Notes under the pieces: model-generated
Databases searched by the model: none
Told to the model about the DNA's origin: nothing
What the model saw: only the letters and a program-made list of their open reading frames with translations
Origin: Octopus vulgaris
Taxonomy: Eukaryota
Length of the DNA: 64,000 nucleotides
NCBI GenBank assembly: GCA_951406725.2
Contig: OX597819.1
Span: 58,528,001-58,592,000, forward strand
Reading direction: 5' to 3'
Shown: positions 1 through 64,000 of the stretch, in pieces
Layout: every line of letters starts with the position of its first letter
How positions within the stretch are numbered: position 1 is the first letter of the stretch
Translations under genes and position numbers: made by a program

Positions 1-637
1 TCTTTAAATGCAATCAATATCGCCAACAACAGGAACATAATCTCCATTTTAAGGATATTAATGTCAACGATGTCAAAAAGTAACAGCTCTATGAACGATA
101 ACAACAAAAAGAAGAGCGATCAAAATTACAAGAACAACAGCAAAATATGCATAAAGAGACATTCTCCTCAAAGTCTACCAGTAATGTAAGAAATGTTGGG
201 AAAAAGTAAAGCAAGATTAATGTGGAAACATCTGCATGAACTACTCTGGCAGATAGTTAACCGGTACTTTAAGTATGGATGAGCATAGGTATCTTTATCA
301 ACTTGTGTGAAGAGATAAGGATGCATATATATAGATATGAGAAGTGAAGTTGTATGCATGTATATATATATATATATATATATATATCCCGGACGAGCCC
401 AATTGTTTCAGTGGTGGTGCCCTAGCATGACCGCAGCTTTAAAGCTGAAACACTTTAAAGATTTAAAGATATATATATATCAAATCTAATAAAGTGAAAG
501 GCTCCTATGTCCCTGAAAACTAAGTGATATGCAATTATGTCAAACTGTTATCAAATACATGTAACTCAACTGAAATATGTTGAATGCTACTTCAACATAT
601 CTGTGTGTGCGTGTGTGTCTGTGTATATGTGTGTGTG

Positions 638-1967
638 TATAGGAAAAGTAGAAATTGAAAATGCACTGAGAATAGTTAAAATATTTTTTTATTAATATAT
701 TTAAAGTCCTAACCGGTTTCACAGTTCACACTGATTTTCAAAAGGCTCAAATAGAAAAACGTGCCTTATGTCGCAGCTGTCTTGCTTCTGACTAGTGTTT
801 GAAGTTTGCCCTGTTTTTATAGGGATTTCATAGCTCAAATTAGTATATGTTTTGAATAGGATTTGATTGTTAGAGGATAGTCATATGACTGGTCTTAGAA
901 ATTTTTGCAGGTTTCCCGCTACGTCAAAAAATGTCGCTGCCCCAATTGCGGGACCTGCATCAACCTTATTGAAGAAAAAGCATACAGATTCAAATCAGGA
1001 CTGACTTTTACCGTAAAAAATCACATTACATGTTCATAGAATTGAATATACGCTATCAAATGTTAATGATGTAATGAAGATTACACAGGTCAAACAAAGC
1101 TTACTCTAAGAAATAGATTGACCATTCACCGACAACAAATACGAGATCCCCGCACTAGACAGATATGTGCAAAAAATAAGTCTCCCAAATTCCAGGTCTT
1201 CCCATTCTACCTATGTTAAGCGAATACCACAGATGAAACTCGAATAAACAAAGAAAATACTTTCATACAAAAGTACAAACCAAGATTTTACAAACTTTAA
1301 CACAGCAGATACACAAATAACTTCACACACACAAAAGTCATTCTTCCACTTATAATGAGGAATCTACAGAGCTAACAACCTATACTTTAGTCTCTAGACT
1401 ACATACAAACGACTCCTATTCACTCTCACAGACTAAATTTGGAGTGTCCTGGTTATAACTAAACATGTTCACTCAACCGTGTCAGCCTTCTTTTTCGGCA
1501 TAAAATATACTGTCACGTGACACTAATGCACGGACGTAGCGGGAAACGTACAGAATGTGTTCTTTCTCTACAAACACTTGACAGAAAACATTCAGAGTAT
1601 TGATTATTTGGACTTGTTCAGTTAACTCTGTCATCCTTAACTTAATACGCCAAATATTGTCACTTGGAACTAACACACAGATGTAGCGGAAAACCGACAA
1701 AAATTTCTAAGACCAGCCATGTGGCTATTCTCTTCCAATCAAATACTATTCAAAATATATACTAATTTGAGCCATGAACTCCCTATAAAAACAGGGCAAG
1801 CTTCAAACACCAGTCAGAAGCAAGACACTTGTGACATAAGTCACGTCATTCTATTTGAACTTTTTGAAAATCAGAGTAAACTGTGAAACCAGTTAAATTT
1901 TTAAACATAATAATAAAAAGTATCTTAACTATTCTCAGTGCATTCTCATCTTCTATTTCTTCCTATA
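638..1967 (+). mobile_element. 5'-truncated Penelope-like retroelement with inverted pseudo-LTR
   Basis: 638-907 is a diverged reverse complement of 1698-1967. The arms enclose a GIY-YIG endonuclease remnant, and each arm holds a decayed hammerhead-like core. Confidence 0.8.
929..1300 (+). pseudogene. GIY-YIG endonuclease domain of a Penelope-like element (in-frame stops)
   Basis: Manual translation from 929: KCRCPNCGTC...HITCS*N*IYAIKC**CNEDYTGQTKLTLRNRLTIHRQQIRDPR...FPFYLC*...RINKENTFIQKYKPRF. This gives a Cys-rich linker, xIY..YxG, and the conserved R/H/E residues. Confidence 0.8.
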
Positions 1968-2159
1968 TTTCTACCCGTGGGAAATAATATAACTTTATTT
2001 TATATATATATATAAACAAGTAATAGGGATTAATAAGTCCAGGCTGCTTTTGTACTTTCTTCTGTATCTAAAAAATGTTTTCACGATGGAAAAGATCGTT
2101 GGTTCTGTATGGTGTAATCTCAAATAAAGATGTGATATTCTCCAGTCTTGTTGAAGTTG

Positions 2160-2172
2160 ATACATACATACA

Positions 2173-2206
<34 letters not shown>

Positions 2207-2208
2207 CA

Positions 2209-2242
<34 letters not shown>

Positions 2243-2262
2243 CATACATACATACATACATG

Positions 2263-2294
<32 letters not shown>

Positions 2295-2308
2295 CATACA
2301 TACATACA

Positions 2309-2342
<34 letters not shown>

Positions 2343-2431
2343 CATACATATATACATACATACATACATACATACATACATACATACATACATACATACA
2401 TACATGCATACATACATACATACATACATAC
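2160..2431. repeat. (TACA)n tetranucleotide microsatellite
   Basis: Directly visible; explains the YIHT/MYVC ORFs. Confidence 0.98.
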
Positions 2432-2519
2432 AATCGCACCCGAAAGTCGGAAACGCGAAGAAAACACGAAATAAAGGTTAGTCTCGCTGGCTTCAGGTGG
2501 ATATAGTTTTCAAAATGAT

Positions 2520-3110
2520 GGCTGTGGCAAATAAGACAACATGGGTATTTAGATTGGCAAGTTTCAAGTCTGTTCCTTTCTTATTCATCGAAGCCTTCGT
2601 TGTCTCTTTCCATTCTCACTTTAATTTAGATATGGTGAGAGAAGTCGTAACTCCATTAAAAGTTATGTTGTGCGCTTAAACTTGTGTTGGGTATCTCATG
2701 ATTTAATTATAGACTGACCACAGGGAATGAAGACAAAAATTTTTTCTGCTGAGGACAATCCGAGACTTATGGAACATTTTTGGGATGTTAGTATATTTTC
2801 ATAGCATTTTATCCTATAACATCGTTAGAGTTGGACGTGAAGCTAATCTTAAGATATTTCCTATCAAGCAGTTCTATTAGAACTCACTATTCCGGATTTG
2901 AACTGGATTGCGGAAGCCAATTGGTAGGGGTATGCCGAAGCAACAGAGGGCAAGTGAGACATGATCCCATCGAAGTGAAATGCCAAGGGTTCCTAGATCT
3001 GTCTTTCAGCAATGACTACAATATGCTGCATATCACAAGGGCTAGAAAGCGAAAAGCTCACAAGCCATCCAGTGACCCGAAACACCTAATGACGCCCGAG
3101 GGGCACCAAA
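2520..3110 (+). mobile_element. Decayed 3' part of a REL-endonuclease non-LTR retrotransposon (R2/Hero-like)
   Basis: Frame-shifted remnants LLELTIP..W..EA and DPIEVKCQGF resemble the IELTVPWE and PIEVGCRGF motifs of such elements. Confidence 0.4.
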
Positions 3111-3341
3111 GATCATGTGTCCCTTTGATTTACTAGATGTTGTATAAGATATTGCATATGAATTTTATGATCGCATATTTTATATTAGTTTTCTATTCGG
3201 TACAGCAATCCACAGTTTATGCAGAGTTTCCTCTTTATGTGTATTGTGTGTATATCTGTTTCATCTTTGCAATGTCCCTCGCAGTCGGCGCCCATGTGGC
3301 AAATAAAGGAAACATTGTTACTGCTGTTGTTGCTGTTATTG

Positions 3342-3467
<126 letters not shown>

Positions 3468-4162
3468 TTGCCTTCGAAAAATTAGTCCCAGCATAAGGAG
3501 ACAGGGAGTGGTTATTGTAATAAATACAATCTGTGATATATCAGTGAATACTTCTCATGATTGCTGAAGTAGAGTAAAACAAAATTAGAACAACACTCAG
3601 CATAATAATTACGTATACAACAATTAAATTAACGCACACATACGTAATGGACCTCTTAAATACCTATGAAATCGCTTACGCACGGGTAAATACAGGCATA
3701 TGTATATTCGCTGACACACTCATACAGACGTTGACAAATGTATGTGTACACACATATATTTTATAACTAATATATATTACTACATATTGGTTTAATTCCG
3801 CCGGGGTCGACTTTGCCTTTCATCCTTTCGCGGTCGATAAATTAGGTACCAGTGAAACACTGAGGTCGATGTAATCGACTAGTCCCCTCCCCCAAAATTT
3901 CAAAGCCTTGTGCCTTCAGTAGAAAGGATTGTATTACTACATATTTATTGATTTTATATAATTGATTAATTATATGATTATGTGTATTTGTATAATTGCT
4001 ATATATAATAGTTTAAAGAAATACGAATGAATTCTATAATTGTAATATAACCATATACTTACAAATTATTATATGATTATAATATATAATTATATAACTG
4101 TAAAAATCATATAATTATAATATATTAATATAATTATAATATATAAATATATTATGATGATT

Positions 4163-4650
4163 GAGTGAGAGAGCAATGCATGCCATCAAAGTAACACTGG
4201 GGAACAAATATACGAACCCCAATATACCCATCATGACTACTCGTCCGATGAAAAGTACACCACGCACATGCATCACAACCATATGTGCGTGGCGTGGTGA
4301 TCTCATATCAGGATAAACAGCGTATGTCCTTGTAGATGGGGCTCAGAATTTTCTTCATGTCGAATAGTCCATCCCACTCAAAAAGTCCCTGAATGAAGTT
4401 TGTTTAAGATGATGAACGAAACAGCCATGTTTCCAGAGAATTCCTTTCAACACATGGCTATGATGCTCCCCCCCACCGCTACTCCTGCTTGTGATCAGAG
4501 ACAAACATATCATCTGTCACTAAGGAACATGCTCAACTGGTTAGGATCACACAACTGACAAGCCAATCTGCTGTAGCCCAGCTTTTGCACCAAGGTAATG
4601 AGTTAAGATCAGAAGCCATGAGACCCACTGTCTCGAACTGCATCAGAGCA
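4163..4650. mobile_element. Unclassified interspersed repeat of about 500 bp, copy 1
   Basis: Colinear with 41362-41884 from GAGTGAGAGAGCA to ACTGCATCAG(A/G)GCA, followed by TTA repeats. Confidence 0.8.
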
Positions 4651-4678
4651 TTTATTATTATTATTATTATTATTATTA

Positions 4679-5093
4679 AGGCGGCAGAGACGTTACCGCG
4701 CCGGATTTAATACTTAGCTGTATTTCGCCCGTCACTGGGCGTTGTTGACTTTGCCTATCATCCTTTCGGGGTCGATGAATTAAGTACCAGTGAAACACTG
4801 TTGTCGATATAGTCGACACATCCCCTCCCCCAAAATGGCTGCGCATGTAGCAAAATTTGAAACCTTAATTCTTATTATTAAGGCGGGTGGACAGGCAGAG
4901 TCGTTTGTACGCCAGGCTAAATGCTTAGCGCTATTTCACCCGTCGCTACGATCTGAGTTCAAATTCCACCGAGGTCGACTTTGTTTTTCATCCTTTCGGG
5001 GCCGATAAAATAAGTACCAATTGAACACTAGAGTCGAAATAATAGACTCATCCCCTCCTCCAAAATTGCTGCCTTGGTGGCAAAATTTGAAAC

Positions 5094-5095
<2 letters not shown>
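4679..5095 (+). mobile_element. Two tandem copies of tRNA-derived SINE family 1 (Nin-domain-like core)
   Basis: Core GCCTTTCATCCTTTCGGGGTCGATAAA.TAAGTACC and B-box-like GAGTTCAAATTC. Confidence 0.8.
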
Positions 5096-5138
<43 letters not shown>

Positions 5139-5689
5139 ATATAAATTACAAGATGATTTAGAAGTCTTTTAGTATTTGAATGATAAACAGTATTGAAATA
5201 CTAAATGGACTTTTAAATCACTTGTATAATCATAGTACAATATATAATTATGTAATTGTCTTGTTTGACGAGTAAAAAGGTGAGCGTAAATTGCCATGGT
5301 TTGATAGGACAATTAATATTGTGCGATGAAGAGGTTTCATTAAAAAGAAGTGTGGTTAAATCAGAAAATGGTGCTCAAATAATCATCATGTTATTTTTGC
5401 TGCAATGTTGTCTTATTTTAATTCTTTCAATTGTTTCTAAGAAACAAAGCTCTGTTTCTGGAATTCAAATGGTGACAAGGTTATGTGTCGAAGTTTGGAA
5501 AAATGTTGGACATTTTTCACTTTCGCTTACAGATTGTATGCATGTATATACGTTTGTATGCAGGTAGGTAGGTACGAAATTCTTCCTGCGAGGAAAGTGC
5601 TGGTTTTTGACAAAGATACAAAGCTTCTTTGTTGGAATGTAGATAACGAAAATAATGTCACATTTTAAACTTGAGAAAAGTTTTGCATG

Positions 5690-6200
5690 GTTTTACTGTT
5701 CCACCTTCAAATTATATTTTTAATGCGCAAGTTAGGTGGTTGATTTATTTTTGTGAAAATCCAAGTTCAGCCAGACTGTCAGTTAGGTATTTACTCACAA
5801 AGCCAAGTCCATCAATTATAATTGATTTATACCAATAATAATTATTATTGGTACAAATCTAAATTTCTAATATGGATATTGAAGCTGAAACTTTCGAAAC
5901 AGTTGTCCATAGTTCTCGTATTTCTCTGATTTTCAAAGAGATATTCACATCAGCAAGACAGCAAACCCTTTTTCTTTGTCTGTCCCAAACAACAATATCT
6001 GGCCTGCTCTGCTTACCTTTGATAGATGTTTTGATGTTTTGATGGGAATGTTCCACCAGTATTCATGTATGTATGCATGCATGCAACTAGGAAAAAGTAG
6101 TGACACACATCCTACAACCATTAGAAACTTATTTATGAAGAACATGTTTTTGGCCACCAGATAAGAATTTGTAGAAACAACACGATTTGACAACACTGTT
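5690..6200 (-). mobile_element. REL-endonuclease LINE remnant (R4/Dong-like)
   Basis: Minus-strand RPDIVVWD...ADVNISLKI and KFRFVPIII motifs, with frameshifts. Confidence 0.6.
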
Positions 6201-7164
6201 TAATGTCAGTTATTTTCGTTACCATTCCTAATTCAGAACAACAAGTAAAGAAAGTATTTATGCTAACACGCTGAAATATAAATAAAGCAGAAAAATAATT
6301 TTTGTAAACTCTCACAACGACGTAGGGGTCAACGTTATCGACGAGATTAGATGAGATCACAGTAACAGGTTCACAGAAGAAAACGTATATTGTTCTCTCA
6401 AATACGGCTGACAATGCCACCAACGCCGCCATTATCTTAGGAAACTATTTACCCTGCCACCTTACAACCGCAGACTTCGATAAACTATTAAGTTCACGAA
6501 CGTGATATAACAGAAAAGCATTGGTCTCCCGAGCTGACAATTTCCGCATTGAAATGCCAGACTTTGTATCTGCCAGAATAAATTAGATTTTTGCTTATTG
6601 TATTTCACCATAAGCTAAAACAGATTTTGTTGAGTCACCGAAGCAGCTGCTATATCTTCACTCAGTTTGCTCCCAGTAACATAATCTCCCCCCATATTAC
6701 ACGATAGTCTTATAAAGTGACGGACTTAGATAATGTAGTTCTAGATATAGAGAGTTTTTAACCATAGTCAACTCAAAACGAACTGACCTAGAAGTAAACA
6801 ACAAATTTATTAATGAATTGTTTATATTGTGTCATTAGAAAACAAAACTACACACATCTTGATGATATCTTTATTACCAGATAATATCGAAGCTAATCCA
6901 TAACGAAAACTATTCCTCGAGAATTCCATCTGAAAGTATTCAGTCCGGCAAATGAAGAGAATAAACCGAACAAAATTTAGTAGTTACAGATGTATACCAT
7001 ATTACATCCAACTTGAAATCTGGTGTTCGGAGCAGTACACCGAGTTGTTGCTACCTGCATGTAAGACGCTAGCTAAAAAAAAGTGTCATATCCACTCTTA
7101 CGTGTACTAAATTAAGTGCATCATGCAAAAATTATCGGCAGCAATTGCACAGAGATTACATGTA

Positions 7165-7338
7165 TATTTCTTTATTGCCTACAAGGGGCTAAACATAGAG
7201 GGAACAAACAAGGACAGACAAAGGCATTAAGTCGATTATATCGCCCCTAGTGCGTAACTGGTACTTTATTTATCGACCCCGAAAGGATGAAAGGCAAAGT
7301 TGACCTCGGTGGAATTCAAACTCAGAGCGTAACGGCAG
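7165..7338 (-). mobile_element. 5'-truncated SINE family 1 copy with 18-bp target-site duplication
   Basis: GCACAGAGATTACATGTA at 7147-7164 and 7339-7356 flanks the SINE core and its tail ending AATAAAGAAATA. Confidence 0.9.
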
Positions 7339-7398
7339 GCACAGAGATTACATGTAATAACTGAGATGACAGTAATATATTCAATCAATAGTAAATTA

Positions 7399-7566
7399 CC
7401 GTATTTTAACCTGTATAAGGAACCTTCATGTATTAAAAAAAAAACTAATTTTGGGGTTAAAATTTGGAAAAAAGGTTTTGTAATGCTATCCATGTATAAG
7501 AAACTCCCATATTTTTTAAACCTAATTTTTGACAGAAAAGGGTTTCTTATACACGTCCAAATACGG
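7399..7566. mobile_element. Tigger/pogo-type MITE
   Basis: Imperfect TIRs CCGTATTT..CTGTATAAG / CTTATACAC..AAATACGG, flanked by TA on both sides. Confidence 0.7.
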
Positions 7567-8299
7567 TATATAGTCACAATAAAAACAAGCGGGTGACTAT
7601 TTACGAAATAGAAAGGATATACCACACAGAAGAGGTGACCTATAGAGTTTCTAAACGTCTGAGAGGCCAAATTTAGCAGGAGTTTGAGAACAACTTAAAT
7701 TCCATGTGCCGACATTAAAGTATGAAGACCATTACTAGTTGAAATTCCAAGATCACATCTTCAACAACCTTTATCAAACCGATTTCCAATAAATTCAGTA
7801 TATTTGTTTTATCAAAGGTGACAAAGAATTAGTCATTATTGCACTTCAAATCTGAATAATGAGTTACTTGAGCTGTGAAAATATGAAATGTTTTTCAAGC
7901 AGTGAATTCATGAAAAGATACTTTGATAGTATTCGTAAATGAACTTACAATTTACGTTTAGATCTACCAATGTAGTCATACTTTCATTATTTTGCTTCTC
8001 CTAAAATGCGTAGTGCCATTTCGTCGGTCTTTACGTTCTGAGTTCAAATTCCGCCGAGGTCGACATTGCTTTCATCCCTTTAGAGTTGAAAAAATTAGTA
8101 CCAGTTGAGTAGCAATCAACTCCCACCCTCCGCCCCAACTACTCCTAAATGCTCAGGCTTTGTGCCTATAATAGAAAGGATAATTTTACTTCATGAAGGC
8201 AGCGAACTGACAGTGCGTCGGACAATAAATTTAGCTGTATTTCTTCCGGTTGCTTATTTCCTGAGTTCAAATTCTGCTGTGGTTTACTTCCACTGTGGT

Positions 8300-8776
8300 T
8301 TATTTATGACATCGTTCGTGCGTTTGTACTGGTTTTAAGGTTTTAGGGTAAGGGTTTTAGGGTTAGGGTTTTAGGGTTAGGGTTTTAGGGTTAGGGTTAG
8401 GGTTTTAGGGTTAGGGTTAGGGTTTTAGGGTTAGGGTGTTAGGGTTAGGGTGTTAGAGTTAGGATTAGGTTTAGGGTTAGGGTTTTAGGGTTAGGGTTGT
8501 CATAAATAACAGCGACAAACGAAATATACACCGCCGGGAGTTCTTGTTGACAAACAACAGCAGTATTTTATTCAGCTGAATACACGTCATTGATTGGTAG
8601 AAATTACCGAAATACGAGAACTTTAACGTGAAATAACTTCGTAAATATAAGTTTTTCTCCAAAATGCTAAGAGTAAAAGATGTTTTATATGACTTATTTT
8701 ACTAGTATCCGAAGTTTGAAAGCGTTCAGTTACAAAAAATTATTTTTTAAATCTGTCGGTCAAAACGTAAAGATCC
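8300..8776. mobile_element. Partial GGATC-terminal MITE family B with a TTAGGG array, inserted in a SINE
   Basis: Terminus ...GGTCAAAACGTAAAGATCC at 8776. 8498-8776 is the reverse complement of 17675-17954. The SINE core resumes at 8777. Confidence 0.75.
8341..8497 (+). repeat. Interstitial telomere-type array (TTAGGG/TTTTAGGG)
   Basis: Directly visible; lies inside the MITE. Confidence 0.95.
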
Positions 8777-8924
8777 ACTTTGCGTTTCATCTTTCGGATT
8801 TGATAAAATAAGAACCACTGATGAACTGGGTTCGATATATGAGTCATGATACTCGAAGACAGTAATATCCAGGTGACTTTTATCCATCCGGCTGTACTAC
8901 TTCCATTAAAATATTTTCACCTTG

Positions 8925-9344
8925 GGATCTTTTCGGTTTGAACGGCAGTTTTTAACATAATTTCTAGGTAACTAAAAAATTTTAAACTTCGTATACTGGT
9001 AGAATGTGTTTGTAAAACATCTTTTTCTCTTGGCTTGATTCTATAGTTTGTAAGATATTTGTTGTTGTTTTTTCTTCAATTTCTGCAATTTCAACCAATC
9101 AGTGACGTCTATTGAGTTAAAAAGCATTCTGTGCCGTATGAATATGTCCCTCGTTTAAGAAACAGATTGGGTCTATTTACATTTGTGAAGAAGAAAGATA
9201 CCCTTCCTCACCTAACCCTAACCCTAACTAACCCTAAACCTAAAAGAGATTGAAATGTAATAGACCGATTCTAGGGTCATAATTATGGGTGGCAATTTCA
9301 TATGACACCGCTCGGAACAACTGTCGTTCAAACCGAAAAGATCC
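8925..9344. mobile_element. Complete MITE family A copy 1 (GG termini, 8-bp TSD; Merlin/IS1016-like)
   Basis: TIRs GGATCTTTTCGGTTTGAACGGCAGTT / AACTGTCGTTCAAACCGAAAAGATCC. TSD TCACCTTG at 8917-8924 and 9345-9352. Internal CCCTAA tract at 9211-9243. Confidence 0.9.
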
Positions 9345-10853
9345 TCACCTTGTATTAAAGAGAAGAGTTATTATTTAATGCTTATTAATTGTTGTAATAG
9401 CTGTTGTTGCTTACGTTACTTAATTGAGGGGTCCAATGTACGTTGATGCATTCAACAATTGCAAAACAATAAGTATGATATTGTTCGACAGTATGCTTTC
9501 AGTCATAATTTTGGTGACAACGAATATTTAAAAAAAAAAAAATAACATGAGTCGATTTGCAAGACGGGGTAAAAAATGAAGAGGAAATAAGACTGAAAAT
9601 ATGGTAATATTAAAAAGTTGAAACAAACATAGAGAAAAAAAAATACATCAAAAACCTATAGAAAAACCTATAGAAAAACCTATAGAAAAAATTACATTTA
9701 GATTCACAGACAGACAGACATAAATATGAAATAACGAAAACAAAAAGCAACAGAGAAACAGAAGCAAAAGAAAGAATACAAAACGAAAGGAAGGAAGAAA
9801 ATAACAAATACGAAAGAAAAGAGAGGAAAAGAAGACTGATGCTATAAGAAGAAGTAATAGAATGATGGAATAAATAAAGCAAACATATCTATATTTTTCT
9901 TAAGAAAATATATAATTGACTATTAGAATTCCGTTCGTCAACATTTCATAATAAGAAAAACGTGTCTCCAAGATGAAAGACATCTGTTTGATTCCTGAAA
10001 CTGTGTAGAAAATGGAACAACTCTTGAAGGCAACTTATTCTGAATCTATTAACATGTGTAAGCAATACAAGAAAATTATAGAGCGACTTAATAGTTAGAA
10101 TATTGGCGTGTGAAATCACGGTAAAAACATGTCCACATCCTACATCTATTTGTTGCTTGTTTTGTTATTTTTCTTCTATGTATTTATTTTTGATTCCACC
10201 TTTCATCCTTTCGGGGTCGATAAATTAAGTACCAGTTGCGTACTGGGTCGATCTAATCGACTGCCCCCCACCCACCCCGCCCAAAAATTTCCAGCCTTGT
10301 GCCTAGAGTAGAAAAGAATATTTATTTTTGATCTTATTTATTTCGTATTTTAATTATTTCGGTTATTTTGACTGCGGCCATGCGGCAGCACCCACCTTCA
10401 GGGTTTAAACGGTCATATCGACAGCAGTACTAATTTCTGTTCACTCCATATGTTATCGATCTCTTTGTTGACCCGTTAAGTTACAGATAACAAAAGGACA
10501 CAGAATATATAAGACGATCATATACATATACATACAATCAACTTTTGCACAAAATACGCTTTCCCATGGTGCCACGCACTGGGATTGAACTTGGAACCGT
10601 GTGATTGCAAAGAAATTGCACCTCTGTGAAATTGCTACAATTAAATAGCTCAATATGCCTTCTATCAGCGCTGCTTTTTTTCTTGGGTGGGGCTTCCTCG
10701 CATGCTGTATATGTTTTAAAAGGTATAAGCATTTCCAACTGCTTGTAAAAAAAAGACAAAAAGCGAAGGCAATAACGGTAGTAAACAAGATCACTCGGGG
10801 AGCGCAAACTTCTGCCAATGTTTCTTTATTTTGGCACTACGGCCACAACACAG

Positions 10854-11281
10854 GGATCTTTTCGGTTTGAACGGCAGTTTTTTTTAAATAATTTCCACGT
10901 AACTAAACACTTTTAAACTTCGTATACTAGTAGAATGTGTTTATAAAACATCTTTTTCCCTTGGCTTTATTGAGAAGATTCTATAGTTTGTAAGATATTT
11001 GTTGTTTTTCTTTCTTCAATTTCTGCAATTTCAACCAATCAATGACGTCTATTGAGGTGAAAACATTCTGTGCCGTATGAATATGTCCATCGTTTAAGAA
11101 ACAGATTGGGTTTATTTACATTTCTGAAGAAAAAAGATACCCTTTCCCCCACCCCCAACCCTAACTAACCCTAACCCTAAAACAGATTGAAATGCAATAG
11201 ATCGATACTAGGGTCATAATTATGGGTGACAATTTCATATGACACCGCTAGAAAAAACTGCCGTTCAAACCGAAAAGATAC
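10854..11281. mobile_element. Complete MITE family A copy 2
   Basis: Same TIRs and body as 8925-9344. TSD CAACACAG at 10846-10853 and 11282-11289. CCCTAA tract at about 11155-11180. Confidence 0.9.
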
Positions 11282-11794
11282 CAACACAGAGTAAACACTA
11301 CAAAGACACCACTGTGGGGACAAAAAACATAAACCGAATGAAAATGAGATGTTATATAAAAATGAAATGACTGCATGGGTCCCATTCCCATGCAGTACCA
11401 TTTGGACGTTTGTATAAACTATTTACAATCGTTCTATTATCCGATTGTTTTTACTCGTTTTTTCCTCTTTTTTTTTTAATGAAACAATTTTACTTTTTAC
11501 CTTCTTTCTTCAGTAAAACAATTTAATTACATTTTTTAACTTTTTAATATCTCATGAAAGGTTCTAAATCTTTTAGCTCCACTACTGGTAGCAATTCATC
11601 GAACTCCACGTTGACTTACTGTCTGGGTGAAAATTTTGTGAGTTGTTGTGATATTGCTTTTTGAACGCTTTTGCTATACTGCCTTATGGCAATTGTTAAA
11701 TTTATTGTTTTCTGTTAAAGACTGTTAATTTCTTTTTGAAAGCATTTGTTTTGTTTTATTCCCCCGTTGGGGAGAATAATTACTTTAAAAAATT

Positions 11795-13060
11795 ATGTTG
11801 TGCGGCAACGCAGACAATAAATACGCCGGAAACGAGTCCAACAGAAAGCTCCCCAATGACACCCCAACCAATGACGCCACAATATTTTCCAAGTCTCCTG
11901 AGTGAGACCCCCCAAAATAGCATTTTATCAACAAGAAATATAGTAGTGAAAAGTTTACAAAAAGAAGAGAAAAAAGGTTTGCAACAGCAGCCGGGAGTCG
12001 AACCCGGCAACTCAATACAGAAAAATAAGAATTAAAAAAGTACACAAATATGATACAAAAAGAAGGAACCACGGTGAAAGTAGAACCTCCACAGAGAGTG
12101 TTAGAAGCGGAAAAAAGAAAAGCAATAATATACAAAACGCACAACCTTAAAGACAGAAAAATGGACAGAATGGCTGAAGAAACGGTGGAAAAATGTTTAC
12201 AGCAAATATGGTCCGATATTGGATACATAACTCGCGGCAAAAAGTTTGGCACAATAGACGTGAGAATGGTAAGTGAGGAAAAGGCGCAATACCATTCAGT
12301 TGAAACTATAAAGACGGACGACGTGGCACTCATACCCATATATATCGGAAGGAGAACATCAAGAATTCGAATAGGGAGAATTCCACTGGAGGTGGACCCC
12401 ATGTGGCTGATAGCAGCCGTAACCATGAACCTGGAGGAGAAAATCACACTCCTCCAGGCAACAGTTACAGATAAAATGAATTGGCACGGCCAAACAATTA
12501 ATCTGGTCGTACAGGCAGAGCCGTAAGCTCTCGAAGAAATACCAGAGAAAATATAAGTAGCAGAGGAGTCCCTCAGTGTTTGTGGAGGGACAAAAACCAA
12601 GGTGCTTCCAGTGCGGCCAGCTAGGACATATCCGCTCGGAGAGCAAAGAGGGAGAGGAAGAGGAGAAAAAGAAAACCAGGAAGAAAACCAGATAGAAAGT
12701 AAAGGAAAATACTCCAGACAGTACCAGCTAAAACGGTGCCTGCAGACAAGAGGCCGAAGAAGACAGCTAAGAGAGAGAATGAAGAGAGAGGCTTTGCGGC
12801 ATTTAATACAGAGGACAAGGAGTTGATGAGAGAATTAAATTTGAAAAAGATAGTGAAAAGGGTAGATGAACACTCAGACAAGTATGAAAATTACGAAATC
12901 TACGATATAGATTTAAAAAGTCATAAAATCCTGAAGAATAAATTCAGGAAAACAGTTGGGACAATGAGAAAATACTTTTTAACGACCTACCGGCTCCGAT
13001 CCTGCGAGCGAGAAAAAAAAAGACGTGGAGCCTTCCTCTCCACCTGATACCACAGAATAA
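11795..13060 (+). pseudogene. ORF1 (gag-like, CCHC knuckle) of LINE A
   Basis: ATG 11795 is in frame with ORF 12050-12526 across stops. PRCFQCGQLGHIRSE at about 12597-12642. Homologous to minus-strand ORF 14345-14866 (YITRGKKFGTIDVR vs YYTRGRKYGTVEVR; RIRIGRIP vs RIRIGRVP). Confidence 0.8.
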
Positions 13061-13075
13061 CTAAGGTAGGACATT

Positions 13076-13808
13076 ATGGATATTCGTATCAGTTGTGTAA
13101 ATGTACGCAGCCTGATGTCGAGCTGGAAGCAAGGGCGTTTACTAAATGACATCAGGTCGCTGGATTTGGATGTAGTTGCTGCTACAGAAACCCGGTTGAA
13201 GGGACCAATAGATCTATTCCCTTAGCTGAACGGCTACGAGAAATACATTTCTCCGTGTCGAGCTGCAGGTGGGAGCGGGGTGTTGGTCTTATTGAAAAAG
13301 AACCGGGTTTCAGAGAAAAGGTTGATTTTTTTTTCTGATCCAGAGGGTAGGCTGGCCGTTTTGGACTTGACATTCAGTGGTGGCAAGACGATCAGGCTGG
13401 TTGCTATTTATGTACCCAACAATAGTGGTCAAAAAAGTGAACATTTTTTTGACCTAGAGAAGTTTCTAGTCACGTCGCATTCTTTAGTTTTGCTAGGAGA
13501 CTTTAAAACAATCTGCGATGCACGCGTGGATTGTGTTGGCTCGACATCGAATAGAACAAGTAATTTTGGCTTCCGGAATCTGTTAAATCTTTAACAGCTA
13601 GCAGATTCATATAGGCTAGAACACCCGGACGCTCCATTGTGGACATGGTCAGGCAACGATGGGTCGTCCAGATCGTATATAGATAGGATTCTAATTAGAA
13701 AAATAGACAAAAGCATAGTTAAGTGCCCACAGTTTTATCCAGTCAGCTACAGTGATCACAAGATGGTCACCTGTACGCTGTACTTAGATAAGGTACATAG
13801 AAAGGGAG
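13076..13808 (+). pseudogene. APE endonuclease N-terminus of ORF2 of LINE A
   Basis: MDIRISCVNVRSL...DVVAATETRL, AIYVPN, LLGDF, WTW..SYIDRIL and YSDHKMV motifs; stops and frameshift. Confidence 0.88.
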
Positions 13809-14990
13809 CTTTCTATTTTCGGGGGATTTTGTGGGTCTGTGTGTTTTGTCTGTCTGCATTTGGGTCTGTATTACTACATGGAGTGCTAGAAGCTTACTGG
13901 GTTGGTATCACTATTTTTTGGTGTTTCTACTTGTGATGTATGCTGTGTGAGTATGACTAGTCTGTTAAATGTTTGTGTGTCGTCTTCCGCTTTAATGTTT
14001 TTCTTTTTTTTTAGTAGTTTTCGGGTTTGACACTACTGCCACACCTCTCTTTTTGGAACCTCAATGAATCCCTCTTCATCTGTATCTTCCGTATTTTCTT
14101 CCATGATTGGGGCTGTTGTCTCGGTACTTCTTTCTGGTTCACATTGGTTTTCACTTGTTTCATTATTTAGCTCGGAGTACTGTGCTTTCATGTGCCCCTT
14201 CACATCGCAGTGGTAGCAGGTGGGTGTATGACTCTCCACTACCACCATTCTCAATTTCTTATCTTCCGGCAGCAGTATTTCCTCTGTTATCGCATTCAGA
14301 TCTTCTTGGGAGGCCTGAACCACCATTTCCAGGCCATAACCCCATTAATTCAGCGTCTTAGTTCTTGTGACTTGGAATATTTTGATTTCTTCCGTTTCAT
14401 AAGCTATGGCTGCTACTAATAATGCTTCCTCTATTTCTGGCGGTACCCTGCCAATCCTGATTCTCGTGACTCTTTTGCCGCAGTAGGTTGGCAGGAGCAC
14501 CCATTCCTGTGATCTTAGAGGTACAGTGGAGTGATTGGTTACTTCATCTTCCGTGGTATACCTCACCTCCACTGTGCCGTACTTTCTTCCTCTGGTGTAG
14601 TAGGTGGTTACACTTTTCACATTTTCTAGGCATTTTATAATAGCCTCCTCCGTTGCTATCTCAATTTTCTTGCTGGATAAGGACAGCGTTCTGTATATCA
14701 CTGTCCTTCTCCTGGTACTATTGGTCACTTCCTCTGGAGGGGTCAGTCTCAAGCTTTCCCCCTCCTTCTGGAGCAGCTCCCTGTGACTTCCCATCTTCTT
14801 GAGGTCAATTACAACCTCTCGCACTTCCAATGCGTTTGCAACGTTGGCCGCTCGACTACCCACCACCGACGCATAACTACCGACCCGTGCTGGCGAAATT
14901 CCATTTCAAAATTCTTCACCACAACTGGGGAAAATAAAGTCAATCAACAAAACAAGCCCCCGCAGGCAAAACAGCATTAACAACAAATTT
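13809..14990 (-). mobile_element. Tx1/L1-group LINE B, decayed ORF1 only
   Basis: ORFs 14345-14866 and 14033-14326 (PTCYHCDVKGH knuckle) are homologous to LINE A ORF1; N-terminal SYASVVGSR. Confidence 0.8.
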
Positions 14991-17674
14991 TCTTTATTCC
15001 TTATAAAAAGGATACATAGATGGGACAAACAAGGACAGACAAGGACATATAAGGGTCAGACACACTCTTACAACAGAACTCTCGGCTATACACCTTGCCG
15101 GTTAAATATCAAACATGACAAAATGTAGTGACTTGACTGCTTTCAGCTGTATCTAGGCACACGTACACCATTAGCGCTGAATTAAAGTGAAACACCAAGC
15201 TAAAGAATGTTAAGATATCTTGTGTACGTGTATACTTTCCTTCTTCCCCAACTGCACCGAACATAACTCTTAACCGGAAAGAAATGGGAAACGCTCACTC
15301 ACGCTCATTCTTTTCGTGGTCTCCGAGAATGATGTGGAGATGGAAGTTATACTTTACCCTCTCAGACCTGAACCCCTGTGTCTAACTTTACCATCCACCT
15401 GGGCTTCCGAGAAAAAAAATAAATAGTTGCATATACAGCTCAAGAGTAACGATTGCAGGCAAATTAATGGACAGAATCGGCTGCATCTTTTTCTACGTGT
15501 GTTGTTCATTACCGTATTACTGGGAATCCGACGGAGAGGACTTTTAACCTATTCCCACAATAGCGGGAATACGACTTGACAGGGTTAAATCAGTGACCTG
15601 TTACGAATCCATGCAAAGATACCCATGGACCAAAGTAGTGTTAACCCGGGTGGCAGGTTAACGTTACCATCCAAGGTATTCCATTCGTGAAAATCCCATC
15701 TTCTTAGACGCATTTTATCGAGGACTTCATTATCAATTGTGCCCTTCCTTTTTAAGAATGCTGTGTGTAATTTCAAGATGTGTCTGTTATTTTTAGTACT
15801 TCGAGCAATCCTGAATTCCATTTCAAGAAACAGATTTTGCCACACATCTAGTCCAATGCTATTAGAATCCCGTCAACTTATGAACCTGGATTGTTAGTTT
15901 ATCGACCCCCACCAAAAAGACAGAATGGAAAGCAAAGCTGATATTGGCGGGATTTGAACTTAGAGTGTACAGAGCCAGAAGAAATACTACAAGGCTTGTT
16001 GTCCTATGCTCTAATGATTCTGCAAATGTGTAGCTTAATAATATTGATATGATATATTCAGTGATACGCTCCGATGAGTGATAAGATGTGACCGAGCAAA
16101 GCCCTCAGGGATATGTTTGTGAAATGGCACAAAATATGAATCGAAACCGCAACTCCGTTTTCGCCATACTAAGGTATGATCGGATTTTCTGAAAAGTAGA
16201 ATCGTTTGTGTTGTGGTTATTCTTTTTTATTGAGAGAATATATACATTATCTACAACAGGCGGAATGAGAGTTAACGTTGTTCTTGGCAAGATTTGAACT
16301 CATAGTACATATGCGCCATATTGCAACTAATGTGTGGTAAGCTTACTGGCGATCAGAGATCGGCTGATACCATCTTGCGTGATTTAACCATTAATGCCCT
16401 CGAGAGAACATGAACGTTGCTTTGAACCATAGTGCTCATGCTGCACTCTTCCTCAAATATTGTGCTCGTGTACCAACGCAAAAGAAACTATTATTATTGT
16501 TGTTACTGATATCGTTGTTACAGTTCTAGTCGTGATTGTTTAGCCTCAGATGAGCCCGATCGAGTTGACCTATAAAATATATTAGTTTTAGTTTTCAAAC
16601 ACCGCGTGCAACGGACTGCATTGTCAAACGAATAAATTGCTTTTAAAGATGGATGAGTGTGATTTAAAGGAGATATGGCAGCTATTTCTAGTAAATATAA
16701 CCACCACCAGCCAGTATTCACTACTGCACGTCGATGGAATTGTAAGAAATTGTCAGAGACGGTGTAAACGTTTCCTTGTCATACTGTAGTATCCAATTCT
16801 GAGCTCGTATTCCGGGTAAGATAAACCACTCTCTTACAGAAAAACTAATTAAATGAAATCGATTTATCTTCCGCCACTCTACGCTCTTCTACGTCTTAAG
16901 TATAACATTCCGCTTTTCATTTCTCTGGGCTTCCAGCATAATATATAGCTGTCATACACTTAGGCTTATTTTAGTAATACTTTCACCGTCAACAAATCGT
17001 GGTCCGGCACTAAATGCACAAAATCACTTTACTGCACTGGGCGATTTTAATTGCTAAACCAAGTGTAGGTAGTGTGCACTAAAAAAGAATTTGCTTGACG
17101 CCTTTGCAAGGCAAGCAGTTTGGCTAAATCTATCATAATAAACCAATCTGCTGTTCTATAAATTAATCCTCTGGGTAGTACAAGAAACAATTTGACTGTA
17201 TTATTTCTTTTCAATATTATTCTATTTTTCTATCATAAGTGCCAACTAAACTACGATAGAAGGAACTAAAAAGAAAAATTAAAGGACAAAAGCGACTTTA
17301 TTAAACGACTCAAATTTCTGAATTTAATATTAGGTTTCAAGGGAAAGCCGCAAGTAATTAAAATAATATTTTCCAGGCTGTTTAGTTGCGTTTTATATAT
17401 TTAGTTTTTTCTTTTTGTTACTTTTTTTCATTAATTTTTTTCATGAGTGGAATATTATTTTTGCATATTGTCGCAAAGTATTGATATAACCAAGTGAAAA
17501 GGATACCAGAAAATCAACCAAGAGATCAACAGTTCGTATCTCAGCATCGCATTAATGTGTTTGTGATACACGCTTAATTCTCGACAGGCGGTTCTACTTA
17601 GTCCAAAGTAGACACGATGCGTAACATTGTTAACTGCTGTAGTCAGCGCTGTGTATTTGAGAAGAAGCTACTTG

Positions 17675-18064
17675 AGATCTTTACCTTTTAACCTACAGAT
17701 TTAAAAAATAATTCTTTGTAACTGAACGCTTTCAAACTTCGGACACTGGTAGAATGTGTCATATAAAACATCTTTTACTCTTAGCATTTTTGAGAAAAAC
17801 TTATATTTACGAAGTTATTTCTTGTTAAAGTTGTCCTATTTAGGTAATTTCAACCAATCAATGACGTGTATTCAGCTGAATAAAATTACTGCCATTGTTT
17901 GTCAACAACAACTATCGGCGGTATATTTTTCGTTTGTCACTGTTATTTATGACATCGTTCGTGCGTTTGTACTGGTTTTAGCTTTAAGGTTTTATGGTTA
18001 GGGTTAGGGTTTTAGGGTTAGGGTGTTAGGGTTAGGGTTTTAGTGTTAAGGTTTTAGGGTTAGG
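17675..18064. mobile_element. Partial MITE family B copy ending in a TTAGGG array
   Basis: Starts AGATCTTTACCTTTTAACCTACAG; body shared with 8498-8776; telomere-type tract at about 17997-18064. Confidence 0.75.
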
Positions 18065-18956
18065 AGTAGGAACAGTATAACAAAGTGGTTAAAATGCTTG
18101 CTTCGCAACTACGAGGCTTCACTCTCATTGCGTGGCACCATGAGCAAATGAAATAAACATATAAAATTGGTAGTCCATCGGTTACGACGACGAGGGTTCA
18201 AGTTGATCCGATCAGCTGAACCGCCTGCTAGTAAAATTAACGTGCGAGTGACAGAACATTCCATAAATACGTGTACATTACCGTAGTTCTCAGGGAGATT
18301 CAGCACGACACAATGTGACAAAACTGGCCCTTTGAAATGCAGCTACAACTTATTTTTGCCAGCTGAGTGAACTAAAGCAACGTGAAATAAAGAACTTTGA
18401 GAATTGGCCGTCCAACCTCCAGCCAGGCCTTCGCGATAGCATTAAAGCCAGGAAATTTTCAGCACTTCCTCGTATATAGCCTTGGATGAAACCCAGACAT
18501 TGCGAGTGAAATCGGATAGACGGAAACCATATAGAATTCCGTCGACTGGATTATATTCAGTAAATATAAAGCTATTTTGAATTTCAAAGTCAAAAACATC
18601 CATCAAGTGATAATTAGCCAAATCAACATTTCTGTGAAAGTGAAGATACATTTGGAGAAAAAAAAGGGAGCAACTATTAGCAAGAAATTTAAACTGGGTC
18701 TGAGAACTTACAGCCATACGTCATTATATCGTCCCACTGTCATTTTAGTTAGACGCAAACGCTTTTGTCTTAGGATTGAAAGAAAATGGAGTATTGCGGA
18801 GCACTTTTTCTATCAACATTGGACGAAGTAAGAGCATCCGAATGGCTTAAGTCGGAGCTGAAGCTGCTGCTTCGTGGTTTTGGTTTGTTGAAAGCTTATA
18901 TCTTACCCCACGACATTTGCCACAACGTCAGCTACTTTATAGCAGATTTCATTGAA

Positions 18957-19038
<82 letters not shown>

Positions 19039-19846
19039 ATGGTTGTTATGCGTCTACGCGTATACATACATACGTGTGTGTGTGTTACTTGGAAAATGCA
19101 TCCCACGCTCCATGGCAAAGTGTTGGCGGCATCAACCTATCGTCAGATTAAATAGTGTTTACATAATTAGTAAAATGTAAGGAGGAAACACAAGTAAGTA
19201 CAAGATGGTTTAGATAAAGCAGCAAAAAAAAAAAGATTTCATTTCTAAAAACCAAACAAAAACAATATTAAAAAAAAGACAAACCAAAGCGCAAAGAGGA
19301 AACTCAAAACGTGTGGAATCTGTTTTTTTTTTTTTTCATTTTTAGTTTATTTTTACCAACTTTTTGATTCTAGTATTGCTTGCGTTGCTGTTATTAGTTA
19401 AGGCATGAACACCATGATTTCGTATTTTTGCCCTTTAGAATATCCGATAGTCCATTTAGAAGACTGCTATCCGGCTGTTTGGCAACATCTCACTCATCAA
19501 TACATTCAAAACTCCAGACCACAAACGCTCAGTATCCTCCATCTCCGTCTTCTACTGTAACTGTCATCGTCAGGTCTACTTCTCTATATACGATTTCCAA
19601 CCAAGCCGACCCACCAGAGACGCTTTATCTTTTATGGCAAATATTTTGCGTCTCTCATTCATACTCAGATACTAACAGCTACACCTAAGCCTAATCTCAC
19701 CGAACTTGAACCTTTGGAAATCCCTCCCTCCCACACGATTCCAACAATCGTCGGCTTACAGCTGCTCAAGATGAACATCAGCCACATCAATGTGACCAGT
19801 CCTTTTAAAACCAATTGAAACAAATGTAATGATAGTAGATGTTAGG

Positions 19847-20099
19847 ACTCTTTTACTCTTTTTACTCTTTTACTCTTTTACTTGTTTCAGTCATGTGACT
19901 GTGGCCATGCTGGAGCACCGCCTTTAGTCGAGCAAATCAACCCCAGGACTTATTCTTTGGAAGCCTAGTACTTATTCTATCGGTCTCTTTTGCCGAACCG
20001 CTAAGATACGGGGACGTAAACACACCAGCATCGGTTGTCAAGCGATGTTGGGGGACAAACACAGACACACAAACATACACACACACACACACACACACG

Positions 20100-20137
<38 letters not shown>

Positions 20138-20302
20138 CGACAGGCTTCTTTTCAGTTTCCGTCTACCAAATCCACTCACAACGCTTTGGTCGGCCCGAGG
20201 CTATAGAAGAAGACACTTGCCCAAGGTGCCACGCAATGGGACTGAACCCGGAACTATGTGGTTGGTAAGCAAGCTACTTACCACACAGCCACTCCCACGC
20301 CT
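19847..20302 (-). mobile_element. SINE family 2 (tRNA head, CCTTGGGCAAGT CORE-like motif, internal TA/TG microsatellite, GTAAAAGA tail)
   Basis: Reverse complement of the copies at 43919 and 44529. Confidence 0.9.
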
Positions 20303-20669
20303 ATCAACATCGTTTTTAGATACTGAAAATGAAGGTAATAAACGAGCAGTCGGCATGGACAAAGAGGTTTCTTTTCTATAGAACCGGATGCACACCGTGT
20401 ATGTCCATGGATTGAGTGGAAGGGTCAAGAGAAAGTATGATATATATGTTTGCATGTAGATATGAAAAGGTGGGATATTTGTGCATCTCAAAAAAGATGT
20501 ATAACCTTTATACATTAGAAGCGTGCAGAACGAGGATATTTGAAAGGATAATTGTGCTGAAGAAGGCTCTGATAGACCAATCAATAATCACAACTTGTTA
20601 ATTAATTAATTGACTAAAAGTAAAGAAGTGAGCAACAACTACTGCATGCTCCTCCCAAAATACGACATA

Positions 20670-21187
20670 ACTGTGCGGTAAGAAGCTTGGTTCCCAACCA
20701 CATGGTCCCAGGTTCGGTCCCACTGCGTGGCATCTTAGGCAAGTGTCTTCTTCTACGGCCTCAGGCCGACTAAAGCCTTGTGAGTGGATTTGGTGAGCAG
20801 AAACTGAAAAGGAGCCCGTCGTAATACGTACGCTGGAGTTGAACTAGGGACAGCTGATGAAGGGGATTTTCCTTGTGTAGTTGTCTTGTACTCTGTTTTT
20901 TCGTTGTTAAAAAAATGGTCCGTTCCATGCTGTTTTTACGTTTTCGTTTCTCGTTGAGTTCTACGTCTATTTGTGGTGTCCTGTACACACGTATATATAT
21001 ATTTATATATGCATGTATATATCCATGTAGATGTAGGTACGTACATATATGTTTGTATGTATGCATATATTTTATTTATTACACTATTGCATGACTGAGC
21101 GCCTTCGCGTCGATTCGATTCGATTCGTTTGGTTTCGTTTCGTTTCTTCTTCTTCTCTAAGCTGGTTTTTATATATATATATGTGTG

Positions 21188-21233
<46 letters not shown>

Positions 21234-21430
21234 TGTTTGTCCCCTCCATCGCTTGACCACCGATCCTGGTGTGTTTATGTCACCGTAACTTAGTGGTTCG
21301 GCAAAAGCAATCAATAGAAAAAGTACTAGGTTTACAAAGAATAAATCCTAGGGCCAATTTCTTCGACTAAAACCCTTTAAGGTGGTGCTCCACCATGCCC
21401 GCAGTCAAATGAGTGAAACAATTAAAAGAA
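20670..21430 (+). mobile_element. SINE family 2 copy interrupted by an insertion (about 20830-21165) in its microsatellite
   Basis: Head to ...GAGCCCGTCGTA; the tail resumes after the (TG)n. Confidence 0.7.
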
Positions 21431-21633
21431 TATATTATACCACACCAAGAATCTGATGAAACAAATTCAAAACGAAATATGTGTGATAAAAAGTTTGCTT
21501 TCCAGCCACATTGTTCCAGGTTCAGTTCTACTAAGTGCCTTTTGCTATAGCCTCAGGCCGACCAAAGCCTTGTGAGCGGATTTGGCAAGCGGAAACTGAA
21601 AGAATCCCGTTGTATATTATGTGTGTGTGTGTG

Positions 21634-21664
<31 letters not shown>

Positions 21665-23970
21665 GGGGGCGGTTTATTTGTGTCTGTGTTTGTCCCCCAC
21701 CACAGCTTCTCAACCAGTGTTGGTATGTTTACGACCTCATAACTTAGCAGTTTGACAAAAGAGAGCGATAGTATTCTACCAGGCTTTAAAAAATAAGTAC
21801 TGGTGTCGATTCGTTCCACTAGAATTCGCTAGAGTGGGGCTTCAGCATGGCCGCAATCTAATGACTGAAACAAGTAAAAGATAAGAGATTTCATTTATAA
21901 CTAAAAATAAATGGATGTCTGTCAGTACTGACTGAATTAGCGTATAAGCGTTAAGGTATTCCTCAAATCTGTGTACCTTTAATAAACTGTGTCTGGGGAT
22001 TTGCATTTTGTCAAAAAGGCCGGAGGTGTTTCAGCATTTTAGCGTCACTCGGTATGACCTTTATCAGCCATTCAACAGTTATCTATTTAAAGCTGTATGT
22101 GGCTATGATAGGTCCATACAGCTTACATCTCTAGTCTCGAACCCTATATTGTCCAGATTATCGATCCACTGGAAGCTCTCCAGAAACGTACAACTAGACG
22201 AATACCCTCTGTTAGTCACTTTCCATTTCATAAACGTCTAACTTCTGAGGGCTTCGACATCTAGTAGCTGACTTGGCAGAAGCTTGCAAGATTACTCACC
22301 ATTTTTAGTTCAATACCTTTACTACCCATGGATAGAAACATAGAATAAATTACCCGTATTGATTGTTAGCTGTTAGGACACTGCATCTTGCAAAAATTCC
22401 TTGTTTCCCGAAATTTGCATACAAGGACGTGTCTAAGCGCGCTTTCCTCTTTATGGCTCTTTTACTATTCACTTTTTTGCCTTTTTTGTGTTCTATGTTG
22501 TGTATCCTATGTGTATACTTTTGGTTTTCATTGATGTCTTTTCATAATTTTTGCTGCTTTCTTTCTCTTTTTTAATCTGTCTCCGACGAGTTGTAGTGCA
22601 CCTGAGCACTTTATACAATAAATTCATTATTTTATTGCATGGGTTCCATTTCACTGCTTTATTTGTTAATTACGGCGGTGATTTGGCATAATCGTTAGCA
22701 CACCGGGCAAAATGCTTAGTGGCATTTCTTCCGACTTTAAGTTCTGAATTCAAATTCCACCGAGTTCGACTTTTCCTTTCATCCTTTTGGGGTAGATTAA
22801 AAAGTATTAGCTGAGCAACCGGGTCGATGTAATCGACTTACTTCCACCCCGAAATTTCTGGCCTTGTATGAGAATTTGAAATCATTAGTTATTTGTTAAT
22901 TAAGGTGAGTTGGCTGAATCGTTAGTATGCTGGCGAAAACGGTGAACAGCATTTCAAATATATATATATATATAGGTATGTATGCGTCTGCGTGTATAAG
23001 TGCTAGTTGAACCCTAGGGTCAATGTAATCGATTTAGCCCCTTTCTCCGAAATTCCAGGCCTATAGTAGAAAGGATTGGTTACTTGTCAATTGGTTGTTA
23101 ACTATTTATACAATTAGCTAAGTGATTGATCAATCTTTCAGTCAACCGATCAATCAGTTGGGTTTGTCAAAGTTCTTTCGTTGGCTATTGCTCTCTCTAC
23201 TCCAGATCTGATTCAAGTCTATCTGTCTCGGGGGAAAAAAATCAATGTGATAACGTATGCAGCAAGGAACAAAGATGCAATCTACCCAACTGTCTTCTAA
23301 ACAGTTTCACTCTACCCAGGGTTGAATCGACCCAATGCAATACCAAAAAATATCACTCGCCCACGATGCACCGTTTTGGAAACGATCTCACAATCTCATG
23401 TCTGATTGTGAAGCGTTCTTAACTCTTCAGCCAAGTCTTTTCTCATTTACGATTACTCAACTTTTTAATAATTATATTAATTTTATTCATGCTAATTTTC
23501 ATTGAAATCCTTTTTTCTTTTTTAATATCATTTTCTAAGCATCAATGGAATTTTGTGAACAATGGTAAAAAGAAAACCACTTAAATAGTGAAATTTATGC
23601 CGTTGTTTGTACTTTTTTGTTGTTTTTTGTAGCTGCAGGTTTTAATCTTGTTATTTTTTATTATTCTCAATGATGTTGTTATTGTTTTTGCTGAAGCCTA
23701 TAACTTTTATTATTGTAGATGCTAATAATAGTTATGATGGTGCCGACCACAGTGAGAAATATAGCCAAAAAAAAAAAAGAATATGAGAAATATATAACAA
23801 AACCAAAAAAAATGAAAGATTAGTAGGTGTGATGAGTGTGGTAGAGGGGTGGGGCTGGTGGTGATGGTGGAGGTGATAGAACTAGTATTATAGTGTCAGA
23901 AGTTATTGGGTAGAAGAAGGGGTGGAGAAGATTACGATTGTATATGTATTTATATATGAATGTATATGTG

Positions 23971-24041
<71 letters not shown>

Positions 24042-24489
24042 TATATATGTGTCTGAGCCAGTGTGTCGATGTGTGCATATATATATTTATGCATATATAT
24101 ATATTATATTTATGTATACGTATGCATGTATGTGTATATACACATGTGTATATGTGTATGTGTGAGTACATACACACACGTATATACATGATGGTGGGTG
24201 GCAGAAGAGGCGACTAGAGGTGAGGTAATGGACTAAAAGATGGGGGTAGCAGTAGGAGATGTCGTTTTTATTGCTGTTGTTGTCGACGTTGTTAGTGGTG
24301 GAGATGGCGCTCGCTGCTGATGGTGGTGGGGATGGTGGAAGTAGGGTGTTGTTTTGTTTTTGTTTGTTTTTTTCTACTTTTGGTTTTTTTTTTCAGACTT
24401 TTTTTAGTGTGGTTGTGTACGTGGTTTGTGACAAATGTTTGAAGCCGTGAATCTTTGAAGTGGCCGTGTTTTTCGTTTTGAGTAGTAGC

Positions 24490-24546
<57 letters not shown>

Positions 24547-26099
24547 TGCGGCGGCATCAGTAGCTGCTGCAACGGTAGCAGTAATAACATCTGATGATGT
24601 TGGTATTGGTGGTTGTGGGGGGAGGGAAGGGGTGAAGAGAAGACTGTTTATGTGATTGTTGGCGTTGTTGTTGTTATTGTTGTTATCGGTAGTGACGGGT
24701 GGTGTTGGTGATGATTGAAGCAGTGTTGGCGGTGGTGGTGAATTAAAGATGGCAGTAATGGATGTGGGAGGTCGGTGGTGGTGGTGGTGGTGGTGGTGGT
24801 GACGGTCGGGGTGGTTAAGAAGCTGTAAATATGCATGATGGTAGCAAGTGTTTTGGTGTTGGAAGATGTCGAGTGTTTGTAATAAGAGTAGTAAGAGTAT
24901 TGCTGATGTTAGCAGCAGCGGTGCAGGTGGCGGCGGTTTTAGTTGACGACAAACGGGTCATAAAATCATGGCGAATTCAAAAATTCGATAAATCAGCGCA
25001 ATGCATAAGGTGATCTCAGCTGCACAAGCACGGCATTCCACAATTGCATGTTGCAGACAAACTAAAAATAAGAAGCCTCACCCAAAGGAACGAGAAACGA
25101 AAACAAGCAGGGTGGAAGAGAAAGAAGCAGGAGTAAAAAGCAAGAAAAAGAATCAGGGAAAAAAAAAATAAAAAGAGGAAAGAAAAAAAGAAAAGAGTTT
25201 AAGACGAAGTTGCAATGCCAGACAAACTGCAAGACTTGCCTCTCAGACATTGCTGATGTTTGCATCTTTGTTCTGACCTGGTTTCATTTGAAAATTAAAA
25301 TCAGTGCAACATTGTTTTAAATAATCTCTATTACGATTTAATATTGAGCCGCCGTTCACATTATATAACAAGTATGTGGGTTAATGAGGAAAGGGTATGT
25401 ATCATTTTTCGTATACTAAGGAAAAAAATAGTGAAATGAATTTTCCGGGGTTTTCTTTTTTTATATTTTCTGTTTTTGCTGTAATCGATCGATGATTACA
25501 AGTCTGTGAGAAAGATCAAGTCAGCAAATTTTCCTTACTTACAGAAAAGAACTAATGGACATTCGTTCACCAAATAATCTGGCTCAGCATTAAATTGTGC
25601 TACAGTTTATCCAGTTGCTTTACAGAATGACTTGTTAATCCACTTGATTTACAAATCTCTTCTTTTTTCCTAGTCTTAGGACTTATAATTTCGGTTATGC
25701 GGTTTCCATATGACCAAGATCACAACATTTCTCCCTTGGACTGGATGAGATTTTAAGAAGAGAGGAAAAGTTGATAAAACCTTTTCCCAGTACTTAACTG
25801 GTACTTTATTTCATCGTTGAGGTTGAAAGGAAAATAATCAACGAGATTTGAACTTAGAACGCGAGGAAATGCCGCTAAGTTTCTTGTCCGACGTGCTAAC
25901 GGTACTACCAGCTCGCTACTTTAATTTACAGATTATTATTGTATATATTTAAACAAATATGCGTATTTCTGTGCACTTAAGTGAACATGAAGTGTGAGAA
26001 GTTTGAGGTGTTGGCTGAAATGATACCAGTCAGATTAATGGGGTTTATGTTCCTCTGCGCCAGCCGCATTTTGTCGGCTACAGGAAAAAATTTGGCAAA

Positions 26100-26900
26100 C
26101 CAGGGAGATAATTCCAAAGGTCTGGCGTTTTGGGAAGCTAGAGTTGGTCAAAATGTCTAGTAATGGGTTTCAAAGATAATCGCTACAAAGGAAGCGGAAA
26201 GTTTGAAACAAGTGAGTCGAGAGTTCTTGAGTGGATGTGGCTCGAGGCCGGACAGTTCTGAAGAGCAGAGGTCACTGTAGTAGCTGCAGAAGAGGCAGAG
26301 TGAGGAAACAGCTCGACTATGTGATCCTCGAGGCTGGACTTGGTGGGTGTTGCTGTACGATTTCATACGAATCAATTGGATTGACATGAAATATCTAAGT
26401 TTCATATCGAACACTCTCGAATATACATGATTAGGAGAATGGATGCTGGTGAGTGGAAATGACGAGATGCAGGTCGAGGGAGAGGGTGGAGATAAAATCT
26501 AGTCTTAGATCTACCAGAGTGAACAGACTGTGGGTCAGCGAGAGTTCCATCAGCTACGCGGCGATTCTACTACAATATTGGAAGTCACTGATCCAAAGTA
26601 AGAAAGACACATAGAGCCCACAAACAGGCAATTCAGTAGGAATTTTCACAGCCAGAAATGTTCGAATGCTTTGATGATGTCAAGTGCAACAATATTGCTT
26701 TCGTCGGAATCCGTAAATGTGATTATTAATAGAAGAATAGTTTTAAGGTGTAGGAAAATGTGGTTCTTCATGAGTGTTTCCATTGGCACAGAAATGTATT
26801 TCCTTATTCTCTTCGTATAAGCAAACAAGATTGTTCTGAAATGTTTTACATTTCCCTGGTCACACATCATAGAACAAGTACTCCCTTCGTTCCACTGACT
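26100..26900 (-). mobile_element. Decayed LINE reverse-transcriptase remnant (Jockey/I/CR1-like)
   Basis: NIVALDIIKAFEHFW resembles the RT motif VALDISKAFDRVW; C-terminal SRAVSSLCLF..YY..LCSSEL-type segment. Confidence 0.55.
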
Positions 26901-29509
26901 ACGAAGAAAACTTATAAATGGCTGACGGATTATGGCATGCATTACGATTTTAGCCAGTTTTTTTTCGATGAGCAGAGTTGAATTATTTATACCCTGTCTT
27001 GTGTGTTTTTTTTCTCCCGTTTGTATTAACATATGTGTGCTCCCGATGATTTCCAGTCTGTATATGATCTAAGAACAACCTACTGAAAAGAGAAGAAACA
27101 TACGATTACACATTCTCTGAAATATATTGCCATCTAAAAAGGTCATTTATTAATACATGAACGCCTTAACAAATAAATACATATATACATTAGCAAATAG
27201 GTGAGAAAATACATGTTACTTGGGAAAAGCAACAAAACGAATACAATGGAATCGCTGTAGAAAGAAAAGTGTCCAACGTTTCGGACAGTCTTTCTTCAGA
27301 GTAAAGATGGCAGGATGGAAATACAACACAGTAATTTTATACTCTCTATACGTTTGAAAAACTGTCTGAAACTGATGGGGACCGCAAAACAACGTGAGCT
27401 TCATATGGAATGTTAATCTCTACCGTCTGTCTTTATTTTCTCTCCTCTCATCTTTACCCCGCAGAAGAAGTCTGTCTGCAACGTTGGATATTTCGATGCT
27501 CACGTCACTTTCACTGTAATTTTTCCGTCAATTTTCCACATAACACAAGTCTTGCCGACACAGAAAAGTAGCAGTCTATTTGGATTCTATTTTATTTATC
27601 ATTGTTACAGTTGTAATTACTTATCGAAGAGACCTGTCATTAAAGACATTTCAACCGTGATCATTTCACCATTTATCGTGTTTGTGTGTGCATTTTCCAA
27701 TGTATCCTTCGTTCTTTTTTATAAGGTGATGTGGTGTAATTCAGGGAAGCTTGGGTTGTTATTTCTACCAGATCGAGTGACCATGTTGAAGTTCCCTCCT
27801 ATACATTCTTGACTAGCATAGATTTGTAGGACTACAACTTGTATAGAAAAAAAACCCATCAGTGTCACAGTAAAGTTTCGTCCAATATCAGATTGGAAAT
27901 GGTTGAATGGGTTGAAAGGAGACGCAGTATATTTGAAACAATCGATCTGTAGATAGCATTAAGTCGTTTGAGCGATCATATGTCTGTAGCTCATATATAT
28001 CTTAAATCCCCACTGATCTCGGGATAAAGACCAATAAGTAACGCTAACAAATCTCGACAGAGATCTTAGATAATAGGATTAGAAAATAAGAGTATCGCTC
28101 AAATTTTGACAGAATCGTTTAAGCGTCGAGGAAAACTGCTTTCTGATATTTGTACCAGCTCTTTATGTTTAAATCCTGCCGAGGTCAACTTTGTCATTCA
28201 TTCTCATGGACTGATAAAAAAGGTGCATGTTAAAGACTGAAGTCGATGCTATCCACTAATCTCTTCCCCCAAAACTGCTGGCCTTGTGCCCAAATTAGAA
28301 ATTATAAGTTAACGTCACCTTTTGAAAGGAAATATTTTTCAATAATCCCATATCTAAACATTTCGATCGATTTTTTTTTTTTTCTCATTCGAATGTCTTC
28401 AAATATTTTAATTCTAGATTTATGAATAACACCTAAATAAAATCTAGTCCAGTACTGTGTATATCATTAAGAATATAAGAACTGATGTCCTTCAGAGATA
28501 ATACTGGTAGTATTGGTATAAGATTATTATAATTAAAGCAACGCGTAGAGAGAACATCAATACATTAGTGCTTAAATCTGGTAAAGTCAAAGAAGGTTGA
28601 TGATTCCGATAACTCTTTAAATTATAATTACCTATATAGTTACGAATATTTGCATCGCTGAGGAAGTATATTGAAAACGATATTTATCAGAATCTCATCA
28701 CCATGCTTACAGATGACCAAATTTAATTAATATAATTCGTTGTGTAAATGTTTTTCTTTCTCTTCAAGAGTAATTCTAACAAAGATTTCGAATTTATCTC
28801 CCTTACCTCACTCAGTCAGATTTAAACGTTGCGATAACGTTTTCCCCACTGCAGGGAACCGGGAATCCTGATTAATGGAAGCATTTTCTTGTCGTGAGTC
28901 ATGCGATTAAGTGTTGTAGCATTGACTTAACATTTTCTTTTCCATACGGATGGTGTCCGTGGGTAATTTTCCCCAGACATGTTATCTTCAAATTTTCAGC
29001 TCTAAAGTAGCAAATTTTTCACCTTCTTACTCAATCTCTTTCTTTCTTTCTCATTCTCTGTCCTTATTTTCCTCCTTCTCTCTCCCTCCTTCTGTCTCCC
29101 TCTGCATTTGCGTGTGTTATTTTATATATATATTTTGTACTTTATATTTGCTTGATTATTGTCAGAAGCATAGCTAAAAAACGGAACTGTACCCGAGGAA
29201 ACGTTATCATGCATTCTCCATATGTTGCTTTAGCATGCTGAAGATTGTGGAGGTATATGTGCGCGCGCATACACACACATACATATGCGCATGCATACAC
29301 ATACATATGAACGTGTATGTGTGACAGACACGTGTATAGCTATGTATAGTTATAAACACATAATATATAGTATTTGTAAATATTTGCTGCTGACCCCGCG
29401 TTGTAAAGGCTACCCGGCGTCGAAGTGATAAGTATATTTATGTAATATTAAAGGCATATAAACAGAAATTAAGGTGATAATAATAGACCATCTGCAGCAA
29501 CAGCCACAA

Positions 29510-29510
<1 letters not shown>

Positions 29511-29589
<79 letters not shown>

Positions 29590-29638
29590 CAGCAGCAGCA
29601 GCAGCTGCAGCAGCTGCAGCAGCTGCAGCAGCAGTAGC

Positions 29639-29698
<60 letters not shown>
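29511..29698. repeat. (GTA)n-(CAG)n-(GTA)n compound microsatellite
   Basis: Directly visible. Confidence 0.97.
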
Positions 29699-29699
<1 letters not shown>

Positions 29700-29939
29700 A
29701 ATACCTTGCTGTGTTGCTTCTGATTTCGAAATCCCGCCGGACGTGGGCCTGAATTTGGCTTTCGTTCTTCCAGTGTCGATGATACAGCAACCAGATGATT
29801 ATTAGATCACCTATAGCGACCGACTGTATCCAGACCCTGAAACACACTTTATAAATGGGATTGTGCTTAAATGAGAAATCAAGAAAATATTATTATTAAT
29901 ATCTTAACTATAACATGCTATATTATCAGGGATATTGTC

Positions 29940-30710
29940 TTGAGGTTTTGTGACAGCAAATCTTTAATCTCAAAAATCTTTCTTAAGATTCCTGCCAAAT
30001 ACAGGATTGCATTTGTCTGCACGAGTACCAATTCCAATATTCCTCAGCCTCATAGATAGCAGTTTGGGTATTATGCCAAGTGCACCAATTACAACAAGAA
30101 TAATTGTTGTCTTCGTCTTCTACAATCTCTTCAACTGTTTAACCGGGTCCTGATATTTTTAAACTGTTTCAATGTCTTTCGTATTCACTCAGTTATAAAG
30201 TATATGATATTCTTTTCTACTCTAGGCACAAGCCCCAAATTTTGGGAGAGGGGGGAGGGTCAGTCGATTGGATCGACCCTAGTACGCAACTAGAACTTAA
30301 TTTATCGATTCCAAAAGGATGAAAGGCAAAGTCAACCTCGGCGGAATTTGAAATCAGAACATAAAGACAGGCGAAAGACCGCTAAGCATTTCGCCCGGCG
30401 TGCTAACGTTTTTGCAAGTTCGCCGCCTTAAACTTTTCTCTATATTCTTTTCTACTCTAGGCACAAGGCCGAAATTTTGGGGGAAGGGGTCAGTCGATTA
30501 GATCGACCTCAGTACGCAACTACTACTTAATTTATCGACCCCAAAATGATGAAAAGCAAAGTCGATCTCGGTGGAATTTGAACTCAGCATCTATGATTTT
30601 ACACTGGTTGTTTCATTTGTTCTTAATCATATCTGACTCTTTGCTTCAATAGTATCGTCAGCCTTTACAGAGAAGTTCCATAAAATCCTGTAATTCTTAT
30701 CCTCTTACTT
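29940..30710 (-). mobile_element. REL-endonuclease LINE remnant (R4/Dong-like) split by two minus-strand family 1 SINEs (about 30207-30588)
   Basis: Minus-strand KYQD...VVIGALGIIPK and RILWNF motifs on either side of the SINEs. Confidence 0.55.
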
Positions 30711-30715
30711 CGAAC

Positions 30716-30750
<35 letters not shown>

Positions 30751-30755
<5 letters not shown>

Positions 30756-31262
30756 TTATATAGGATAAATTTTTTCGAAAAAAATTTATCAATGGCCAGC
30801 ATATTAAAAAATACCTTTAAAGGTTAGATTTATAAATAATTTATAAAACAAGGGCAAAAGAAAAAATTCTAATGCCAAATATGCCGAAAATAGACAAATT
30901 GTCAACAACCATTATAATTTATCACTATTAAAATGCGTCTCGAAACAAGCTGACAGAAATTTCTAAAAAATTCCGTTATTACCGTATTGGTCCCAATTTC
31001 AGAGTTAATTCATAAGAATTTTCTCCTCGTCAGCGATAAATACGTAAGACATAAATGAAATACTTACTCAGACCCGTGGAGAAAGCAAGCACTAAGTCAT
31101 GAGCAGACCTAAGTACCCCAAATATATCCAAAATAGAAAATCTTCAGCATATCTCGAGACACGTTTTATAAGTTATTTATAAATTTAACCTTTAAAGGTA
31201 TTTTTTAATATGCTGACCATTGCTAAAGTTTTTTTCGAAAAGTCTTATCCTATATAAGATGT
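30751..31262 (-). mobile_element. Penelope-like pLTR remnant with inverted arms
   Basis: 30751-30849 is the reverse complement of about 31163-31262; a hammerhead fold lies between them; abuts (TA)n. Confidence 0.7.
30979..31039 (-). ncRNA. Type I hammerhead ribozyme fold
   Basis: UUAUCG-CUGACGA-GGAG..AAUUC/GAAUU..CUCU-GAAA-UUGG-GA-CCAA-UA-CGGUAA: canonical core and all three stems; AUA triplet. Confidence 0.75.
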
Positions 31263-31489
31263 AAATTTAATAGTGTTCACTTCCGGACTCTCTCACTCTG
31301 TGAAAGTTTCTAGTTCGAATCGCACGAAAGCTACGTTGTTTTCCTCATTCCGTAAACAGTGGCTTTTAACAGGTGGAGAGCTGAACCATCCTGGGGTACA
31401 GAGGATTCGCAATCTAGACTAGGGTCTGAAAGTTTACCACCCCATAGTTGGTTACACCATGGTTCCTCTGCTTTGTGGCAGAAGTAGGA

Positions 31490-31670
31490 AGAAAGAGTGA
31501 GAGAAAGTTGTGGTGAAAGAGTACAGCGGAGTTCACCCCGCCCCCCGCCGGAACCTCGTGGAGCTTAGGTGATTTTGCTCAATAAACACTCACAATGCCA
31601 GGTCTGGTAATCGAAACTGCGTTCTTAAGACCGCGAGTCCGCTGCCCTAACCACTGGGCCATTGCGCCTC
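31490..31670 (-). mobile_element. tRNA-derived SINE family 3
   Basis: Minus strand starts AGGCGCAATGGCCCAGTGGTTAGGGCAGCGGAC; related copies at 55295-55597 and 61704-61981. Confidence 0.8.
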
Positions 31671-32249
31671 AACTTCTGCTGTTGTTGCTGTTTAGTTATG
31701 TATTATGATCAACCAAACTTTCACTCAAAAGGTTTTCCAGCCATGGTCATTTTTGTCTTTTCCCTGTGTCTAAGAATCCAGAACTACATTATTCGGTATG
31801 TACGTTTTAAAGGCAATGGTATCTAATTTGAAGAAGATTAGGTTGTTATTCCAGCTGGCTGAGCGATGATATACAGGCTTCTTCGTCTCGGCAATCTGTT
31901 ACATTGGTAAAGTAGAGAATGATTCTAACCTCGGTAAACATCATAACAATCTACCATGCTCGTATCATAATGTTAATAGTGGACCATTGAGAAATCGTGA
32001 GTCAGACTTCGATCAAAGTACGGTTCGGCTGTATTAGAAGTAGACTAGAAACAAGTCATATCATAATTGAATTAGAGAGTTAAATCATAACAGTCATGAT
32101 ATAATAGAGTTGAATCCTAGTAGAGTTGGATGACAGCGACGATATGTCTGAGCCAAGAATTTCTGCTGAGAATAAGGACACTTTCTAAAAATAAAAATAT
32201 AAAATAACATCAAAGCGTATTAATGTCTGAAAGCCATAATGTTTCAAAT

Positions 32250-32339
<90 letters not shown>

Positions 32340-34019
32340 ACACATACTCATTCATTCACTCATTCGCAAATACCAACAAATACACACAATACACACACAC
32401 ACAAACACACATGCACATGCATACAATCTCACTCACGCAGACAGATACCAACCAACATACATGTATTAGGGGTGTTTGAGATAATTAGAAGGAAAGAAAC
32501 CCTCTCATTCGTAATGGATACGTCGCACTCCCTTGAGAGCAGTTAAAACACTTTTGATCTCCATCTGGCTCCCAGAATTTTGGCATAGAATTCCAGGGCA
32601 GCATATACAAATATACTATAGTCATTTATTGCATTACCAAGCTTCATTTCACAAAAGTGCACAAATTTGTAAGAAGGCAGTGTAAGTGCTTAAATCGACA
32701 CCAGTAAATGACTGGTGCATTGTAGGTTTTAATGTTAATCGCTTTCGGAGTGACGCAAGAAAAATTTGAGGAGTGTAGACGTTGAACCCTGAACGTTGAA
32801 CCCTGATACTACGATGTATCTGATACGGTATTCTATTGATATGCAATCACACAGAAATAACCTCAGCGTGAATAGCCTCATTAACCTCTATTCAGACACA
32901 ATGCTGAGATGCATGCAAACTACAAGAAATGCATAGAAATTCAGCCTTATTCATTTTCCTTGTAGCCACAAACAAAATCTTGGATCCTCATCAGCGAAGA
33001 AATTTCGATATGCTAGAAATAGCAGTCAAACTTCCTTCAAATCATCTGGCTATCGATTTTTAAGAAGAGGACACATTCAGTAATATGATCTTGAGCACAT
33101 TGTCGGAGTATGGGAAGAAAAGATTAGATGGTCACAGTAAGAATGTCATTCGGTCGTAAGTGTAATTGAACTGAACTGATCTTGGCTTGAACAACATTAG
33201 CAAGCAAAAAGATGATGAGCCAACGATGGAGACTCTAAGTCTACGTACTTAATGAGCCTGTTAGAAGCTAATTTTCTCTCAAATCACACCGTTTCTTTTT
33301 TTTTTTTTTTTTTTTTTTTCACAGTGGAACGGCTTTGATCATATTCAGTCAAGGCTGACTTGGCACAAAACAACAACGACATTAACAAATTTGTTAGTAC
33401 GATATGCCCAGATTGTAGCAAGCATTATGTACAATTAACCACATGTCAAAACAACCTGGCGGAAGTATTGTATATCCAGAATCTGTGCCGCACCTAGATG
33501 TTTTGCTCGATCAGAGCTGATCTGTAGCTACACAACGCCTTATCTTCCACTGTTGACCCAGCTGTTTTGGAGCAGTTCTCATTTCACCCATCATCTGATT
33601 AACTTGACATACCAACCATCATTAGAAGATATCGAGAACGTCGTCAGGCAGATTGCTTTAGTAAGCAGTAAGCCTTGAGATTATCAGTATGTTCAACGGT
33701 ATCTTGCTCAGCTCCTAGGAGACCATGATTGATGAATTCAATGATGCCACCATTACCATAGTTTAAAACATTTGGTTCTCAATCGGGGTCCACATGACCC
33801 TTGGAGATTTTGTTAACAATTTTGAGTAATAATTTGATTATACTTTTACTATGTACAAAATATGTTGGCAGTAGCTTGCTTACCAACCACATGGTTCCGG
33901 GTTCAGTCCCACTGCGTGGAACCTTGGGCAAGTGTCTTCTACTATAGCCTCGGGCCGACCAAAGCCTTGTGAGTGAATTTGGTAGACGGAAACTGAAAGA
34001 AGCCCGACGTATATATATA

Positions 34020-34068
<49 letters not shown>

Positions 34069-34355
34069 ATAAAGGGTGAAATTAATTAATTAGGGATAAT
34101 TATCAATTACACCAAGTAGATTTCGGCATGTAAAAGCCCCATTCGAGGAAAATTTAAGTAATACTAAGTAATTAAGGGTTTAGCAACGAATTGCCTCACC
34201 AACACACCGAATTTAGAAATAGCAGTCAAAGAGATATAGCTATTCCTTCTACTAAAAGGGGGATCTCAGTAAAAACACAGCACTTGAAAGGCAAACACAG
34301 ACAGGTAAGAAAGAAAGAATGAAATGACGGCAATCTATCATGCAATTTTAAGTTA

Positions 34356-34447
34356 CCTACGGACGTACGTTTCGAGATCAAGTTTTAGGATAGCATAAGA
34401 ATTAGAAAATTCTACTTTACCCAAACTTCTTCTCTCATCGGCGCAGG
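34356..34447 (-). ncRNA. Type I hammerhead ribozyme fold (inverted copy)
   Basis: Reverse complement of 34990-35081. Confidence 0.7.
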
Positions 34448-34989
34448 ATACGACAATTATGAATAATTGTATATTAAATTTTGAGATACTAGAATGCATC
34501 ATCTCAACTCAGTGTCAGAGCGAGCCAAAGCATGACCAGTACCACGAAATTCAAAGTTTGAATGAAAGTTTGTGTCACCAGATCCCCCTTTTAGTAGAAG
34601 GAATAGCTATATCTCTTTGACTGCTATTTCTAAATTCGGTGTGTTGGTGAGGCAATTCGTTGCTAAACCCTTAATTACTTAGTATTACTTAAATTTTCCT
34701 CGAATGGGGCTTTTACATGCCGAAATCTACTTGGTGTAATTGATAATTATCCCTAATTAATTAATTTCACCCTTTATTATTATTACTGATAACCATATAT
34801 TATCCCAGTGAATGACCGCAGCATTTGGTCTTGGCTACACGCGGGTGGAAGGGGGCTGGTGACACAAACTTTCATTCAAACTTTGAATTTCGTGGTACTG
34901 GTCATGCTTTGGCTCGCTCTGACACTGAGTTGAGATGATGCATTCTAGTATCTCAAAATTTAATATACAATTATTCATAATTGTCGTAT

Positions 34990-35081
34990 CCTGCGCCGAT
35001 GAGAGAAGAAGTTTGGGTAAAGTAGAATTTTCTAATTCTTATGCTATCCTAAAACTTGATCTCGAAACGTACGTCCGTAGG
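34990..35081 (+). ncRNA. Type I hammerhead ribozyme fold with variant CCGAUGA core
   Basis: Stem I CCUGCG/CGUAGG; core CCGAUGA; long stem II GAGA...UCUC; GAAA; palindromic stem III ACGUACGU; GUC triplet with predicted cut after 35075. Confidence 0.7.
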
Positions 35082-35278
35082 TAACTTAAAATTGCATGAT
35101 AGATTGCCGTCATTTCATTCTTTCTTTCTTACCTGTCTGTGTTTGCCTTTCAAGTGCTGTGTTTTTACTGAGCTCCCCCTTTTAGTAGAAGGAATAGCTA
35201 TATCTCTTTGACTGCTATTTCTAAATTCGGTGTGTTGGTGAGGCAATTCGTTGCTAAACCCTTAATTACTTAGTATTA

Positions 35279-35328
<50 letters not shown>

Positions 35329-35843
35329 TATATACATACATATATATGTGTGTGTGTATGTTTGTGTCCCCCCCCAACATCGCTTGACAACCGATGATGG
35401 TGTGTTTACGTCCCCGTAACTTAGCGGTTCGGCAAAAGATACCGATAGAATAAGTTCTAGGCTTACAAAGAATAAGTCCTGGGGTCGATTTGTTCAAATA
35501 AAGGCGATGCTCCAGCATGGCCCCAGTCAAACGGCTGAAACAAGCAAAAGAGTAAAGAGAGTAATATTTAATTATAGAAAATATAATAGTATATTTTTAA
35601 ACATCCGATGGCTATGAGAAGCTACCCGAGTAAAATAGGAATGAAAGGGGTCTATAGATTAAAAATGGCTTCAGAACCATAGGTTCAAACCAGTTATAAA
35701 ACAAAGTTTGAAAAATTGCTGAAGCATGACTTTCTGCAGATAACGTACTGATATGCTGGTAACATAACGTATGTTTAGTTAGGTTATAGTTAACCGAAGA
35801 ACTAGCAACAAGGCTATACGCAGACCACACGCCACTAGTAGGT

Positions 35844-35922
<79 letters not shown>

Positions 35923-36346
35923 GTCTGTCTATCTCACTGTCTGTGGCAGAAACGTTAGCACGCCGGGCGAAATGCTTAGCGGTATTTCTTCTGCCGTTAC
36001 GTTCTGAGTTCAAATTCCGCAGAGGTCGACTTTGCCTTTCATCCTTTCAGGGTCGATTAAATAAGTGCCAGTTACGCACTGGAGTCGATATAATCGACTT
36101 AATCCCTTTGTCTGTCCTTGTTTGTCCTCTCTATGTTTAGCTCCTTGTGGGTAGTAAAGAAATAGGTATTTCGCCTGAGTTCAAATTTGGTCGAGGTCAA
36201 CTTTGCATTTCATCCTTCTAGATCGCTTTTTTTTCCGTTCCCTTTTGATCGGAATTTTATTTTGTTCCCTTTTTTTCCTTTTTCTTTTTCATTTTCGGAA
36301 AGAAAAGCTCTACATTTGTATTTGTCCCCTCAGCCAAGAAAGAAAG

Positions 36347-36402
<56 letters not shown>

Positions 36403-36917
36403 TTATCTATCTATCTATTTAACTTTCTGTCTGTCTATCTATCTATTGATCGATCGATCGATCTTAAAACCATCAGGCTTTGGTAATTTCTATATTGTCC
36501 AAAAAAGAGAATTTTGGAGGATTTTTTGAATTTAAAAGAAAAGAAAAGGAAAATAATTTTTTGTCATTGTTTTTGGATATTTCTGCATTGCCCCAAAGTT
36601 TCTACTTCGGGGGGTTTCCTAACATTTCATGTAATCTATTAAAATCTAACCCTTTTACATTGCCTCAGCTTTTCATCTATTCGTGTTCATTTCTGAATTG
36701 TTACTTTCTTTTACGTGTTTAGTCTCTCTTGCTTTGTTCATAAGTGCTTTGATGTATATTAACTTCTCTTAGCTTAGTGTCCACTGATTTATTCAGATAT
36801 TATACTTGACGCTCCCCTTTCACGTACCCAGTCGCTCCTACAAACGGCGTTACCCTGTTATCTCTCTATAGTAGACAAAAGAAAAGCTATTATAGGTACA
36901 ATATTGCTCAATTACTA

Positions 36918-37690
36918 AGGCAGCGAGCTGGCAGAAACGTTAGCACGCCGGGCGAAATGCTTAGTGGTATTTTATCTGCCTTTACGTTCTGAGTTCAAAT
37001 TCCGCCGAGGTCGTCTTTGTCTTTCATCCTTTCGGAGTCGATAAATTAAGTAGCAGTTACGCACTGGGGTCGATGTAATCGACTTAATCCGTTTGTCTGT
37101 CCTTGTTTGTCCTAAAGAAATAGGTATTTCGTCTGTCTTTACATTCTGAGTTCAAATTCTGCCGAGGTCAACTTTGCCTTTCATCCTTTCGGGGTCGATA
37201 CAAAAAGTAGCAGATACGCACTGGGGTCGACATAATCCACTTAATCCCTTTGTCTGTCCTTGTTTGTCCCCTCTGTGTGTAGCCCCTTGTCGACAGTAAA
37301 GAAATAAGAAACGTTAGCACGCCGGGTAAAATGCTTTGTGGTAGTTCGTCTGCCGCTACGTTCTGAGTTCAAATTCCGCCGAAGTCGACTTTGCCTTTCA
37401 TCCTTTCAGGGTCGATTAAATAAGTACCAGTTACACACTGGGATCGATATAATCGACTTAATCTATTTGTCTGTCCTTGTTTGTCCTCTCTGTGTTTAGC
37501 CCCTTGAGGGTAGTAAAAAAATAGGTATTTCGTCTGTCTTTATGTTCTGAGTTCAAATTCCGCCGAGGTCAACTTTGCCTTTCATCCTTTCGGGGTCGAT
37601 GAATTCAGTAGCAGTTGCGTACTGGAGTCGATGTAATCGACTGGCCCCTTTCCCTAAAATTTCGGGCCTTGTGCCTAGAGCAGAAAAGAT
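36918..37690 (+). mobile_element. Head-to-tail array of four SINE family 1 units
   Basis: TTCTGAGTTCAAATTC followed by the core recurs at about 36987, 37144, 37361 and 37545. Confidence 0.9.
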
Positions 37691-37951
37691 TACTATCATA
37701 ATGTTATTTAGTCTACTTCTCAGTCATACTCTAAATGAAGTCCTTCAAGATCTCGACCGTGCGGGTACCAACCGAATAGATATGTCTTTGATTTGCCACG
37801 ACTAAGTGCCTGAGCGAAACATGTTTGAGCGATTGATCCTCGAAATTTTCTTTACAAATGAATGTTCTCTTCACACACACACGCACACACACACACACGC
37901 ACACACACACACGCACACACACACACACGCACACACACACACACACACATA

Positions 37952-38472
37952 CCGTTTATCCTCGAGTATAATCTGCATTTTTTTCCCAAAATTTAAAAGT
38001 CAAAATCCCTAGTGCGTTCTATATACGAGGTTAAAAATTAAAAATATTTTCTAAGTAATGTCCGAGTCTCTATTTGCTGTCCGGCAATGTTTATTCAGAC
38101 GCATTTTGTGATGTCGGGCGCGAAAATACCTTAAGCTAAGCCTGAAAGCAATGAAGTCATAAAAGAATCATCCATAACTTGCAGTAAGCAACATTTATTA
38201 AACGTTATTACTGTTATTACTGTTATTTCTTTATTTTCTGCAAACAAAATGCACAAAAAAGCTACACGTTTGCATTATGTTATATATTCAATAATAATAA
38301 AGGACGTTACCGTATACATTTTTACAAACCAAGGACTTTATATAGACCTCCTTGACTCAAGTTAGAGAAGGGGTGAGTGTTATACACAAGGTTTAGGTTT
38401 TTCAGAGATACAGCCCCCCAACTATCCCCTGCGTATTATACTCAAGGGCGGACTATACTCGAGGATTTACGG
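37952..38472. mobile_element. Tigger/pogo-type MITE
   Basis: TIRs CCGT..ATCCTCGAGTATA / TATACTCGAGGATTTACGG with TA flanks. Confidence 0.8.
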
Positions 38473-38487
38473 TATATATATATATAG

Positions 38488-38680
38488 TTTATTAATAAAG
38501 CTGCAAAAGCATCACAAAAGCTGTTACTCGGAGTTTCTGAGACTTTTGCTGCTTAAGAAACTCTGAGTAACAGTTTTTGTGATGTCATTGCAGTTTTATT
38601 AATTAAGCATATTACTCTACCTCTGGTATTTGAGTACTATTTTTTCCACCTTGTTTCACATTTATGTGCTTACTCTGGTG
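38488..38680. mobile_element. Short Penelope-like inverted pLTR fragment
   Basis: About 50-bp inverted arms (38488-38538 and about 38557-38607), each starting at GAAACTC.GAGTAACAG, which resembles a hammerhead 3' half; abuts (TA)n. Confidence 0.5.
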
Positions 38681-38699
38681 TATATATATATATACACGC

Positions 38700-38750
<51 letters not shown>

Positions 38751-39649
38751 TGCATGTATGCGTTTTTGTTTACCAAATTCTATTATGCGCGCGTGTGTGT
38801 GTGGGTACGAACAAACGAGCTGGCAAAATTGTTAGCACGCCGGAAAAATACTCATTTCTTCCGGCTTTACATTTTGGGTTCAAATTCCACCAAGGCCGAG
38901 TCTGCCATTCATCCTATTCCGGTCGATAAAATAAGTACCAGTTGCGTACTGGGGTCGAGGTAATCGTCTAGCACCCCACTGCCTTGAACCTGTTAGTAGA
39001 AAGAACTATTATTTAAATGTATTCATGTTTTACTCTAGCTGACAAAATTATGACACAATGGCTGAAAAGTTACATGAATTTAGTGCGTCGGTTTGTTTAG
39101 GGTTCACAAATAAGAAAAAAGAATACACAACAAGAAGAAAAGGAAGGGATACATTTTAGTAGGGAAGTAGGGTACAGAATGGATGAAGTCGAAGGGGGTC
39201 GACGACGATGGAATAGAGAGGGGATAATGTCTTATGTCAGGTATTTGATAAAAATCACCAACACATCGCTTTCATTAATACTCTCTCTCTCTCTCTCTCT
39301 CTTTCTCTCTTTTAATCACTCCCAGTCTCCAGACTTTTCGCCACCACCACCACCACCACCACCAACAACAACAACAGCAACAACAACAACAACAACAACA
39401 ACACTACCACCACCAACACCAACACCACCAACATCAACGCCAGCTCTCTTGCAGCATCGCTTCCTTGTACCATGCTACCTCCGTCGCCATCATCTGACAT
39501 AACCCACCACAGCCACCACTTCCATTAAACTAAGCACCGTTCATATCTATGTATGTATGTATGTATGTATGTATGTATGTATGTATGTATGTATGTATGT
39601 ATGTGTGTGTGTATGTATGTTTACATATATGCATATACATATAAATATA

Positions 39650-39707
<58 letters not shown>

Positions 39708-40574
39708 GTACATACATATATACACGTACGTGTGTGTACATATACACATATATACATACGTGTACATATATTTATACATACACGCACTTTGTGAGATGTA
39801 ATAAATACTGGTGCCAGGCGCAACTAGTCGATAACAACGAAATTCACTATAAAGTAGCTTTACTTTCACATGCGGGAGGAACGGCGCAAGAAAGAACAGC
39901 TGTCCTATATACCTTAACTGCCGCAGCAGCTACAATCACCACCACCACCACCGCAATCGGCAGCAGCTTCTTAACCAACAGACCCAGCACCACCACCATG
40001 AATGGCACCACCAAACACCACCACCACCCCTTGTATCCCACCTCTCTTTCTTACTCTCCCCTCTCCTATCTCTCTCTTTCACTTACTTTCTCTTCCATGC
40101 CCTCACCACTATCACCACCACCACCACCACCGCCACTACACTTAAAGAGAAACTGTCTCATAATTCTCTCTGAGTGCTTTTTAGCCAAACTCCACCCTTC
40201 TCTCTTTTCCGTTTTTTTTTTTTTTATTTCTAGCCGAGTCGCGGAATTTGTGGCGTATGTCTTATAAAGGATGTGTTGATTTTTGCATTGTAAGACATGT
40301 CTGTACCAGTATGTGTGAGTGTATGAAAATGCGTGTGTGTGTGTGTGTGTGTGTTGTGTTGGATGTGTGAGAGTAAAGATGTGTGTGTATGTGTGTCGTT
40401 TGTATGTAATGTGTGTTCTGTACACGTACACACGTATACTATTCCCGTATATATGCTATTCACACACATGCACAATTTCTAACGCCTACACACACACACA
40501 CACACACACAAACTCACACACAAACACACACACACAAACACGCGTGCGCGCATATTTAGTAGTGACATTTTTAT

Positions 40575-41120
40575 AATCATCATCACCATCATCATCGTTG
40601 TCATCATCATCATTGTCATCGCCGTCGTCATCTTTATCGTCGTCGTCATCGTCATCATCATCATCATCATCATCATTATCCTTCAACATCATTGTCGTGT
40701 TATCATCACCATCATCATTATCGTCGTCGTCGCCATCATCATTATCATCATTACCGTTTTCATCATCATCATCATCATCTTCATCTTCCTTCTCATGGTC
40801 CTTGTCACCATCCTCATCTTTGCACATCTTCATTGTCATCAGCATCATCATCCTTAGCGTCGTTGTCATCATCTTTATCGCTGCATATCGCCATTGTCAT
40901 CGTCATCATCGTCGTTATCATTACCGTTATCAGCATCGCCATCGTCGTCCTCCTCTTCTTCTTCTTCTTCTTCTTCTTCTTCTTCTTCTTCTTCTTCTTC
41001 ACATAATCTCCATCATCATTGTCATCATCATCCCCACTACAACCACCATCATCATCAGTATCATTATCGTTTAAATCATCAGCAGCAGCAGCACGAGCAG
41101 CATCAGAGCCAGCATCATCG
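40575..41120. repeat. Low-complexity (CAT/CGT/CTT)n block
   Basis: Directly visible. Confidence 0.9.
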
Positions 41121-41272
41121 ATCAACTCATATATATTTGTATCTATTGGAGAACAATAAAACTAAACAAAAACAAGAATAATAAAAACTAGAGTAAAACA
41201 TTGGAATATCAGATTAGTCTCCCTTTATGTAATTTGGATGATGATGACGATAACGACGACGACGACGACGAC

Positions 41273-41304
<32 letters not shown>

Positions 41305-41361
41305 CGATTACGGCAACTATAATGATGATGCTGACAGAAGAAAACCATTAATATTATTATT

Positions 41362-41884
41362 GAGTGAGAGAGCAGTGCCATGCCATCAAAGTGACACTGG
41401 GGTATAAATATACGAAGCCCAATATACCCATACTGACTACCCGTCTGATAAGGGTGCACCAGGCACATGCATCACAACCATATGTGCGCGACATGGTGAA
41501 CTCATATCAAGATAAACTCCTTGCAGGTGGGGCCCAGTTAGAATTTTCCTCAGGACTAGTAGCCCATCCCGTTCAAAAGGTCCCTGAATAAGGGTTGTTT
41601 AAGGATGTTGATCAAAACATCCCTAAAGAATTCCTATCAACACATGGCTATGATGCTCCCCCACTACTTCTGCTCGTGATCAGAGATGCACATATCGTCA
41701 GCCACTAAGGGACAAGTTCAACTGGTTAAGGTCAAACAACTGACAAGCAAATCTGTGGTATTGAGCAGAATATTTGCTGTAAAACCCATCTTTTATACCA
41801 AGACAAAACAATGTACATGATAACACTTCCAATCAGTTAAGATCAGAAGCCATGAGAGCCACAGCCTGGTACTGCATCAGGGCA
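41362..41884. mobile_element. Unclassified interspersed repeat of about 500 bp, copy 2
   Basis: Colinear with 4163-4650. Confidence 0.8.
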
Positions 41885-42009
41885 TTATTTGTTGGAGAAT
41901 TTTTTATTGTTTACACACGGAAAACCCTTTGTATTGTCTTGTGTTGTCTTTTATGTTGTTGCATGTCTTTTTATGTATATTTATATTAGCCATTGTAGTC
42001 AATAAAAGA

Positions 42010-42069
<60 letters not shown>

Positions 42070-42762
42070 CATCATCATTATTATCATCATCATCATCATC
42101 ATCATCATCATTATTCGAAATCTGTTACATGCTCATTTAATCAACAGGGATGCTAACCTGAGGTTTGGTGACAACTCATTGCAAATCTCAGTAATCTCTC
42201 TTACGATTGTTACACAATATAGGGTGACAATTTCTTTCCGGCCAACAATACGAGTCCGAATGTCTATATCCTTCCGCCACTCAAGGAGTTTGAGTGTTTG
42301 TCGAGTGCACCGGTTGCCACAGGAACAACTACCTCTTTGGTGTTCCACGATCTCTTCATCTGTCTTGCTAGATCCTAATATTCATTATCATTATTGTTAT
42401 TATTGTACTTGTGCTGCAGGAGTGGTTGTGTGGCAAGAAGTTTGCTTCCCAACCACATGTTTCCGGGTTCAGTCCCACTGTGATTAGATTTTTGGATCGA
42501 TCCAATACCGAACTAGGAATCTGGATTATATTTCCTGCTTTTTACTTAATATTTGAGAGCAGTCGGGTTCATTTTTAGTAATCTCGTTTGTGAGAGAAGT
42601 CGAGTTTATTTCAGATATTCTCATTTTATAAATCATCTCTGGCTAATCGCTGAGAGGACGTTGGTGTTGCCTTGGCGGAGGTTTGCTCTCTCTGAGTGCT
42701 CTTGTTATTATTATTACTGAGCTTCAACCAAATTTTGAAAGAATCAGTCTCATTTTATTGAG

Positions 42763-43380
42763 GCTGGCCGAAACGTTAGCGCGCCGGGCAAAATGCTTAG
42801 CGGTGTTTCGTCTGCCGTTACGTTCTGAGTTCAAATTCCGCCGAGGTCGACTTTGCCTTTCATACTTTCGGGGTCGATAAATTAAGTACCTGTTATGCTC
42901 TGGGGTCGATATAATCGATTTAATCCATGTTTCTGTCCTTGTTAGTCCTCTCTGTGTGTAGCTGCTTGTGGGTAGTAAAGAAATAGGTATTTCGTCTGCC
43001 GCTACGTTCTGAGTTCAAATTATGCCGAGGTCGACTTTGCCTTTCATCCTTTGGGGATCGATTAAATAAGTACCAGTTACGCACTGGGGTCGATATAATC
43101 GACTTAATCTGTTTGTCTGTCCTTGTTTGTCCTCTCTGTGTTTAGCCCCTTGTTGGTAGTAAAGAAATAGGTATGTTGGCAGAATCCTTAACACACCGGA
43201 GAAAATGCTTAGCAGCGTTTCTTCCATCTCTATACGTTCTCAATTCGAGTGCCATCGAAGTTGACTTTGCCTTTCGTTCTTTCGAGGTCGGTACAATAAG
43301 TACCAGCTAAGTACTGAGATCGATGTGAATGACTTAATCCAGACCTTAAATTGCTGGCCTTGTACCAAAATTTTGAAGCC
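42763..43380 (+). mobile_element. Tandem SINE family 1 units
   Basis: Three successive cores. Confidence 0.85.
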
Positions 43381-43918
43381 ATTATTATCATACACCTGCA
43401 AAAAAGGAAATTAAAGAAGGGCTCTTGCCCTGTTGATCAGGCTACCGTGGATTTTGTGGGATTTTCTACGAGGACCTTAAAGCGCCTCCGTCTATTGGGA
43501 GTTTTATTTTGTTTCATTTTTCATTGTTTTTTTGTTTTTTTTTTGTTTTGTTTTTTTGTAAAGTTTACTCGATTCGAAAACCCATTGTATCGTTTTGTTA
43601 CATCGACACTGAGTCGATGTAATCGACTTCCCTTCCCCTCAAAATTGCTCTTTATGTCAAAATTAGAAAGAATCATCATCACCACCGCCACCACCATCAT
43701 TCTCCTCCACCCCCTCATCATCATCATCATCATTTTGAATTCGTTTGCTGAATGTATTCCTGCTCGCTCCCTAGATTTAGATTTTATTTACCAAGTGCAG
43801 CTAAAGAAAGACCATTTCGTTTTGAATAATTTACTTAGGCAAATTTTCTGGAACACTTGGGAAGCTTCAATCATCTATACTTCAGAAAGCAATTGTAAGA
43901 AGAAGAAAAAAAAACAAT

Positions 43919-44310
43919 AGGCGTAGGAGTGGCTGTGTGGTAAGTAGCTTGCTTACCAACCACATGGTTCCGGGTTCAGTCCCACTGCGTGGCACCTTGG
44001 GCAAGTGTCATCCACTATAGCCCCGGGACGACCAAAGCCTTGTGAGTGGATTTGGTAGACGGAAACTGAAAGAAGCCCGTCGTATGCATGTGTCTGTGGG
44101 TATTTGTGTGTCTGTGTTGGTCCCCCACCATCGCTTGACAACCGATGCTAGTGTGTTTACGTCCCTGTAACTTAGAGGTTCGGCAAAAGTGCCGATAGAA
44201 TAAGTACTAGGCTTCCAAACAATAAGTCCTGGGGTCGATTTCCTCGACTAAAGGCGGTGCTCCAACATGGTCACAGTCACATGACTAAAACAAGTAAAAG
44301 AGTAAAGAGT
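43919..44310 (+). mobile_element. SINE family 2, full length
   Basis: GGCGTAGGAGTGGCTGTGTGGTAAG head (A box), GGTTCAGTCCC (B box), GTAAAAGAG tail. Confidence 0.9.
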
Positions 44311-44528
44311 AGTTTATATGTAGAATACGTCCAGGACATCTTTGTAAACTCAAATTGCGCAGAATTGGTCCGGTATTTCTATAAAAAAACTGAGTGATAA
44401 TGATGTAAAATCATCTCCGTATGACATTTGAGCAAAATCTGTATCGAATCTGCATGAAGTCTATATTATATTTCAGCAAATTTCATGCTGTGAGGCATAG
44501 ATATTGTCTACGTTATATCAACAACGAA

Positions 44529-44707
44529 AGGCGCAGAAGTGGCTGTGTAGTAAGTAGCTTGCTTACCAACAACATGGTTTTGGGTTCAGTCCCACTGCGT
44601 GGCACCTTGAGCAAGTGTCTTCTACTATAGCCTCGGGCCAACCAAAGCCTTGTGAGTGGATTTGGTAGACGGAAACTGAAAAAAGCCCGTCGTATATATG
44701 TATATAA

Positions 44708-44744
<37 letters not shown>

Positions 44745-44925
44745 TGTGTGTCTGTGGTTGCCCCCCCCCCCCAACATCGCTTGACAACCGATGCTGGTGT
44801 GTTTACGTCCCCGTAACTTAGCGATTCGTCAAAAAGCGATCCATAGAATAAGAACTAGACTTACAAAGTTCTCGACTAAAAGGTGGTGCTCTAGCATGGC
44901 CGCAGTCAAATGACTGAAACAAGTG
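44529..44925 (+). mobile_element. SINE family 2, near full length
   Basis: Colinear with 43919-44310. Confidence 0.9.
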
Positions 44926-45103
44926 ACAAAAAAAAATTATTATAAAATCTACGCACAACGTTTGTATATTTACAAACTATTTGTAACATCTGCGCTCTAT
45001 CTTTGTGATATCTGTGCAAATTGTAAACATTTAATGTGATCAGTATGTATGCAGAATTTGTGTTTATTTGAAGAAATATGCATAATATTTGCGCACCAAA
45101 ATG

Positions 45104-46250
45104 TGGCGAGCTGACAGAATCGTTAGCACACCAGGCAAACGCTTAGTGTCATTTCGTCCGTCTTTACGTTCTGAGTTCAAACGCCACCGGGGTCGAATTT
45201 GCCTTTGATCCTTTCGAGGTCGATATAATAAATACCAGTTGAGCACTGGGATCGATGTAATCGACTTTTCCCTTCCCCTTAAAATTCATGGTCTTTACTA
45301 ATATTCGAAACAGCGATGAGCTGATAGAATTGTTAGCACACCGAGTTCAATGCTTAATACCATTTCGTCTGTCTTTATGACCTTAGCTGAAATTCTGCCG
45401 CGGTGATTTTGCCTTTCATTCTTTCGGGGTCGAAAAAATAAGTACCATTTGAGCACTGGTGTCGATGTAATCGACTTTCCCACCCTTAAAAATTACTGGC
45501 CTTGCTCCAAAATAAGAAAGGATTATCAGGCGTTTATTATCAAGCGTTCATAATTCTTTAGAGACGAGCAATGCCGCTGGTGATGGGACATTAACTTATT
45601 CATTCTATTGAAAGTTAATAATGAACAATAACGACGATGATCTTGGAAAAACTCGACGGAGAATAACTGAACTGTTTCTTCCAGTGGACATTCAATCCAC
45701 AAGCTAGGGACAATTTCCAGAAATCCCTGGTCTGATAGTATTATGGGACAGAGGGATTGAAGAGCCGGAGTATTTCTGTAGGCATGATGGAACTGTTAGC
45801 TCAACATGTTCAAGATGTGTGCAAAATGACGGCAACCGTTCTTCACTGACTCGTTCAGTATCCAAGCATTATTAAATACTTGATAAATCCGCTGAGGTCG
45901 ACTTTGCCTTTCATCCTTTCGGGATCAATAAATTAAGTACCAGTTGCATACTGGGGTCGATCTGACTGACTGGACTCCCCCTCCCCGAAAATGTTGGGCC
46001 TTGTGCCTAGAGTAGAAAAGAATTTTAATTTAAGGCGGCGAGCTGGCAGAATCGTTAGCACACCGGGCGAAATGCTTACCGGTATTTCGTCTGCCGCTAC
46101 GTTGTGAGTTCAAATTCCACCGAGGTTGGCTTTGCCTTTCATCCTGTCGGACTCGATAAATTAAGTACCAGTTGAGTACTGGGGTCAATGTAATCGATTG
46201 GCCCTTTCTCCTGAAATTTCAGGCCTTGTGTTTATCAGTAGAAAGGATTA
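45104..46250 (+). mobile_element. Cluster of four SINE family 1 copies
   Basis: Copies at about 45104-45290, 45314-45525, 45890-46020 and 46032-46250. Confidence 0.8.
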
Positions 46251-46909
46251 TTAAATACTTAAGGAGGCATTGTTGCGCGCAGGACCGATCCGACGAGTTT
46301 ATGCAGATCGCCTGGCTGCCTCCCTCTGACTGAGATGTACATAGACGTTTTTCTCTCTCTTGTGGTTTATAACGGAAGAAGTTATATGGAAAATAATTTT
46401 GAAAGGACTGAAAACAGATACTTCCTTCTCGCTGTGCCCTTATCAACTTCTTCAAATTCTATCTACAGAAAGAGGATGCTGAGAATACAGATGATGCTCC
46501 TGCCCTCCAGTCACTTTTCTGAGAGTGGCGAGTATGGCCCAAGTGAAGAGGACTATTTTCAGCACCAGTAGACTGGTGCACGCAGCTGCGAGAAGACTCT
46601 TTCCCTTGGTGCTCAGAGTAATACTAGATCTTTGGGATCTCACTTCCTTAAGGAACATCGTTTTTCATTCCATTTCTTTAATACTATCGATTTTCCTCTG
46701 TGCTGTTTGCATAATCCATTCTGTAAGCACCCACCCATTGTTGTAACTGTTTTTGCAATGTCACCACGATGTCACCACGAATGAAGAAATTATTTACGAT
46801 CCGCAGCAAACTGCAGTGAGAAGCCTTTACAGGTTCAAACGTCTCAAACATATTTGAGCTGATCTAAAGCTAGTTTAAAGAAATTGACATCATCATCAAC
46901 ATAACCAAC

Positions 46910-46970
<61 letters not shown>

Positions 46971-47482
46971 CATGCCACTAGTACTGTACAGTCGGTATAA
47001 TAGCACTGAAACTCCGTCAGTTACTACGGCGAGCATTCCACGTTATCTGAACGGTCTGTTTCTTGAAATTAACTGCAAGTGGCTGAGCACCCCGCAGACA
47101 CGGGTATCCTTAATGTAGTTTTCAGGGAGATGCAGCGTGACACAGAACGTGACGAGGCTGGCGCTTTGAAATACAAGTACAGCTCATTTCTGTCAGCTGA
47201 GGTGAAATAAAGTGCCTTGCTCAAGGTCACAATGCGCAGCCGGGAATCGAACTGACAACTTTACGATCGAGAGTCGAATACCCTAAACACAAAACCACGC
47301 GCCTTCAAGAAATAACTCTAATACAGTACGGTTAATTCAATGCCACAAGTACACTTAGGACAAAACCACCAGAACTGTATTGTATCACCTGTGCTGTACA
47401 GTCAGTACAATGACACTAACAGTACAGTTAGTATAATGCTAATAGCTCAGTACAAATCACCACTACAGTCAGTCTGAGACCC

Positions 47483-47797
47483 CATTCGGTCACGACACAG
47501 ACCATGGGATTGCACCTAGAAAGTTACCCTCCCAGGTACAAGTCTGGGCAAGGTTGTTTACAGAAGACCAGCAGTCGCCCATGCACACCGGCCTCCCCTC
47601 TCCACGCCACCAGTGTTATCCAAGGGAAAGGCAAAGGCCGATACAGCTTGGCACCTGTGACGTCGCAACTCATTTCTACAGCTGAATGAACTGGAGCAAC
47701 GTGAAATAAAGTGTCTTGCTCAAGAACACAACACGCAGCCCGGCTCACAACCTCACGAAAGTAAGTTCGGCGCTCTAACAACTGAGTCATGCGCCTT
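47483..47797 (-). mobile_element. tRNA-derived SINE family 4
   Basis: Minus strand AGGCGCATGACTCAGTTGTTAGAGCG...TTCTTGAGCAAGACACTTTATTTCACGTTGCTCCAG; related copies at about 55640-55760 (+) and 63840-64000 (-). Confidence 0.75.
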
Positions 47798-48077
47798 CAC
47801 AGTAGAGTCGGTATAATACCACCAATACAGTAAGTTTACTAGAATTAATCTAGTATTGAAGAGTGACTTTATTTCCCCCATAATAGTGCAATAACTGAAG
47901 TACAGTATCATTGGTACAGTAAGCTGGTTATACGCCAATTAGTTTCCTATGTCACTTCTATATTGTATAAGGCACAGACCCTATTTAAAAGAGAGATACT
48001 AAGGTAAAAGGACGGGATAATTTTGAGGATTAATTAGAAAGACAAACGAGACAGACAGACAGACGGAAGGACGAATG

Positions 48078-48171
<94 letters not shown>

Positions 48172-48185
48172 CAGATAGATAGAAA

Positions 48186-48414
48186 GCGGCGACATGGCAG
48201 AAACGTTAGCACGCCGGGCGAAATGCTTAGCGGTATTTCGTCTGCCGTTACGTTCTGAGTTCAAATTCTGCCGAGGTCGACTTTGCCTTTCAACCTTTCG
48301 GGGTCGATGAAATAAGTACCAGTTACGCACTGGGGTCGATGTGATCGACTTAATCTGTTTGTCTGTCCTTGTTTGTCCCCTCTATGTTTAGCCCCATGTG
48401 AGCAATAAAGAAAT

Positions 48415-48417
<3 letters not shown>
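48186..48417 (+). mobile_element. SINE family 1 inserted in a (GATA)n/(GACA)n array
   Basis: Full head, core and tail, flanked by GATA repeats spanning about 48050-48650. Confidence 0.9.
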
Positions 48418-48486
<69 letters not shown>

Positions 48487-48507
48487 TAGACAGACAGACA
48501 GACAGAC

Positions 48508-48651
<144 letters not shown>

Positions 48652-49582
48652 TGACAGATAAGCAGATATATTTTATTTCGCTTTAACATACAGAGGCAAG
48701 CAAAGTAATTTGGTTCCACTGTAAGTTCTTGTAAATGAGAACGGTTGAGAGAGAGATGGAAATATGTGAAAGGAAAGCGTAATAACGGTGGCGGTCGTAT
48801 TTCTTAGATAAATACCAATTTCTCGAAAATTAGTAATTTACAGATAAATAGTAATTTTCAGATAAGTTTGTAACGATATGAGTTATGAGATAATTATATT
48901 TCTTACAGAGATAAATTAATTATTAACGAAAAAGAGAGAGAGAGAGAAAAAAAAGCTAAATACGCGAGTTCTTGTGAAAACTTAAGATAACAACAACAAC
49001 AACAACAAGAATTAAATGCAAAAATGCTGTCAAAGCCCCTCCTTCTTTTAAACACAGAAAAATAAAACGTAAAGAATAAAAATAAACAAAAAGTTTTTTT
49101 AAACAGTAAAAAAAAACAAAAAAAAAAAAGGAGAAAATGATAGAAAAGCTAATTTTGTTTTCTGCGAAAGCTGCATGTTTAAGTTTTATAATTCAGATTT
49201 TATTTCACGAACTCAGCAAGGGCGAAGGCGGCGGCAAAATTAGGAAGAGAGAGAAAGAAAGAAAGAGGTAGACAGAGGAAGTGAGGGAGAGGCTGCAATA
49301 GCTGATTGTGTATTATTATATACTTGTGTGTATGTATGTGTATATATGTGTTTTCATTTATTTTAATGTACTTTTCTTTTCCTTCTCTGTCCGTTTGTTT
49401 GATATGTTTTTGTGTTTTATTATTTCATTTATTTGTTTCCCTCGTGCTTTCGTATTATCGTTTTCGATGGGAGGAGACAAAATCCGTAGAGAAACTGTCA
49501 GCCCACCGAAGGGAACTGCCCACAAACGCTATGAGGTAGGATGTCGTCAACCAAGAGCTGCGTCTGACCGAATCTCGGCTCT

Positions 49583-49697
49583 CTGATTGGACGAGCGGTT
49601 TATGCGGCAATATAAAACATCTCTGGCCGCCCCAAACGTGGTTGGCAAAAGCCTGTCTTGGCTTTTGAGTCCACGATTTACTGTTCTTTGTATAAAA
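49583..49697 (+). promoter_or_regulatory. Core/proximal promoter of the VWC gene
   Basis: Inverted CCAAT (CTGATTGG 49583-49590), TATAAAA 49611, GC box CCGCCC 49627-49632 and TATAAAA 49691-49697, the last 150 nt upstream of ATG 49841, in repeat-free sequence. Confidence 0.65.
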
Positions 49698-49840
49698 TCT
49701 AGGATACCTTGTGCTGTCTACCTCGCTGGTTGCAGCACAAGAGCAAATCCTTCGACAGTTTCCATCTGCATTTAAGTAAGGAAACTTATTCTGTCTAACC
49801 AGTTCCGTTATTCAGTCAGTGGATAACAAGCTCTCTAGTC

Positions 49841-49934
49841 ATGATGAGAACAGGTGCGTTACGATGGAGGATGTACTTCCTCGGGCTTCTTTTAGCTGTT
49901 TCTATGGTAATAGCTCAGGATGAACCCGCTGGTG
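49841..49934 (+). CDS. Exon 1 (signal peptide) of a secreted VWC-domain protein, probably a clade A fibrillar collagen alpha chain
   Basis: MMRTGALRWRMYFLGLLLAVSMVIA-QDEPAG: basic N-region, hydrophobic core and V-x-A cleavage site. Donor G|GTAAGT at 49935, phase 1, matching the next exon. Confidence 0.85.
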
Positions 49935-50474
49935 GTAAGTTTAAAACTATTTACCTTTAAATATTTATTTTAATATAAAAAAACATCAACAGTACTGGTT
50001 ATTCTAAATATTTCTCCGTTGCTGCGCTATTTCGGCTTAGTTTGCGCTTTGCGTTAGCTACTTCGGAAATATTTGCTCGATTTTCCTTCCTTAAAAAAAA
50101 AAAAAGAAATCGCTTTTTATACTTCGCTTTAATTACACTTTGTGTTTATCTTCCTTCTGTCTCTATATTCCATCAAATATTTAAACTCAGATAAACTTCT
50201 ATATCCATATAAATATATATACACACACACACACACTTACACTTGAAATACAGAAAAAAAAAAAAAAACAGATACATGTCTCTAAATAGTAAATATATAT
50301 ATATATTATTTGAATTTTTAATTGGGCGAAGTTACTTAGTGACTCAAGGGCCGACAGATTCATTCATAGCATTCTCAAACTTTGATAAAAGTCTGACAAG
50401 TGCCATGACTCGCTTTATAAACTTCTCTCAATTAAAAATAATAAAATATCTAGATTTATATTTTCCGATCTATT

Positions 50475-50536
<62 letters not shown>

Positions 50537-50680
50537 ATATGTATATATATATATCTATGCATGCATAACTCCGATTCCTGTCTCTGATATTCTCCTCTCT
50601 TAAAACTTGACAATTCCTCTCTGTTGCATACTCAAACATGCAATATTTTACGCATACACACTTGCACACATACATGCACG

Positions 50681-50713
<33 letters not shown>

Positions 50714-50764
50714 TGTTATTCAATTCGTATACTTGGACATGCATATATATATATAAATATATAT

Positions 50765-50838
<74 letters not shown>

Positions 50839-50957
50839 CGCATAAGAGCTTTTGAACTGTTTCATTAGAATAACCCTAAATTGCAAATACTGCACAATTT
50901 GATCTAATATGCATACACATGCACACTGCGCCCTCACACACACATATGCATACATGC

Positions 50958-50989
<32 letters not shown>

Positions 50990-51493
50990 ACACATACACA
51001 CATTCATATAGACAAACACATACACACATGTGTATGTATGTGTCAAAATGGTCCCTTTTTTTTGACAGTTTGATGCAACCACTAATAAATAAAAAAAAAA
51101 ATAGCATAAACAACATTAAGAAACAGACGAGCCACTTGGTGGTAGGTGGGTCTGAAATTTACCTCCAGCCCCAAAGCAGGGTTCTATGATCTTAAAAGGC
51201 AGAGTTCCACATTTGATAACGTAGTAGTTCTCCCTTATGCCCATGCCTTTTACAAATGTGGTTAGGAAGGAATGGTCCCGGCTGGGATATATTATGATCA
51301 TAATCCTACTTGATCAGGACCGACTTTGGAGAAACTAAACAACAATAGCAACAACAGCAAATGCATAATAAACACTCACACACACACACTTATAAGATAT
51401 ATATGTATATATATATATATATATTTATGTATATATATATCAAAATAACTCTTTACGGATTGCTGACATAAGAGCTTTTAACTTTTTCTTTTC

Positions 51494-51527
<34 letters not shown>

Positions 51528-51679
51528 GTTGTTGTTGTTGTTGTTTAATGATAATTTAAAAGAAAATATTCATCGTCATCATTAATTATCCTCACGAAGT
51601 CATCATTATGACACCACCATCATCAACGTCCTTAGTCAATAGTATAGGATTATGTATGTGCGTGAAGGAGTACGTACAT

Positions 51680-51740
<61 letters not shown>

Positions 51741-51941
51741 GACACAACACATACACACAAATAGCATAATTGTCATCATACACAATATACGTTAGGCCTG
51801 GGGCACCAACGTCTACCTAACAGTCAGCTCAGTTCTCGAAGAGACTTAAATAAATAATTGGTGCCCGGGAACTGAATTCGAACCTGTTGCTGACGTGAAG
51901 TCTTTGCCTTGAACACCAGATACACCAAGAAGACACTCTAC

Positions 51942-51983
<42 letters not shown>

Positions 51984-51991
51984 TATATCAC

Positions 51992-52032
<41 letters not shown>

Positions 52033-53621
52033 ATCATACACGCACATGTGCATGCTATCTATCTAAACAACTGGCTAGCAAAATTGGTTTCAATTTATTT
52101 CAATTTATAAGGCGGCAAGCTGGTAGAAACGTTAGCACACTGGGCGAAATGCTTTGCGGTATTTCGTCTGCTGCTACGTTCCGAGTTCAAATTCCGCGGG
52201 GTCGATTAAATAAGTACCAGTTACGCACTGGGGTCGATATAATCGGCTTAATCACTTTGTTTGTCCTCTCTGTGTTTAGTAAAGAAATAGGTATTTCGCT
52301 TGTGTTTACGTTGTGAGTTCAAATTCGGCCGAAATCGACTTAGCCTTTCATCCTTCGGAATCGATAAATTAAGTACCAGTTGCGTACTGGGGCTGATCTA
52401 ATCGACTGGCCCCTTTCTCCCAAAATTCGGGCCTTGTGCCTAGAGTAGTAAAGAATTTATTTCAATTTATAAAGTAACCTAAAAAATTACAAAGGCACCT
52501 GCTACAATAACAGTGAATCATGAAGATGATGGTGATGATGATGATGATGATGATGTTCATCATCATCAGCAGCAGCATGGTGGAGTTGGTGGCGATGCTG
52601 CTAGTTATGATAATGCTGGTTACCAAGTTTCTTCACAAACAAGCATTTTCATTCATACCGGCGCAGTCAATAGCGTCATCTTACCTTCGGCCTGTAATGT
52701 CACTCAGCCATCTCGGCTGTATGTGAAATTTCCAATAGCTTTGGGTGTACCCAAGCGTTGTGAGCGAAACTTATTGGTAGGAAACTATGGAAGCCTGTAA
52801 CGTAATGTCTACTTGTAACTCAAACAGTCAGCTTTCTCACAGATTGTATCATGCTAATCTGCCTACGGAATTACGTTAAGGTTGTACGCGTCTTGGAAAT
52901 ACGCACTCACTCATACACACACACACACACACACACATGTATGTATGTATATATATATATATATATGTATGTATGCTTTACACACACACACATATATATA
53001 TATATATATCATATGTGTGTGTGTATACATAGGTATCTATACAGACACACGCACATACAAATACACAACTATATATGTGTGTTTGTGTGTGTACGTGTGT
53101 TTATGGATGCTTATTATTTTTTAAAACGTAGCTTGCATACATTCCCCACATCATGCAGCTATCCAAACACGCACACACACAGACACACACACGCATACAT
53201 TCACACACAGCCTAGAAGGCATAGGTCGGTTGAGATGAGGTGACTGGCTGTTTTAATTTTGCAATGTTGTTCTTCCTGCTCTTCCATTGAAAATTAAAAT
53301 AAATTAGAATAAAACAAATGTTATAAACTCCGTCGATGCCACCTCAAAAGCATAAGAGCTGTTACCACAATATATCTAGGAATATGCCAAGAATAATGCA
53401 AAGATGCCGTTTTGGAGGCTGACACAAAAGTTACAATAGGAAGGCCATAAATTTTTGAATCTGTGGCCTTGGTGTTGTTGATAGAGGGTCTTAGATGTGG
53501 TGGCTGTAGTGGTGGTGGCTGTACTGGTGGTGGTGGCGGTGTTGTGGAGTTCTTAATTAATTAAGACAGTAGCTGGATTAGTGGTAGTTGTACTGAATAC
53601 TACTACTACTACTACTACTAC

Positions 53622-53670
<49 letters not shown>

Positions 53671-54102
53671 TGTGGATGTAGTGTCGGTGGATGTAGTGTT
53701 GGTGGTGTTAGTTCTTGTGGTGGTGGCGGTTCTAGGATTTGTAACGACATGGGTGCTGGGACTGAGAGAGACAGACAGACAGACAGAGGTGATGATGAAG
53801 AAGATGATGATGAGGATGATGATGACATTAAAAAAAGCAAACCTCAGCAAGACCGAGAAAATGACGAAAAAAAGAAGGAAAGAAGAAAAGTAGGTGGTGG
53901 TGGTGGTGGTGGTGGTGGTGGTGAATAAAGGGAGAAGGCGAGGCATCAGCTATAGCAACGAGTGGCAGTGGGAGAGTGATAGCAATGGTGGTGGTGGTGG
54001 TAGTGGTAGTGGTGGTGGTGGTGTGGCTGCTGCTTTCTTATGGATGGAAGGAGGAAATACATTAATAAAAAAATAAAAAAATTAGCCAAGTCAGCAGAAC
54101 TT

Positions 54103-54164
<62 letters not shown>

Positions 54165-54281
54165 TATGTGTGTATGTGTGTGTGTATACAGTTATGATGA
54201 AGAAACGCCGACGTTGCATAATAAAATGTTTATCACCGAAGAAAGAAAAGGAGGAAAAGGGGGGGGGGTGAAGAAAGAGGA

Positions 54282-54318
<37 letters not shown>

Positions 54319-54350
54319 ATGACATAACATTCCTCAAGACTTTCTCACGC

Positions 54351-54404
<54 letters not shown>

Positions 54405-54710
54405 GCACAAACATACACACGCTTGTGCGCGCGGGCGTTACACACAGTCAGCCATTTTACTAATGGAAGTGGTGAGCCTTGACTGCTCCTCCCCATCTCC
54501 CTCTACACCCCCCCCCATCTTAAGAAAATAAAATAAGATGGTCTTTTAATATGACTGACTATGTTTTTTTTTTTTTTGCTGATGTTATTCTTTTTTATAT
54601 TTAGGGGAAACTTTTTTAATTCTTTTTTGTTTTCATTTTTCTTCACTTCCTATTTTCCACTAATTTCTTTTTTTTTTTCTGTTTTATATATATGTGTGCG
54701 TGTATACATA

Positions 54711-54763
<53 letters not shown>

Positions 54764-54804
54764 ATATATATGTATGTATGTATATATATATGTATGTATG
54801 TATT

Positions 54805-54850
<46 letters not shown>

Positions 54851-55294
54851 GAATATGGGGGTTTAGTTCATTGGTGATCTAAAGGAATAAGTACGCTAGG
54901 TAGGTAGGTGCTGTAACGGATTATCAGGGTTCCAACCTCGTAACTGAGACGGGAACTAGGGATCCATTTTAGGTTTCCGATTTAGCAAATATATGTTTGT
55001 GAAAGGAGACAATAAACGCCAAGGCATAACAAGCATCGCAAGTTATATACATTATTATTCTTTCCCCCGTGTTCAACCTTGTGCCAAAAGGAGAACAAAT
55101 TTAGAATGGCTTGTAGACATTTGACCTCTACTTCTAGCGTATTGGCGTTGTCCCTCCAGCGCCCTTAATTATAGTTATTTTTTTTATAATTATATACTTG
55201 AATATTAATTTTACCGATATGGCGGTTATTATACGCTGGCCCCTGATTTAATCATTTTAATGATTATATCCTCAACTTATAAACATAAATATAT

Positions 55295-55597
55295 TTGCTT
55301 GTTCCTTCTCGAGCCACACCTGGCTCATTAGGGCCGGTTTCCTGGTGTCCTTGGCGTATAGGTTCCCCACCTGGACGGGACGCCGGTCGGTCGCAGGTGA
55401 GCTGCAAGATGCAGGAGGAAAAGGTGAAAGAAAGTTGTGGCGAAAAAGTCAGCAGAAGCTTCGCCATTATCTTCTGCCAGAGCCGCGTGGAGCTTAGGTG
55501 TTTCGCTCATAAACACATACATCACCCGGTCTGAGTTTCGAACTCGCGATCCCTCGACCGCGAGTCCGCTGCTCTAACCACTAGACCATGTGCCTCC
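55295..55597 (-). mobile_element. SINE family 3 in intron 1
   Basis: tRNA-like head GGCACATGGTCTAGTGGTTAGAGCAGCGGACTC on the minus strand. Confidence 0.8.
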
Positions 55598-56019
55598 ACA
55601 CACAAAAATATATACACTATATATAAATATATGCGCGAAGGCGCATGGCTCAGTGGTTAGAGCGTCGGGTGCACAATCATGAGGTCGGGTGTTTGATTCC
55701 TGGTCCGGGTTGTATGCTGTGTTCTTGAGGAAGACCCTTTATTTCACTTTGCTACAGTTCAGACCAAAAGACAAGGAAACATTAAACATTATCTCTCACA
55801 GTTCCAATGTCTTTAATCGAGATCTTCTACTCGATCGGAAAAGAATAAGAGAGAGGGGAAAGAGAAAGAAGGTGGGCGAAAGCGAGAGAGGGTGGGGAGA
55901 GTGAACGCGAAAGAGTGAAATCTTTTCTAGATAGATTCTTCTCTGACATTTTCTCCCTCTGGTTGTATCTATGCCACATTTTTATAGCAGTCTTTCACCC
56001 CACCCCATTCGCATCCAGT

Positions 56020-56790
56020 TCATTTCATCTCTTTCATCGCCGTCTTCGTCGTCATCGTAATCATTGTTATCATCATCATCATCGTCATCGTCGTCACTGC
56101 CACCATCATCATCATTATCATCATTCGTCATTGACATCATCAACACCAATGTCGTCGTCATCACCAACTCAGCCACAGCCATCATCATCATCATCTTTAG
56201 CATCATCATCATCATCATTAACATCACTATTATCATCAACGTCATCGTCATTGACATCATCAACATCAATGTCGCCGTCATCACCAACTCAGCCACTCAC
56301 CACTACAGCCACAACCATCATCATCATCATCATCATCATCATTCGTCATTGACATCATCAACATCAATGTCGTCGTCATCACCAACTCAACCACCACCAC
56401 CACCACCACTACCATCATCATCATTAACATCATTATTATCATCAACGCCATCGTCATTGACATCATCAACATCAATGCCGTCGTCATTACAAACTCAACC
56501 ACTACCACTACCACCATCATCATCATCATCATCGCTACCATCATCATCACCACCAGCATCACCACCACTTTCAGCATCACCATCTTCGTCGACGTCGTCA
56601 TTATCATCATCGTCATCATCATCATCAATATTCTCATCGTCATCATTATCATCAATATTCTCATCATCATCATCATCATTGTCATTATCATTGACATTAT
56701 CATCTTCGTCATCTTTATCGTCATCATCGTCTTCGTCATCAGCATTGTCGTCGTCATTATCATCATCATCATCATCGTCATCATCATAAT
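56020..56790. repeat. Low-complexity (CAT)n block with a four-copy internal minisatellite
   Basis: TCGTCATTGACATCATCAACA(C/T)CAATG recurs at about 56125, 56245, 56343 and 56451. Confidence 0.85.
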
Positions 56791-57882
56791 TATTGTCTAT
56801 AGACAATGACGGTATTGTGCCAAGCTAAAGTTTTTGCTTAATGTTTTTCCCCCTCTCCACCAATACGTCCTGCTTTCAAATACTAACAGCAGATAATTAA
56901 CCGGTGGTACAATTGTTAATCATCGACTAAAACTATCTACCCATTAAAAGCAAAGAAGACAATAAGTAGATAGTTTGTATGCGTAATGAAAACAGCAACA
57001 ACAACACGAAGTATTCAATTAATATTCTGCTTTGTTTTAGGCGCGACGCATTCGTAAGGTTCGTGATCAATTTATATAAACTGTCATTTTTTTTACATGA
57101 TTATTGTGGTTAGGTGAGCTGACAGAATCGTTAATGCGTCGGATGCAATTCTTTGTCGCATTTGTTCTAGGTCTCTATGTTCTGAGATCAAAATCCTGCC
57201 GAGCTCAACTTTGACTTTTATCCTTTTGCGACAGATAAAATAAAGTACCAGCGGAGTTAATGATTCCTGGTATCGACTTCTTTGCCCTAACCTCAAAATT
57301 ACTAGCCAGGAATCATAGATATTATCATCGTTGTTCATCGAAAATCGTTGAACGACTGTGTTGTGAGAGAAACGGTGATATTTCAATCTGTCCTCTTGCG
57401 AACTGAATTTAATCCGATGAGGTTTGACTTTAGTTTTCATCGTGCAGGAATTAATAGATATAAGTACCAGTCAGGTACTGGAATCGATTCACTCGATCGT
57501 TTTCCCCGGTAAAATTTGTATCTTTGTAACCTCACTTTAAAATAATATTATCATTTTAAAGTATCTTACACTCTTAAAACCCATAACAAGAAGATAACAA
57601 ATCCTAGAATGCATTAGTTCGTTCTACCCATTCCCCTATATATAAAAAAAGAAGTATATCATTATTTTTATTAACAACACATTTGCTAATTACTTAATAG
57701 TTTGATTAATTAATGTACGCTCGCTGATTAGCTATGGCGCCTAAAAATCCACGCGTCGTTAAACAAAATATATCGCCAAAAGATGATCTTATAGTCGCTC
57801 AAAATCGCAGCCAGCGCGTTTAAGAGACGACGGCAAAAGTCCATGCTAGCTAGCAGGTTTTTCTCTTGTTACATAACTTTAG

Positions 57883-58059
57883 GTTCACCTTGTGCTTACG
57901 ACGGACACGTATTCCAAGAGGGTGAGGAATGGTACCCCGATGTGTGTAATATCTGTAGATGCTCCAGTGGTGAGGTGACCTGCAAAAAAGTGGAATGTCC
58001 TGAACCCACTTGTTTAGACGCTGTAGCAGTTGAGGGAAGTTGTTGCCCAATATGTCCCG
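57883..58059 (+). CDS. Exon 2: von Willebrand factor type C (VWC) domain
   Basis: TTTAG| acceptor and |GTAAGT donor; 177 nt, phase 1-1. (G)SPCAYDGHVFQEGEEWYPDVCNICRCSSGEVTCKKVECPEPTCLDAVAVEGSCCPICP has 10 Cys with the W, CxxCxC and CCPxC signature. Confidence 0.95.
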
Positions 58060-58500
58060 GTAAGTTTAGCTTGTGGCCGAATCGATGAAAAGAAACAAGT
58101 CACAGCACATTGGGCTGCTTTGTGGTCAAGAGAATAAACACGGATTATATTAACTATAACAATACAGAATTTGATGAAGTGAATTGGCAAATAGGCAAAA
58201 AAATAAATTGTTAATTCAAATTCAGTAACATATTTTACACGACAGATATGATCACTGTCATATACAGGTTTACGCACACGCATGCACGCACATACACACA
58301 CGCACAGACATACACACACATAGATGGTACGCACCCTCTACAACAAGAATAAGGGTGAAGAAAAATAGAATCAATAACGATATTAAGCTATAGAGAGATA
58401 GACAGTTATGCAGTATAAACAAACATATAACGTATATATATGTAGAGATATAGTACTCCCGTTCATGAATGTGCACACGGCAAATCAAACATTAACTTAT

Positions 58501-58780
58501 AGGCGCAGGAGTGGCTGTGTGGTAAGTAGCTTGCTTACCAGCCACGTGGTTCTGGGTTCAGTCCCACTGCGTGGCACCTTGGGCAAATGTCTTCTACTAT
58601 AGCCTCGGGCCGACCAAAGCCTTGTGAGTGGATTTGGTAGACGGAAACTGAAAGAAGCTCGTCGTATATATGTGTATATATATAAATATATGTGTGTGTT
58701 TGTGTCGATTTGCTCGACTAAAGGCGGTGCTCCAGCATAGCCACAATCAAATGGCTGAAACAAGTAAAAGAGTAAAAGAG
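58501..58780 (+). mobile_element. SINE family 2 with internal deletion, in intron 2
   Basis: Head and tail match the other copies. Confidence 0.85.
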
Positions 58781-59359
58781 TTATCTTCTAGGTTTTAAAC
58801 TGCTCTTGGTCATGAGGTTCCAAAATTCTCCCATTTATAACATAAAACCTCACAGATATTGTCATTCTTCAGGCTGACACAAGTTCGTGATTCCCTTTCA
58901 ACATTGTGGTTGATTTTTAGCCCTTGATCATTCTAGGTTGGGTACATTTATGGTCGCTGGCCTTCTAACCCAGGTCATTCCTAGACTTAGAAATACATCG
59001 ACTAACGAGTCTGGGACATTTTCAGAGTCGGTAAAGTGCGATGAAAGAAATTTGATCGTTTGGCAGGTGAAGCGGCCACGAAATCGCTCCCTCCATTGCT
59101 CGTCACTTTGACGTTTATTATTTTTAAACTTAGGGACGGAACATTTAAAACAAAATTATTGTTTTATGAAGTCAGGCTCCAAAAAAACGAATTTAAGAAC
59201 CATTTGAGCAGAAATGAATCGAACGACACACACACACACACACACACACACACGTATATATATATATATATATATATATGTATGCGTATCTACAGTTAGA
59301 CTATATAATCTGACATATTTTACGTAGCAAAATAATTTTACCTCTACTACTGCTACTGC

Positions 59360-59395
<36 letters not shown>

Positions 59396-60839
59396 CACCA
59401 CCATCATTACTACCCTCATCGCCATGACCATCACCACTATTACTAATAATAATAACAATAATACTGTTGGGAGGTGCAATGTCTATATAAATAAATTATC
59501 AGATTTGCAAATCATACGTTTTACTTTGTGTCCAAATTTACTCGCCTAATTTACATCATTAAAACCTCATCGTTCTAGTTAGAATCATTGTTGCCATTAT
59601 CATTTTGTTTCAACCGTGAAAGAAATCTCAAAAAAAAAATATATATATATATATACGTTACACAGCGTCAACAAGTTACACAGCAACAACAATGACAAAA
59701 AATGACAAGAAAAACAACTGTATATCATTCACAAAAGTATAAAAAAAAGCCTCGGTATCATTCTCGAAAGTTTCTCTTGCACCTTAAGCTAATGCCCAAT
59801 CTGTTGTGATGAAAAAAATCGACGAGAGAATTTATTGAACGAAATCAATGTCTCTCAAAGTAGATCAGCTTGTCCTAGAAGACGGCTTTCAACCTTTCCC
59901 TACTGCTTCATGTCTTGAACACCCTCACGTCTGCTCGCTTTAGAGATTAGAGATGCACATTAGTTGTTGCTTTCCTTCCGACATTTTTTGTTTGTTTTGT
60001 GGTTCATGGTTGTCTTTTTCTTTTCCTTTATTTATTTTTATCATTTTCGTTATTGCTGAATTGGCTTTTTATTTTATTTTAGTTTTTTTTTTTTTTAACT
60101 TTTCCTGATTATCCCTTTCACCCTTTTTTTCCTCTTACGCACCGACTTTGCTTCCCTGCACCGCCATCGCCCACCATTGCTATTATCTTCAACGTCATTT
60201 CTGAAATTGCACCTCTTTCACCGAGTAATGTGTGTGCTGTGTGACGCTCATAACTTTCATGTAGAGGCTTAGTGTCCTGTAGATGCATGCGGAAAGTAGT
60301 TAAAAATTAAGCTAATGTTGTGCTTATTATGGTTTCCTTTAGTTTTCCTTTTTTTTTCTCTTCTTTTCCCATTTATAATTCGTTAAATCTATAAAGGATT
60401 ATTTCGTTTGTAAACCAATGCTTCTCCTTCAACCACGCTTCGTTACCTCTTTCCTACACTACACTACAATATCGTTTGCAGAAATCTTTTTCATAATAAC
60501 TTTTTTACTAACACATTTGGTGACGTAAGCAACTATGGATGAACGCCGTATAACAGAAGGTAAGAAAAAACTTGATGCGACAGTTCTGCGATCTGATTGA
60601 GACTTCCCGGTATAACCACTACATTTACATCGGTAATGCTTTGATAAAGGCATAAACAACACATAAATTCATTGGTTTTTTACAAATGATCGTGTATTAT
60701 ATTTATTCTTTATGCATTTTAGTTGTGAAGGTTGTTGTAGATTCTGATATGTATATTTTGCTCTGATTCTTTATGTGTGTATATATATATATATTTACAT
60801 ATATTCACCTGCACAAGCGCACATACAGATACAGTGATC

Positions 60840-60895
<56 letters not shown>

Positions 60896-61149
60896 TTAAG
60901 TAGGTAGTGAACAAAAAAGAAAAGTAGATAACACGGGGTGGAGAAGTTTTTAACAAATATGCTAATTTAACGGTTAAAAAAAGAATGAAAAGTGTCTTAA
61001 CGTTTCGGATGCATGTCTTTCACCAAAAGAAGGGTAGAAAAGGAGAAAATAGTTGATACATATATATAATTATAGACACGCGCGCACACGCACATATTAT
61101 CTATGTATTCATATACATATATGCTAGATTTTCATAGCATATTTTAATT

Positions 61150-61220
61150 GCCTCGATGACTGAAGAGATGCCGGTGCAGGTTTCCGACCCGACATCCGAA
61201 CCTCAGAGTTTTGTCATGGC
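61150..61220 (+). ncRNA. Decayed hammerhead-like motif
   Basis: CUGAAGA, stem GAUGCCGG/CCGACAUC, GAAC (non-canonical), CUC-A-GAG-UU and a weak stem I. Confidence 0.35.
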
Positions 61221-61703
61221 AACTGAATAATTGTCACATATTATTCCTCCATTTACATAATATCGAGGTCTCTTTCATTCTTTTGTTGTCTTACCATTAC
61301 TATTAATATATAGTAAATAGTATATAGCATATATATATATATATATATCTCATTCTACATTGAGAGAAGAAAGAGATGGACGCTTCAATTCTATGCTGCT
61401 GCCGCATTATGTCGTACGCGAATGAGAGGATTTGCATCCCCAACCAAGAATTTTTGATGTAACACATGTCCTTGTGGAAGCTGTTGTGCGCGGCTGAAGA
61501 AGGCCACAGACATACATTATGCATTGTTATAAATCTGTCTAATAAAGGCCCGAAACATATGTACCGCTGAATCCTTCGCATCATGTTTTTATTTTATTTT
61601 GATCAATTTACTCCACCACCTACACCACCAAACGGTATACACAGGTGCTTATAATTATCAAGTACTCACCCCGAATTTCTATATATATATATATATATAA
61701 AAC

Positions 61704-61981
61704 GTCGCCCTTTTCAAGCCTAGCCAGGCTCATGGGCCCGGTTTCCCGGTTTCTGTGGCGTATGTGTTCCCCCCAGCTGGACGGGACGCAAGTCCATCAC
61801 AGCGTTACTCAAGAAACAGGAAAAGAGAGTGAGAGAAAGTTGTGGCGAAAGAGTACAACAGGGGTCACCCCACCCCCTGCCGGAGCTCGTTAGGTGTTTT
61901 TGTTCAATAAACACACACAACGCCCGGTCTGGGAATCCTCCGACCGCGAGTCTGCTGCCCTAACCACTGGGCCATTGCGCA
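61704..61981 (-). mobile_element. SINE family 3 in intron 2
   Basis: Matches 31490-31670 and 55295-55597. Confidence 0.8.
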
Positions 61982-61986
61982 TCCAT

Positions 61987-62021
<35 letters not shown>

Positions 62022-62221
62022 GTCATATTTAGTGACAATTACAGCTTTCCTTTTTATTTAAAACATTGTACACTGCTGTCTATAATTATATATATATATA
62101 TATATGGGGAGGAAGAAAAGGGAGACAAGTATGTAGAGTTTAACATGCGATCATTGACATATGCATCATCAATAGATATTCTCTAATATAAACAGAAAAT
62201 AAACAAACGTTTATATGCACA

Positions 62222-62285
62222 AACATCCTTTCATTCCAACATCCTTTCATTCCAACATCCTTTCATTCCAACATCCTTTCATTCC
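62222..62285. repeat. Four copies of 16-bp tandem repeat AACATCCTTTCATTCC
   Basis: Directly visible. Confidence 0.95.
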
Positions 62286-62361
62286 AAACGCACATATACA
62301 CATATAACTTCGCCATTCAATGCTTTTATTAACCATTCTTTTTATTTTTTATCTTTTGCAG

Positions 62362-62375
62362 CAAATGAAGAAGCG
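62362..62375 (+). CDS. Exon 3, 14-nt microexon ((A)NEEA)
   Basis: Long T-rich tract + TTTTGCAG| CAAATGAAGAAGCG |GTAAGA. Converts phase 1 to phase 0, as the following exons require. Confidence 0.7.
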
Positions 62376-62554
62376 GTAAGAATTGGACATATTTATTGTA
62401 TCTTTTTTTTTTGCTCTCATTTCCTCTTCTTTTTCCTCTTATCCTGACTCCTTTCCTAAACACTGACCACCCACCCGAAAGTCTTTACCAATATTTTCAT
62501 TTCAAACTACGTAACCATACTTTCTACCATCATTTCCTTATTCAAGAATCTATT

Positions 62555-62606
<52 letters not shown>

Positions 62607-62853
62607 ATACACGATACACAGTATATGAAAAAAGAAAAGAGACTGGCTATATTGAATACACACAGTTATTTCAATAAATATTTTTTTAAAAATTGAAATT
62701 TTAGATTGACAGTACTCTGAAATTCGTATCACTCCTCATGTTACTCAGTAAAATAACTCACACACACACACACACACACAATTTTCTATTTGTATTCCAT
62801 TTTCAAAATATCTTTCTCGTTAATATCTTCTTTTTATTTTCCAATCTTTACAG

Positions 62854-62880
62854 CCAGTAGGCACCAAGGACAACGACGAT
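62854..62880 (+). CDS. Exon 4, 27-nt microexon (PVGTKDNDD)
   Basis: Polypyrimidine tract + TTTACAG| ... |GTAAGT; phase 0-0 and open. Confidence 0.75.
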
Positions 62881-63055
62881 GTAAGTAAAAGTTTGAAATA
62901 ATAATTATTATTATTTTGATTACTTCTATTCTTTCATTTATTTTCTATATATATATATATATACATACATATATATATATATATATATGTAAGTAAAAGT
63001 TTGAAATAATAATTATTATTATTATGATTACTTCTATTCTTTCATTTATTTTCCA

Positions 63056-63086
<31 letters not shown>

Positions 63087-63158
63087 TTATATATATGGAA
63101 AATAAAATGAACATATTACCAAGAAAGATATTTTGAAAATGGAATACAAATAGAAAAT

Positions 63159-63189
<31 letters not shown>

Positions 63190-63512
63190 TTTTATATCCA
63201 ATCAGCCATTCCTTTAATCTTCTATTTGTTTATTCCTTTGCATCATTATTTCGTTGACATAGTCATTCAGATATTCCTTCAGTTCTTTATAACCTATACT
63301 CATTAACAGATCGATTCATTCATTATTTCATTCCGTAATAACTCATGTGCATAACCATTCATTCATTTATTCCGCATATCTATTTATTCCACTATCCTAT
63401 TATTCTCTTCATTTATATATTTTCCGTTATCACACGTTAACACAGAGAGAAACTATAATCAATAAATTGTCTCTTCTTTTTTTTCTTCTCTCCCATATTT
63501 TCCGGACCACAG

Positions 63513-63536
63513 GTTGAAGCTGATTCACCCAATGGT
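63513..63536 (+). CDS. Exon 5, 24-nt microexon (VEADSPNG); gene continues beyond the window
   Basis: Long polypyrimidine tract + CCACAG| ... |GTAAGT; phase 0-0 and open. Confidence 0.7.
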
Positions 63537-63839
63537 GTAAGTTGAATTTTATATTTTAAGATACAGACACCATAACTTTTTCTCCCACCCCAACACACTC
63601 ACTCTTTCTCTGTTTTTTTCTCACTCTTTCTGCTTTTCTTTATCTTAACCTTACCCCTATATTGTTCTTCTCCCTCTCAGTCACTATTAAATTCCTATCT
63701 TTTCTCTGATCGTCTACCCTGTCCACGCTCGTTTAACCACATAGTAATTCGACTTAACAGTACATTCCCATGATGCACTGCTAAATATCTAACACCAGCC
63801 ACCTGGCTGTTACAATTATAAAAATAAAATAAATGCACC

Positions 63840-64000
63840 CTTTTAAAGCCTAGCAGGCTCATGGGCCCGGTTTCCCGGTTTCAATGGCGTATGTGTTCCC
63901 CAGCTGGACGGGACGCCAGTCTATCGCAGCGTTACTCATTTTTGCCAGCTGAGTGGACTGGAGCAACGTGAAATGCAGTGTTTTGCTCAAGAACACAACG
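63840..64000 (-). mobile_element. SINE 3' part (family 4-type body with the tail also seen at 61704-61810), cut by the window end
   Basis: AAGCCTAG.CAGGCTCATGGGCCCGGTTTCCCGG shared with 61716; GGAGCAACGTGAAAT..GCTCAAGAACAC shared with 47693. Confidence 0.75.

Follow-up and report, generated by a model that had tools for sequence, protein, structure and literature searches.

Two kinds of described element bear on the locus considered here, animal non-LTR retrozymes and Penelope-like elements. The mobilisation of retrozymes by Penelope elements has been put forward as a hypothesis (PMC7229834), with support from co-occurrence and pLTR phylogeny in a more recent study, the supplements of which list vertebrate, insect and coral families (bioRxiv 2026.07.22.740005). 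The footprint of a Penelope element is described as an inverted, 5'-truncated copy with a tail at one end (PMC8557442, PMC3846280). In vitro, RT starts at two internal sites, the tail being what lies between them, and both DNA strands are cut and extended (PMC11167929).

The window, by which we mean the whole 64,000-nt stretch of Octopus vulgaris DNA that was analysed, holds a recent insertion, with two arms placed head to head, of a non-coding hammerhead repeat of 591 nt that is dispersed in the genome. In our judgement the repeat is quite probably a non-autonomous retrozyme, for which a Penelope-type RT/GIY-YIG protein acts in trans as the copying enzyme. The locus is made up as follows, in window coordinates.

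33870..34010, + strand: 5' half of a host dispersed (SINE-like) repeat, the internal TA tract of which is the target
34011..34062, no strand: left part of the (TA)n target tract
34063..34581, - strand: inverted arm, unit 277-591 followed by 1-204, with its 3' end at fixed site B (~95-nt tail), into (TA)n
34572..34590, no strand: head-to-head junction, the two 5' ends meeting via short imperfect microhomology
34580..35281, + strand: forward arm, the 591-nt unit (34580-35170) plus 111 nt, with its 3' end at fixed site A (unit position ~111), into (TA)n
35282..35325, no strand: right part of the (TA)n target tract
35347..35570, + strand: 3' half of the same host repeat as at 33870..34010

The flanks are two halves of one dispersed repeat that is normally joined across TA (69 matches among the fetched loci), and the locus is thus a clean insertion into a TA tract. 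A preliminary description of this DNA had given the forward arm one 591-nt unit and a redundancy of about 107 nt; the arrangement stands, but the redundancy measures 111 nt, with one mismatch to the unit, at 35173. The nearly identical inverted arm, said to start elsewhere in the unit, is borne out by the alignment, in which it has zero mismatches to the forward arm. The same is true of the coding capacity, since no ORF of 60 aa or more starts inside the element and the longest ATG ORF to do so has 53 aa; a Pfam search with seven long ORFs of the window gave zero matches. The proposal that the copies are circularly permuted and read through a unit junction is correct for the 5' ends, which are permuted across loci, but not for the 3' ends, which are fixed, and comparison across loci reduces the supposed junction at 34580 to the 5' truncation point of this particular arm. 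Elsewhere in the window (920-1300 and ~2000-2100) there is a decayed Penelope-type GIY-YIG fragment with an inverted arm.

Four RNA features were delineated within the two arms.

34356..34447, - strand: second, identical hammerhead motif (inverted arm), predicted cut 34362/34361; coordinates transferred by way of the alignment
34635..34724, + strand: conserved helix 34635-34643 : 34716-34724 around an unpaired AU-rich stretch with site A (34683-34690)
34733..34800, + strand: conserved hairpin 34733-34771, then 3'-end site B (34777-34800)
34990..35081, + strand: type I hammerhead motif with the C4 core variant, a 61-nt stem II region and a palindromic stem III, predicted cut 35075/35076; from folding and covariation

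Stem I of the forward motif has 6 bp (34990-34995/35076-35081), the core CCGAUGA (34996-35002) is followed by the 61-nt stem II region and then by GAAA, stem III comprises 2 bp within the palindrome ACGUACGU, and the GUC cleavage triplet ends at 35075. The hammerhead call rests on manual folding and covariation, because an Rfam scan of 30000-40000 gave no hammerhead at E<=1; manual fold and alignment agree with the earlier account of one type I hammerhead per unit, with a palindromic stem III, a long stem II and a U4-to-C change in both copies. A version of the motif with a short stem II had 0 matches in a pattern search of the genome. Compared with shuffles, the fold of the unit has z=-5.8 on the + strand and z=+0.45 on the - strand. 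The lowest-energy fold of the monomer is inactive and lies 3.9 kcal/mol below the active one; in the dimer, by computation, 8 bp of stem III pairing are possible. The U4C change reduces hammerhead activity in vitro, although a viroid that carries it is viable (PMC3088659), and by analogy a C4 core would be expected to lower self-cleavage of the unit RNA. The helix around the unpaired AU-rich stretch is nearly invariant among families and is followed by the hairpin; a pattern for this conserved-helix module found 3327 matches as against 11 for the control, on both strands and with ~30% double-counted. It is likely that the helix 34635-34643 : 34716-34724 belongs to an RT recognition module.

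A search of the genome with the unit yielded 2022 candidates, and full units with 97-100% identity were found at 40 scored loci on many contigs. The tandem arrays and permuted ends that had been anticipated genome-wide were recovered in part: arrays run to 10 units, whereas only the 5' ends are permuted. From one hammerhead to the next, 83 cut-to-cut tandem units span 536-597 nt, and no ORF separates them. Searches with the exact hammerhead pattern returned 389 matches for C4 and 539 for U4, the controls 0 and 1; among the first 100 listed matches of each kind, 99 (C4) and 86 (U4) were assigned by eye to the 591-nt family. In a tree of 70 full units with a sister family as the root, the C4 units all fall into a single derived clade (support 0.996), and the median tip length is 0.002 for C4 and 0.011 for U4, C4 being oversampled. 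Judged by this phylogeny, U4C is a late, derived change within the family and not a defining trait. The idea that C4 causes longer arrays was discarded, as array length, by eye, tracks subfamily instead.

Two related families, one of ~593 nt with 70% identity and the other of ~562 nt with 60%, align colinearly with the whole unit, and a fourth family matches most of the unit profile. At least three more diverged families carry compensatory changes in stem I, stem III and the core: stem I reads CCUGCG/CGUAGG, CCCAUG/CAUGGG, UCUGAG/CUCGGG and AUUAUG/CAUAAU across four families, stem III is palindromic or nearly so in all four, and in the core of the fourth C3-G8 is replaced by U3-A8, a covariant known in Penelope hammerheads (PMC4209133). 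Such covariation over 30-40% divergence implies, at the level of sequence comparison, that the hammerhead structure is under selection. The family is also present in a sequencing run labelled as a second organism. Contigs of four presumed-RNA runs cover the unit, and one contig of 506 nt bridges the cut site; they come without strand, ends or a silent control, and so are no evidence on expression.

Other repeats were encountered among these loci. At L143:1291-1886 a sister family is represented by its 3' module alone, in three tandem copies of ~200 nt that each end in TA. Randomly fetched loci contain at least eight other hammerhead-like repeat motifs (L074, L093, L094, L097, L098, L135, L136, L184), several of them with C4, suggesting that the genome is rich in hammerheads. 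Two loci 15 kb apart, L057 and L058 (G000:C28), have identical insertions and flanks, which may reflect a segmental duplication or an assembly duplicate.

The insertion footprint was compiled from 91 loci, namely the window, 38 top matches to the unit, and 13 + 39 loci from the hammerhead pattern lists; one duplicate was dropped from the top matches, and three overlapping and four non-family loci from the pattern lists. Because these loci were picked for their similarity or for having an intact hammerhead, arm length is overestimated; its median is 1.2-1.4 units, and arrays reach 10. The architecture is head-to-head at 40 loci and single-arm at 51. The 5' ends are scattered over the whole unit, and the 3' ends fall at two fixed sites ~100 nt apart, site A at unit 92-116 (mostly 106 or 111-115) and site B at 160-222 (mostly 198-221); TA-type repeats adjoin 121 of 131 terminal 3' ends. 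In five of the 40 head-to-head loci one end lies elsewhere, and 34 of the remaining 35 combine one A end with one B end (50% expected, p=1e-9). Sister families have their 3' ends at the same two places, one of the searches being biased toward B ends. Both ends of an insertion lie within (TA)n, so that a target site duplication is unreadable. At one locus, L088, a short piece of the left flank is repeated in inverted form after the single-arm insertion.

This footprint may be set beside that of an intact Penelope-like element of the same genome, which has a 784-aa RT + GIY-YIG ORF with a CxxC linker. Fourteen of its 15 two-arm insertions have one short end and one 40-nt tail, and all lie in (TA)n. 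The octopus family has likewise an inverted, 5'-truncated arm with a tail at one end only and a (TA)n target. The proposal of a non-autonomous hammerhead element moved by Penelope machinery is therefore strengthened, arrays, (TA)n and one-tail arms all matching the intact element. By the sequence-level definition the family is an animal non-LTR retrozyme, with predicted self-cleavage, as had been suspected for the window copy: each tandem unit has a type I hammerhead, there is no protein coding or LTR, copies are dispersed and mobile, and the hammerhead is under selection.

How such insertions might be made can be outlined in four steps. Tandem copies would be transcribed on the + strand (step 1), and the hammerheads would cut as dimers via the palindromic stem III, the monomers then being ligated into circles (step 2). 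A Penelope protein, probably a dimer, would cut both (TA)n strands and prime RT at either DNA end, using site A of the structured module for one and site B for the other (step 3). Each RT would run a random distance, often more than one round of the unit, and the cDNA ends would be joined by microhomology to give head-to-head arms (step 4). With the C4 core, cleavage would be slower but the element could still spread. The fullest form of this scheme, which we rate as less likely than not, is that long-lived ribozyme-made RNA circles carry their own RT-recognition module, with no sequence tie to current pLTRs, and that an asymmetric Penelope RT dimer, priming both (TA)n ends at two different sites of a single circle, then rolls around that circle. 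If this were true, the Penelope tail and the head-to-head and tandem structures would have one mechanism.

Several observations go against a circle. The 5' ends do not cluster at the predicted cut (of 127, eight lie within unit 492-512, p=0.08, and one exactly on the cut), the best fold of the monomer is inactive, and 8 of 9 Xenopus retrozyme dimers were uncleaved in vitro (bioRxiv 2026.07.22.740005). Moreover, tandems alone are not proof of a ribozyme-made circle, because the autonomous Penelope-like element, 4.4 kb long, makes full tandems too. The same Penelope-type mobilisation could act on an uncut linear multimer, or on a monomer with template jumps, the hammerhead being weak or acting elsewhere; we regard this as rather unlikely. 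It would account for the 112 of 127 arms that run through the predicted cut, in a biased sample, as well as for the spread of the 5' ends; the youngest sampled clade has the weakening C4, and in vitro the Penelope protein inserted uncut RNA, with the hammerhead dispensable (PMC11167929). However, arrays of 10 units would have to be re-expanded from arms of the median length given above, the maintenance of the hammerhead over 30-40% divergence implies selection, and variants fixed in every copy of an array require a monomer step. This last point comes from 52 multi-copy loci, where 206 variant sites are found in all copies of a locus and 45 in some; among variants private to one sampled locus, 20 are in every copy (e.g. 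7/7 over both arms), 92 in a single copy and 11 partial. It points to one monomer sequence as the source of both arms, via a circle or repeated template jumps. Uniform arrays are expected from a monomer bottleneck; the competing origin is a source array that was itself uniform.

In LINE-1 twin priming, two primers act at one target and give rise to an inverted 5' arm. The octopus arms differ in that they overlap in sequence and neither stops at the priming site of the other: in 31 simple pairs, 5' ends coincide with the start of the other arm in 0 and 1 cases (2.3 expected each). The inverted arm could instead be made without a second priming, the first cDNA or an antisense template serving for fold-back or self-priming (the model of PMC3846280). 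In 22 of the 31 pairs there is a register in which one arm lies wholly within the other, private variants are common to both arms, and a few junctions are palindromic (L044, L065, L066), all of which would suit fold-back. We nevertheless think it very improbable, as in the other nine pairs, the window locus included, neither arm is contained in the other and copying of one arm could not have produced them, and the 5' ends lie within 40 nt of each other in six pairs, against 4.2 expected. The uncontained pairs, together with the positions of the 5' ends away from the start of the other arm, mean that two RT runs are needed. The junctions overlap by at least 1 nt in 19 of the 31 pairs, are blunt in seven and gapped in five. 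Simple fold-back and classic twin priming do not fit these data; two RT runs, one per DNA end, do.

The preliminary description had also allowed that the repeat is a solo pLTR of a longer Penelope element. In this account the unit is the pseudo-LTR of an autonomous element outside the sample, left as solo or tandem fragments; pLTRs do carry a hammerhead and a tail module (PMC4209133), and the sample is part of the genome's Penelope families. Its chances are nevertheless slight. The cut-to-cut units described above have no ORF between them, and the unit is colinear along its length in families of 70% and 60% identity. An autonomous Penelope element was rejected in that the RT + GIY-YIG ORF expected between pLTRs is absent from the units and from 151 loci: no examined copy lies inside a Penelope ORF there, and tblastn with nine Penelope proteins matched three of these loci, none continuous with the 5' side of the unit. 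A constant tie of the copies to an RT/GIY-YIG ORF, which would have marked them as ordinary pLTRs, is thus not seen. Nor was an autonomous partner with unit sequence found among GIY-YIG loci (148 matches from 150 scored of 6136 candidates, ~50 fetched) or by the unit profile HMM on non-family loci, and every module-bearing family with long arms proved again to be a non-coding unit. An assembly artefact or local DNA rearrangement is scarcely credible: the window's own junction is not among the 32 listed of ~6200 contig pieces, but the architecture with fixed ends is common to 40 of 91 loci, the flanks rebuild one host repeat, and of the seven joints listed from short-read contigs of three runs, six are further head-to-head junctions.

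The partner search brought up some features of the Penelope families themselves. Canonical Penelope elements have one ORF; two young intact Penelope-like families (L123:1468-5168, +; L270 and L279, -) have a second, upstream ORF of ~470 aa, which overlaps the RT/GIY-YIG ORF in another frame and gave no convincing Pfam match. Hammerhead-like motifs lie 50-110 nt before the 3' end of autonomous families (L123 ~6040-6090, and the 3' ends of L270, L099, L110 and L130), and their variant cores include U3-A8, C4 and one GCAAC instead of GAAAC. At L203:968-2649 (-), 4 nt of TA link a site-A arm end with a Penelope copy truncated at its 5' end, by template switch or nesting. As evidence of a template switch this join was set aside: 29 further loci of that Penelope family have no such join, and L306 has the same adjacency over a long TA tract, so that nesting in a shared target explains it.

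The idea of a Penelope-mobilised retrozyme is not new; the literature searched yielded neither the footprint evidence nor a tail of ~100 nt or a strict A+B pairing. It likewise gave no report of such a hammerhead family in octopus, although supplements could hold cephalopod motifs; an octopus repeat annotation has recently active Penelope families, with ribozymes unmentioned in its main text (PMC13282606). The insertion footprint of a retrozyme itself matches here that of an active Penelope-like element in the same genome, which bears on the question of which enzyme mobilises retrozymes. The near-strict rule of one short end and one tail, together with the two RT runs, constrains the unsolved mechanism of Penelope integration and the origin of tails. 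With a 591-nt RNA that has mapped start sites and two intact candidate enzymes, both questions are testable in vitro.

In comparison with known systems, the octopus family shares with animal non-LTR retrozymes (Cervera & de la Pena 2020, PMC7229834; Li et al. bioRxiv 2026.07.22.740005) the non-coding tandems, one type I hammerhead per unit and low GC, as well as dispersed monomers to multimers alongside Penelope elements, retrozymes being already known in a mollusc (mussel). It differs in its unit of 591 nt, against invertebrate retrozyme circles of 170-400 nt (the range of Li et al. is 51-972), its very long stem II and its subfamily with U4C; in the main-text parts of that literature, retrozymes are not described with head-to-head arms, (TA)n targeting or two fixed 3' ends, and circular RNA is shown in the known animal retrozymes, whereas for the octopus family it is a prediction. 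Chlamys MRC1-type elements (PMC8557442) are likewise non-autonomous, Penelope-type, multicopy head-to-tail insertions in microsatellites, but they have 3' sequence in common with an identified partner from a clade without canonical hammerheads, in contrast to the conserved hammerhead of the octopus family, which has no partner among the sampled families. The remaining comparison is with EN+ Penelope-like elements that have a CxxC linker (Neptune/Nematis type), two intact families of which occur in this genome. The retrozyme has no ORF, a tail of about 95-110 nt as against 30-40, and no sequence similarity to the sampled autonomous Penelope families. It resembles them in its (TA)n targets, 5' truncation and partial tandems, in the inverted 5'-truncated arm and the tail at one end, and in a hammerhead-like motif upstream of the 3' end.
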